Source: Podarcis tiliguerta
Taxonomy: Eukaryota
Reading direction: 5' to 3' (one strand)
DNA: 64,000 nucleotides
NCBI GenBank assembly: GCA_965153285.1
Contig: OZ229115.1
Shown one piece after another: positions 1 through 64,000 of the stretch. Made by a program: the position numbers and the translations under genes. Within the stretch, counting starts at the first letter, position 1; each line of letters opens with the position of its first letter. The notes beneath the pieces are model-generated. The model had not been told where the DNA came from and searched no databases. It worked only from the letters and a program-made list of their open reading frames with translations.

Positions 1-2736
1 TTAGAAAAGCATAGGTTGCTGTTCCAAATTCTTAAAGTGCTAATAAAACATTGATATATAATTTAAAAACAGCTTCGCTGCAGGTAAATTTGCCTGTTTG
101 TTGGTTTAGTGAATTTGGCTCTGTACTGTGCCTACCTATATGTTGACATTTTCTCTATAGCTTTGTTTGCTGTAGAACAACACTGGTGAAGAGACCTAAG
201 TGAGTCCTTCTGAATCACAGAGGATGTCTCTAAAAAATAATGTATGTGTGGGACTCCATATAACAGTTACTACAGCAGTGATATTTCCTGGGTATTCTAC
301 CTCTTTCTTTCATGTACGAGTGATAGAATCCTAAGGTACCACAATGACATCAGATGTCAGACCTGAGGTTGAAAGCAACAACATAATGACTACTGAAGTA
401 AAATGACAAAATGGAGACAGGGTTTTTTTTTAATAGAGTTTTTTTTAATGGCTCTTTCAACAGATTTTAGACTCTCATTTTCTACAACAATTCAGTGTAA
501 AACACCCCGAGACCATTTACAAGTGTTTGAGAACTTGGAGTTGTTTTGTTTTGTTTTTTAAAAAATCCAGCTTGTGGACATTGAAGAAATTGACCAGACA
601 GAACCTTTTCAACCTAAAGACTGGAGAAACAGCCACCCACAGAAACCCTTTGCCAAAAACAATAGTCAAGACATGCCCCAATCCAAAGTGAATATTTACA
701 ATCCTCTTGGCAAGCGAAGACATTAGTTGACTGGGCACATGGTTGCCATGTTCACACAAAACTAGGTCAGAACATAACAAGAAGGTGCAACTACCAGGAG
801 GGCCAATTTGAATCTCTGGACTATAGCAGCATGGATCACAGCAATAGTGGAAATGGTTTCTCTTCCAAACTGAAGAGCTAGAATTTTGGAGGTGGCATCC
901 AGACACCGTGCAAACAATGGAACTCACTACCACAAAGTGTAATGATGGCCACTAATTTGGGGGCCCTTCTTATTGTGAATTTGTGAGTATTTGTGCTCAT
1001 GGTACTCTCAACCAGGTAGAGGGAGCTCTGGTACAGCTTTAAAAGGGGATCAAACAGATCTAAGAATATTAACAGCTACCAGTATTGTAGGAAGGATGCT
1101 TCAGAATACCAGTGCCTGGGAACACGAGTAGGGGAGAGTTGTTGTGCCCATGTCCTGCTTGCAGACTTCCCACAGGCAGAATGTTAGGCCTTTGGTCTGA
1201 TCCAGCAGATCTTAGCTGGGAATCATAAAGAAACCATAAGCATGAGCTGCATCCTACCCATAACAGCACAAACAACCCAATTGTTTCCAGAATGTTAGAT
1301 TAGATGTCCTCTTTTAAAAGAAAACAACTCTGTAACAGGAGCTGGAAAGAACTGAAGACACGTGTGATTTTTGTTAAGAGACACATACCAAACTTTGTGT
1401 ACGCCCTTCACACTTGATGGGGCATGTTTTTTCTCCTTGGACATGTGCCCCTAGTACAAAATGTAAAATATCAGCTATTTTGTGCTAGCACTGATGACAT
1501 ATTTTGGGAATGTGGCTTTCCAGGAAGAAATGGCTGCCTCCTACACCGGAATATGGACAAAGGATAATTTACAGAGTGGTGCAATGCATAACAAGACAAC
1601 CCTTTATGCAGTGGGAGTGTGCAATAAATGCCTCCCCTATTGCACAGCACAAGGAGTGCCTGATATGGATGACTGTTAAATCTACCCTGCAGTGTAATGA
1701 ATGTGGCGTGTTATTTTGATCAGGGCTTCTTTTGAGCTGAAGCCAGGAAATCAGGAAAAGAAGAGAAATTAAGAACTTGGAGAGGAGGGAATTGCCTGCT
1801 ATTCAAAGCTGTCAGAGGAGTGATGGGAAATATGGAATAGTACCACTACAGGCTAATTTCAGAGAGAAACCGTATCCCTGGAATAACAGAAATGTGTAAG
1901 ATCTGGAATAAGAAGAGGAAAATGGAGGGGTGCACACATGGGAATGATAAATGTGTGTTTGTGTGTGTTCACTACCAATGAAACTGAAGGAGCACAATCA
2001 CCAGCATCACAGAGCAGTAAAGAGATGGTGGACCAAATAAGAAATGCAGAAAGAAGAGATACAAGAGCATTTGAATATGAACAAGGGGACTAGTATAAGT
2101 TAAAAAAAATCAGGGAGCAATGTGGGACTGGGGAAGCCAGGGTTAAAGCAGAAGGACAGTAGAAAAGCACAGAAGGAGAAAAGGCACAGAGAAGCACAGA
2201 GAAAAAAGCAGGATAGAAGTGTTGAAAACAGTAAAGGGCCTGGGAGATGGGGTATTTTGAAGGATAAAGAGAGGAAAGATGGGAGGAACCACAAGAATGT
2301 GAGAAAGATAAATGACTCAAGGAGAGTTGAGATGCTTTGTGGAAAGTGACTGATAAATGAAATGAACAACAAGAAAGACCAAAAAGAAAGGCATTTGAGG
2401 AAGGGTTGGGAATGTACTCAGGGAGGGAGCAGATGGAAGATAAGGGCAAGGGGGAGAGACAATCAGGACTGCCAGGGCCTCTGGATTGAAATTAAATTGA
2501 GGAGCATGAAAGCATGTGATGGGCAGAGGGAAATTGGGATGAGAACAAGGAGACAGGGAAGCGCAAAGTGAATGACTGGTGAACGCTGTGAAAGAAAGAG
2601 GCATAAAAGCCATGCACTGCATGCAATGCAGACGTTGAAGTCAAAACAATGAGAAGAAATGATCAAGTGTAAGGAGGGAGTAATGGAACTGTTGAAGGAG
2701 ATGAGGAAGCACAACGTGCTCTCTGAAAATGTGGAG

Positions 2737-2745
2737 TAAGTAAGC

Positions 2746-2789
<44 letters not shown>
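2737..2789. repeat. (AAGC)n tetranucleotide microsatellite
   Basis: Direct reading. Confidence 0.95.
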
Positions 2790-3430
2790 GTCAAAGGTGA
2801 AAATGTCAACAAGCCAAAATACATTTCCCGATGAGCAATTATGGTGGCTTAGTAGGATCTGAAAAAGACAAAAACAAGGAGAGCAGAAGATTAAGTAGTT
2901 GTCAGACTCTGGAATACAACTGGGAGTAGTGACGCTTGAAGAATTTGGTGGTTCTGAAATCAAAAGACAACTCAGCTTATCTGCACCAATATGCAGATTG
3001 GAATCTGGTCTGCTTTGGACTCTACATCTTTACCAAATTCCACAAGTTGCTCTTCTGCCTGGCTTTGCACATTATTTTTAACCGATAATGGGCACTTGGA
3101 GTAGCTAGAAAGCATGGCTCTGGCTGTACATGTTGGAAATAGAGCAGCAAATGTCCCTGGGAGAACGGGGATGTGATGATGTGCCATCCTTTCCAGGGAG
3201 ACTGTTAAGAAGGAAAAAGCATGACTGCACTCTTGGACCCATTGTGCAAAACAAAAAATGGCTACCCCTATGGCAGTTGCCATGTTTTCCCTCATACCAT
3301 CTCCCTGGGAGGGATAACTTCTTATTATGTACCATTGCTCCCAGGGACACTTGTAGCTCAGTTTTCAATGAGTTGCTCTAGGTGGCTATGACCTGTTTAA
3401 AAAGAAGGAGCAAAATGAGCAAAAATCAGC

Positions 3431-3610
3431 NNNNNNNNNNNNNNNNNNNNNNNNNNNNNNNNNNNNNNNNNNNNNNNNNNNNNNNNNNNNNNNNNNNNNN
3501 NNNNNNNNNNNNNNNNNNNNNNNNNNNNNNNNNNNNNNNNNNNNNNNNNNNNNNNNNNNNNNNNNNNNNNNNNNNNNNNNNNNNNNNNNNNNNNNNNNNN
3601 NNNNNNNNNN
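3431..3610. other. Assembly gap (180 N)
   Basis: Run of n characters. Confidence 1.
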
Positions 3611-4280
3611 TTGGAAGGGTTAGGGATCCACCATATTTCATCTGGAAACTGGATGGAGCAGATTTACAGGTGTATACATGAAAGAAACACAAACCAATTA
3701 GGAATGATTCAACCTTCTAGGGAACAATGATTTTAAAGCCAAGGACCATGATTGGTGGTCAAGCAATAATGGATGGAAAGCATATGAGGTGGAAGAAAAT
3801 GCTAAATAAAAAGTTGCAAAGAGGAACAAAGGGCTGAAGAAAAGAGAAGCAGTGACAGAAAAAGAAAGATGAATGGTAAGGCAAAGGAGCAAGTGGTGAT
3901 TAGCAGGAAGGAAAAGAAGAGGGGGTGGATGCAGGACCAATTCAGGAAGATACAGAGGGAAGAATGCGATACATAACATACGAGGATTAAAATAATAAAA
4001 TTGGAACATTGAAATGTGCATGTGAAATAAAAATTAGACATATACATTGCTGGGGACTACAGAGCTCTGTTCACACTGCTGAATTTGCCCCTGCAGTTGT
4101 GTACTAGAAATGCAGCCACAATCAGAGAGTCAGTTTACATGTACAGGATCATGTGGTGAAATTTAGTGATTTGAATCAGCCCTGAGACAGCACAGTGGTG
4201 CTTATGGTGGAGATGAGGAGTGCCAATGGGACGTCATGCCAAGGAACATAAATCATTAGGGAAGTGGAAGAGGGCTACAG

Positions 4281-4405
4281 CAACCTTTGCCAACCTGGTG
4301 CCTTCCAGGTGTTTTGGACTACAACTTCCTCCAGCCCCAGCCATGCTGGCTAGGGGGAAGATGGGAGTTGAAAACATCTAGAGGGCACCAGGTTGGCAAA
4401 GGCTG
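4281..4405. mobile_element. Short palindromic non-autonomous DNA element; relatives at about 23220-23336, 31850-31981, 37115-37236, 59629-59761
   Basis: Long TIRs CCTTTGCCAACCTGGTGCC and GGCACCAGGTTGGCAAAGG; family core CAGATGTT..GGACTACA...AACATCTGGAGGG. Confidence 0.7.
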
Positions 4406-7040
4406 AATGAGAGAAAGGCAAATAAAGATTAAATGATCAAACAAAAGAAGAGAAGCAACATCAAGAATGGAAGGAAAGCTCCACTGCAAACAAGGAGGTG
4501 AAAACGAAGAGGACCTGCCGAAGCAGGGAGGGCACAATTAAAGCAAAACATTGCAAGAAAAGGCCAGCAGAACAAATGAGGCCAAGACTCAGTGCTTGGT
4601 GATGCAACGAAGACAAAAGGGGGAAAAAGTGTTTGAAAATCTGTGAAGGGATATTGCAAAATCCAAGGGAATGGGACCTGGTTGAAACATGATAACAGCA
4701 CATTAAAAATGACGACACAAGAGTTTACCCACATGGCATTCCACTAGACAGACATCACTGTTTAAACAGGGGCACCAGTCACTTAGGCATTTATCATAAA
4801 CCCGGGCCATGGATCCCTGGCATACACCTGAAAGGGGCAGCAAAAGCAGTCATATCATGGCACTAGCAGTATGCAGCATTGTGTGTATCAGTTTGTCTTG
4901 AAAAGATGCCAGAAACGTGTTTAAACTGGGTATGAATAGGAAAGTTAACAGGGTAAGAGGAGAAATGCCTCTCCTTAAAAGTCTAGTCTGAAAGCTAGGA
5001 TAGACTCTTGTTTCCACTTGAGGCTCTAGGAATTCTTCCCTTACATGACAGACCCCCTTGCTTTTATTCTTTTTAGGGAATGGGAATGGGGATGGTTGTA
5101 ACAGGAGTTTGGCCATAGCCTGACCACTTCTAAGCTCTAAGGTGGCAACATGATAAAGTGTGAGCACCTGTTGTCACTTGACTCCCTTTTATTAGGCGAG
5201 AGGGGAGGATTTCCCTATAAAAGCCAGACAGCTGCAAGTGCTCCATGTTCTACCAGCAGGAGGCATAAAGCTTAGGGTATGGTCTGCTTGTGGTTAGCTA
5301 TATTTAGGACCAGCGTTCAACAGTAGTGCCATGATGAAATTCCAGAGGAGAAAAAACCCACCCAATGTCAGTAGGTCACCTAGATGCACACCCATCCGAC
5401 TGATTAATAGTATTATAATATAGAAAGGTTCCTCTTCTTCTAGTTTTGTATGTGATTATTGTGCCCTTCAGTACACACACTGGCCTTATTAGCACACCGT
5501 TCAGTGCTACGTACCTGAGTAGCAGTGAGCTCCTCCTCTGCTGCAGTTGCCTAAGGAGATTGAAAGCTTTCCTTTTATTGTCAACAAATTGTAGTTGTTA
5601 TCTCCGAACCTGGACAAACCATGCCTCACATTATGATTTAGGGAAATAAGCCATCTTCAAACCAGTTACCTATCCTAGCTTGTTTCCCTACATCACAGTT
5701 AACACAAACTACAGTTCTCAGTTCAGACATAATGAGTAATGTTGGTTAGCTGAAAATGAAAGCGAAAGTTTTCTGCCTCCTTGTGGCTGAACACAAGAGA
5801 GGGAAGGAGGAGCCCATGAGCCTGAGACTCGCTGCTGTTCATGGGTACAGTGCTGAACTATGGTTTAGTAGTAGCCACTTCCTGTGATCTCAGTTTTGTT
5901 GTGCTTCAAAAATCCGGCAAACCCATTTTACTATAGCAGGACGGGAAAGGGGGCAGATAAGCGTGTGCGTAATACAGGCATCTATGGCCCTTGGGAAATT
6001 TATTGTGTGTACTCGGCCCCAGACTGTTGAAGCGGCAAAGTCCTCACACAATTAATTTATTGCCTCAGTCTCATACGGGAAGCTGCTTATGTGTAAAGAG
6101 TTGTAGTGGTGATGACTTAAGAACCCTTCAACACTAGCTAGCTTTCTGCTCTTTCTAAGGCGCCATTTATTTTTCCCTTTACTCGCAAGAGACCAGCTGG
6201 ATCAGACAAACATCCATCTAAACCGGTGCTGTTTCCCACAGTGGCTAGCCAGATAATTATGGGATGCCCATAAGCAGGGGGTGAAGGCAACAGCTCCCCC
6301 CTCCCATTTCCTTTCAGCAACTGGTATTCAGTGACATAGTGCATCTACACATGGACGTTCCATTATGGCTAACTGTCACTGATATAAAGATCCCCATTCA
6401 CAAATTCATTTAATTGCCTTTTGAATCTAAGCAGTGGCCATCAGCACACACTGGAACAGAGAATTCCATATATTAATTGTGTGTAGGGTGGAGAAGTTTT
6501 GTTTTCACCTGTGAGTTGGCATGGGGGGGGGTTGCAGAGAGAGCAAAGAGGTGACAGAACAGATAAAAAGAGTTGGCAGAGTTATCTGTGGGAAGACTGC
6601 CCCAGTTTGGGAAGAAATGGTTGCAAACCAGTTTTCTAGCAGAAGCAGGATAAAATGGCAAGCAGAGCTTTTTCAGACAGACCCCTGATCCCTCCTCCCC
6701 TACTGACAAAAGCCAGTGTCATGGGCAAATGAAAAATTATATGTAAAGTGCCCCCCAAAAAATCTTCAGGCAGTTGCAATTTTTTGCCGAGTTGCGGGAG
6801 AAGGAACTCAAACCTTTCACTGCAGATTGCTGCTCTGCTCAAAATGCCCCAAGTTGCTTCATCCTTATGGTGCTCCAGATACTCATTTATCCTTGTATAT
6901 ATACATCTGGAACTGCTCATGAGGAAAAGCAAGGAGGCAGTTCTGAGCAGGAAGACAGCTGAAATGGAAAGGGTTAAGTATTCTTCCTATGTATTTGACA
7001 CTCAGAATTGCAGCCTCCCGAGAATCCTTTCTATAAGAAT

Positions 7041-7210
7041 TATTTTTTTCTTATATTTATATGCCACCTTTCACCCATCATGAGACACCGCTCCCAAGGT
7101 GGCATACATACATGGCAGTTTGGAGATGGTCCCCCATCCATGCACTGACCACATCCAGACCTGCTTAGTTTCAGCAAGATTGTGGCCTCAACTGCCTTCA
7201 GACCATACAC
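7041..7210 (-). mobile_element. Degenerate SINE with a 5S rRNA-derived segment and L2/MIR-like tail
   Basis: Minus strand AACTAAGCAGG..TGGTCAGTGCATGGATGGGGGACC resembles 5S AGCTAAGCAGG..TGGTTAGTACTTGGATGGGAGACC; tail GAAAGGTGGCATATAAAT. Confidence 0.6.
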
Positions 7211-10200
7211 AAGTGCTGTGTTGCACACAACTCAGTTCAAAGTAATTGCGCAGACAGAGAGCTAGCATCCCTGCAGGAAGCATGAGAGCAAAGGGTGATG
7301 GACAGAGATTTCAGCATGAATTGAACTGGCAATAACTAATAATCCAGCTGTACATTAAGTGCTGCAGGGTTTTACATGGGCTGAGAGCACACATGGGATG
7401 CATGGGAATGGAGGAAGACCAAGACCCTCAGCTATGCACAGATTTTCTTGGAGACAGGGGGGAACTAGAAAACAGGACAGGACCAACTTAACCAGTTGTG
7501 GGCACAGGAAACTTAGTAGTTGAATTAGCTCCTGTAAAATTTGGATGGAACCATTTTTACAACAGCCAGCCCCCCTAGGGATGCTGATCAGGGTGGCCCA
7601 GTTTCTGCTGAGATTCCTTCAAAGCTGTGGATCAGATTGCACCCTCTATCCACATCTCAGGATGTGCTCAGTCACAAGCCTTCCACACCAACCTTGCCAA
7701 GGTAAAGCCCAACTGCTGTGGGAATGGAGACATGTTCCTGATTGGAGCATTACTGGCAAAAGGGATGCTGCAAGTTTTCTTTTGCCTGGGGGCAAGAGCT
7801 GCTACTTGCTAATGACAAAGTATCTCAGGATCCATAAACTCCAATACTCAAGAAATATCCAGCACAGTTATTTACAGAGTAAGACAAACTTTTAAGAATA
7901 TACAAATAATTAAAAGGCATTTTTGTCAAAATGGGGGATGGGAATCACAATCCAAAAAGTAGAAGATTCTTTTTAAAAAAGGAGTTCCCAATGAAAATGC
8001 TAAAAACCATCTCAAAAGGAAGTATTTACACCAGGAGTTAGCAAGCATGTTTTAACCCCCACTCCCTGCCCACCCCATTTTACAAACTCATGCAAGGAAT
8101 AGAAAGGGGCTGCCCCAGAAAATCCTGCCCAGCCCTGAGCCGGACAGCTGCCAGTGTCTGCTTTGCATTTCTGCTCTATTGATGAGAATAGACCCAGCTT
8201 CTGCCCAGCTCTGCATGTGGAAGATAGCAAGAGCAAGGCAGACCATCTCCGTTCCCCTGGCACAGTAAGGCGCTTGGTGGCGACGGCACAGCCTAGTTGC
8301 TACAAGCTCTGCGTTTGCTAGTGGTAACTGAAACACTCACACAGTTGGATGGAGACAGAGAACAAGGCCACAGATGTGATATTTGCATGGATCTTGCTGG
8401 CCTGCCAAAACGAAGCAGCTCAGCCACCTAGGAAGAGGCTGCAGCAGCTCACAGGAATCAATGCTAAATCAGCTGTGCTGAATAAGTAACCTTCTTAGCC
8501 CACAGCCCTGAGAGTGAATAATGTGAGTCCCACATTATAAGGGGTGGGGGGCTATAATGTGCTTATTGCAGCTCCTGCCTGACTCCATTCCTGGTGTATT
8601 TTGCCCCATTGTCTTTCATTAGCTGCACGCTATTTTGATTTTGACTTGCAGTGCTTACCAAGAGTCAGTCCTTATGTCACTTTAAATGTGCTTGCCTACA
8701 GAAGCAATAATGCCTTGGGGATGTGGAGGGCTCTTGCACTTTTGCAAGTGAATGCCGTTCAAGTAATGCAAGAACTGGCTTCAAGAGAATCCTATACCTG
8801 GCAATGTGGTGCTGGCCCTTTTTTTCCTTTGCTCTGCCAAGGCAGTGTTAGCAGCCTGTCTGTTAAGCCAAGCAAGTATATCCAGGCAATTACCAGCATA
8901 CAGGTTCTTAGGCTGGGAATGTCTGGCCGCATTCCGCAGAGTTGCTTCCAGCCTCCTCCAGGCCCCTGAAATAATTTTTCACCAGCTCCATATTAGATGT
9001 CAGGGCTGATTTTCTCCCCCGAGAATGAGCTAAGTATCCCCGTGAAACACAATCAGCAGATCCACAGACTGTCATACAAGGACAGTGCCCCCGGCTTTGC
9101 ACCTGCAATCTCATAATCCAATAGGTATTTTTATTTTAGCTCATCTTCTGCCTGCCTCACCTAGCTCCCTGCTCCCAAATTTAGAGAATAGCAGTATTTA
9201 AAGAAACTCCTTCGGAGATCAAGGATTTAAAGATACGCTGGTTTCTGTGTCCCTTGGCCAGTGCTCAACATAGCCTGTTGCTGCATCAAAACAGGAAGGA
9301 GAGAGATGCTTTCAATGAGCCTTTGCTGGGATTTAGTTTAACCTCACCAGCTATACATTCTGAAGGTGCCCAAAGCACAGGAAAAAAGTATACTAAACTG
9401 ATCAATTGGCTGCAGGGAATACCAAAGCTTCTGTTATGTAGCCCTGATGTTGTTTTGCTTTTCCTGCTTTTAATGCAAACCAAACAGAGACATCTTGGAG
9501 AGCAACGCTATGGGGAGTGAAACTGTTATGTCTCCCTTCAGCTGCAATCCTATGTGCGCGTCTTTGAAAGCAAGCACAAAGAACTCAGGTAGATGAAGTT
9601 GCAGGTCCCCCTGAAGCATCTCTGTTGCTAAAAATAGGAACATGGGGTAGAATTCAATACAGCACAATGGAGGTCACTCCATCAGCACAAGCATTTATTG
9701 CCCGACAGAATGATCTCCGCTTTCCTCCCAGTGTACACTGCACTGACCTTGCAGAGCAGATCTGGAGGAAGGCATGGGGGGGGGGAGAAGAGCAGGGAGA
9801 AGCCCCAATGTGCTAGTGAGAGTCCTTGCACTGGCTTCCGGTGGTGGAATGGGCTAGCTGAATCTGACCCATGGACCTTTAATAATAAACATAATGGACA
9901 TGCACTTCAGGACAAGGAAGGCTGTAGGAGGATCAGGTGCCCATCACTTGACGAGAAAGCAAGCAGTAGTTTTCTGTAGAGCAAGAGGCACTCTAAGACA
10001 TGATTCCCAGAGGAATCATCCATTCCCCAAATACCATTTTATGAATGGCTTCTTGGTCTCTTTCAGCTAATGTTTTTGTAAAGAAACAATAGAGCTTACA
10101 ATTGAAGAAGATTCAGTGGAAGGACCAAGGCAGATTGACTACGATGTGTTAGTGATAAGTGAGCTGCAAATATTTGAGACCAATCAATCAGAAATATTCC

Positions 10201-10454
10201 TCGTTGGGGATGGGGAGAGATTGCAACAGCAAAACCTCTCAGTTCTAGCTCATATGAGGGCCACTCTAGTCCTTAAAGCAAGGATGTGCATGAAAGTATA
10301 TGAGAAATGGGATGAGTGGTCTTAGTTAATTCTGAGGAGCAGAGGATAAGGGGCTGAGCCGGATCTCCAGGTGCCAGGGTGAAGTCACCCTGTTCTGCCC
10401 AGACCTTTGCCCCTCTCCATGCCTTGGAGAAGCAGAATAATAGTAGGCAAAAAT

Positions 10455-13224
10455 AAGCAAATTTAGTCAGCAGAATTTATTCACTGCAAAATTCAGCTTA
10501 GCTTGGTGCAGAATTTAGAAGGGGGAAAAAATTAGCACAAAGTACACCAAGCCATGTCTATGGTCTCTTCAGTTGTAAACATGTCAAAAGTTTACAAAAA
10601 ATAAAATAAACAATATTTTTCCTGTTTTGCAAGTTATTTTAAATAATATGATGTCACAGACATTTACATTGCTGCATTGCTAATTAGCTACATAATGAAT
10701 TGAACTTCTGAATTTTATCACACATATGACAAAAACCTAAAACTCAGATTAAAAATACAAATTAAAAATTATGACTTGCAAGGTATCAATTGAAAGTCAG
10801 CCAAAATGCATGCAGGTTTCAGAAGATTTATTTTTTTTAAAAAAAAAAAGTTGCCTGCTTGCAAAGATTTGTGGGTTTAAGAAGCTTCATGTTCATTTCA
10901 GCTTTCCAAGCCTCTTTTTTAATCTCACTGATAGAGGCGGCTGTGATAATCTTCTCTGCAGACTATAAGGATGACCTGCTGTTTTATAATAATAACAACA
11001 AAAAAACTGACCCACTGAGCTTCTGATATGGATCAGTCAGGTTCTACTGCACCTCTAAAGAATATTCCTCCTGAATCATCTCTGAAGGCTGATGTATATT
11101 TTTAAACAAAAACTAAAAGCCACATAGTACACAGCCCTTCCATGTGATTATACCACTTCACGAGTGGGTGACGTGGCTAGTTTAAACAATTGCTCACATC
11201 ATGTGTCCTGCCTGTGGAAAGCGGACATGTCAGAGGTAGAGTGTGTTCTAGCTGATTATTCTGCCTGACATTCAAGTTTTCTATCCACTGGGAGATTTGA
11301 GTTGCTTTTTCTCTTTTACATGGACAATCACTCTAACTTCTGATCCCCCAGCTGCATTCTCAAGTGGTACAGTTCCTGAAGAGCCAGCTCTGTTTGGAAG
11401 GGTACTTCCAAGGAAGCCAGGGCTTGCTCTCGCATATTGTCCTACCTTTCAGATCACATCCCTGCAGAAGTGTTGCAATACACACAAATCTGTGCTACTG
11501 AATCTGGAGGTGGGGAGAAGCAAAACCTGCCTGCTCCCCAAATCCCTCAGCAAAGCAGAAGAGTCAATGAAAAGAGAGATCCTTTGCTGGAGCCCTGAAA
11601 GTTGTTTGTATGAGCAGATAATGCACTACACCAGATGCTGAAGGATCCCCATTAATACCTTTTCTCTAGAACAGGGTTGACTCACAGGAACTAGCAACCA
11701 TCAAAATATTTAGTAGAGCACTGGCAGCAACCATTGGAGAGTGTGACATAGGAGAAGCTCTGCCCTGAGATATGCAGCAGGCACACAACCCCCTGCCTCC
11801 CGTGGAACTTGGAATGTTCTGCAGCACTGAAAAGATGGTACCTCTTCTACCCATTCACTGTCTCACCTGTATTTTCATTCTATGGGCTCTGTGCTTGTTC
11901 ACCTCTGCACTCAAGCAATTTCCTCTCTGTTAAACTATTCTTACAGAGGCAAGTTGATCGCAAAGGGTTTTGAGATTTCCAGTTGAAAAACAAGCAACAA
12001 CAAATGACAGAAGCAACTCTCCTTAGGAATAGCTACAGCTACCCATTGTGTGGGGTACGGAGAAATGGAAACAGACTGGAATTGTAGACATGGAGGACTC
12101 AGCATACTCTTTCTGTGAACTCCTGGTGCTCAACTGCGCCGCAGCAGCCAAGCACAGAGGCTGATACAAAGCAACAATTGTTCTGAGCCATGGAGATGGC
12201 ATCAGAGGCCTGAAGAAGAAGAAAAAGTCCAGGTCTACTGATGCATTTCAGTAATCGTGGGAAGTTTGATGCACATGGACAGGAAGGCAACACAGACCAT
12301 GCTTGCATGGCTGTTTCCCACAGGTCAGGTGCAGGAGAACCAGTAGTGCAAAACCGTACTCTTGTTTTATCAAGAGTGTCAGCACTCTGAATAGACCATA
12401 CTGTGCACCACAGTGCAGGCTGGGTGCATGGCCCAGTGCTGGTATTGTATGCTGGGCACACCTGGGGAAAACTATCCATGCAAATATGGTTGCAGAGCAA
12501 ATCCAAGGCTTTTCCAATCTACTTGTACACAACGGCCTGGAGCACTTATGCTATGGTGGCATTTCCTGGTGGCAATTTTGCTAGCACCCTCCCCCCGCCC
12601 TCTTTCTCTGTACACCATATTGAATGGGGAAATCCTATAGTACAGCTGTTCTGAGAGGAGTTCTTAAGGCTTTGAAACCAGCTGTCTAGTGTTTCCTGAA
12701 GGACTGCTGTTTTCCTTCCCCACCCCTAGACCAAGGAAGGGAGGGCCAAGCAGCTTTGTTGATACTGCACTCCGTAATCCCTCACTGTGATGCCTTTTTC
12801 ACAAAGAAGAGAGATGCATCTCCTCAAACTGGCGACACACACACACTCTCTCTCTCACACACACACCCAATGCCATGGAAACAGCACAGACTGCTTCACG
12901 AGACTCTGGCAACGTCCAGCTCTTGTAGGTCATGTTCCCACTGAGGGGGGGAGGGACAGAAAGGTTTCCAGTGACCGAGAAACCACACCTCTAGCAAGAC
13001 TCTCCCACTCTGCCCCCTGCCCACGTAGCACAGCCTCTGTGCTGCCGGTATCCCTGTTGAGCTAAGGTGAGACAGGAGATGCATGGTGTCACCCTGGGTA
13101 TCTAAGAGCAGAGCCCCTCATCTGCAGCTGGCTCAGAAGTAGCCAGTCCCAGAGGTGCCGGAGGGACTGGCAGTTCCAGCGCATAGGTTGCTCTTCCATC
13201 AGCACGGCAGCAAGCGCAGCCCTC
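10455..13224 (-). other. SOGA1: Probable SOGA1 3' UTR (proximal isoform, about 2.8 kb)
   Basis: Follows the stop codon; ends in an AT-rich block (10480-10900) and AATAAA; the 3' end is inferred. Confidence 0.55.
10476..10481 (-). terminator. Polyadenylation signal AATAAA
   Basis: Plus-strand tttatt, followed on the minus strand by U-rich sequence (tttgcttatttttgcc). Confidence 0.55.
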
Positions 13225-13374
13225 TCACTCACTCAGAGGCCCTGCTTTCTCTTCTACCCGGCTGCCGTCAGAAGGGTGCAGCTTGCACCTGGAAGGGGAG
13301 TGGCGGACAGCTGAGCGCGACGGCCGAGCAAAACAGGAAGTCAGCGACTGGGAGCTGCAATCACAGGCCACGTC
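13225..13374 (-). CDS. SOGA1: SOGA1 last coding exon DVACDCSSQSLTSCFARPSRSAVRHSPSRCKLHPSDGSRVEEKAGPLSE*
   Basis: ctctctttgcag|GAC; TGA at 13227-13225; matches recalled human C-terminus DAVCDCSTQSLTSCFARSSRSAIRHSPSKCRLHPSE. Confidence 0.95.
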   Translation of the reverse strand, partial: DVACDCSSQSLTSCFARPSRSAVRHSPSRCKLHPSDGSRVEEKAGPLSE

Positions 13375-14391
13375 CTGCAAAGAGAGACAGAAGGAAAGGG
13401 TAGCGTGTGAAAAAGGATGGTCAACTTGAGATCTGTCGCAGCGTGGCGGTTAAAGGACATGAACCTTGTTCAAATCTCTCCCCAGCAAGAAACTCCCTAC
13501 ATGGCCTTGTTAAGGTATACCATTATATGCTCTGACCCACCCCCTGCAACAAATCTGCAATATGGAGTTGATAATGCAGTAGGACTTCACAGGGATGATA
13601 TGAAGATAATGTATTTGAAGCACGACGAATAGCTGAAATGCATCATTAAAAGCCTAGCAACAGGTGAAGTGCTGTTTTTAACTAAATAGTTTAGGACCAG
13701 GTTATTGCCTTCTCCCGCACGTACCTGCTTAGAGTTCCCCCTCAGAATGAAGTGAGGCAGGTAATTACCAGGGAGAGGGCCTTTTTGGTAGTGGCACCCT
13801 AGTTATGGAACAGGGAGGTTTGCCTGGTGGATTTTTCTGGAGCAAGACATTTCTGATTACCTGTGCCTTGTGTAAGCTGGGCTGACACAGCCCAACCCTC
13901 TGGAACATGGCACACACAGGAAGAGGAGAGAGCAGGGAAGTTCCACTTGCCAAACCTGACCCCTTGTCTCTTTAAGTGCTTAGTGGTGGCCAAAGCAATA
14001 TACGATGGTGGTTGTTGACATCCTTGCTTCTGGCCCTTGAAGTATGCAGTGGACAGGAGATAATGCTATGCTACATTTCAGCTCACAGAAGGGCTGAAGG
14101 CAGGGGCAGGTTAGCGGTGGAGAACCTTTTGGTTGGAACAACTGATGTAAATTATACTTTTGTACAGCAGGCTAGTTTCTATACACATACACACCATCCT
14201 CTATCCAGGCAGCCAAAAGGGGTTATCAGAGTTCAGATACATTTTAACCATGCGGAAGCACTTGGGGTGTGAAGAAGGGTCAGCAAGGGGTATATTCTGG
14301 TTCTGAGAGCCAGGTAGAGAGGCCTGGAAGGCCACATTTGGTCCCCAGGCCTGAAGTCTCCCACCCCTGTCTTAAAGCAAGCAAGCACTAC

Positions 14392-15856
14392 CTCATTGGC
14401 AATAATAGCAGAGATGATGTCTGGCTCCTTTAAGGCTCTGTCCTTGCCACCTTGGCCTGGGATGGACAGCTTTGGTTCCTCGCTGCAGCTCTGCTTCAAG
14501 GGCTTTTTGTCAAGGACCTTGGGGGCGTTTTCAGACTGCTGGAGCACAACTGAGGAGGAATGCTCCGGCTTCTTGCTGCTGCTGCTGCTGCTGCTGCTGT
14601 CTCCTCCTACCGGGTCTTTTTTCTCTGGAGTCAAAGTGGGGCTCTGAGTTCTGCCACACACATTCCGGAAAAACTCCTGCACTATCCCGTACTTAGGAGT
14701 TTCTGGCTTGGCTTTGCTTTCCTGGCATCCTGGCTTCCAGATGGACTCTGTGCTCCCAGAATGCTCCACAACATTGAACAAGCTGGACAGGCCGTCGTTA
14801 ATGTTGCTGAGAACTGGGCTGTCTCTAGTGGTGGTGGAACGAGCCCAGGCTGAGCCATTCTGTTTAGTCTGATGGAGGTTCCACAGGCTTCGGTCCTTGG
14901 AGTTGTCCAGCTTAGAAGATGATCTTCTTTGGAGTTTCGGAGAGCCGTACTTGGGGGAGCAACAAGGCCGTTCGATCCTGGAGTGGACTTTGTCCAGAGA
15001 GGTCGAGATCTGCTTGCTGCGAACGGATATAAGGGAGGAGCTTCGTGGGGACCAGCTCTTGCTGCTGTGTATGCTGCCCCTGGGCATGTCTGTCTGCAGA
15101 CCGATGCTGACAGACTGGGTAGTCTGGGTACCAACACTGGCCAATCCCACTGTCTGGCTGGAAGTGCTCTTAACCTTTCTCTCCAGGGAGCTGGAGCGGA
15201 TAGCTTGCCGGACACAGTTGGTGATCTCCTTCATGTCATCGCTCATGTTGCCGGAGATCTCAAGGTCATGCAGGGAAGGCGGAAATCTGGGCACAGGGGC
15301 CACAGCTTTCTCGCTAACAGTATTGCTGTCAAGCAGCTCTCGGTGCTGCTTGGAGAAGTTGCACAGCCACCGGCTGTACATGTTTTCGGAGCTGTCCGAT
15401 TCTTCCTTGGGCTTGGCCATGGTGAACAGGAAGCCAGGCTCAACCATTATCTTCCCGTCTCTCTTGTGTACTAGGGGCGATTCCAACCTACGTACCACCG
15501 GTGGGCTATAATATATGCGGATCCCAGTCTTGTCGGGAGCAGTGTAGCTTCTCTGCACGTGTTTCTGGGCCTGATCCTGCACAGAGAAGCTGCTTGACTG
15601 GGTGAAGTTGCATGACGAGACATCCAGCTTCTCTGTGGTCAGGCTCTCTGGCGTGGGCTGCTCACTATTCAGATAGGCACAGTTATTGGGGGCAAACCCT
15701 GCAGGGTCCTTCAAAGTGTCAGGCAACACCTGTGTAGCTGGAGAGCCCTTTTTGCTGCGGACGTTGTCTGTGATGACGGGACTGGTTTTGCCAGGAAGAT
15801 AAGGAGAACAATCAAGCAAACTTTCAAATTCAGACATTGAGGAGACTGACTTGGTC
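14392..15856 (-). CDS. SOGA1: SOGA1 penultimate large exon (R)TKSVSSMSEFESLLDCSPY...SAIIANE
   Basis: ttctatccag|G...GAG|gtagtg; 1465 nt, phase 2/0; conserved motifs KTGIRIYYSPP, ERPCCSPKYGSPKLQRR, SAWARSTTTRDSPVL. Confidence 0.96.
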
Positions 15857-16740
15857 CTGGATAGAAAAGAGAAGGGAGCAAGCACATTTATTAGGGAAGA
15901 TGTCTTATTTCTATCTCCAGGCTCTGTCCTTCCTAAGTAGAAGCTTTTTCCTGGTTGGGGTATATCTACTTTCCTGCTTCATGGTTCCGACAGATGATGG
16001 CCAATTCTCCTATTATTTTCCAAGTCATCTCTTAAGATGACCAGGAAATCAAGAAAAATAGGATGGAAGGCATGCCTTCAATGTCAGAATGGACAAAAGA
16101 CAGATGGATGCCTGCAGACCTGCCTTTCAAATTTTGTATTCCAAACTTCCATTTGGACATTCTGACATTACAAAGGCTAATGTCTTCTGCCATTCCCCAC
16201 TATCTCCATTATCCCCTAAGTTATGAGTAGGGTAAATAATCACCTACAGAGAACACAAAGAAGACAGGTGAGGGGAAATAATAGCATACAGTGATTAAAA
16301 GGCAATACCATTATCAAGGTAACATGTTTTGTGTTTTCAACAAGGGAGTAGTATAAAAGCATGATAAGAAATATGAGCATGCACACCATTTACTTCTGTC
16401 CCTGAAAGATGCAATGAGAGTCAAATAGTTCCCTGGTAATATGCATTTTGTGTATTTACACTTGCTGAAGACAGAGGTATGGAGGCTGGTAAATTATACA
16501 GATAGGCTCACATGCAAACAACCAAGCAGTCTATATTTTCAGTCTCATTGTGGCATCAGGTATTGCCAGCTACCAGTTTTGCACAGAGAAGGAAAACATA
16601 TGTTACCGCACCCCATGGCCTCAATGTGCTTTTCTCTCCAATCGTTAAGCTTGAGTATAGCTAGAGGAGCCGGCTGACTGTTTTCCAGATGGTGAAGAGT
16701 TGAAGGAAGAAGCAAAACTTAGAAGCTGCACACAACTCAC

Positions 16741-16811
16741 CTTTTTAAGTTGCTTCCTTTCATGTCTGTTTCGGAAACAGTTTCTTTGTCGGTGATTTTC
16801 TCATTGAGAGT
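16741..16811 (-). CDS. SOGA1: SOGA1 exon TLNEKITDKETVSETDMKGSNLK(R)
   Basis: ttcctttcag|ACT...AG|gtgagt; 71 nt, phase 0/2, matching the phase of the next exon. Confidence 0.92.
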
Positions 16812-17037
16812 CTGAAAGGAACATTAGAGAGGCCTTTTATCATCAGTAGTGCCTTGCAACATCATGGCAGGCCTGGAGAAGCTTAGCTAAAGAGGGCAGA
16901 GGGGTCAGCTTCCCAGAGGAATGTAAGGCTTCACTTTGCACTTAAGCAGCAAAAAAGTGCTCTGTGGGGATTTCCCCTAAATTTCAGAATTCAGTGCGAT
17001 GTCAGGAGCTCAGTCAAAATGCTCATTGCTCTAGGGT

Positions 17038-17290
17038 CATGGGCAGACAAACTAAGGCCCAGGGGCCAGATCCAGCCCAATCGCCTTCTTAATCCGGCCC
17101 GCAGACGGTCCGGGAATCAGCGTGTTTTTACATGAGTAGAATGTGTCCTTTTATTTAAAATGCATCTCTGGGTTATTTGTGGGGCACAGGAATTCGTTCA
17201 TTATTATTTTTTTCAAAATAGAGTCCGGCCCACCACAAGGTCTGAGGGACAGTGGACTGGCCCCCTGCTGAAAAAGTTTGCTGACCCCTG
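17038..17290 (-). mobile_element. hAT-type MITE (inverse copy of the 58961 family)
   Basis: Shared internal sequence; flanks ctctagggt and ctctaggt form a near-perfect TSD. Confidence 0.85.
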
Positions 17291-17606
17291 CTCTAGGTGT
17301 TACAGTTTTCATAGAAATGCACTTCAAAGTTAGCTGAAATCTGAAGTGCTATTAAGAGATCAAAAATAGCAATCATGACCAAGGCTAGGATATTTTAATG
17401 CATGCAGGTAAATTCAACAGATGCAGCATTCCTCAGCACAAAGGTGTAGAGATGGAAATAGCTGACCCTGTTGAATTTCTGTCTGTCACACAGCCCCTCT
17501 CAGGAAACACATTCCTAATATCCTCACCATAAGTAATAAGAGACATGTAACCTATTTAGTGAATGCCTTGCTGAACCAGGAGGAGGTATAGCTAACTCTG
17601 TGTCCA

Positions 17607-17856
17607 AAGAAGAAGAGGAGGAGTTTGGATTTGATATCCTGCTTTATCATTACCCGAAGGAGTCTCAAAGCGGCTAACATTCTCCTTTCCCTTCCTCCCC
17701 CACAACAAACACTCTGTGAGGTGAGTGGGGCTGAGAGGCTTCAAAGAAGTGTGACAAGCCCAAGGTCACCCAGCAGCTGCATATGGAGGAGCGGAGACAC
17801 GAATCCGGTTCACCAGATTACAAGTCTATCACTCTTAACCACTACACCACACAGCC
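17607..17856 (-). mobile_element. Squam3-like SINE
   Basis: Highly similar to the 50549 and 56800 copies (shared spurious ORF SLKAANILLSLPPPQQTLCEV). Confidence 0.85.
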
Positions 17857-18037
17857 AACCATAGGCATCTAGAATGCTCAGAAGTATCAAATGTGATCAT
17901 TCCCTTATAATTTGTCCCCAGCATAATTCTACAGCTTCCATTCACCTTTCTGGGGCAAGGTTTTAGTTCACACCCAACACATGTCATCTCTGCCTGAATT
18001 TTACAGGTTTGGACAAAGCCGTTCCTGTCCAGCTTAC

Positions 18038-18109
18038 CTCTTTCCAGCTACTGCCATGCTTCTCCATTTCAGAGTTTTTCAAAGCCCAGAGGTCAGCTCC
18101 CTTCTGCAG
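18038..18109 (-). CDS. SOGA1: SOGA1 exon LQKGADLWALKNSEMEKHGSSWKE
   Basis: ttgtctttcag|CTG...GAG|gtaagc; 72 nt; recalled human LQKAADPWVLKHSELEKQDNSWKE. Confidence 0.92.
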
Positions 18110-19461
18110 CTGAAAGACAAAGCAATTCTAGTGCTGGGCCTGCACATAAGAGCCAATTTGTCCTCTATGTGGCATTGCTGTGGACAATACCCCCCCCCCC
18201 CAGTTTCTAATGAGTGCACTGCAAGGTTCAGCCCCTGCAGGGACAACCCAATGGCATCACAGTACTCGGGGGATATTGGGTGTTCCTTGCAGCACCCACA
18301 TATTTCTGGCAGAGACACTGTTTCAAAAAAATCAATCACTAATAGAGAAACTGGAGCTTGGGGGCAGATGTGTTGCCTAGGATCCATTTTGATAGAGGGT
18401 CAGGCTGGGGATGAGTCAATGAACATTAACTGCTGGCAAAGGAATGTGTTCAATGTGCCACTGGGGGACAGACAGATCTATTCCACCATTGCAGATCACG
18501 CAAAATCTGCAGGGGAGATGATAGAGGGTCTCAGGTTTTATTTAGGTGCCTCATTTGTAGCCTACTGATGTCCAAAACACACATGCATCTACAGTAACAT
18601 AGCTGGTTCACAATTCATGAACCTTGATTTCTCTGCATGGTTTGGGGTGGGATATGTGGTGGTGGAGGGAAGGCGGGGCTTTTGGGTTTTTAACAGCTGT
18701 GAGGCAGGCAGAAATGCAACAGGTCAAGCCTCTTCTAGTCTGGAAATTATGGGGAAAGCTTAATATGTTGACACTCTGGCTGCCAGTCAGCTTATTAATT
18801 CTGTGTGGATCCCAATTTATCTTTGGGCCTTGTACCCCATCTGCAAAAGAGAAGATAAAATTGCATATAATGCCAAGTGCAGTCAGATTATATGCAAATT
18901 TATCTTCTTATATAAAGTTGTATCGAATGTTAGTCATACTCAGCATCACCCAGTAGAATTTTGTTGGAACCTGGAACCAGAAAATCATGTCGGCAGCTCT
19001 GCACAAGAGGGGGTTATGTGTACACCGCTAGCGTGTGTGCTGCATGCAAGCACATGCATGTATTCATGGGAACAAGGAAGCCTAGGGGATAGGCATTTGT
19101 TGGCCAGCATCATTATCCTGATTCATATTATTATTATGCTTTTATCCTGCCCTTCCTCCACGAGGCTCAGAAGGCATACAGAGCTGTCCTTCTCCCAAAC
19201 ACCTTGAGGAATAGGCTAGTGATAGTGATTGGCTGGAAGTCACCCAGGGAGTTCCGTGGCTGGGCAGGGATTTAAATCCAGGACTGGACTCGACCACAAC
19301 ACTCTGCATCTATACCCACACTTATGCTCATGCAGGGACATCCATTGCTGCCAGCCTATATTGATTCTGCTAAGGGTATGCACATTATATTCACACTTGC
19401 TGAAATACTTGCTGAGACTTTGGAGGGCGAGTTGCACCCACACAATGCATTCCGTTCTCAC

Positions 19462-19713
19462 CTGATTTATTTTGTTCTGCAGCTCCTTCATTTGCTGCTC
19501 TGCCTGCTGCCGTTCATCCTTGAATCGGTCCAGGAGCTCCAGCTTCTCCTGGTCCCAGTTCTTCTCGCTGATCTGCAGCTGCTTGGTCAGATCCATGACG
19601 GCGCTGTACGACTCAGCCAGGAGGTGCTGGTGCTCCTCCCTCTCCCTCTTCAGAGCTGTCTTCCAGTCAGAGAGCGCTCGCTCTGTTAAGCCTTTCCCAG
19701 GCTTGGATTCCAG
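19462..19713 (-). CDS. SOGA1: SOGA1 exon LESKPGKGLTERALSDWK...VMDLTKQLQISEKNW...QNKINQ (start of KIAA0408-like/DUF4482 region)
   Basis: cccacacag|CTG...CAG|gtgaga; 252 nt. Confidence 0.95.
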
Positions 19714-21006
19714 CTGTGTGGGACAAAGGAAGTGGCTGTGTCAAGGAACCCAATTAAATCAAAAGCCGCAGCTTCCTTGCCTTTGTCTAAGATTGGTTAT
19801 GGGAGACTCTTTGGCTTGCTGTGCCGGAAAGGTGGACAGGTTCAATGGAATATATTCATGGTAGAATTACTGGTTAGGAATTGGAGAGAGATGGAGCACT
19901 TCATATCCTTTCTCCAAAGCAGCCAATATTTAACACGGTCAGAACAAGGTATGCCAAAGTAACTAAAAACTTGGTTATGTTCCCCTTTTTCCATTTGGTA
20001 AAAATCAGACTTGGGCCACATTCACACCATACACTATGATGCCACTTTAAACAATCATGGCTTCCCACAAACAATTCTGGGAACTGTAGTTTGTTAGAGG
20101 TGCTGGGAGTTGTTAGGGGACCCCTATTCCCCTCACAGAGCTACAGTTCTCAGTGTGGATTAGCAAGAAATCCCTCTTCACAGGGAACTCTGGGAACTGT
20201 ATCTTTATTTTAGGGAAGTGTGGTGGGGAAGAAACAGGCAGTGGAGGAAAGGAGATCAGGGCAGCAGGCAACCATGGTGCTAGCAATCCACGGCTACATT
20301 TGACAGCTCTGTGTAGCCAGAATCGGGAGACTGGCCAGCCCCATGATCTCCAGCTTCATCTTTGACAGCCTCCTGGACTGCACAGCTAGCTATCAATTGC
20401 AGCCAGAGACTGTGCAGCTGGTCAACCCCATGATCTCCATCTGCAGTGACTGCACAAGTGAAGTGCAAGTCCCAATCTGACTCTGGGTAAGCCTGAAGGG
20501 GCACTGTGCTTGCCTTCGATTTGGATTGTTCTCATTCAAGCAGTGGTTCTTGCATTTCTGAGCACTGCTGCTTTAAATAATTACCTATTTCTAGCAGGAA
20601 TTAATATGAATAAGCATGAGTCCGGGACCCAATGAGACAGCTATAAAGGTCAGCTTTTTAGATGTTGCACATCATTAGTTTGCTTGCAGGAGTATGAACT
20701 GGGCTTCAGCCCTTTTTATGGAAGGAGTTACTTTAAGGAGAAAAATACTCAGTTTTCTCAAGGATCAGTACATAGCTGATGCAGCAACCAGCTGTCTGGA
20801 AACAGGGAGATAATGGATAAGGTTCCATAACATGAAGGAATGGCTCCCATAACAAATGGAGATCAAGGCCAGAGAACTGTTGGAGAAATAGTTTGTTCCC
20901 ATAACATACTAACCGCAAACTGCCACAAACAGAAAACAAATTATGATATTCCCCTTTTGAATATGATACATTAATTGCTATTGCTGATGCAGAAGAAATA
21001 GAGGAT

Positions 21007-21602
21007 TGTGTATGACAAGCTTCAAAAAATATTTAAGTATAACTTTACGAAAAATACAGAAGCTTTTCTACTAGGGATAACGGACACAGGTATAGCAAGA
21101 GAAGATCAGAAAATATTCCTCTATGCCACAGGAGCAGCAAGGATCCTAACTGCTAAAAACTGGGAAAAAGAAACTGTGCCAACAAAAAAGGAATGGCAAG
21201 ATAAACTGTTAGAGTATATTGAACTGGCCAGATTAACAGGCAATTAGAGATCACACTAGGCAAGAGTTTCAAAAAGCATGAGGAAAATGCAGAGAGTATT
21301 TCACAAAAGAGTGCCCTAAAATACATACCTGGACTTGTTTCGATTAATGTCTGCAGGAGACTTTGTGGATATTTAAGTTATAATTAGAATAATTATTCAT
21401 AAAGGAAACAATTCATAAGTAGTAAATAAGGAGGCCAGATACAGGATAAAGGAAGTCTTTTATTTGTTTGTTTGTTTGTATTGTTGTATGTTATGCTCAC
21501 TGTATGTTATGTTCATGTTTAATGAGGGTGGATTTGTGTATTGGGGGTGGGGGGTTTGTGGTATGTTGTAAATAAAATTCCAATAAAAATGAAGCTCACC
21601 GG
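21007..21602 (+). mobile_element. 5'-truncated L1-clade LINE (ORF2 C-terminus plus 3' UTR) with 16-bp TSD
   Basis: Peptide EAFLLG...YATGAARILTAKNW...PTKKEW typical of reptile L1 ORF2 end; AATAAA near 21582; TSD AGAAGAAATAGAGGAT at 20991-21006 and 21603-21618. Confidence 0.85.
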
Positions 21603-24600
21603 AGAAGAAATAGAGGATAGTATTAAATCCTATTAGAGCTTCTTATTTGCTTGATGTTTTGGGAGACACTGCAAAGGCCGATAATACTTCCAGGACTCTA
21701 GGTGTCTCTGGAAATCTGGAGGATTTCCTACAGTGCTACAGTGCTAAATCCTACTGAAAACCTCCATGAATTAGCTCCCTCATTTATCTGTATGTAACAG
21801 TGACCATGAGGATGACTACCACACTCCTTCAATTCCACTTAAAACATTGTGCAAAAGAGACTGCTGCTTCTGAAGTGTGGTGTGTTAATAATGGCAGTAA
21901 AACATTTCTATAGTGGTAAACATCTCCATAGGTAATATGCTTTTCAGAGGTGGAAAAAAGGAGGGAGAAACATGAAATCTGAAATTATTTACGGAACAGA
22001 ATAGCTCACAGCAACCGTAGAATCTTTAGATGAAACATGCTACTCAAACATACTGATATCAATTAGGACATGGCTAGTACAAGGGCGTTTCATTTGTGGA
22101 TCTAAATATATTCAATAAAAGCCATGCTGCCCAGCAAACTGCATATTCTGAAAGTGGAAGTATGAACTATAGCAAGGAAGAGCCAGCATCAAGGGACTTC
22201 CAAAGCAGACACAGAGACAAATGCCTTGGGAATTATTGGCTCAACAGTGCAATCAATTCCCTTCTGAGCAGGCACGGCCCCCAAATCATGATGCTCAGCA
22301 AGTGAGCTCTTGTAATCAGCTTACAAACAGAATACCGGTGTTGTGGTCACCCAGGAGTCAGAGACTCTCCAAAAGTCGTTCCTTGTATATGATGGACAGA
22401 AGGTGAGTCGGCAGCCTCTGCCAAAACTGCTTTCGGGTGTCCAGTAACAAGCTAACTGCATGCTGATGCCAAGGAAGTTGGTTACATAACTGCTGTCTGG
22501 GAGATTAGCATTAAGGGCAATGAGAATCCTTGGGGTTAACACTTTGCATACTACCCATTGTGCCAGCTGTGTGAGATCAGAGGCAAGCACAACGTACTAG
22601 GTGTGCATGCCCCAACAAAATAAAGGCCACAGCACTGCACTTCCAGAGAACAGTAAGCTCATTCTAGGAGCCCCCTTTCTCAGGCCTGCAGGCACTTGAC
22701 AGCTCAGACAGCTGAATAGGAAATGATTATTCTAATCAGATAATAATTGGACATGTTTGCTGCATTTATGCATAGCAGCAGTTCAGTACAGATGCCATTC
22801 TGGGTGAGTAAACAGATAATGGGCATCTGGGGGAATCCATGTAAGATCTAATAATGGCATCTCCAGAGCAAAGTACCAGCAAGTGGGTTATTACTTGAGA
22901 CTTCATTATTATAACCCTAATGCATCTTCATGCAGCTGCTGAAATGAGGCTGTAATAAAAAGAAAGTAGCATCAATTTACAAGGGCTCAACCACGAGCTG
23001 CCACCTCATTGTATAAGTAAGTGGAGAGATTATGACAATGAAGGACTAATGCGTCAGCAGCTCTATTCCTTATCCCCACCCCCACCCCCCACTTGCCTAT
23101 TCAACGGCAGAACAAGGGTGCAGAGGAGACACACTAGGAACAAGAAATGCTCCTGGATTTGCAGAATGACCGTACGCAGTGATATCTTGGTTATAGCACT
23201 ACTTTTATCTTCTAATGCTATGCTGGAAAACCTGTGGCTCTCCTGGTATTGTTTGAGTCCCGGCCTGGACAATGGTAAGGGATGGTGGTAGCTGAAATCC
23301 AACAACATCTGGAGGGCCACACATTCCCCATCTCTGTTCTAAGGACTCACCCAGGCAGCAGTTTCTACATTTCTTGGGCATTTTTTCTGCCCTAGGATAA
23401 TACCATGCTTAGCATAGGGAGTCAGCTGCGCACACTGTGCAAGCCGAGTTCCTGGTGAAAGCGCATCCTGTCCAATGCCAGTGCAGGACGAAGTGTTCCA
23501 CATAGCGCTGTTGCAGGGGGATTGCATTCCCAGTTCCATTTGGACATGCCCTAGAAAACTATTCTAGTAGGTGCAGTATCTGTTTTATCACAACATTTAT
23601 CAATTGTCTGGGCACACTGAATTTGTTTCTGGTAACTGCAGCTTATCTGCCAACTTATAGTCCATTATCAAACTTTGCTATCTGGGTGAAAAGCCAAATA
23701 CATGAGTAGAAGGCTCAGGCAGTGCAGTCTAAACACTTTTATGTGCTTGCAAAAATTACCTCCCCCAACTCCCTGCCCAAATTCCTCAAACTATTCAATG
23801 TTTGGCATGTGAATTGCTAGCAACCTAAAAAGCAGGAATCTCCCAGAAGCAGAAGCTGGCATGTGTTCACTACATATAAGGCTACCTGTGGAAGAAGTGG
23901 GTCAGATTTGTTAGGTTGGGGAAAAACTGGGAGCCGGCTGCCTGCTCTCCTCCAATACAATAAGCGTCTATGTCTGTTTTCTTCTCTGAGGAAGTTATGG
24001 CAGGTCTCCACTTGTTGTATTTGTTCGGCTAATACTTCAAATAGATAAGCTGTGCATAATCTCTGATCTGTGTGAACATTTATTCATGCAAGCCATCAAC
24101 TTGTAATTTTTTGTGGTTGCATTTTTTGTAAGTGTACATTTTTAATGCTGTGTCTTAGATTGTTGTATGCCAGCCTGCGGTGAATTATGATTAGTAATAC
24201 TAGTACCCCAGAAAGTTTCCAATCAGAGACTGATCAAGACCTTCAATTAGTCAGCCATGCTGGTGAGAAGGAAATCCCAGCTCATGGCAGCTCCTCCTTC
24301 TATGTCATGATGAGAGAGTAAGGTTCTTTGGTATTAGTGCACAAATAAGAATGGATTCAGCCTCAGTTTAACAACTGCATCTCATTCCATGTTGGGGGGG
24401 GGCATGGAATCAGTTTGGCAATGTAAATATACAAATCTATAATTTGAATAGGTGTGTGTGTGTGTGATATTTTGGCAAGGCCTGCCCATCAAGGCCTATA
24501 GATTTGACTCCTGTTTGGATTGTTCATCGCTGTACCATGAGCCTTACACTTCCTTAGTAATGTAACTCAAATGTGCTTGCTAGGCTTTGCTGGAAGGGGT

Positions 24601-24620
24601 GAATCACACCTATAGTATTA

Positions 24621-24861
24621 CAGTGGTACCTCGGGTTACATATGCTTCAGGTTGCATACGCTTCAGGTTACACACTCCGCTAACCCAGAAATAGTGCTTC
24701 AGGTTAAGAACTTTGCTTCAGGATGAGAACAGAAATTGTGCTTCAGCAGTGAGGCGGCAGCAGGAGGCCCCATTAGCTAAAGTGGTGCTTCGGGTTAAGA
24801 ACATTTCAGGTTAAGAACGGACCTCTGGAACAAATTAAGTACTTAACCCGAGGTACCACTG
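24621..24861. mobile_element. Tc1/mariner (Tigger/pogo-like) MITE
   Basis: Perfect 18-bp TIR CAGTGGTACCTCGGGTTA; TA on the left flank, TG on the right. Confidence 0.85.
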
Positions 24862-27800
24862 TGTCTCCTGCTCAGGAGCATGTTCCACTTCTCTCAGTGC
24901 TGCAAACCACAAGTTTCTCACAGTTCAGCTTGACCAGAGCAATCAGTATTGACCCCTACAACCCTGAACAAGGACAAAATTTCTACCAATTGCCTCTGAA
25001 CAAACCTATTTCCCCAAAGACCCTGGGTAAGGTACACATAACGCTGCGTCTCTTTCCTTTCATCTCAGTCAAAGCAGGGAGGGAGGGGAATCAATAAAAT
25101 GCATGAATAAAGCCTGCTTCAATTGCTGCCATTAAGATTCTGGTGATGTCAGTAATAGAAGCTAAAATAGAAACAGCTTAAGAGCTGCACCCAAATTCTT
25201 CATGTGGTGCTGATCACTTGGCTGGCTATAAGATGAGTATTTATAGACAAGAGCGATTGATGCTGGAAGGCAAGGTGGGGCCAAGCATGTGCCTTCCTTA
25301 AGGGGAAAGCCCACAAAGCAGATATTACTACGACAATGGAATGGCCCTTTGCCCACCTAAGAAGACAGATCGTCAATAATAAGCCGAGTCATCACCAGGA
25401 ATCTTGTGAGATCAATTATCTTGATGCAAGCTTTGAGTATATTCCAAAAGGGAACTAAAAGTGGAATTGGTTGGTTTGAAGACAAGGAACACACCCAGCA
25501 TGCCTATCCTTTTAACCCAGTGGTTCCACCACTTTCTTCCCCATGAACCATTTGAAAAATGCTGAGTCTTGGCAGACCACTTAATGATTATTCTGCCTTC
25601 TATAGCAATTGCAATGCACAGTGCTAAATGTTATATGATATTTAATTGTATTTTTGTTGCTTCTTTTTATATACTGAATTCAAATTGTAATGCAATAAAA
25701 TGCAATATAAGAAGTGAAAGAAGCAATGAATATACAATTAAAAATCTGTATGAATTATCATTTATTCAATTTATATCTCATCCTTCCTTCTTCCTCCCAA
25801 AGGAGCCTGGCCAACAATATTTAATGCAATGGATGTGTTGTCTCTTGTCTTCAACCGCAAATCCATAGACCTAAGTGAAACTCACAGACCACTGGTGGTT
25901 TGCAGGCCACAGTTCGGACTGCAGCCTCTGGAATCAGTTTCAAGACTGGCAGTGTGTTTTGTAGATTATGGTCCCCCCCCCCCACTCCAATCTTGAAGCA
26001 GAGAATGTGCCATTATTCTAGCATTTCAAAGTAAGCAGCACACTAAGATAACCATATAGCACCACTATGCCGAAGTGTTGCAGGGAGGGAGATATAGTAT
26101 CTTCTGTTGGAGCATTTCCTTTCCACATTTTATGTGAACCTGAATGATCCACTTAATCTGTGTTCACAGAAAGCAGAGTATCCTATCCTTTTGACTTCAT
26201 ACTTCACTTCTCACCTGACTATTTTGCATCAGCAGTATTCTTAAATTTGGGCTGCTTTTATCCTCCAGTTCCCTTAGAATCCACAGTAAGACAGAAGAGC
26301 TGTTTGAAGGAAGAGTCACTCCAAAACCAGCTACAGAAGAGGATTCACACTTGCTCCAGCTGACTAAGAGCAACAAAACAGGAAGTGGGGGGGGGGGTTA
26401 GGGGGAGGGACAAAGGCTCACTGGAACTGCCAGGTCCATCTAGACAGGATACATGAGTTGCCTTTTTCCTTAAGATTGGGCCTAGCTCAGACTTGTCAGA
26501 GCTTGTTCAGAAATTAAGCATTTGACCATTCTTTTCAATAGAATATTGGAACTCTGTTTAAAAACAATAGCACAGGATAGCAACATAAGGACAAAAGCAA
26601 ACAGGGGCTTTGGAAAAAGGAACCAGAGGATCACATCCAATGGTTGCATTTAGGCTTTGCTGGAAGACTTTAGGATATTACCAAGCCCCAAACTCAACAA
26701 CAGGTTGTTATTTAAAAAAATAATCAAGGTTTTGTTTCCCCCTTTGCAGAAAGAGTCATGGGATTTCTCTCACATTCTACTAGAAAGGTACCAGATTTAA
26801 AGCAGGAGAGAACAGAATGGCACTGTTCTTATGAGGACAGAGTCCTTGCCAGTGCTGTTCTGCATCTATGGGTAAAAAACCCGAAGTGTTATATGCACAG
26901 CAAGATGTGAATTTGTGCTTGGGTTCAGTTATTTCTGGGTGACGGAAGTGGAAGGGGAGATGACTCAACCCTTCTCCAAGACTGATGATGTTACTGTTGA
27001 TCTTAGCCACAAAACCAGCCAGGAGGCAGACACAGTCTTCTCACTTCCATCCTTCAAGCTCCCCCAAGCTCAACACACATGTTATTTAGAAAGCTGCTGA
27101 ATAAGCAACTTGAAGCATTAATGCTGGGCATGCACCTACATGAATGTGAATACACTTGAGACAGAAGATGTGCTCTGTGATGTCAGGGTGACAGATCTCC
27201 AGACGTCAACTCCAGACATCAACTCCAAGGCACGTTAAAGAAAAAGGTTCTTCGATGTGGAGAGGTAGCTGTCATACTATCAAAATATTGATGTGTTGGT
27301 GTTTTCCTGTCCCAGAGGGGAAATCTTATCCAGCTTACGGACACGGAGTTCAGGAATAACCAGAACACAAGAAAGCAGAAACAGAGCAGCAAAAGTGCAG
27401 AAGAGAAGGACAGAGTCTCCTGCCTCCCTCCTTCATTCTTACTGACAGACCACTGGACCTCTAGTAGCAAAGAGGGAGCAAGAGAAATAGTTCTAAGGGC
27501 CCTAGAGCAATGCACTAGCAATACACTTTTCTTCTGAAGAATAATTCTTGTAACAACTAGAGTGGACAGCTGGCAATGCCACATGCTCCCAGAGTAGTTA
27601 TATGACCCTTAACCTGCCTAACAGATCAGGGTTTAAAAGACAAACACACTGGGGATAGTGGCATTACTAGAGCCCAACTCACATAAGCCAAAGCTGCTAT
27701 ACTGTATATGTTGTTGCCAAACTGTCCCAAGGGTGCAATTATGTGCTGAATGCAATGTGCGACCCAGCGCATACCTGGATACAAATGCAACTTCCAGTAT

Positions 27801-29053
27801 CTGTTGTCATGACAACTTGAAAAAGTGCCACCAAGATCATGAAAAATAGCTAGCAGCGCAGTGCTGTTCATGCGCTACATCTGCCGTGCGATTAGAGGAA
27901 TGTGCACACATGAGGACAACACAGGTTACACTCTATGGACAACCCCTAGGCTGTATGGAACAGACCACTGTGTTAACAGGAGGTAGGGAGGGAAGAGGAC
28001 AAAGGATGCCAAGATGCTGCCGTGCTGCTTGTGAGCAGACAGACTCTTCTTAGTTGATGCGGAGGCAGCCTAGGAAAGCCACAGGATCTGCTAAGGAAAC
28101 CCTCCTCATGAGTCAGCTATATGTGTAAAGGCGTAATGCCAAAGGCAAGGTTTGCAGCTGCTGCTTTGTACATATCTGGAGGTTCCCTCGTGCATCAACC
28201 AAGAAATGAGAACACATGGAAGGAAAGCCCGTGGGCTGGCTTACAGCCTCCTCAGAAGGGAGCTCTTGGTCAGAAGCACTGTCACTCAGCCATTTCTGCA
28301 GCAGGCTCCCACACAGCTACAGTCAGGAAGCTTGAGTTTTATTACCTCTTTGCAAGAAGAGTGCCAGATTATGTTAGTCTTGGCAGGCAAAAAGGCCTTT
28401 CTTGCATAATATACTGGATATAGCAGAAAGAAAAAATATATATAAATACAAAAGCAGCAGAACACCCTGATCCATTTCTGGACCCATCTCATGTACGTAC
28501 CACCTAGATACAACACTGTCCTCCCAGTGGTTCCATTGGGGTAACAATGGAGTATGGAAATGGTTCATAATTGGGTCTCTGAAACAATGGATCTTTTTTG
28601 TTAGCCAAGCCCAATTCCAAATCACAAGCTGGGGGACCCATTCCAACTTTATCAAGACATGCCCTGAGTTTGAGTATTCCACTTCACCATAAAGCATCAC
28701 TTATTTCACGCCTCATGGCCCCAAAATCATCAGAAATGACTGAAGATCTCAATACAGTGACAGACCTCTCAGGCAACAGGCTGATCCAAACATAATGCCA
28801 AATGATGGCGTAATCGGCTTGTGTGCTTCCTCATCCATTTATGAACCCCTGATGGCCCCCATCACTCTTGGTCAGACATGCCATTGTTTCCTGTTACATA
28901 CGAATCGGCAAACTACCCCTCGCCAAACCTAAATGAAGCTCATGATTTGAAGCATGCAAGGTAACACAGAGAATGTGAGCTGCTGCCTTTTAGAGTGAAG
29001 ATAAACTTTATGCAGTTTGAGAGAGTAAAAAATGTGATGCTTGGATATCTGAC

Positions 29054-29221
29054 CTGTGCGATGAGACACTTGAGCTCAGTTCTCTCCATTTCCCAGGTCG
29101 CCTTAGCCTTGGCAAACTGTTGCTGCAGCTCGTTCATGCCTCTTCTCTCTTCGCGCAACTCTGTGCACAGCTCCTTCAAGGTCACCTTCATGTCTGATAG
29201 GGTCTTGATATACTCATTGGC
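29054..29221 (-). CDS. SOGA1: SOGA1 exon ANEYIKTLSDMKVTLKEL...LKCLIAQ
   Basis: tttctagcag|GCC (NAGNAG, alternative start 29224), donor CAG|gtcaga; 168 nt. Confidence 0.93.
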
Positions 29222-29439
29222 CTGCTAGAAATACAAAAAATGCATAATAAAGTATGACTGCCATGCACACAGCACATTATAGACACCGGCCATCACTTTT
29301 CACAATCCTTATGCAGTCAAAAAGAGAGGGGGTTTGAAGGAGAAGCATGCACTCTGAACTAAAGGCAGGGAGAAGAATAGAATCGTAGAGCTGAAAGGAA
29401 CACCAAGGGTCATCTAGTCTAACCCCCTGCAAGACAAGC

Positions 29440-29635
29440 CCGTGTGTGTTCATGTGTAATAGTTAGGGTGCTGGACTAAGACTGGAGAGACCCAAGTTCA
29501 AATCCACACTCAACATTCTGAAGGGCCAATCACAATCTCTCTGCCCAACCTGTTTGGCAGGATTGCTATAAAAAAAGCAGTGGGAGGGGGCTGCTATGCT
29601 TAGCTCCTTGGGGGAAGGGTCAGATATAAATGATA
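29440..29635 (+). mobile_element. Older MIR/Squam3-like SINE; another at about 19128-19320 (-)
   Basis: tRNA-like head (GGACTAAGACTGGAGAGACCCAAGTTCAAATCC), tail GGGTCAGATATAAAT. Confidence 0.55.
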
Positions 29636-30925
29636 GTGAAGTGAAAGTAATAAATGCAATAAGGAAGCTCATTAACTGATTTTTTTTCTAAACTGAATTT
29701 AAACTATGCCACTTCTCTCAGAGTTGGGAGTTCATGGGAAAAGTAGTTTAGTCTGATAATCAGTTTAGGGTGAGCAAAAGCAGACACCTGTGCCCTGCCC
29801 AGCCTCAAAGTGCTTCACTGTGGTTTGTGGGGATTGGTTAAAAAGCAGGAGAAATAAGCAGCCCAGGTTAAACTGACTTGAGTAACAAAGTAGTTACTGA
29901 ATCAGCAGCCAGAAAAATGCTGGTGAAGAACATCTTCCCTGGATAGGTGATCTAATGACTATCTAAGACTTTTTGCACACATGGGCATTGGCAGGAATTT
30001 TTCTGGGAGGGAGGGGGGGGAAAGTAAATACTCCAAACAAACAAAACACAGTGAACATCAGAGAACAGTTCTAGCATTTATGGTGGCTGAAGAGTGTGGC
30101 ACCGTCTAGATAGACACGCCTTCTGAGCAACTTGTGCTCCAGCTTTACCCCTCCGTTGGTTCTCAGTGGGTACCACTGCTGTCCATCTAAGGGTTCTTTC
30201 CCTTCACCCATTAATTAATTGCACTGCTGCTTCACAGAATGAGCCCCTCTTTGTCAGGGAGTGCACCACTTGTTGCCCTCATCCGTCCTCCTCTGGGGTG
30301 GAGAGAATGTGAGGTACAAGAGAGGGGAAATTATCCTGGAAGGTAAAAAAAATAAATTTAAAAAAGGTTGCACAAACCCCTCCCATTCTTTGGTGCTCCA
30401 TGCAAAACCAAAGGATTACTTAGGGTCTAAGTCTCAGGAACAGACATAGGAAGCTGCCGTCTATGCAGGCCTTTGTGGAGCATCCAACAAAGTCGCTGTG
30501 TGAGCGGAATGATTTGCACGACAGAACTTCCCCTCCTTCTATTCTCCCCAAGCACCACCTCCCAGATCTGCACAGGTCTGCACCTTTAAATCTGGGTGGG
30601 GTGCAAAAGACCAGAGGGAAGACCAGAGGGATAGGAATTTCTGTTACACAGACAGAAGTTGTTCCACCAGCACAGCTTGGTTGGACTCAGCCCATACTAT
30701 TTGTCCTCCTATCCCAGAACTGTCTTCTGTGACTGGAAGAATTCCAGGGTCTCGGGAAGTGAGAGGTCTTTTGCACCACTTGCTACCTGATCCTTTTAAT
30801 GGGAGATGCCACGGATCTTCAGCTGCCACAGAGTTACAGGCCAAAGTGCTCTTTGTGGGGAACCTTCTTCACTGCATCCCAAGCAGGAAGAAAATTCCCC
30901 AGCAGGGCACCTCATCACATCTCAC

Positions 30926-31033
30926 CGAGTCCTGAGACCAGGTATCTCTGATACACATCTTGTTATCTGCTTGCTGCTGGGGGTTCAGCTCCTCCTCTTC
31001 AATCAGCAGGTACAGTTCTTTCATGCTGTTCAC
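30926..31033 (-). CDS. SOGA1: SOGA1 exon VNSMKELYLLIEEEELNPQQQADNKMCIRDTWSQDS
   Basis: tctttccag|GTG...TCG|gtgaga; 108 nt. Confidence 0.93.
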
Positions 31034-32234
31034 CTGGAAAGAACAGGGCAGGGCAAGTAGTGAGTGGACGTCTTCAGTGGCTGCATAGAAAAGGACGCAA
31101 CAGTAGTAGCCTGACCTACTGGATCCTTTAAACAGAGGTTAACAGGTTTAGGATGATTAACAGTGAGATGAAGGATACAGACTGTAACAAGATAGGAATG
31201 TGCACCCTTGAGAGATGCCTCTGTGTCACATCATCACAGTGACTTTCAACAGCATTCTCCTCTTTGTGTTTCTGTCTCAGGTACCTTTCCTGCACATTTG
31301 TGCCTAGCAGAACCATCTGTTGGATTCCATGTTAGCCTAGTTTACCAAGAGGTTGTTGTACCCAGGTCTTCAATCACTAAGTTTATGAAAAGATGCCTTG
31401 TGTGTCACTTCTCTTAGAGCAATTTAATCTGTGACACTAAAAAGTGCATTTATGCCTCTCTTGTGATTCTCCGTATCACTTATAAATGTAGTTCATGCAG
31501 CAGAGGAGAAACTAAACACACACAGAGATCAACGTAGAGACTTCATATTTCTGTGAAGAACCTCACTTTTTCATGAAGAATCTAAAACAAAGTCCATTTA
31601 AGCCTCATGTGTGAAACTGCCTTGTATTTCAGCAGCCGACCTTCACCAAGCTGAACTTTATTCACAGCTGAGAAAGCAGCTTACATGCTAAAGGCAAGAT
31701 AGCAGTTCTTGAGAAGGTCATATGGAAGACAGGAAGCAACTGATAAATTGGAGCTGATATGAGCCTCATTCTTGGCAAGTTTTGATAGAGCCCAAAAGAG
31801 AAGCCAGGATACCACCCATTGCTATCTAGGAGACATAATATGTAGTCTAAGAGTGGCTAACCTGTGGCTTCCAGATGTTGTTGGACTCCACCTCCCATAT
31901 GGCCCAGCAGTAGCCAATGGTCAAAGAATTTGGGAGCTATAATACCACAACATCTGGAGGGACACAAATTAGCCACCTGTGATGTAGTTCATCCACACTA
32001 CTATTGCAGCCTCATTCACCCTGTTTCTCTCCCTTCTCTTTGTAAGTGATACAGCAAAAATACATGGGCTGTGGCTATCTATGCAATTTATTGAAGTGTA
32101 GAAAAACAAACTCAAAGCAATTAATAGAAGCAAAAACACATGATTAAAACAAAAGGTCAGAATTATCTGCTTTAATGTCAGAAGTATACTTTTGACTAGT
32201 CAGCAGAGAAGCTCATGCTCAAAGCCTGCCATAC

Positions 32235-32465
32235 CTCCAAGAAGTCATTGCCCTCATTTTGTAGGATCTTTCCCTGCCTCCAATGCTTCAGAAACCACTT
32301 GAGCTTCATGAAAAGGAGCAAGAAATTTTGCTTGAACTGCTGGGATTCCTGCACCAGAAGGTTCTTCTCCTGGCTCCAGAACTTTTGCTCCAGTCTCCTC
32401 TGTAGGTTCAGGCTCTGCAGCTCAAATTCTCGCCTCAAGAGGGCCTTCTGGTGATCTTCCTTCAA
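32235..32465 (-). CDS. SOGA1: SOGA1 exon LKEDHQKALLRREFELQ...GNDFLE
   Basis: tctctgtcag|TTG...GAG|gtatgg; 231 nt; near-identical to recalled human sequence. Confidence 0.96.
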
Positions 32466-33144
32466 CTGACAGAGAATGGGAAGAGATGGAAAGTAGGTTT
32501 GTTAAACGGAGTGAAGTAACAGGGTGAGTACACCAAAATAATCAAGGATAGCTGAGCAAAGAGGAGACACAGGCATTCACATCCTTTTAAAAAGAATTTT
32601 CACATCCACACAAGTTCACTTTAGCTGCTCAGTTTTGGGGCTATGACTAGTTTTAGGGGGGAATGAGTATTTTGGAAAGGACCAGGATGGTAACAGACAG
32701 AGAAAGGATAGAAGCACCATTGGTTTATGAGCACATGTCAGGGGTTACATCAATGAAAAACCACAAAGATGGCTTCTGGGCTAGGACATAGTTATCATCA
32801 TCCCCATCTCAAACTTCCAACTCAGTAAATGTCTTGAGCTTTCCACTGACACTTCACATGCTTCCCAAAATTTCTGCAGCTAGAAATCCCAGAATTCTGG
32901 GCTTTTGTGTTTATCAACTGTATTTCCCAGGGAGCTGCAATTCATGCCTGTTGCCTAAATACAATACTCACAGGTAAAATACATCCAGAGGCCTGACTAA
33001 TAACTCCTGTGAATGGCCTTTTGCCACAATATTTTACTGGCACTTGTTGCTGTGGCTTATGCATCTGGGCAAATAGCTAAGTTCCAGACATGACTAGAGG
33101 ATTCTAGTGATTGCCATTCATCACTCAGAACAAGGTGGGCAAGA

Positions 33145-33497
33145 GAGCAAGAAGAACCTTGCTGAATCAGGTTGAAGGGCCATCTAGTCCAGCACTCTAT
33201 TTTCACTGTGGCTAAACAGATGCCTATGGGAAGCAGAACCTCAGGACAACAGCACTCTCTCCACCTGGGACCCCCAGCAACAGAAGTATTTAGCCTCCAG
33301 GAGTGGAAGCAGAACACAGACTTCATGCCTAGTAACCATTAATAACTCAATTTTCCATGGATTTCTCTAGTAGTATTTTAAGCTCATCCAAATTGACAGC
33401 CATCATTATAACCAACAGAAGCAAATTCCACGATTTAACTATGTGGGCTGTGCAAAGAAGTACTTTCTTTTGTCTGTTCTGAATCTTCCAACATCCA
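33145..33497 (-). mobile_element. Old CR1-like 3' fragment; relatives at about 917-1215 (+), 6186-6500 (-), 47335-47540 (+)
   Basis: Shared motifs TGGAAyTyrCT..ATGATGGC..AATTTGG and GCTGGACTAGATGG..CTGATCCAGCA; family assignment from recognition only. Confidence 0.5.
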
Positions 33498-33878
33498 GCT
33501 TGTAAGTTTGAGAGAGATTTGAGAGACAGAAGAGGTCTCACAAAGAATGGCTATCTTTATATGGAAGCTAGAGAACCCATAGCTGACTCCACCAATTCTG
33601 CTTGGCTGCTAGACGACTGCCGAGTTCAGGTTTGTTTTCAGAGCGTGCTTGTTATGGATAATGTACTCTCAGCATGTTGAGGGGTCATATGGAAGCATTT
33701 GCCTCTTTCCTGGCAGCCAAACAAGGTAGCAGCTGCTTTGTGCTTTCATTCAATGCTGAACTAGGATGTGCCTGAAGTAATGGGAGGGATTAAGCCCTGT
33801 GCCTTTAGTCCCTCCTGTACTCTTGTTGCATGTCTCATCTTCTGGCCTGGAGAGTGGCTCCAGGCAAATCTCACTGAC

Positions 33879-34004
33879 CTGGCAGATTTTCTGGGTGAAG
33901 TTCTCTGCTTCCTCTTTCCTCAGTTGCCTCTCCTGGGAGAGCTGTTCTTGTAGGCCCCTCAAGCTCTCATTAGCCTCTGAAAGGACCAGTTGCAATTCTT
34001 TGAT
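33879..34004 (-). CDS. SOGA1: SOGA1 exon IKELQLVLSEANESLRGLQEQLSQERQLRKEEAENFTQKICQ
   Basis: ccccgcag|ATC...CAG|gtcagt; 126 nt. Confidence 0.95.
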
Positions 34005-34096
34005 CTGCGGGGAATAGTTTAATCAAAGCCAACAACAGTCAGGTATGTCATCCTTGCAAAAACTAATCTCTCCATGTGTTTTTTTTAAAAAATATT

Positions 34097-34102
34097 TTTA
34101 TT
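34097..34102 (-). terminator. Candidate intronic poly(A) signal for the hydrophobic-tail isoform
   Basis: AATAAA on the minus strand about 600 nt after the TAG at 34699, inside the short intron 34005-34431; adjacent genomic A-run is a caveat. Confidence 0.35.
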
Positions 34103-34431
34103 AAAGGCCCATGGAAGAACAGCCAGCTTCTTGCAGGGAGTGACCTTGGCCTGTATGTAACACCCTGTTGTCATGGTGAGGAACCTCCGATCTGTAGGTC
34201 AAGTTAGGCCCATTAGGCTATTTCCCGAGTCTCCAGCCACGTCCACCTGTTTCTCACTTGTCATGTGACATTGGGATAGGTAACACAAGATTTGTATATG
34301 GGCCATGCCATTCTTTTTCCCATCCACATGAAATGTGTTGATCTAGTATTTCTGCAGTCAACTTATTCTCCCCAGAGTCTCCAGCCTTCTTGCCTCCCTT
34401 TGGGAACATAATCCCATACTTTGACACCTAC

Positions 34432-34605
34432 CTCAGCCACATAGGAGTCCTTCTCCTCTGGTTGATATGACTTGTAGCTCCTGTCAAGTTCCATGTTGGG
34501 ATCCACATCCATGGTGGCGGTGCTGTTGCTGCTGCTACTGCGGTAGAGATCAGAGGTCCTGCTCTCCGTGATGTCCCAGTCGGGGGGCTCCCTAAAGTCA
34601 GACTG
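34432..34605 (-). CDS. SOGA1: SOGA1 exon QSDFREPPDW...EKDSYVAE
   Basis: tgcag|CAG (NAGNAG, alternative start 34602), donor GAG|gtaggt; 174 nt, phase 0/0. Confidence 0.9.
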
Positions 34606-34698
34606 CTGCATGCATGGGTAAGTTAATGAGAACAAACCAAAAGAGCAGAAAAGAAAAGAAAAAACAAACAAAACAATGGGTCTCAGGAACAATAAGAG

Positions 34699-34800
34699 CT
34701 ACAAGACAACAAAAAGGATGAAGAGGAGGAGGAACTTCACTACCGTGGCAGAAGACAAAGTGGAAAACAAAAGGAGACACAAAATGAGCAGACACGTGGG
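34699..34800 (-). CDS. SOGA1: Alternative terminal coding segment of SOGA1: SOGA3-like hydrophobic tail PTCLLILCLLLFSTLSSATVVKFLLLFILFVVL*
   Basis: Acceptor ttttttccctctctctcttttcccccctccccaaacaatccag|CCC with a 74-nt AG-free zone; phase 0, in frame with the upstream exon; 33 codons then TAG; colinear with the recalled SOGA3 C-terminus. Confidence 0.75.
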   Translation of the reverse strand, partial: PTCLLILCLLLFSTLSSATVVKFLLLFILFVVL

Positions 34801-35572
34801 CTGGATTGTTTGGGGAGGGGGGAAAAGAGAGAGAGGGAAAAAATGTGCAAACACCAGTTATGGTGCCATGCAGTGCCTGGGGTGGGGCTAGTTGAGGGAG
34901 GAAGGGGGGGCAGGAGCATGCACAAAAATAGAACTCTGAAAAACTGGAGTGTGCTTCAGGAGGTTGCAACCCTTCCCCAGATCCCCTTCCCTTTCTTAGG
35001 TCTTACCTTAGATCAGAAGCAGCATGTACCTGGCCTCCTGGCAACAGCAGCAGTATCGTTTACCAGAAGGGATGAACTGGAAGGGAGCCTGGTACTGTGT
35101 GGGCACATTGGTGGCACCAATGTGGTGCTGTTGCTGATGCAGCCCATACAATGCCACTACCTGCAAGCAGTAGCAATTCAATTGCCAGGAGGCCAGGTGT
35201 GCAGTGATGCTCCACTAGCTGCTGTTGTCCTAGACCAGTCTTCTCCAACTTAGTGTCCCCCAGATGATGATGGACTGCAGCTGGTACTAAATAATTCTTC
35301 AGCAGCAGCTGTAATGTGGTTTCCACTTCTCAAAGCAATCTTCCTCCTGCCTCATGCACACTCCACTAAACCAGAGTCCTACCTTGTCACTAGCCACAGT
35401 TCCATGCAGTGAGCCAGTTGTTAGTTGTCATTTCAGAAAAGAGAGGCAGAAAAGGGAAGTTACATTAACAGGGCCAGGTTCTGATTTGTTAAAGCAGGAG
35501 AAAACAGCATGGGCAAATAAAGCAATAATCACTGCCAGGAAGCTACTGTTGACATCTCAGGAAAAGCCTCAC

Positions 35573-36802
35573 CTGGAATTCAGAGCCATGAGCTTTCTGC
35601 AGAGCCTCTTTTGTGGAATCCTGGGAGCTGGCGCTTGGCAAGGAGTCCTTCAGGTCTTTCAGGTGGTCTCCAATGTAGTCCACCTTCCTCATGAAGGTGT
35701 TTAGCTCCTGCTGAAGGACCCCAAGCCTCATCAAAATGGCACTGATCAGCTTAGAGTCAGTCATACTCTCATTATCCATGGCTTCGCTCAGCACCAGCTC
35801 TGCACAGTCATTGTCCATGCAGAGCTTGAGACTGGAGGTGAAGCCATTGGCATCAGAGATCAGGACATCAATGGCTTTGCTGACAAGCGCAGCCTGGTCC
35901 CTGATGTCAAGGAGGGTCTCAAGGTCCTTGGACTTGAGAAGCCTGCAGGGGCTGCTTTCATGCGACTTGCTAAAGCCATTGCCAGGTGCTCTCTCCTTGG
36001 CATCATTCTCTCCCCCAATGGGCACCTCTCTCCAAAGCGACGTTGGGATGCACTGGGCAGAGTCACCAGCCTCAGCATCCGTCTCCAGCATGGGCCGAGT
36101 GGTCTGGCAGGAAGCAAGGTCACAGCGCTGCAAGTTGGAGAGCAGGACACGGTTCTCATACTGGAGCTTCTTAACCTTGCCACTTAGCTCACTGATTTGG
36201 ACCTTGGCCGTGGCCAGTTCTTCTTGGGAGGTCTCACTAATCACTGAGCAGCTGTCCTCAGACAGAGTGATGTCCAGGTCATGGTCTGACTTGTACTTAT
36301 TGAGCTCATTCATGAGGAGCTTGTTCTGCTCCTCCAACTCCATCAGCGAGCGCCTCAGCAGTTCTGCCTCCTCCTCCACAAACTGCAAGTGCCGCCTAAG
36401 CTCCACCACACTGTCCCCAGAGTCCCCGCAGTTTGTCATGGAGAAGGCAAACCGGATGTCTTGCCCTAAGAGTTCTTTGTCTCCTTGGCCCCTCATGTCT
36501 TCCATCTCTGCCCTCAGCCCTCGGTTCTCAACCTCAAGCTCTACTATCCTCCGGCTCAAGATGTTGGCTTCTTCCTCTACAAGCTTCAGGTGGACTTTTA
36601 GCTCTGCCTCTCTGGAATGAGGGGAGTCAGCCAGTTCCTCTATGGAGAGGGAGCTCTCCAGGTCCCCATACAAGGATCTGTACTTCGTCAGCTCCTCCTT
36701 CATACTGTCGTTCTCTTTGGCTAACTTGGTCAGTTTCTTGCACATCAGAGCAGATTCCTCCTTAGCAAAATGCAATTGACACTTGAGGTCTGCGCTGTCC
36801 TC
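35573..36802 (-). CDS. SOGA1: SOGA1 large coiled-coil exon EDSADLKCQLHFAKEESALMCKKL...AHGSEFQ
   Basis: atgctag|GAG...CAG|gtgagg; 1230 nt (410 codons); ORF 35543..36775; SOGA-repeat motifs (LQFVEEEAELLRR, LSGKVKKLQYENRVL). Confidence 0.97.
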
Positions 36803-39800
36803 CTAGCATAAAAGAAAGGTACAAACGGTGCAAGCATTACTAAAAACGACACTTTGGGCAGGGTGCTCTGCGCAAAACAGATTATCCTTGAGGCTAACCT
36901 TTATTATGGCATGACGGTTAAAACTAACAATCCACATACTTGAACTTTGTAACATCTACATCCATGTCACACAGGCATGCCAAGATGGGGCAAAATCTGC
37001 TGGCCATCTTGTTTGTTTCCGGTGATTAACCTCTTTATCTCAATGATCCTGGAATATTGTCTTGCTTCCCTGTTGCTTGAGTGGAGGAAAGTTTGCCTAT
37101 GTGGCAGCCTATGTGTTGCCTGGCAGATGTAGCTGGACTACAGTTCCCATCATCCTTGACCACTGGTTGTGCTAGCTAGGGCTGAAGGGAATTGGAGTCC
37201 AAGAACATCAGGAGGGCACCATGTTGGCTAGCCCTGCCCAATAAGGAACCAGTTCCTTTTACACGAGTACACTGTGGTATCAGTTTTACTGCCTTTGAAA
37301 TATACATGTGAGCCTTCCTACACACACTGCAGATTGATTGTTTCCAGATACAATACAAGATTTGACACTCCTGCATTAGCTAGTCTGGTCCCTTCTGCCC
37401 CCAAGGTAGCCCCCTCAGGAACTTTCCAACATAACTGGCAACAGATTATAGAAAATAGTGTTTCCCTTGCCATTCCAGTCCTCAAGGGCAGAATGGTCAC
37501 ACTTTTCAATTTCTATAAACTTGTCCTTTGGGCTACATTCTGTAGAATATAAACAGAATGAACAAATCTAGTAATAGAACAGCTTTGCCCTGGGTCCACA
37601 GTGCTGCACATCTCTAAGTTAGCTTAAACTCTGACACACAAAGACTGCATTTTTAGGCTGTACAATTTACATCTAATCTGTGGTACTGTTTGCAAGAAAA
37701 AATAAAATAAGGCTTATTTTGTCTGTGGATTAAAAGTGCCAGCTCAAACACAAGGGGGTTTTTATTGGTATGGCTCCGAACAAAGAAAGCCTTGTCACAG
37801 AACTCCTTAAGTATTTGGTCTTTCCTGAAGTTCAATAACTGAGGGAAGATGAGAGGGGAATAAGATTGAGCCCCCAACTCCAAAACTGGGGTGGAGAAGA
37901 CTTGTCACTCCCCAAGTAGATCACCCTGCCTCATATTACTATCATGTGAAAATGCATACGCTGTGTACTCCCATGTGTGTTTGCTCAGAACAAAGCCCCA
38001 CTATGCTCAGCTGAACTTACTGCTAGTTTGGAGTTTGGGGCTACAGTTCTAAACAGATCCTTAAAAGAGCCCAGCTGTCTAAGACAAACACAGGCCAAAG
38101 GAACACCATTCCCACCAGGAGAAGAGAGATTCATCTCTCCCATAATTTTGAAAATTTGAATCTTATACAGATGAAGATTCTGCGCTTAACCCAGAATGAA
38201 GAGGGTGGTTTGCTAGGGAAGAAGAGACAGTCAGTCTGATGGACCAGTCTGAATAATTTTAAACATATACTTTTGATATATTCACCAACAAAATACTAAA
38301 AGAAATACACCCTCCACCCAAAAGTAAAGAATTGATCAGCTATTAAAAGGAACAATTGTATCCATACAAAGAGAAATACTATAAATGAGACTCAAATGAT
38401 CCAGAATCACCCACATTCTGGATAATCTATTTTGCATATGTGATATTTCCAGAGCTGTACTACTAATTTTTAATGGACTATATTGGGTTCTGAGGGGGTG
38501 AAGTACAGGACTTTGAGAACCAGAGATGATCTGAAGCAGACACAATGTATCCTTTTCAATAACGTTATATTATCTCCAGTCCCCAAACTGCAAATGAACT
38601 GATCCATCACTGTCTAAACACACAGTATTTTCTTCCTACCCCCTTCTTAATTTTTCTTTCCTTAAGATTTCAGTAATTGCCCCGAGAGTCACACTAAATA
38701 TGATGTGTGTGATCTGTGATTGGATCTCCCAATGCCTTTTTGTTTTCCTAAAATAAGCCACAGGGGATTATTTGGATTTGGACAATTGCACTTGGGGTGG
38801 GGGAATTGAGAGTTTAACACTTTGCCCACCAACTGTTTCCCCAAGGGGAATCCTTCCTCTCCAAGCTGCAATTAGCTGCAAAGAAAAAGAAAAATCAGGT
38901 AGCTCTATGCACCCTTCAGAACTAACAACCAGTTTGCCGAAGGTTCAGTAATGGAAAGGTTTAGTCATGCTCCAAGTTTCAAGAGAAGGAAAAAAATTCT
39001 AAGGAGTCAACTTGCAATTGGTTACTGATTTAGCAAACAGAAGAGAGCTGATCAAATTCCAAAGTATCTAATTCTCCATCTATCCTAGCATCATCTTCAA
39101 GTCTCCCACCAAATGCTTATGTTCACATGATCACAAAAAAACATGATGCCTTTGGTACTAAGTGGCAAAGTCAGGACAGCCTGTTCAATACAATTTTTTT
39201 AATGCATGTTTGAATCAACTCTAAGATTATGTAGGACCGCTGGGGGCGGGTTGAAGTGGGTAAGGTTAAGGAAACAGAACCTTTTTGACCTTTCTATGTC
39301 TTACGAGGGCTTGATCCTAAATAAACCCCACAGATGAAACCAAGGCACGATTTTTGTATGTGTGAATTCACCTCAAAGGCGGAGCAACGTGCTGAAACAG
39401 AGGAAAACATTTCCCTTTTGAAAGGCCCCATGACATGGCAGGGAAGGAGGAAGTCAGCTTTTACAGTTGGGAGTGTGTTTCTGGCTCATTCCAAAAGAGA
39501 GCCAAATAACTGTGACTAAAGCCCTTGCTAACGGATGAATCTGTTCTCTTCCCTGCAAAAGACAAGGGCGGAGAGAAATCCCCGCTCTGCTCTCCCAGAT
39601 CTCCCAATGCCTCCCCCCCCCCCCGCCCCACAACCTCCGCCCTCCAAACCGTTAGGAAATACTATACAGTTTGGAGACTTATTTGCTCAAATTCCCTGTG
39701 GAACTCCGAGGATTTGAATTTTCCCCTCAAGGAATATTACCTCATAAGAAATGACTGTTTGGTTATAAAATTAGTTCATTTCCTGTTTCCATAGCTCGCT

Positions 39801-40348
39801 GAGGGAGAAAAAAAACTGACAAATTCCTCCCCAGAAAAGAAACTCTCCACCAGGCACTCAATGCCTCCTTTCCAGATGGCCAATACAGTGTGAACATTCA
39901 GTTGCAACGGTCAGGCCTGACATTGCATCAGCCACAGTTGAAAAAGGCAGCTATTATTAACTCTCTAGAATGTCCTGCATTGTTGTCCTTGCGCATGCAA
40001 AAAATTCACTGCACCAGATCCAGGCACAGAAAAATCTCACATGAAAGAGAAGAAAAGACAGTGACTGTTTATCGTTTGACGCATTCATGTGAGCATTCAT
40101 GCTGCTTTGGAATTCTAAGCACAGCCTCCACACCAAGGTTCAATGGAAACCCTGCACAGCAAAGTAACTTACAAAACTTAATGCTTTTGGAGCCTGGTTT
40201 TCAAATGCTCGAACATCCCTCAAGGGGTTCAAATGTCAAGAAGACTTCAGGCTGAGGCCATATGGATGTGGGCATTGTAGCTCTAGTGCTCCCAGTTTGG
40301 AGATTTAATACCAAATCAAGGAGCCTGCCCAGCAATGATGAATTTTAC

Positions 40349-40373
40349 TAGTAGTAGTAGTAGTAGTAGTAGT
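40349..40373. repeat. (TAG)n microsatellite
   Basis: Direct reading. Confidence 0.9.
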
Positions 40374-41304
40374 CTCCTTCAGCCATACAGATCTGAAGAG
40401 ATGAGCAGGTGAATCGATTCCCTCCTCTTAAATGCCTCATATGAACAAACCCTTTTGAAAGGAACTAATTTTCTTCTGAATGTGGGACCCAGAATGCACT
40501 GTGGAAGTAAAACAGTAACAGTCATGGAAAGCTTTGCTTTTGATTGGGTGATTAAGTGCAGGGGATCTAGGAATCTACACAGTTATGACTGTACTTGGAA
40601 TACGGCTTCTTTGGTAGTGGGAGGAAAATGCCTGTGGTATATGTATTAAACTGCTCCTTCTAACAACAACTGCTATCTGTTTACCGGGATCTATTTACTC
40701 CACCCTTCATGAACATTTATCTCAAGGAAGTTTACAATACAATTTAAAATCCAAAACAAACAACATGAAAGATATCCTATAAAACTCAGGAGTCCAAAAA
40801 GAAGGTATGAGTCAAATGGACAGGGGGGCATGGTACCCTTACAAAGCACAAATTTAATCCCATTCTCCACTCTTCTCTCTATATATATCCATATCCTCAA
40901 CAATACTTCTTCATGCCTCCCATCCCTTTCCCTCTTTTTTGGATTTAAAGAAGCACAGACCATGTGCAATTTGGCAAACTGCATAAAGCATTTAAGTTGA
41001 GTTGATTTTTGAACACTGGTCATATTTGTGTTATTTATTCAAAGAGCATTTTTTTTGACATAGAATTCCAAGCTCATCTACACAGAAAGTTTAGCTACAA
41101 TATTTTACTTGTACTCAACAACTGCTAATCTATCAGCCTGGAGCCACCAAAGTATGACCGCCGCCAAGCATTTGCACAGAGAAGGCAGATGGACCTTATA
41201 ATTTTCTGCTAAGGTTCTTTTTTCATTTCACACAAATCATATATTTATATGTAGCTAGATGTTTTTTTCCAAAAAAGGGGGTTGTGCAGAGCATGCTTGC
41301 AAAA

Positions 41305-41305
<1 letters not shown>

Positions 41306-41338
<33 letters not shown>
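41306..41338. repeat. (TG)n microsatellite
   Basis: Direct reading. Confidence 0.95.
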
Positions 41339-41341
<3 letters not shown>

Positions 41342-43431
41342 CATAATAGTCTTATTCATATATTTAAGTGCAGCAGACCAATATAGGTGAACAGGAAGTC
41401 TAAGAACTCTCAGGAAGAATGAGGAGACTGGGAATTCAAACAGACTCAGATTACAGTGTATAAACTTTCTCCTAGGACGTGACATCCTCCCTACAGATAA
41501 TTATTCTCTTTGCCTGATAATAGAAGTGTCAGAAAAGGGAAAGCACTGATGCAACACGGACTAGATCGTCTTTCCAGATGTTCAGATAGTACTTCTTATA
41601 ACTGTACAAATGGAGGATCTTCAAAAGGACTGCTTCAAACATTGTAAATTCCCACCTGGAAAGCACTTCATATGCGTTGCCTAATATTTAAGCTCTGCTA
41701 AAATACCATTAATAAAACTCACCCATCAACCCACACCCAGTTCAGAACTCTTCCTAGGGTGTGGTGGAGGCTAATGATTATGACCCTATCCTTTCATCAA
41801 CATTTATGGTATATAAAGCTGCAGTGTATATTACAGGACAAACCTTGGTCTTAGTTACACCAGCATTTGTGGGAGACATGCCTATAATTATTTCTGTGAA
41901 GATGATAAGTCTATCACTGCTTCAATCTATCGTGTGCTATAAGCATGCATAGGTGCTATTGTTCCTTAAAGGTATCTGGACAAAAGCATGAATATACTTG
42001 CCAGATCACTGACAACTAGCCAAAATGAGGAAGGTGCGAAGTTTCAGCAGAACCATGCATATTTCCCTCAGCTATTTTTGTAACAAATGGTTGTATTCTG
42101 AATTCAATTTTAATTTTGGTTTCAATTCGGGCTTCGAGAGGGGCAGGAACTCAATTTAAAAATTACCAACGCAACGCAATGGACTGGAATTCATTCCAGC
42201 TTTGTTTTATTCTGTCACCAAGCTGTTTCCTTTGCATCACTGCTTCTTTCTAATGCCACCCCCCCTGGCATTATTACAGGGGATTTGGATAATGTATTCC
42301 AGATATTCCACTGCTACTCAGGGTCAACCAACGCAATGCAGAGCATTTAACCACTAGAATCCAAGAATCGAATGCAAAGGCAATTTTAAAATAAAAATAA
42401 AAATTGCCAGCCTGTTCTTCTACCTGATTAAAATGTGGTCAGTACCTTTCCGTATAAAAAAAACAAATTGCACAAGCACAGAAACAAAAATGCCACTGGT
42501 GCACAGTTTCAACATCGGCTTTTATCCTTTGCATCATGGTACCAGCTGCACTTGAGGGCATATAGGATAACCTTTCACTTTTCAGAAAGTAAAAATATTT
42601 ATTTGCCAGAGAATGTTGCAACTGGTAAATATGCCGAAGCAGGTGGACATGCTAGAACATTTGAAAATCCTATTCCTCTTACAGCGCACACCTCTGCTTG
42701 AACCCTAACAGCTAAAAGTGGCATCCTTTGCAAGAGAACAAGGCAGGGCTCTCTGCTTTGCTTGCCTACAAAATAAATAAAAATCCCGAACTTGCACTGC
42801 ATACCAGCACAGTGGGTCCACTACCCAGGCCTCTATGGTGAGAAAATAATTAGGGGCAATGGTCAGTTCTATACCCTCCTTATCTTGAAAAAAGATATTC
42901 GCACAGCTTTCTTGCTAGGGGGAATAGGGCTGGCTCCCCATGCCAGGTCATGCACACAATAAGCTGAATATACCTAGTCCAGGGAGATACATCCCAACAG
43001 CTGGTGTTAAGACAACTAAGGCAAATATGTTTGCTAAGGCAAACACATTCCACATATCTGTTCCTCAAGAACTGAAGACCAGCCCAAATGTACATTTTGA
43101 AGTAGCCAGATGCTAAGTCAGCTCACTGTTACATATAGACCATTACCTACTGGTCTATTACTCAGACTAGCTGTGGTTCTCTGGGTTATGATCATTCTCA
43201 GCCCTGTTAGCAAAGTTCCTTTTCACTAGAGGTGCCAGGGATGGAACTTGGGACGCTCTTTATGCAAAGTGTGTTGTTCTACCAGTGAGCTGCAGGTTCT
43301 CCCTTGATGGGGTTAAGAGAAAGAGAACGTTGTCCTCAGGTACAAGGTGAAGCAACTACATAAGTGCCCAGCAGTTCAGCCCTTACGGCAAGCAAATTTG
43401 GCAAGCTGCTTTGCAGGAAGGTGTTAGGTAC

Positions 43432-43494
43432 CTGAACAGATGACTTCTTGTCTGTCTTCCCAAGAGAACGTGATCCTCTTTTCTTCAGAGAATT
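43432..43494 (-). CDS. SOGA1: SOGA1 exon NSLKKRGSRSLGKTDKKSSVQ
   Basis: ctgtttcag|AAT...CAG|gtacct; 63 nt, phase 0/0; matches recalled human HSLKKRGTRSLGKADKKTLVQ; too short for the ORF track. Confidence 0.93.
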
Positions 43495-44100
43495 CTGAAA
43501 CAGAAGAGGTAATGCGAAGGATAGTTATTTACTGAATTTATTTCCAGCAAAGTTTTCACAATACGTTGCACACATTGATCAAAATTATTTTTTTAAGTGA
43601 TGAATCTGTTAAAGTGGTAATGAGTTTAAGTAATATGAGCCCTTCATTAATGAAAGATTGAGCCAGTCACCAGCTGGGAGTACTTTTAGGGGCTTCCTTG
43701 TTTTGTTTTTTTGTTTGTTTTTTTAGCTTTCTACATTTTTACTCCCAGAATCACATACGAGTTTAATTCTGTATGTTTAGTATTTATTGAATGCCACATA
43801 TAATTTAGCAACAAAATTAATGGCACTGTATTATATTGTAATGTCTCAGATATTAACTTTGTAATAATCTTTCAGCACACACAAAAATGAAATTAAAAAA
43901 ACTAGAAAATGAGCTGAGTGCTATTAACAGGCACGAGTCCTTAACATATTCCTCCTTCTTTTCTATCACTGTGCGTTATCCTTCACCCACAAATTTCTGT
44001 AGAAACTGACAAGGCTGGAGTCCATAACAGTCTGGGATTCCACTCCCCCACCCAAAAAAAAAGAGAGTATTTCTGCCCAACAGCAATAGTATGCATAATA

Positions 44101-44304
44101 CAGTGGTACTTTGGTTTTCGAACGTCTCCGTTGACGAACATTTTGGTTTTGAATGCGCCTCGGAAGTCAAACATGCCACGCGGCTTCCGCTGAGTGAGAG
44201 ATCCTGAGGCCTAGCTGTCGGCTGTTGAGTTTTCAGTTTTCGAATGTTTCAGAGCTCGAACAGTCTTCCAGAACGGATTACATTCGAAAACCGAGGTACC
44301 ACTG
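44101..44304. mobile_element. Tigger/pogo-like MITE
   Basis: 22-bp TIR with 2 mismatches (CAGTGGTACyTyGGTTTTCGAA); TA TSD on both sides. Confidence 0.87.
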
Positions 44305-45596
44305 TAGTACTTAACTTTTAAAAAGGAATCTGACAATACATTTCCTAAGACTTCACTAAACTTTGACCATTTCATGAGAATCGAAGCAGGAAGAGTGAAG
44401 GAATTCAGTATAAGTGAAGCTGAGAAGGCTTTTCTTGACCTTGCCACTTTCAATGGAGCCCAGTGAGGGTGGGACAGTGAAGAAAATGGCCAGAAAAGCA
44501 TGACAGAAAAGCATGGTAATGCAGTGTATATCTCATTATTAACGATCACTAGTCACATCACAACAGCATTTAATTTGAATCTAGTTTTAAGGAATTTTGG
44601 ACTGGCATCTGGAGTAGGCAAGCATGGCATACCTTCTGCATAAACTGGAGTAGGTGTGGACCACAGGGCTGGACCATAATGGTAGAAGTGGAACAATTGC
44701 ACCAAAGCCTATGTCTGTCTGCAAGGGGCCTTCTTGCCTCCATTTACTCACTGCTATTGCACTCACTGTCTGCCTTGCCACCTCTGTCTGTTGTGGTATA
44801 CAAATATGTATAATAAAACTAACAAATGATTTTAATTCAGTATGGGTTTTGGGGTTTTTTTAAGTTCCTGCACTCCTTTGGGGGATGGGGAGGGACCCTT
44901 TCTGAAAACTGCACCTGGGTCTTCCCCATCACCTTAATCCAACCTTGGGTGTTTGCTTTTCCAGCTTTAAATGTCACAACTTGTATTCAGGTTTGCTATG
45001 CATTAACAGAAGGCAGCGGATGAGGGTGGGTGGGATATTCCCAAGTGATAATTAAGGCTCTTGAAAATCCATGCATGACTTTTGTTGAAAACTCTCATTT
45101 TGATCTGGGCAGGCACAATTCCTGTGTGCAAAGCTAGAAGAGCAGAATACACAAATGACTCTAGCTTTCCTGACAAAATTGGAAAATAGAAGCCACTTCG
45201 TATGGGAATCGACACATCTCTATAGCTAAGTGGTGTCGTCTGACATTTGGAGAGCAGCAGAAACACATCCTACAAACAAACACAAAGGAAAGGAAAGCAC
45301 TGTAGAGAATAAGGTGCCATATCTGAGATATCAAAGGTCGAGATTTATTTATAAAGGGCTAGAAAGCTTTGAAGATTCTTGATCATATGGGCACAGCCTG
45401 GCTATTCATAGTCAAGACATATGCTTTCAAGTTGGAGAAAAGAATAACCGCACAAGGTCCAATGAAAAAAAGATTACATCTTAATTACCTTGGCTGAAGC
45501 TTTACAGAAAAACCACCTTTGCAAGGCTCAGACAAAAAGCAAGCAGTTGATTATAACCCTATATTTCCAAGTCACTGTGCTCCCCACAAACTAGGG

Positions 45597-45876
45597 CAGG
45601 GGTCTGCAACCAGCGGCTCCGGAGCCGCATGTGGCTCTTTTACACCTTTGCCGCGGCTCCAGGGCGGATACTAGCGTGGGGAGGAGGCGCATTGTGCACC
45701 CCGACACTCCCCACTGTGGCGGGCGCTGTACTGGCTGTGACGTCGCATGGGGGGCGGTGCGTGCGTTAGTCACGAACTGTCCCGACGTCACCTTCCCGGT
45801 TTTGCGGCTCCCAGTTTTTTTCCCTTCGGAAACGGGTCCAAGTGGCTCTTTTTGTCTTAAAGGTTGCAGACCCCTG
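45597..45876. mobile_element. Young hAT-type MITE
   Basis: Perfect 15-bp TIR CAGGGGTCTGCAACC; perfect 8-bp TSD AACTAGGG; CpG-rich. Confidence 0.9.
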
Positions 45877-45946
45877 AACTAGGGTCTCCTCCCTTCTATT
45901 CGCACGTTAAACCACTTTTTTGGGGGGGTTGAATTAATGCCCCATG

Positions 45947-46305
45947 GGGACGCGGGTGGCGCTGTGGGTAAAAGCCTCAGCGCCTAGGGCTTGCCGATCG
46001 AAAGGTCGGCGGTTCGAATCCCCGTGGCGGGGTGCACTCCCGTTGCTCGGTCCCAGCACCTGCCAACCTAGCAGTTCGAAAGCACCCCCGGGTGCAAGTA
46101 GATAAATAGGGACCGCTTACTAGCGGGAAGGTAAACGGCGTTTCGTGTGCTGCGCTGGCTCGCCAGATGCAGCTTGTCACGCTGGCCACGTGACCCGGAA
46201 GTGTCTCCGGACAGCGCTGGCCCCCGGCCTCTTGAGTGAGATGGGCGCACAACCCTAGAGTCTGTCAAGACTGGCCCGTACGCGCAGGGGTACCTTTACC
46301 TTTAC
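45947..46305 (+). mobile_element. Full-length Sauria SINE (Squam1/POM-type, tRNA-derived)
   Basis: Head GGGACGCGGGTGGCGCTGTGG (A box), B box GGTTCGAATCC at 46011-46021, (ACCTTT)n tail; CpGs largely intact, so young. Confidence 0.88.
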
Positions 46306-49300
46306 TAGCCTAGTAATCATGGGAATGCCTTATTCGCCAGGTACAGTTAACAAACCAGATTCATAACATTTAAATATTCCTATATTTTAAGTCTTCCAAC
46401 AAAACAATAGGTAGAAGTATTAAGAGATTCGATCCCCTCTCCCAGCAGAAAACTGAATTGGGGAGACGACAATGAAGCCATCAATTTAGAACCCAACTGT
46501 TGTGTTCGCATTACGTTGTATAGGAATTGGTAACATCCAGTGATGAAAGCTATCATTATTCTGTGCCAAGCAAGTAGCAGGGGCACACTGGGTTGTTGAA
46601 TGTTCAGAATTCCTCTGATTATCTGATGCTGGGAATAAACAACGGCAGAGCTGCGTGCCTTCATACCCTGCCTTTGTCTGATTCAGCACGATAACATGTA
46701 TGTCCAGATTCCGAAGGAACAAGAATTGTACAATTTTAAAGTGGCTTTAGAAATTGGCTGTGCTTGATTCAGAACTTCCTCTCCCTCCTCCTTTTGTCAG
46801 GAGCTGCTAGGATCTGTGGGGTGGCTGCCCCATATAATGAACCACTGGAATCAGAGGTTGCAGCCTTTTTGGAAAAGAACCAGAGAGAAATAGCACATTC
46901 CTTCGGTTGTTCTTCAGTCCTGACTTCTGACTTGCTCTATGTCAATGGCTTCTTACTTGACTTGCCCTCACACTGGTGCCCACAGCCCAGCCCTGGCATC
47001 CTCATAACAGATGACAGCACAATCCTAACCAGGTCTACTAAAAAAAAAGCCCTAATGGAGTTGCAGTTAAGTAAGTGGGTTCAGTGCATCAGCCTATCTG
47101 CCACCCTTTGTGTCAGAGAAGAAGCCGCCTATGTGGTCACAGGGGATACCACATTTGTCTTGGGAGTGTGGAGACCTGGGCTTAAATTCCAGCTCAGCCA
47201 GGGATTCATTGGGCAGAAAGAGGTACGCCGCCATCACCAAGCCTTATCCCCCCACCAGCAAGTCTGAAATAAAACACAAATTTGCTGTGGTTTTGATTAG
47301 GATTATACTGTCATGGAGAATAGGGCTATCAGTGACTGCTAGCCACTATGGCTATCTTCTAACTCCGCTGTTGGAGGTATGTCTCTGGATGCCAAGTCAC
47401 TGGGAATCGTAAGCGGGTAGAGGTGCTGCTCTGCTCCGTTCCTTCTTGCAGGTTTCTCACAGGCAGCTGGTTAACCACTGTGAGAACAGGATGCTAGACT
47501 AGATAGGTCATTGGCCTGATCCAGCACAGCTCTCCTTATAAGATATCTGATGCCCTCAAATTTATTCTATTACTAGGTAAGACTATAGCTCTTTGCTGGG
47601 CCAGCTTTTGAGGCTTCAAATCTTGTAAATACTTGCCAATAAAAGGTTTCTCCTTGCCTAATTTATGTCTCTCTTCTGCCTCCTAACAAGCACCTCCTCA
47701 CTCCGCAGGAGAGACGGAATGCAGCCAGTGCTATTAAAAAGCTCGCTATAATGAAAAGCTGGTCTGCCGCTCCCACCCTCTAATACCCCCACAAAGCGTT
47801 CAGTAAACCAAGCAGGGAGATACGCATCAATAAAAGTCATAACACAGGTCAGAATGGTGCCCCTTGGACGCCATTCTGTCCACACATAGTGAGCCAAAAA
47901 TATTCAAAAGCTGGTGCTACAGCTCCATAGCCAAGAAATGCAGCTGTGAAATGTGAGCCGCTGCTTGTGCCAGCGCTCAGAGATCCAGGCCACTCCTATT
48001 AAGGACAAACCTATTCTTCAAAAGCCACGGCTTCTCTCAGTGGCTTGGCACACCCTAGACAGCAAGCTGGAGGTCCAAGGGAGGGATATGGAGACAGCAG
48101 CACCCGAACAGTGCTGCTTGATCCCATCTCCAGTAGAAATCCAACACATTTGCACCACAGCAGTAAATGATCCCTGATGAGGTTGGTGAGCCAGCCATTC
48201 CAGTTCCCACCCTTCCACACAAGCAAAAAAAAACCCCAAGCCAGTGATGAATTTCACCACAGCCAAGAACACACACCCAGCAAGCTGCCTGTGAGATAGA
48301 GGCTAGCTGGCTCTGCTTGCCGGACAGACAAATTTGGGGGGTCCCTTCTGCAGCGGTCTAAAATTCCTTGCAGTGTTTTAGCACTTCCAACCTCCACAGA
48401 CTATAGCAACCCATTCTGGTGGTCTCCACTCAGAGCTACAGGTATGCAGTGGTCATATTTTTCTGTAAACTGCCTAGAGTGGTTTGGTTTTTTTACAACC
48501 AGCAGTGTATAAATTATATGAAATAAGTCCTAAATAAATGCATGCTTTTATGATTCATTTATTGGACAAAGGACCCAGCATTCTGAATACCTAGCTCTTA
48601 AAAGCTGAAGAGTTTACGAATAATGCACAGGGTAGTAGAAGAAGGGGTCAGAGGATTTCCAGTGGTCAGGGGGTCATGACCTTCACCATGATTACCAAAA
48701 AGCACAATGATGCAAACAAGTGATCATGTGCAATGATGCAATTTTTGAAAGATAAAGAAAGCAAGAGAGAAATGTGCAAAACGCAAAACAAACTGCAGAA
48801 TGAAGTTGGGTTTTTTTTGTTTTTTTTGCACAGGACATGGCTCACTATGAGTCAGGAGTCCAATGTTTGTTTTATCACAGAATATGTACAAGTGCAGAGC
48901 AAATAGCTGGCTTTCCACAATGAGTGAGGGGTGTAAGAAAAGGAAATGCCCCCCCCCCCATTTTTCCAGGGGAACTTCCTGTCGATGGACATGCTGCATC
49001 AGCAGTGGAGGACAATATAATAGTTATGGTCACTCTGTCATCACAAGCAATTCCCATGACCAGCATTGAGTTGCCGAGTTGGCTGCCACCAACATAAGCC
49101 AAACTGGATCTGGCTGGTTTTATAACTTCTTTGGCTGCCCTGCTGTTTTCAATGCACACCCCCCCCTTTTTTTTTTTTTGCTGCAGTTTGTGCACATTCG
49201 ATAGCAAAAGCTAACAAATGTGATTAAATGTGACTGCTGCCATGTTGATGCAACCAGACACACACATAAGCTCCCTTTCAGACCCCTCCAGGCTCCAGCA

Positions 49301-49508
49301 TAAACAAGTCTTTCTGAATCCCTCCCCCCTGCAAGACAAATGAAGCCACAGGTGCAAACAGTGCGCGTGACAATTAATTGGCCTTTCCAACACTTATCCA
49401 ATTATCAGAGATGCTCCCTCCAGCTGGAGAATAATCAGCACATAATCCCCTTAGGAGCAAGCCCCCTCCCACTGCTCAGAAGCCTTCCAGAGGTAGTTTG
49501 TGCATGCC

Positions 49509-49598
49509 CATAGCTGTCAACTTTTCCCTTTTCTTGCAAGGAATCCTATTTGGAATAAGGGGATTTCCCTTTTAAAAAGGGAAACACTGACAACTATG
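49509..49598. mobile_element. 90-bp palindromic hAT-type MITE
   Basis: Ends CATAGCTGTCA...TGACAACTATG; perfect 8-bp TSD TGCATGCC. Confidence 0.85.
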
Positions 49599-50285
49599 TG
49601 CATGCCTGAGCGCCATTCTGTAGGTTAACAGGCAACTGCAAAAGACAATGGATGGGATAACTGAAGCTGCACTGCAGGCAATAGACCCTAAACTGATTGT
49701 TCTCTGGAGTCTCCACCTCAAACATGTATTGAAGAAATGCAACTGCTCCAAGTTTGCACCTAGCTGGTTTCTTCTTAGAGCAGACTAGAACGGTGGTGCA
49801 CTTGGAACCATTGCCAGGGATGATGGTATAAATAGGCTGCTGAAAGGTGTGAATATCCTAAGGGAAGCCAGCTGGATTTCATCGACAGCCATCACCCAAA
49901 TATTTGTGCTGCCTGCACTTTAAAAAAATGTAAGCGATTCAATGCTGAGTCCCTAAGCCTAGAAGAAGAAGCTTCCCCTCCCCACCCACCAGCATTTGAA
50001 AAAGGAAGCTGCCTTACCTGCCCACTGAAAAAGGAATGCATTAAAAAGTAACAGGTTAAAAGGGAGCCTACCCAAATAAATGATCAACCTTTGGTTAAGT
50101 TGATAAAAATATGACAAACTGACCCCTTCATGCAATACGGAGGGGGCTGCTTGTGTCTTAATGAACTTGTTTCCGATGACACACAAGAATCTTGGGACAG
50201 CTGCATATTGTGGCAGGTCACTGAAAAATTGCAAAACATAGTAGCTGCAGAAAATCCAGGAGAAAGTATACCAATTTTTTGGAAA

Positions 50286-51051
50286 GAACAAGAATGTTTA
50301 TCGCCAAAGACTGGAAGGGGAGAGAAAACCCCAACGAAGGAGGAATGGCAGATAAAATTGTTTGATTATTTGGAACTTGCAAAAATGACAGAAACAATCA
50401 GGAATCAAACAAACCAAAAGTTTATAAAGGAATGTGAGTGTATTTTAAAAAACATTGTTCCCAACTAAAATCTTTAGTATGCTTGGATTAATTTTCGCAG
50501 ATTACATGATTAATAAATAATGTATTGGCTATAACATAGATTATGATAAAGAAGAAGAAGAAGAGGAGGAGGAGGAGTTTGGATTTGATATCCCGCCTTT
50601 CACTCCCTTTAAGGAGTCTCAAAGCGGCTAACATTCTCCTTTCCCTTCCTCCCCCACAACAAACACTCTGTGAGGTGAGTGGGGCTGAGAGACTTCAGAG
50701 AAGTGTGACTAGCCCAAGGTCACCCAGCAGCTGCATGTGGAGGAGCGGAGACGCGAACCCGGTTCCCCAGATTACGAGCCTACCGCTCTTAACCACTACA
50801 CCACACTACACATAGTAAAAGGGGAGGGGGAGAAAAAGGGGGGGGAAGACCCGCAGTGAGGTAGATGGAAGTCACCTGTAAAAAGTAGAAGACTATTTAG
50901 TCAAGATTTAAGATCCTGAAGACATATGGTGCTGAAGATTTTCATTAAGTATGGGCGTTTCTTCATGATCTTTTTTCTGTGTATTTTGAGTATCTTGTGT
51001 TGTTTTGAAGATGAATTAAATACTTGTAATATCTAATGAAACTAATAAAAA
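50286..51051 (+). mobile_element. L1-clade LINE 3' fragment interrupted by a SINE
   Basis: RMFIAKDWK, frameshift, then PTKEEWQIKLFDYLELAKMT, homologous to the 21007 element; AATAAA near 51044; boundaries approximate. Confidence 0.7.
50549..50807 (-). mobile_element. Squam3-like SINE nested in an L1 3' fragment
   Basis: Reverse complement of the 56800 element with (GAA/GAG)n tail. Confidence 0.85.
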
Positions 51052-51417
51052 GCATTGTTTGTTTGTCTGTCTGTCTGTTTGTTTGTTTTGCAAAACAGGG
51101 ATTCTGTGATTAGATATTAAGTCAAATGCCTCTTGGCAAGGAAGAAAACAGAAGGTGAAATTGGTGCTTGCGCTTGAATCCTGCCAAGTCCCCAGCAGGC
51201 TAGGGATCGGCTCCCTTCTCCCTCCATTGAAAGACATAGCAGCTAGATGATGCAAAGTAATCTCTTCGTCTTCCCAGGAGGTGCCAGTTCTTGAGTACTC
51301 CACCTGATCCTAAGGAGGCATCAGACGTTCAGCAGCAATTTGGATTTTGAGATCTTCCTCCTCTTGCCTTGCTCTTCCAGTTTCCTGGCTTTGCTTCAGC
51401 CACAATGCTTAGGAGTA

Positions 51418-51652
51418 CAGTCATACCTTGGGATAAATACGCTTCAGGATAAGTATTTTCGGGCTGCGCTCCGCGGCGACCCGGAAGTAACAGAGTGTGT
51501 TACTTCTGGGTTTCGGCTCTTGCGCATGCGCAGACGGTCAAAATGACATCACGCGCATGTGTGGAAGCGGCAAAACGCGACCCGCGCAGTCGCGTCTTAC
51601 ATTCTGTTCAGAGTGCGAACGGGGCTCCGGAACGGATCCTGTTCACATCAGA
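51418..51652. mobile_element. Tigger/pogo-like MITE with right end lost; related to 58711 in opposite orientation
   Basis: TA-CAGTCATACCT start; internal CCGGAAGTAAC hairpin shared with the 58711 element. Confidence 0.72.
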
Positions 51653-52649
51653 TGCTTTTTAAACAAGACCGCACACCATTCCAGAGCTATAGCAGTGCCT
51701 TGGGGAACCTACTGAAGAGCTTTCCAACGTGATCCAGAAAGCCAACATTCTCATTTTTCAAGATATATTCCAGGGGTGGAAGAAGAGGGAGGCATGGCAG
51801 CAAAAAGAAAAACTGGGCTGCAATGTGTTCCAGTCCTTCACTTTCACAACGAAGCAGCTACTACACCCTCTCCCTCCCTCCCTCCCTCCCTCCCTCTGTG
51901 TGTGTGTTTGTGTACACACACACCATCCAAGTCATCTGTATGCAACACCAACTGTTCGGGTTTCTGTGTACTCACATCATGTGACTCCAGTCTGGCATGC
52001 TGGCCACAGGACAACCCTCTCCTCGCCTTCATCACCCATCTCACACTGACAGCTACTGCACTTATTTTCACTTGCTATTCAGATCATGCACACAGACTGC
52101 TCAGAAACCAATCTCATGCCCATTAGTACTGCCTGCTGTGTGGATGGGCAGACAGGCTGCCTAGAGAACAATAGGCAAAGAGAAAAGCTGCAAGTCCTAT
52201 CCAATATTGTTACGGAGGGCTGAGGCTTCTAAGCTGCCCTTGCGGCCATTTGCACTGTTCTGAAATTTGTCCTAGGCATTACTGCAGGGATTTACAGGTC
52301 CACTTGCACCCACTAACATTTCTCCATACAGCTGTGCAAGTGGATACAGAACTTCAGGAATAAAAAATTTAAAGTGTAGAAAAGGGGTTCCAGCAGCCTG
52401 TCACCATGGCTGTGGTCAAGGAAACGGCTGTGTGTTCCCTATGCACACACCAGCCTTTCTTCATACCCACATTTATAATTGCATATTGGAAATTGTCAAT
52501 AAGAGCCTGTTGCAAGTCTGTTAGCCATTCACATGATTAGGGACAAACCCCCATGTATCTGCAAAGAGAATTGAAGACTGAGAGAAGGCAAGATGCCGCA
52601 GTAGAACCAAACTGCCCACTAGCAGCAATTCTAAGTCAGGGCAAAGAAC

Positions 52650-52650
<1 letters not shown>

Positions 52651-52682
<32 letters not shown>

Positions 52683-52850
52683 AATTTATATACTGCCCTA
52701 TACCCACAGGTCTTAGGGCAGTTCACAGGATAAAATCGCAATATAAAAACACAAAATACATAATCAAAATAAAAACAAGAACAACCCAATAACCTCCCGC
52801 AATTAATCAGGGAGGGAAAATAGAATTTCACACACACACACACACACACA
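52651..52850 (-). repeat. (TTA)n microsatellite forming the tail of an L2-like 3' end, followed by (CA)n
   Basis: About 10 TTA units, then TTTATATACTGCCCT..AGGGCAGTTCACA. Confidence 0.55.
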
Positions 52851-54209
52851 ATATCTGTAATAAAACATATAAAAATAAGCACCCATCAGGTATCATCAAG
52901 GAGCAGATTAATAGATCAATTTAACTGTCTTTCAAATCAAAACATTTTAGCCATTGGGTTTTTTCCAATTGCAACGATTCAAAGATGCTCTTTGATCCAG
53001 TGGATCAAAGCGTACAACATGCAGAAGGGCTGGCTGGGCATTTGCTATGTGTTAGTTTTATTTGCTAGAAGATTTAAGTTCACACAGAAACAGCACTGCA
53101 AGTGCAACGGAGTACTGCTCCGGAAGGGTTTAGTTTTATAGAAAAAAGGTAATATCAAGGTATGCCAACTTTGGGCTAAAAAAACTGGTCATTGTATTTT
53201 TTAATGCAGAATGAATCAGGATAGTAAAGCAAAGGAGTTTGCCTGGCCTGACTCCAACTAGGGTAATTCCATGTTGCAGACACTTAACTCTTGCTGTGAC
53301 TGCAACTGGAAACCAGATTCCTTTTGGCCTACTGCCCTGACCTCACACACAGTTCCATTCTACACCACATTTTTGGCAACCTTGTGAGCACCAAGAACTG
53401 GTTGCTCTCCCTTAAGATAATCCTGTAGGGAGCTATTGAACATGCATGTTTTGTCAGCTTTGCTACCTAGCACTTCAGCAAGCCCCAACTATTTTATGTT
53501 ACACTGCCACTTTCCTGCAGTGAAGTGCCTAAATACAGCATCATTAGAACTATACAGCATAGTGGTACCAGAAGACCGTTATGCTGAGAGACCAGAAACA
53601 GAACCTGATGCCAAGGAGATTGTTAGTGGTCTGAGATCCATTCATCTACACTTCCATGACCCCATTTGACTGCAAGTCATCAAATGGATATGAGAAGTGC
53701 CTAAACTATACATAGTTTCTCTTGGAGGAAGCAAGGATATGGCACATTCCAGCTGCTAGCAGCCATCACAAGAACCCAAAGGGCAGACATGAAAACGATA
53801 AGACCACAATGTGTTTTAAATGGCTAGCCTAAAGCTATTGATCACCATCAACCACAGGTCAATACTCCATTTTGCTTTGTTCTTCCTCGACTTTGTAGGA
53901 AAGGTTGACTATACGTAGTTCTCTTTTACCGCTTGCATTTGATTTCCCAGAATTGAAATTACAGCTTCTATTCAATTCCAATGATTCATAATGTAGAGTC
54001 CAAGAGAAGCCCTCCCTTCCTAAAGAACCTCAGCTTCAATCATCTGGCTAGGATGCAACTAGGGGATATGGTACTGCTCTTATCTGGAGGACAGTTCCCA
54101 GAACATGATGCTGGAGAACTGACTCTTGGCTGCATGGCCACTAGCCTATGGTGTTCCTTGAGGCTTCCTTTTGCTTCTGTTGCTGTTTAATATCCACATT
54201 AAAACACTA

Positions 54210-54790
54210 GCAGAGTTGTCTGTGGATTTGGGGTTGGGTGCCATCAGCATCTCACTTTTTCAGCAGATACCAGGGAGGTGGTAGAAGTTCTGAAATGTTA
54301 TTTGAGCGTAGTTGCAGGCTGGATGTGAGCAAATGTGTTATCCAGACAAGATGGAAGTGCTGTTGTTTAATAGGAAGACTAGTTCAGGATTAGGTGTACA
54401 GCCCATTCTGGATGGAGTTGCACTCTGCTTGAAGAGTCAGGATCAGAGTTTGAGGGTGCTCCTTCATCTGGCATTCCCCATAGGACATTTAGCTGGAATG
54501 TAAACCCAGGGGTAAGCATCACCTATGTTGCTCCACTCACTTCTGCCTCTTTTCATCACTGGTAATGTGGCCCCAGAAGATTGCCTGTTAGAAAATGTGA
54601 CTCTTAGGCTGAAAGAAACACAAAATACCCCTGTCCTAGGCACTCACAGATAGCCACTGCAGCAACTTTGTACATCTTTGGCTAGTGCCCCAGCCCTTTC
54701 CTGGAGATCAGCTACACATGCCTTGGTCACACTCAGATTAGATTACTGTAATGTGCTCCATGTGAAATGGCCCATTGAAAGTGTATTAAG
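54210..54790 (+). mobile_element. Decayed L2 LINE ORF2 fragments, interrupted by a short hAT-like insert (about 54508-54635)
   Basis: PDKMEVLL...PILDGVAL...SLRVLL and HALVTLRLDYCN match L2 post-RT motifs (NPDKTEVL, HALVTSRLDYCN). Confidence 0.7.
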
Positions 54791-55063
54791 GAGAGAAATA
54801 AAAGAAAGGGGGGGGGGGGAGAGCCAAAGATACAAATCTTTGTACTGTGCCAGTAGATGTGTGCAAATTTGGAGAAACAGTCTTAGGGAGCCTTAACAAG
54901 CAAGCAACTTGATGGTCATCCAAGTTCATGTATTTTGCATGTTTCAGCCACTTCCCAACACATGTTTAGAACACAACTTACTAGTAGAAAAGAGGTAAGC
55001 AGGAGACCTGGGAAGATGTAATGTTGTAGATTCTATATGCCTTGAGCAAGTCACTCCTCCTCA

Positions 55064-55324
<261 letters not shown>

Positions 55325-56799
55325 CTATAAACACAGCAAAAAGTAATATGAGGTTTGGTCCTCAGATCTGATGCACAAGTTAATATTACCAGCAGTACTG
55401 ACATTGGGCTTTAGATTCTATTTTGATCAGGGCTATATATCCCACCTGACTGTCCCTCTTCCAAAATCCTCACTGGCATTTAGCTTTCCCAATCTATTTA
55501 GAAAGAAACAGATTTTCTTCCAAAATGCATGCTAACATTCAAAATTGCTTAAGCAAGAACTATGGCTTGCAGCGTAAAATTGTAGCTAAGCATTTTGCAA
55601 AGATTTCATTTTTAATCCTTTAATTCAAGTTGTACCAGCATAACTATGTTCGAGATATGAACTGAAACAAGAGACACATTTTGCAGGTCCCTCCCTCCTC
55701 TTATGTGGCCCAAGACTTTATTCTTAATGAAGAATACAGCCATCTTGGGAACACAGCATGGCTTTGTACATTAGAAGCATGCACTGAAAAAGGAAGCAAA
55801 AGTGATGCTATCGTACAATAGCAAAAGGATTTGTGCAACTCTTCATAAGGGAGCACAAGAGTTGTGCCTACACTGAATATATACATCTTGCCATCTTTGC
55901 ACAAGAACCAGAAGTATGGAGAAAACCAAATCCTCTTGAATCTCTCTTCTTTGTAGTAAACGATGAACCTCCTGTTATTCAGCAGCATTATGGTGTATGC
56001 TTTGCTGCACAGCCCCCCCAAAATCAGAACTTTCACAAAAGTTCTATGCCCTTATGTCCATGATCTTATGCCCAATGGTTCTTTGAATGCCAGCTTCTCT
56101 AGATACAGAAGAGGGAATAACTGTCACATACAAGACTCAGATGCCAGTCACTTCTGAGTTTGTTCGCTGTGATGGCTGGCAGGTTTTAGATGCACATCAG
56201 CAAGTTTCAGAAACTGTGCAAAATGGGAATTAAAGGGAATCTAGACACATTTAGAAACACCAAGGTCACCACCTAATAATTCTCTGTGAATCCACAGGCA
56301 TAGAAGTGAGAACAAGTTGGTGGTGCTACATTATCCTCTCGGAGCTTTCCCTATTGAACCAGGATAGATTTAAAAAAAAAAATGTATTGAACTGAAGAGC
56401 ATGCATCAAATATGAAAGTTACAAACAGGTTCACTAAAGTCAATATTAATGGTGCAATGGGTAGTCTAGCAATTACAGTAGCACCAGCCATACCTACGGT
56501 TATGTGAGGATATAAAAAAAAACGTAATTCTCTATCATGGGTGCAGAAGCATCAAATAGGCTTTGCCACTGGCACTTAGACATGTCAGACTCAGATTGTG
56601 CGACCAAAGTATAGCCAGGAAGAGCATTCAGGAGGGAAAAGGTAAGTCAAATGCCAAAGCTGTAAAATGGGAAAGAACACAATTCATGTGAATGTGTTGA
56701 GCAGACTGAATAATACTGAACTTAAACTATTTGAGACTCAGGATTCAGACTTTCAAAAGAAAATGTAAAACATGGGGCATGGTAGAGCTTTACTGTCTG

Positions 56800-57050
56800 G
56801 GGCCAGTGTGGTGTAGTGGTTAAGAGCGGTAGTCTCGTAATCTGGGGAACCAGGTTCACATCTCCGCTCCTCCACATGCAGCTGCTGGGTGACCTTGGGC
56901 CAGTCACACTTCTTTGAAGTCTCTCAGCCCCACTCACCTCACAGAGTGTTTGTTGTGGGGGAGGAAGGGAAAGGAGAATGTTAGCCGCTTTGAGACTCCT
57001 TCGGGTAGTGCTAAAGCAGGATATCAAATCCAAACTCCTCTTCTTCTTCT
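56800..57050 (+). mobile_element. tRNA-derived MIR/Ther1-like SINE (Squam3-like)
   Basis: A box TGGTGTAGTGG, core GGGTGACCTTGGGC, (CTT)n tail; possible TSD CTGTCTG at 56793-56799 and 57049-57055; two near-identical copies elsewhere in window. Confidence 0.85.
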
Positions 57051-58710
57051 GTCTGTTCCATGGAACAGTCATGTAACACTGAATTTCTCTTAATATGGGG
57101 CATATCTCTTAATGCATCTGTAGGCACAGGAAGTAGTTCCACAGTCCTGATGACCTTATGTTCACAAACATTTTCCAGCAAATCCCAAGCAATGAATTCT
57201 GGTCCCCAGGGACCCTCTGGGCTTGACCTCTTCTGCAATAAAGCTCTCACAATATGGCTTTATCTGATAATTAGGGTCATAGGTAGTCCTTTATCACAGT
57301 CCAAGGAAAGAGGAGAGGTTCTTCACTGGGAAGGAGGAAATTAACTTTACAAAAAAAGAACTTTTGCAGGGGGTGGGGGAAGCAAGCAAAAGACCAGATG
57401 GCAAAACATCAATATCTAATTTCAAGACCCTCCGCAGTGTGTGATCCCAAATAAAATAGGGGTACGGACCCTGTATGGAATCTCTAGGAAGCACCACTGA
57501 GCCTATATAAAACTTTAGACTGTATGCTACCAAACCTTCAAACATAAGTGGGTTTTCCAGCTGCAGGTTGAGTTCTGCTTTCCACACGCCCACACAGCCT
57601 TCACCCATTATAAACACATAGCTTCCAATGAATGTTGATTGCCTCCTCCTCTTTTTTAAACAAATATTTTTTCTTTATATTTTCATTTTACAATAAACAC
57701 AAAACATAAATTTGAATTATTCCACATCATATTTCAACTCCCCTCCCCTCTTTCAGAGGTTACTTACACTTATACTGTTTTTTACTGCAATTCTAAGAAA
57801 GGGAATAGCATTTCTGAGACTGACACAAGGGCTAGCCCATCAGTACTGTGCAAAGAACAAGTCTCTGCTGAGCTGAATCCGGGTGTGTGGGTTTTTTTGG
57901 GGGGGGGGGGAGAGCGTGTAATGAAAATGTTACATGTCCCCAAAAAGAAATGAGAGTCTTTCCACAGCAAGCCTACAGTTAAAATTGCACACACCTATAT
58001 ACACACTTAATACTGGCACTAATACTGTACAGAGGACCTCCTTTGTTTCTTTTGCGTGATGGTAAAGAAACTGCAAAGATTGGAGAAGGCCATTCCATTT
58101 ATATTCAAGTGTCAGGAGGGGGAACTTCGGTTGACATGTGCAGACAGGGCTTTCTCCCTGCTAGACAGGAAACTGGCATGGGTTTTACACCACAAAGATG
58201 TGAAGGGCAAAGGACAGAAACCGAAGGCATTACCAGGGCAATCGTGATGGACAGGGCAGGTTGGAGAGGCAGAATGCTACAATGGATTACAGAAAAAAGC
58301 ATGCAGTGACCTACAGTGCACATCTGATGCTAGAAAAGTCACCCTGTGTTCCACATTTTGTACTTATTTATACAAATCCCCAGTTGCATCCTGACTATGG
58401 GAACTGAAAACTGAGCTAGGAAAGAGGCAAATGGTAGGGCAGCTACTAGCATGGAATCAGCTTAGCCAGAGGCTCCAGCAACACCATCAAGGTTTGGGCC
58501 GGGGGGGGGGGGAGTTCCAGTTATTTCCTGCTCCTGCGAGGAAAACACTTGATCATAGCAAATGGTAAGGCAACCAGGAGGCAGCTGTTACAGGGTTCAG
58601 GGAAGGAGCAGAGCGAGAAAAATGCACCGTGACAAGCATATGGCAACTATCACACTTCATCTAGCTCAGAAGAGGGCCAGACCATGCAATGACCTCTTTG
58701 GAAGAAACTA

Positions 58711-58940
58711 CAGTGGACGCTCGGGTTGTGAATGTGATCCGTGCGGGAGGCACGTTCACAACCTGCAGCGTTCGCAACCCACAGCGTCGTGTCTGCACAT
58801 GTGCAAAGCGCGATTTAGCGCTTCTGTGCATGCAGGAGCACTGAAACCCGGAAGTAACCCGTTCCAGTACTTCCGGGTTTGGCGTGGTGTGCAACCCAAA
58901 AAAGCGCAACCTGAAGCATCTGTAACCCGAGGTATGACTG
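58711..58940. mobile_element. Tigger/pogo-like MITE
   Basis: Imperfect TIRs CAGTGGACGCTCGGGTT and AACCCGAGGTATGACTG; TA TSD on both sides. Confidence 0.82.
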
Positions 58941-58960
58941 TAAAGGGTGAATGGCTAAAT

Positions 58961-59203
58961 CAGGGGTCAGCAAACGTTTTCAGCAAGGGGCTAGTCCACT
59001 GTGCCTCAGACCTTGTGGGGGGCTGGACTATATTGGGGGGACGACGAATTCCTATGCCCCACAAATAACCCAGAGATGCACTTTAAATAAAAGGACACAT
59101 TCTACTCATGTAAAAACACGCTGATTCCCGGACCATCCGAGGGCTGGATTTAGAAGGCAATTGGGCCGGATCTGGCCCCCAGGCCTTAGTTTGCCTACCC
59201 ACG
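58961..59203 (+). mobile_element. hAT-type MITE
   Basis: Ends CAGGGGTCAGCAAAC...GTTTGCCTACCCACG; perfect 8-bp TSD GGCTAAAT; same family as the 17038 copy. Confidence 0.88.
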
Positions 59204-62200
59204 GGCTAAATAAACATTACATTTTGAAAACACAACCTTCTTCTCTGGAAATGCGACATATACTCCTACAACATGTATCAGCTCATGAATCGATAGCTAT
59301 GGCTATCAAAAGTTCTAACATCCCTAATATCCTCATTATGATGTGATGATGCAGCCGAGATTTAAATCTGCTTGTATATCACTAATTATGGCTATCTAAT
59401 GTATAAATACAAATGGTAGTGTAATTAACATCTGGAATGTGAACGTGTTTTCTTAATTGTTTTTTTTTAAAAAAAGTGTGAACATGGTTTTAACATTTCA
59501 ATGTATTTTCACACTTAAACATCTTTTGTTACATATTATAATGTTGCTTTTTTAAACTTTTCTATGTTTCCAGTTAAGGAAATCAGCCCCCAGTCATCAC
59601 ACTCGATATACATAGCATGCGTGGAAATCAGGGGTGGGGAACCTGTGGTCCTCCAGATGTTGCCGGGACTCCCATCAGTCCCAGCCCACATAGCCAACTG
59701 GCAGCAGTGATGGGAGCTACAGACAAGCAACATCTGGAAAGCTGTAGGTTCCCCATCCCTGATAAAACTGGACACCATGCACTATAGTGGGGGAGCACGT
59801 GTCCCTTGGCCTGTCTCCAGATGGCTCTCAACCCAATTTCATAAGGTTGCTGCAGACCTCTGGCAAAAGCAATCTGTTCCTCCCCGACAGCCTGCTGAGG
59901 GAGCAAAGGGGTGCCCCTTGTCACCTTTTAGCTCAGTATAAGGTAGCTCTATATTACATAATTGGCAGGGCGTTGGCCTAAGACTGAGAAAACCCATTTC
60001 AATAGCTACACTTAAACATTTGGGCACCTGGGATGTTTTTCTGCCTCCAGGGGTCTAGGCTGTGCTCCTTGTCCTCATTCAGAAGCTCTGGAATGACTAA
60101 TAGTTTGCATGCAGAAGGTCAAAGATCAAACCTTGACATCTCCAGTTAAAAAGGATCAAGTAGGAGGTGATGGGGGGAAAGACCCTCTGCCTGAGACCCC
60201 AGAGAGCCATTCGCAGAGGAGACCATACTAGGCCAGATGGATCACTGATGGTCTGTCTCAGTAGCATGTGGCTTCATATAGTAAAAACATATGTTCAAAT
60301 ACTTTGAAGAACCATGTGTTAAAAAAAACTACAAGCTGTGGAACAAGATGTTATCATTCCCCACACCAAGCGAGAAACCCTAACTGAGTGGGGGTGGGGC
60401 ATGGGGAAAGGGACTCTCTGTGGCATTTGCAGCCTGACTGGCTCCTGCTAGCCAGGAGGAAAAATTGGAAGGCAGTTTTCCCAACTATGTTGGCTGCACC
60501 AAGTCGCAACATGCGTCCAAATCAGGTCCCTCACCAGGAACTAGACTGGCTTTGGATCCAGAAGAGCCATTGCTCTGCTTCCACCCTATCATTGAAACAC
60601 CCCCATTGGGGAGTTTTATTCCAGCTACTGCTGGCAAGAACACCAATGGCAGCATATATTCCTCCATCATTTCCGTGGGCACAGAAAGGGCCTCCATGGT
60701 GGTCAAGTTCCCCTGCCGGTGATTTCTAATCCCTGCCAGCAGTATGGATCAATGGTTAGGATTGCCTCACTCATTCCAGAGTATCAAAGCCTCTTCTCAA
60801 AGCTATGGTGATATAAATACTGAGGGGCAGAAGGCATGGAAAGGAGCTGTTTGGACCAGAACTGCTGGCCCTTTATAAAGAAATGGGTTGTGTCCATAAG
60901 TAGACCCATTGAAATTGAGGAGCATGAGTAACCTAGGTCCACTGATTGCAATGAGTCTACTCTGAGTAGAACTTAGTTGGCTGCAACCCAAAACCTGCAG
61001 CCTTTACAATGATCAGGCAGTAACACCTGCCTTGCTCTGGCCTATTTGCATAAATAAGCTTCTAAGGACATGTTCACTGCAGTTCTCTCTTTTCGAACTA
61101 GCTGAGTTGTGGCATACAGGTTAAATCCTCAGTTTGCATTCCTCAAGTTGCCAATTTAAATCCTACTGCAGACGCAGATACTGGCAGACGGAACTGAGCA
61201 TTGCCAACACGTAGCACCCCCAATAATGGCAGCTGGAAATTTTCAAATGCCCAAAGCTCTAATCAAAAATACTGAGCAAAGCAGTATTGCCCCTCGGGAT
61301 CGAAACAGGGAGGACAGTAGTGTTTAGTAGGGCAGGATTTCTACTACCTCATTCCAGTGCATGTATCATGATGAGAATACGTTCTGTTGGACCCCAGCGG
61401 GTCCAGGTGGTAGCTACATTTACTTTTAAACAACTGCACAAGCATATCCTCTTAATTACAGAGCAGTTAGCGATGGATGCTTGGGTGGAGATTGTCATCC
61501 GTCACTTGTGGCATGCTTCATTTCCAGAAACTGCCATTTTCTGGAGCCTGGGGCACTTGGCAGCAGGTTGAGTCCTTTGTTTAAAAGCTTCCATTTGGCT
61601 CAATCCCAGGCTTTGCTGAGCTGGGATAAAAGGTACTGCAGCAATGAAAAACCGTTTTGTAGCTGAAGAAGAACAGCATTCCAGTGTAAGTGGAGAGGCT
61701 GCTCTCACTGAGTCATGACCAAATACAAGCACAGGTGTTGGCTACAGAGAGAGTTACAAGGCTGCCCCGCAGGGAAATGGCCAGCAGCGCCGGGCATTGA
61801 TTGCCCTTCTCTCCTCGGATGGGTAGGTTTGAAAACACCTATTTTGTTAATTAAAATTGCTCAACAGTTGATTGCACAGAAAGAGCTGCATACTTTGCCT
61901 GCCATGTCTCTATGCAAGTAAAAAAACCCACCTCTACATTTTATTACTATTTTCTCTCTTTTCCCCCCAATCAACTAGAAAGGGGGACCATGCACAGAGT
62001 CTGGGACATCCGCCCAGTTGAAAGGCTTGCCCATGTGGATTGACAGCACAAGGGTTGCTTCTCAAATTGCCAGCTCTGTAGGGCCAGGAGATGGCCAACT
62101 TCTCACACAGCATACTGCCAGGGAAACTGCCTTCCTTCACTCACTATGAGCACAAAGGATAAAAGACCACAGAATATGTGACCAGAATAAGCAGGGGGAT

Positions 62201-62649
62201 GATAATTGTACCAGCTAAACGCCTCCTGTTTTCAAGTCTATGCACCACAACAGGGGAACTCACACAGAGGCCCCCTGGAAGGGCCAGTGGCACAACTAAC
62301 TCTGCAGGTGAACTTGCAGATTCATTTTTAATTGTAAAGGGGGAGAACAAAGTATTTGCAAAGAATCGAATTCTACTGCTTAGACAGTTATAAGGCTAGC
62401 CAGTGCTATTTGCTTAGGATGTTCATCCAAGTCGCCCCTGGAGAATGTCCAAAGGGTTGGAGCTCTGGAGCTAACATTTCTGCTTTTGTTAATCATGGGG
62501 GAAATGCCCCCCCCCCCTCCACAAAGAGCACAACCTTCCCAGTATTTTCTTCCCTCATCCACACCATGCCAGTCGCCGTCGACATGCCTAAACATTTTAC
62601 AGACTCCCTCATCCTGCCCTTTGGTACCCCAGCTGCTTGTGCTTCCGCT

Positions 62650-63000
62650 CCCTATCAAATGCAACCCAAGAGTCACATCCCTTTGGATCAATGTTCCAGG
62701 GGCCTTGTGACAGTGGTAGGTGGGGCCAGAGGCAAAAGTGGGAGGAGCAACAGATATAAATGTACAGTAGGCTAGTTTCTACACACACTCACAAACCTCT
62801 CTTTATCCTCCATCCAGGCAGGGGTGAGGCATTATCAGAGTTCAAGGACACATCAGGAAAAAACAAGGAGAATATGAAGTGCATCCAGTGAATGGTATGG
62901 CTGGGGGGGGGGGAGTACGGTGTAAGGAGAGGCTCAAGGAACTGATAGAGAAGCTTGAAGGACTGTATTTGGCCCCCAGACCTGAGGTTCCTCACCCCTG
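62650..63000 (-). mobile_element. hAT-like non-autonomous element; second copy at about 14110-14369
   Basis: Both copies share GTACAGyAGGCTAGTTTCTA...ATCCAGGCAG...TTATCAGAGTTCA and end in CACCCCTG. Confidence 0.6.
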
Positions 63001-64000
63001 GGCCTATGCCATTAGGCAATGCAGCTTTGTTTAAAGGGCCACAGCAATGGAACAGGCCTTGGAGGCAGCAAGAAAGGAGGCATTCCTCCAGCAGATTGTG
63101 TTACTGTGCAATGCCAATAAAGTGCCATGCCTAAGCAGCATATGCACCACCCAGCTGGCCTGTGCAATCATCAAGAGCTAGCTAAGGCCCTTGGGCAGCT
63201 CAGGGAAGGGGCTCAGCCTCTCTGGTCAGCTGCTTAGTTCCCATGACTGTAAACTGAGCTGACAAGAAAGCATATCCTTATCACTAACCCTTCCCAGGTC
63301 TGCACATCCAAGAAGCCTGGTGTCTGTGCAATGGAAAAGGGAATGAAGCAGAAGCAGAAGTACAGCAAGGAGTCCAGCTGCTGCTAAAAATATGCCACAT
63401 TGTTTGGGGAGCCCAGGTTCAAAGGGATATGCACCTATGACAATGCACACAAAGGTTGCATGCGATGAGCCAGATTGTAATAACAGCATGAGGAATTGGA
63501 GCAGGGTTAACCCACAGTCCTGATCAGAATCCTGATGGGAGCTTTCCTCCCAGTACAGATAAATAGCAGTCAAGTCCAATCAGGAAAACAGCAGGAATAA
63601 AATGTATGCACAGTAAAATTATGGAAGCGTTAAAATACAAAAGACTTGATCTGCTGCTGCCTCTTACTCGCATCCAAAAGGGCATGTAGATGAATTGACT
63701 CTACTCTACTACAACTCCAATCTCTGTTTGTCTTTACTTGCCATTATCTTGCCCTTATTGACTTAGTAAGAGGTGGACTACGTTTGTCCAAAGGAATCCA
63801 AGCCTCGTGGTTTCCTCTGGGAAATTGCTACAATGCCCAACAGAAGCATTTCACAAATCTTCCAAGTTCTCCTCTAGGTCAGTATGGCAACCGATCCATT
63901 TTTGAGCAAGTCATTTCTAAGCAGTTATTTTTGCAAAACATAACTTAAATGCACACCAAATAGAGCCTGTAACCCACCACTGGCGGAACACATGTTTCGT

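Follow-up and report, generated by a model that had tools for sequence, protein, structure and literature searches.

MTCL2 (SOGA1) is studied as a soluble coiled-coil protein, by which microtubules are linked to the Golgi through partner proteins, and the divergence of the SOGA paralogues is usually assigned to the genome duplications of early vertebrates. The MTCL2 paper attributes the association with the Golgi to the N-terminal coiled coils and reports minor bands which may be splice forms; a membrane anchor is not described in it. The paralogue SOGA3 (MTCL3) has been tabulated as a membrane protein. A literature search on SOGA1/MTCL2 returned no description of a membrane tail.

The C-termini of the family could be compared by using a phmmer search against 1.84 billion representative proteins, in which a 401-aa piece of the large coiled-coil exon of the lizard gene described below (1230 nt) retrieved SOGA-family proteins. 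Five of these proteins ended in a very hydrophobic C-terminal tail, which was of the SOGA3 type in four: P0068 from lamprey, the SOGA3-like proteins P0048 of Alosa and P0024 of Colossoma, and P0079. The lamprey tail was nearly identical to the teleost SOGA3 tails, an unusually strong conservation for a membrane anchor. The Alosa SOGA3-like isoforms (P0048, P0177, and P0178) differed by just 0, 1 or 2 residues, located right before the M-F-Q-P motif, and this indicates that the tail of SOGA3 is encoded by its own last coding exon, which begins with that Met. The same isoform differences suggest that the upstream exon ends in alternative donors lying close together.

The lamprey SOGA-family models P0068, P0172, and P0173 represent one locus with either a short tail-ended product or a long one. 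P0068 (861 aa, tail-ended) and P0173 (1526 aa), which come from two species and two annotation pipelines and were compared as protein models, were identical up to residue 825 and then diverged, and the extra half of P0173 could be aligned colinearly with the C-terminal halves of MTCL2 and of MTCL1-like proteins, the matches being weak but significant. From these models, an ancestral arrangement with two outputs at one locus, a short tail-ended protein and a long protein, is credible.

A further arrangement concerns human KIAA0408, which we take to carry PF14818, as in the C-terminal half of SOGA1 and SOGA2; our own domain look-up for the C-terminal half revealed sub-threshold leads only. If the homology of KIAA0408 is true, SOGA3 and KIAA0408 would be a split version of the SOGA1 layout. 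According to a preprint, human MTCL3 and the downstream KIAA0408 make up a complex locus in which a read-through RNA, a decay candidate, connects the two.

The lizard locus analysed here can be compared with both systems. The shared N-terminal half of the lamprey locus, followed by either the tail or the MTCL-like half, is the either/or layout that we propose for the lizard; however, lamprey has a SOGA3-type tail, whereas the lizard tail sits in SOGA1/MTCL2. The lamprey models split at the position of the lizard tail, which places the tail at an old switch point in the family. The human locus, where read-through can join a tail-ended gene for the N-terminal half to exons further downstream, is similar to the lizard layout, although MTCL3 and KIAA0408 are treated as separate genes.

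Host gene and anatomy of the tail segment

Most of SOGA1/MTCL2 is present on the minus strand of the 64-kb stretch of Podarcis tiliguerta DNA that was analysed (the window). Protein-to-window mapping of the Podarcis muralis protein P0243 distributed residues ~330–1749 over 13 exons from 55324 to 13228, the first ~330 residues being located outside the window. The two largest exons had 98–99.5% identity to the SOGA1/MTCL2 proteins of Podarcis, Lacerta, and Zootoca. The coiled-coil exon (35573–36802, minus strand) consisted of 1230 nt or 410 codons, was in phase 0 at both ends, and contained the Pfam SOGA domain PF11365 (E 7e-59, 197 bits against a cut-off of 31). Based on PF11365 and the lacertid identity, the gene is SOGA1/MTCL2. 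One exon (43402–43503, minus strand; Podarcis residues 380–413) had 71% identity compared to 88–99% in all other exons; this may reflect a divergent exon, an alternative exon, or an artefact of local alignment. Positions 3431–3610 of the window consist of 180 N, which represent an assembly gap or a masked stretch.

The 1230-nt exon terminates with E-F-Q, an ending conserved across SOGA1 proteins from many species, which is followed by gtgagg with the donor gt at 35572–35571. The intron extending to the canonical next coding exon was 967 nt long. This canonical exon (34432–34605, minus strand; 174 nt, phase 0) starts with Q-S-D-F; its acceptor lies at 34607–34606 with 34605 as the first exon base, and its donor gt is at 34431–34430.

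Within the 967-nt intron, the initial annotation had pointed out a second acceptor 195 nt upstream of the canonical one, in phase 0 and in frame with the 1230-nt exon, and had translated a 33-residue peptide and a stop from it. Re-examination of the coordinates reproduced the acceptor, its frame, and the peptide. An AG-free zone with a long pyrimidine tract (34801–34877, minus strand) closes with cag at 34803–34801, so that the candidate acceptor is 34801|34800 with 34800 as its first exon base. The nearest preceding AG is at 34878–34877, leaving an AG-free stretch of ~74 nt. Pyrimidines occupied 35 of the 41 positions from −45 to −5 at the candidate acceptor versus 30 of 41 at the canonical acceptor, and a branch-point-like 'cataac' could be found ~55 nt upstream of the candidate AG. 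The offset between the two acceptors equals 65 codons and both are in phase 0. With its pyrimidine tract, AG-free zone, and preserved frame, the candidate has the make-up of an alternative 3' splice site.

The tail segment (34702–34800, minus strand; 99 nt) consists of 33 codons and ends at a TAG stop at 34701–34699, the same position as the stop in SOGA3-type tails. The segment is 75% pyrimidine, and its peptide contains two hydrophobic runs with a Ser/Thr-rich linker and one Lys between them. A T-rich spacer of 93 nt (34606–34698, minus strand) separates the tail stop from the canonical exon; it provides the canonical acceptor with its pyrimidine tract and branch region and is open in the frame common to the tail and the next exon. 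The tail TAG itself lies in a good acceptor context, a T-rich tract followed by tag|C. If this third acceptor at 34699|34698 were used, 31 mostly hydrophobic in-frame codons would be added to the normal protein.

The start of the segment does not coincide with that of the SOGA3 exon. A SOGA3-style start (M-F-Q-P) is absent in the lizard, where the equivalent acceptor triplet is caa, one change from cag, and offers no AG. The lizard acceptor is located 9 nt downstream of the SOGA3 exon start with the frame kept, and this comparison suggests that the acceptor has shifted by 9 nt from a SOGA3-type position. The in-frame codons immediately before the lizard acceptor (34801–34812, minus strand) read T-I-Q, in parallel to the M-F-Q of SOGA3, and the last 11 bases before the acceptor are A-rich. 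The lizard tail starts 3 codons later than the SOGA3 tail, and the F-Q-P motif is regained across the junction via the F-Q at the end of the 1230-nt exon.

Homology of the tail segment to the SOGA3/MTCL3 anchor

Alignment of the lizard tail against the SOGA3-type tails of lamprey and teleosts revealed 18–20 identical residues out of 33 (55–61%) without gaps and with the stops in register, and the BLOSUM62 scores were 80–89. None of 200,000 composition-preserving shuffles of the lizard tail reached the observed values; the best shuffled identity was 16 and the maximum score was 67, the scores having a mean of ~7 and a standard deviation of 11. When all stop-free 33-mers from the six frames of the whole window (29,851) were scored against the Alosa tail, the tail segment ranked first with 89 versus 38 for the runner-up. 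The SOGA3 tail cited in the initial annotation agrees with the database tails P0048, P0068, and P0024 at 34 of 36 positions. The alignment to SOGA3 C-termini that the initial annotation called for gave the expected outcome with database sequences, and its view of the segment as a homologue of the SOGA3/MTCL3 tail, placed where the coiled-coil half gives way to the C-terminal half and in the frame of the 1230-nt exon, holds. Judged from these alignments, the tail segment is almost certainly homologous to the SOGA3 anchor.

The SOGA3/MTCL3 tail and the lizard tail belong to the same family, follow a Pfam SOGA domain, and are placed right after the coiled-coil half; the two hydrophobic runs, the S-x-L-S..T..K linker, and the stop position are also the same. 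However, the SOGA3 tail is the constitutive end of the protein with its own 3' UTR, whereas the lizard tail would be an optional 5' extension of an internal exon. The lizard tail is far more diverged than the SOGA3 tails are mutually (~90% or more from lamprey to teleost). Unlike the SOGA3 tail, it is absent from all fetched annotation; it is an anchor tail of the SOGA-family kind, and SOGA1/MTCL2 is not known to carry one. An intact frame and 55–61% identity since the early vertebrate duplications indicate that the peptide has been under purifying selection for a long time in the SOGA1 lineage. The peptide itself appears to matter, because unselected sequence would not keep the frame, length, stop, and identity for that long.

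A C-terminal tail with two hydrophobic runs and a Ser-rich linker was also present in P0141, a transcript-derived, distant SOGA-domain protein of 1364 aa, which shared only 9 of 33 identities with the lizard tail. Based on the layout of the P0141 tail, the anchor may be older than the vertebrate paralogues.

The hydropathy of the lizard peptide was comparable to that of the SOGA3 tails. The Kyte-Doolittle mean over the 33 residues was 2.41 for the lizard tail versus 2.38–2.40 for SOGA3 tails, and the maximum of a 19-residue window was 2.53 versus 2.48. Full-length MTCL2/SOGA1 shares the gene and the N-terminal coiled coils with the proposed tail form but is devoid of a strongly hydrophobic stretch, its best 19-residue window being ~1.0–1.3 compared to ~2.5 in the predicted tail form; it also carries the C-terminal microtubule-binding half, which the proposed tail form would lack. 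The polar linker and the Lys split the tail, and its hydropathy fits a single span and a hairpin alike. The anchor would take the form of either a single span of ~20 residues preceding the Lys, in which case the C-terminal 11 residues would be buried as well, or a hairpin.

The collection of ~400 fetched SOGA1/MTCL2 proteins covered lizards, snakes, turtles, crocodilians, birds, marsupials, amphibians, and fishes, and included the listed isoforms of Podarcis, Zootoca, Lacerta, Anolis, Pogona, snakes, turtles, alligators, ratites, marsupials, and frogs; no tail and no strongly hydrophobic stretch could be observed among them. A protein search with P0004 produced no tail-bearing short form among the best 120 of 1993 matches, these 120 all being long forms, and the members listed in protein clusters (up to 15 per cluster) did not include a short SOGA1/MTCL2 form. 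The phmmer search with the 401-aa piece retrieved SOGA3-type tails and no SOGA1 protein with a tail. Only genomic read-through ORFs were obtained when the last 132 residues of the 1230-nt exon were used as the query. A 51-aa ORF from the stretch 33700–36800 retrieved no protein, a result that carries no weight given the length window of the search. Gene-prediction pipelines commonly drop transcripts carrying premature stops, and for this reason the absence of the tail from protein sets is weak evidence.

Transcript layout and competing readings

The nearest poly(A) hexamers after the tail stop are located at 34018–34102 on the minus strand (AATAAA from 34102 and ATTAAA from 34023), and both of them lie in the intron that follows the canonical 174-nt exon. 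No AATAAA or ATTAAA was present in the ~590 nt between the tail stop at 34699 and 34103, and the next coding exon begins 94 nt past the tail stop. The segment is without the poly(A) signal soon after the stop that marks an alternative last exon, and is laid out as an alternative 3' splice site. With the stop 94 nt before a coding exon and no hexamer nearby, a normally spliced mRNA would contain a premature stop and would be a likely target for decay. Since ordinary splicing makes the stop premature, a productive isoform would further require that the donor at 34431 is bypassed and that the transcript ends at a poly(A) site within the intron.

On balance, a productive membrane-anchored isoform in current use is probable by a modest degree, as predicted from the layout and conservation of the segment. 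The 99-nt segment is, in this reading, the SOGA1/MTCL2 copy of the SOGA3/MTCL3 membrane-anchor exon, kept at the ancient switch point where the N-terminal coiled-coil half meets the C-terminal half that binds microtubules. In the normal mRNA, the acceptor 34606|34605 is used and the tail segment is skipped. Present-day splicing to the upstream acceptor 34801|34800 would add 33 hydrophobic residues, after which translation would stop. The 1230-nt exon ends at residue 813 in the Podarcis numbering, and the tail product, provided that its mRNA is stable, would have ~846 residues. Such a product would keep the Golgi/CLASP-binding coiled coils, would be without the C-terminal microtubule-binding half, and may be inserted and held in a membrane, putatively of the Golgi or ER as the initial annotation proposed, via a tail anchor or a hairpin. 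Use of the isoform is opposed by the position of the acceptor 9 nt off the SOGA3 start, by the A-rich composition of the preceding 11 bases, by the lack of a tail in the ~400 SOGA1/MTCL2 models, and by the premature-stop layout.

The same observations would be accounted for if the segment were a silent relic, that is, a true homologue of the SOGA3 anchor which was used in the SOGA1 lineage through most of vertebrate history and is unspliced now; this seems unlikely. It would mean that splicing has been lost in this lizard, perhaps in amniotes, and that the segment is intact from too little elapsed time, a course of events which we also regard as unlikely. A T-rich frame of 99 nt could remain uninterrupted for tens of millions of years once it is out of use. 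The isoform is annotated in none of many RNA-supported gene sets, the acceptor is displaced by 9 nt with the SOGA3-equivalent triplet being caa, one change from cag, and the tail has neither its own 3' UTR nor its own poly(A) signal, all as would be expected of a relic. However, the segment has kept its frame, stop position, linker motif, and Lys intact, the AG is preceded by a clean AG-free zone and a strong pyrimidine tract, and the absence from protein sets counts for little, as transcripts with premature stops are commonly dropped.

The premature-stop layout could also be the function of the segment. In this case, the upstream acceptor would be used mainly to introduce a premature stop, leading to nonsense-mediated decay and a lower MTCL2 output, which we consider rather improbable; that little or no anchored protein is made, as would follow from such a switch, is rather improbable likewise. 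More than 10 exon junctions lie downstream of the tail stop with no poly(A) hexamer nearby, and the comparable read-through RNA of human MTCL3-KIAA0408 has been called a decay candidate, in agreement with an unproductive switch. Nevertheless, an insert serving purely as a stop does not need 55–61% identity, equal length, and an equal stop to the SOGA3 tail. A chance origin, in which a pyrimidine tract happens to translate to Leu/Phe/Ser-rich SOGA3-like text, is extremely improbable and was rejected, because in spite of the 75% pyrimidine content and the position in the splice-signal region of the next exon, 0 of 200,000 same-composition shuffles reached the observed identity or score, the other T-rich open stretches in the window scored at most 38 against 89 (rank 1 of 29,851), and the strand, intron, frame, and stop are all as expected.

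If the productive anchored isoform exists, it could fix MTCL2 oligomers directly to the membrane, or could be a natural competitor of full-length MTCL2, and either role, if true, would change the reading of MTCL2 localisation and knock-down data. The segment itself also provides a simple evolutionary account, in which the anchor exon is the point where SOGA3 ends and the long paralogues continue. It is possible but doubtful, on the present comparison, that vertebrate MTCL2/SOGA1 generally has an unannotated tail-anchored short isoform produced via a conserved upstream acceptor. If this were true, the whole SOGA family would have one ancient switch between a membrane anchor and a microtubule-binding half, and SOGA3 and KIAA0408 would be the case where the two outputs became two genes.

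A minor observation concerned the genomic neighbourhood of the gene. No ACSS2 match was present in the 64-kb window. Acetyl-CoA synthetase (ACSS2) proteins fall into the 90% cluster of Pogona MTCL2 (P0218) as well, and the bridge appears to be a fused model of 2268 aa from Phrynocephalus. This hints that MTCL2 and ACSS2 are neighbours in agamids.
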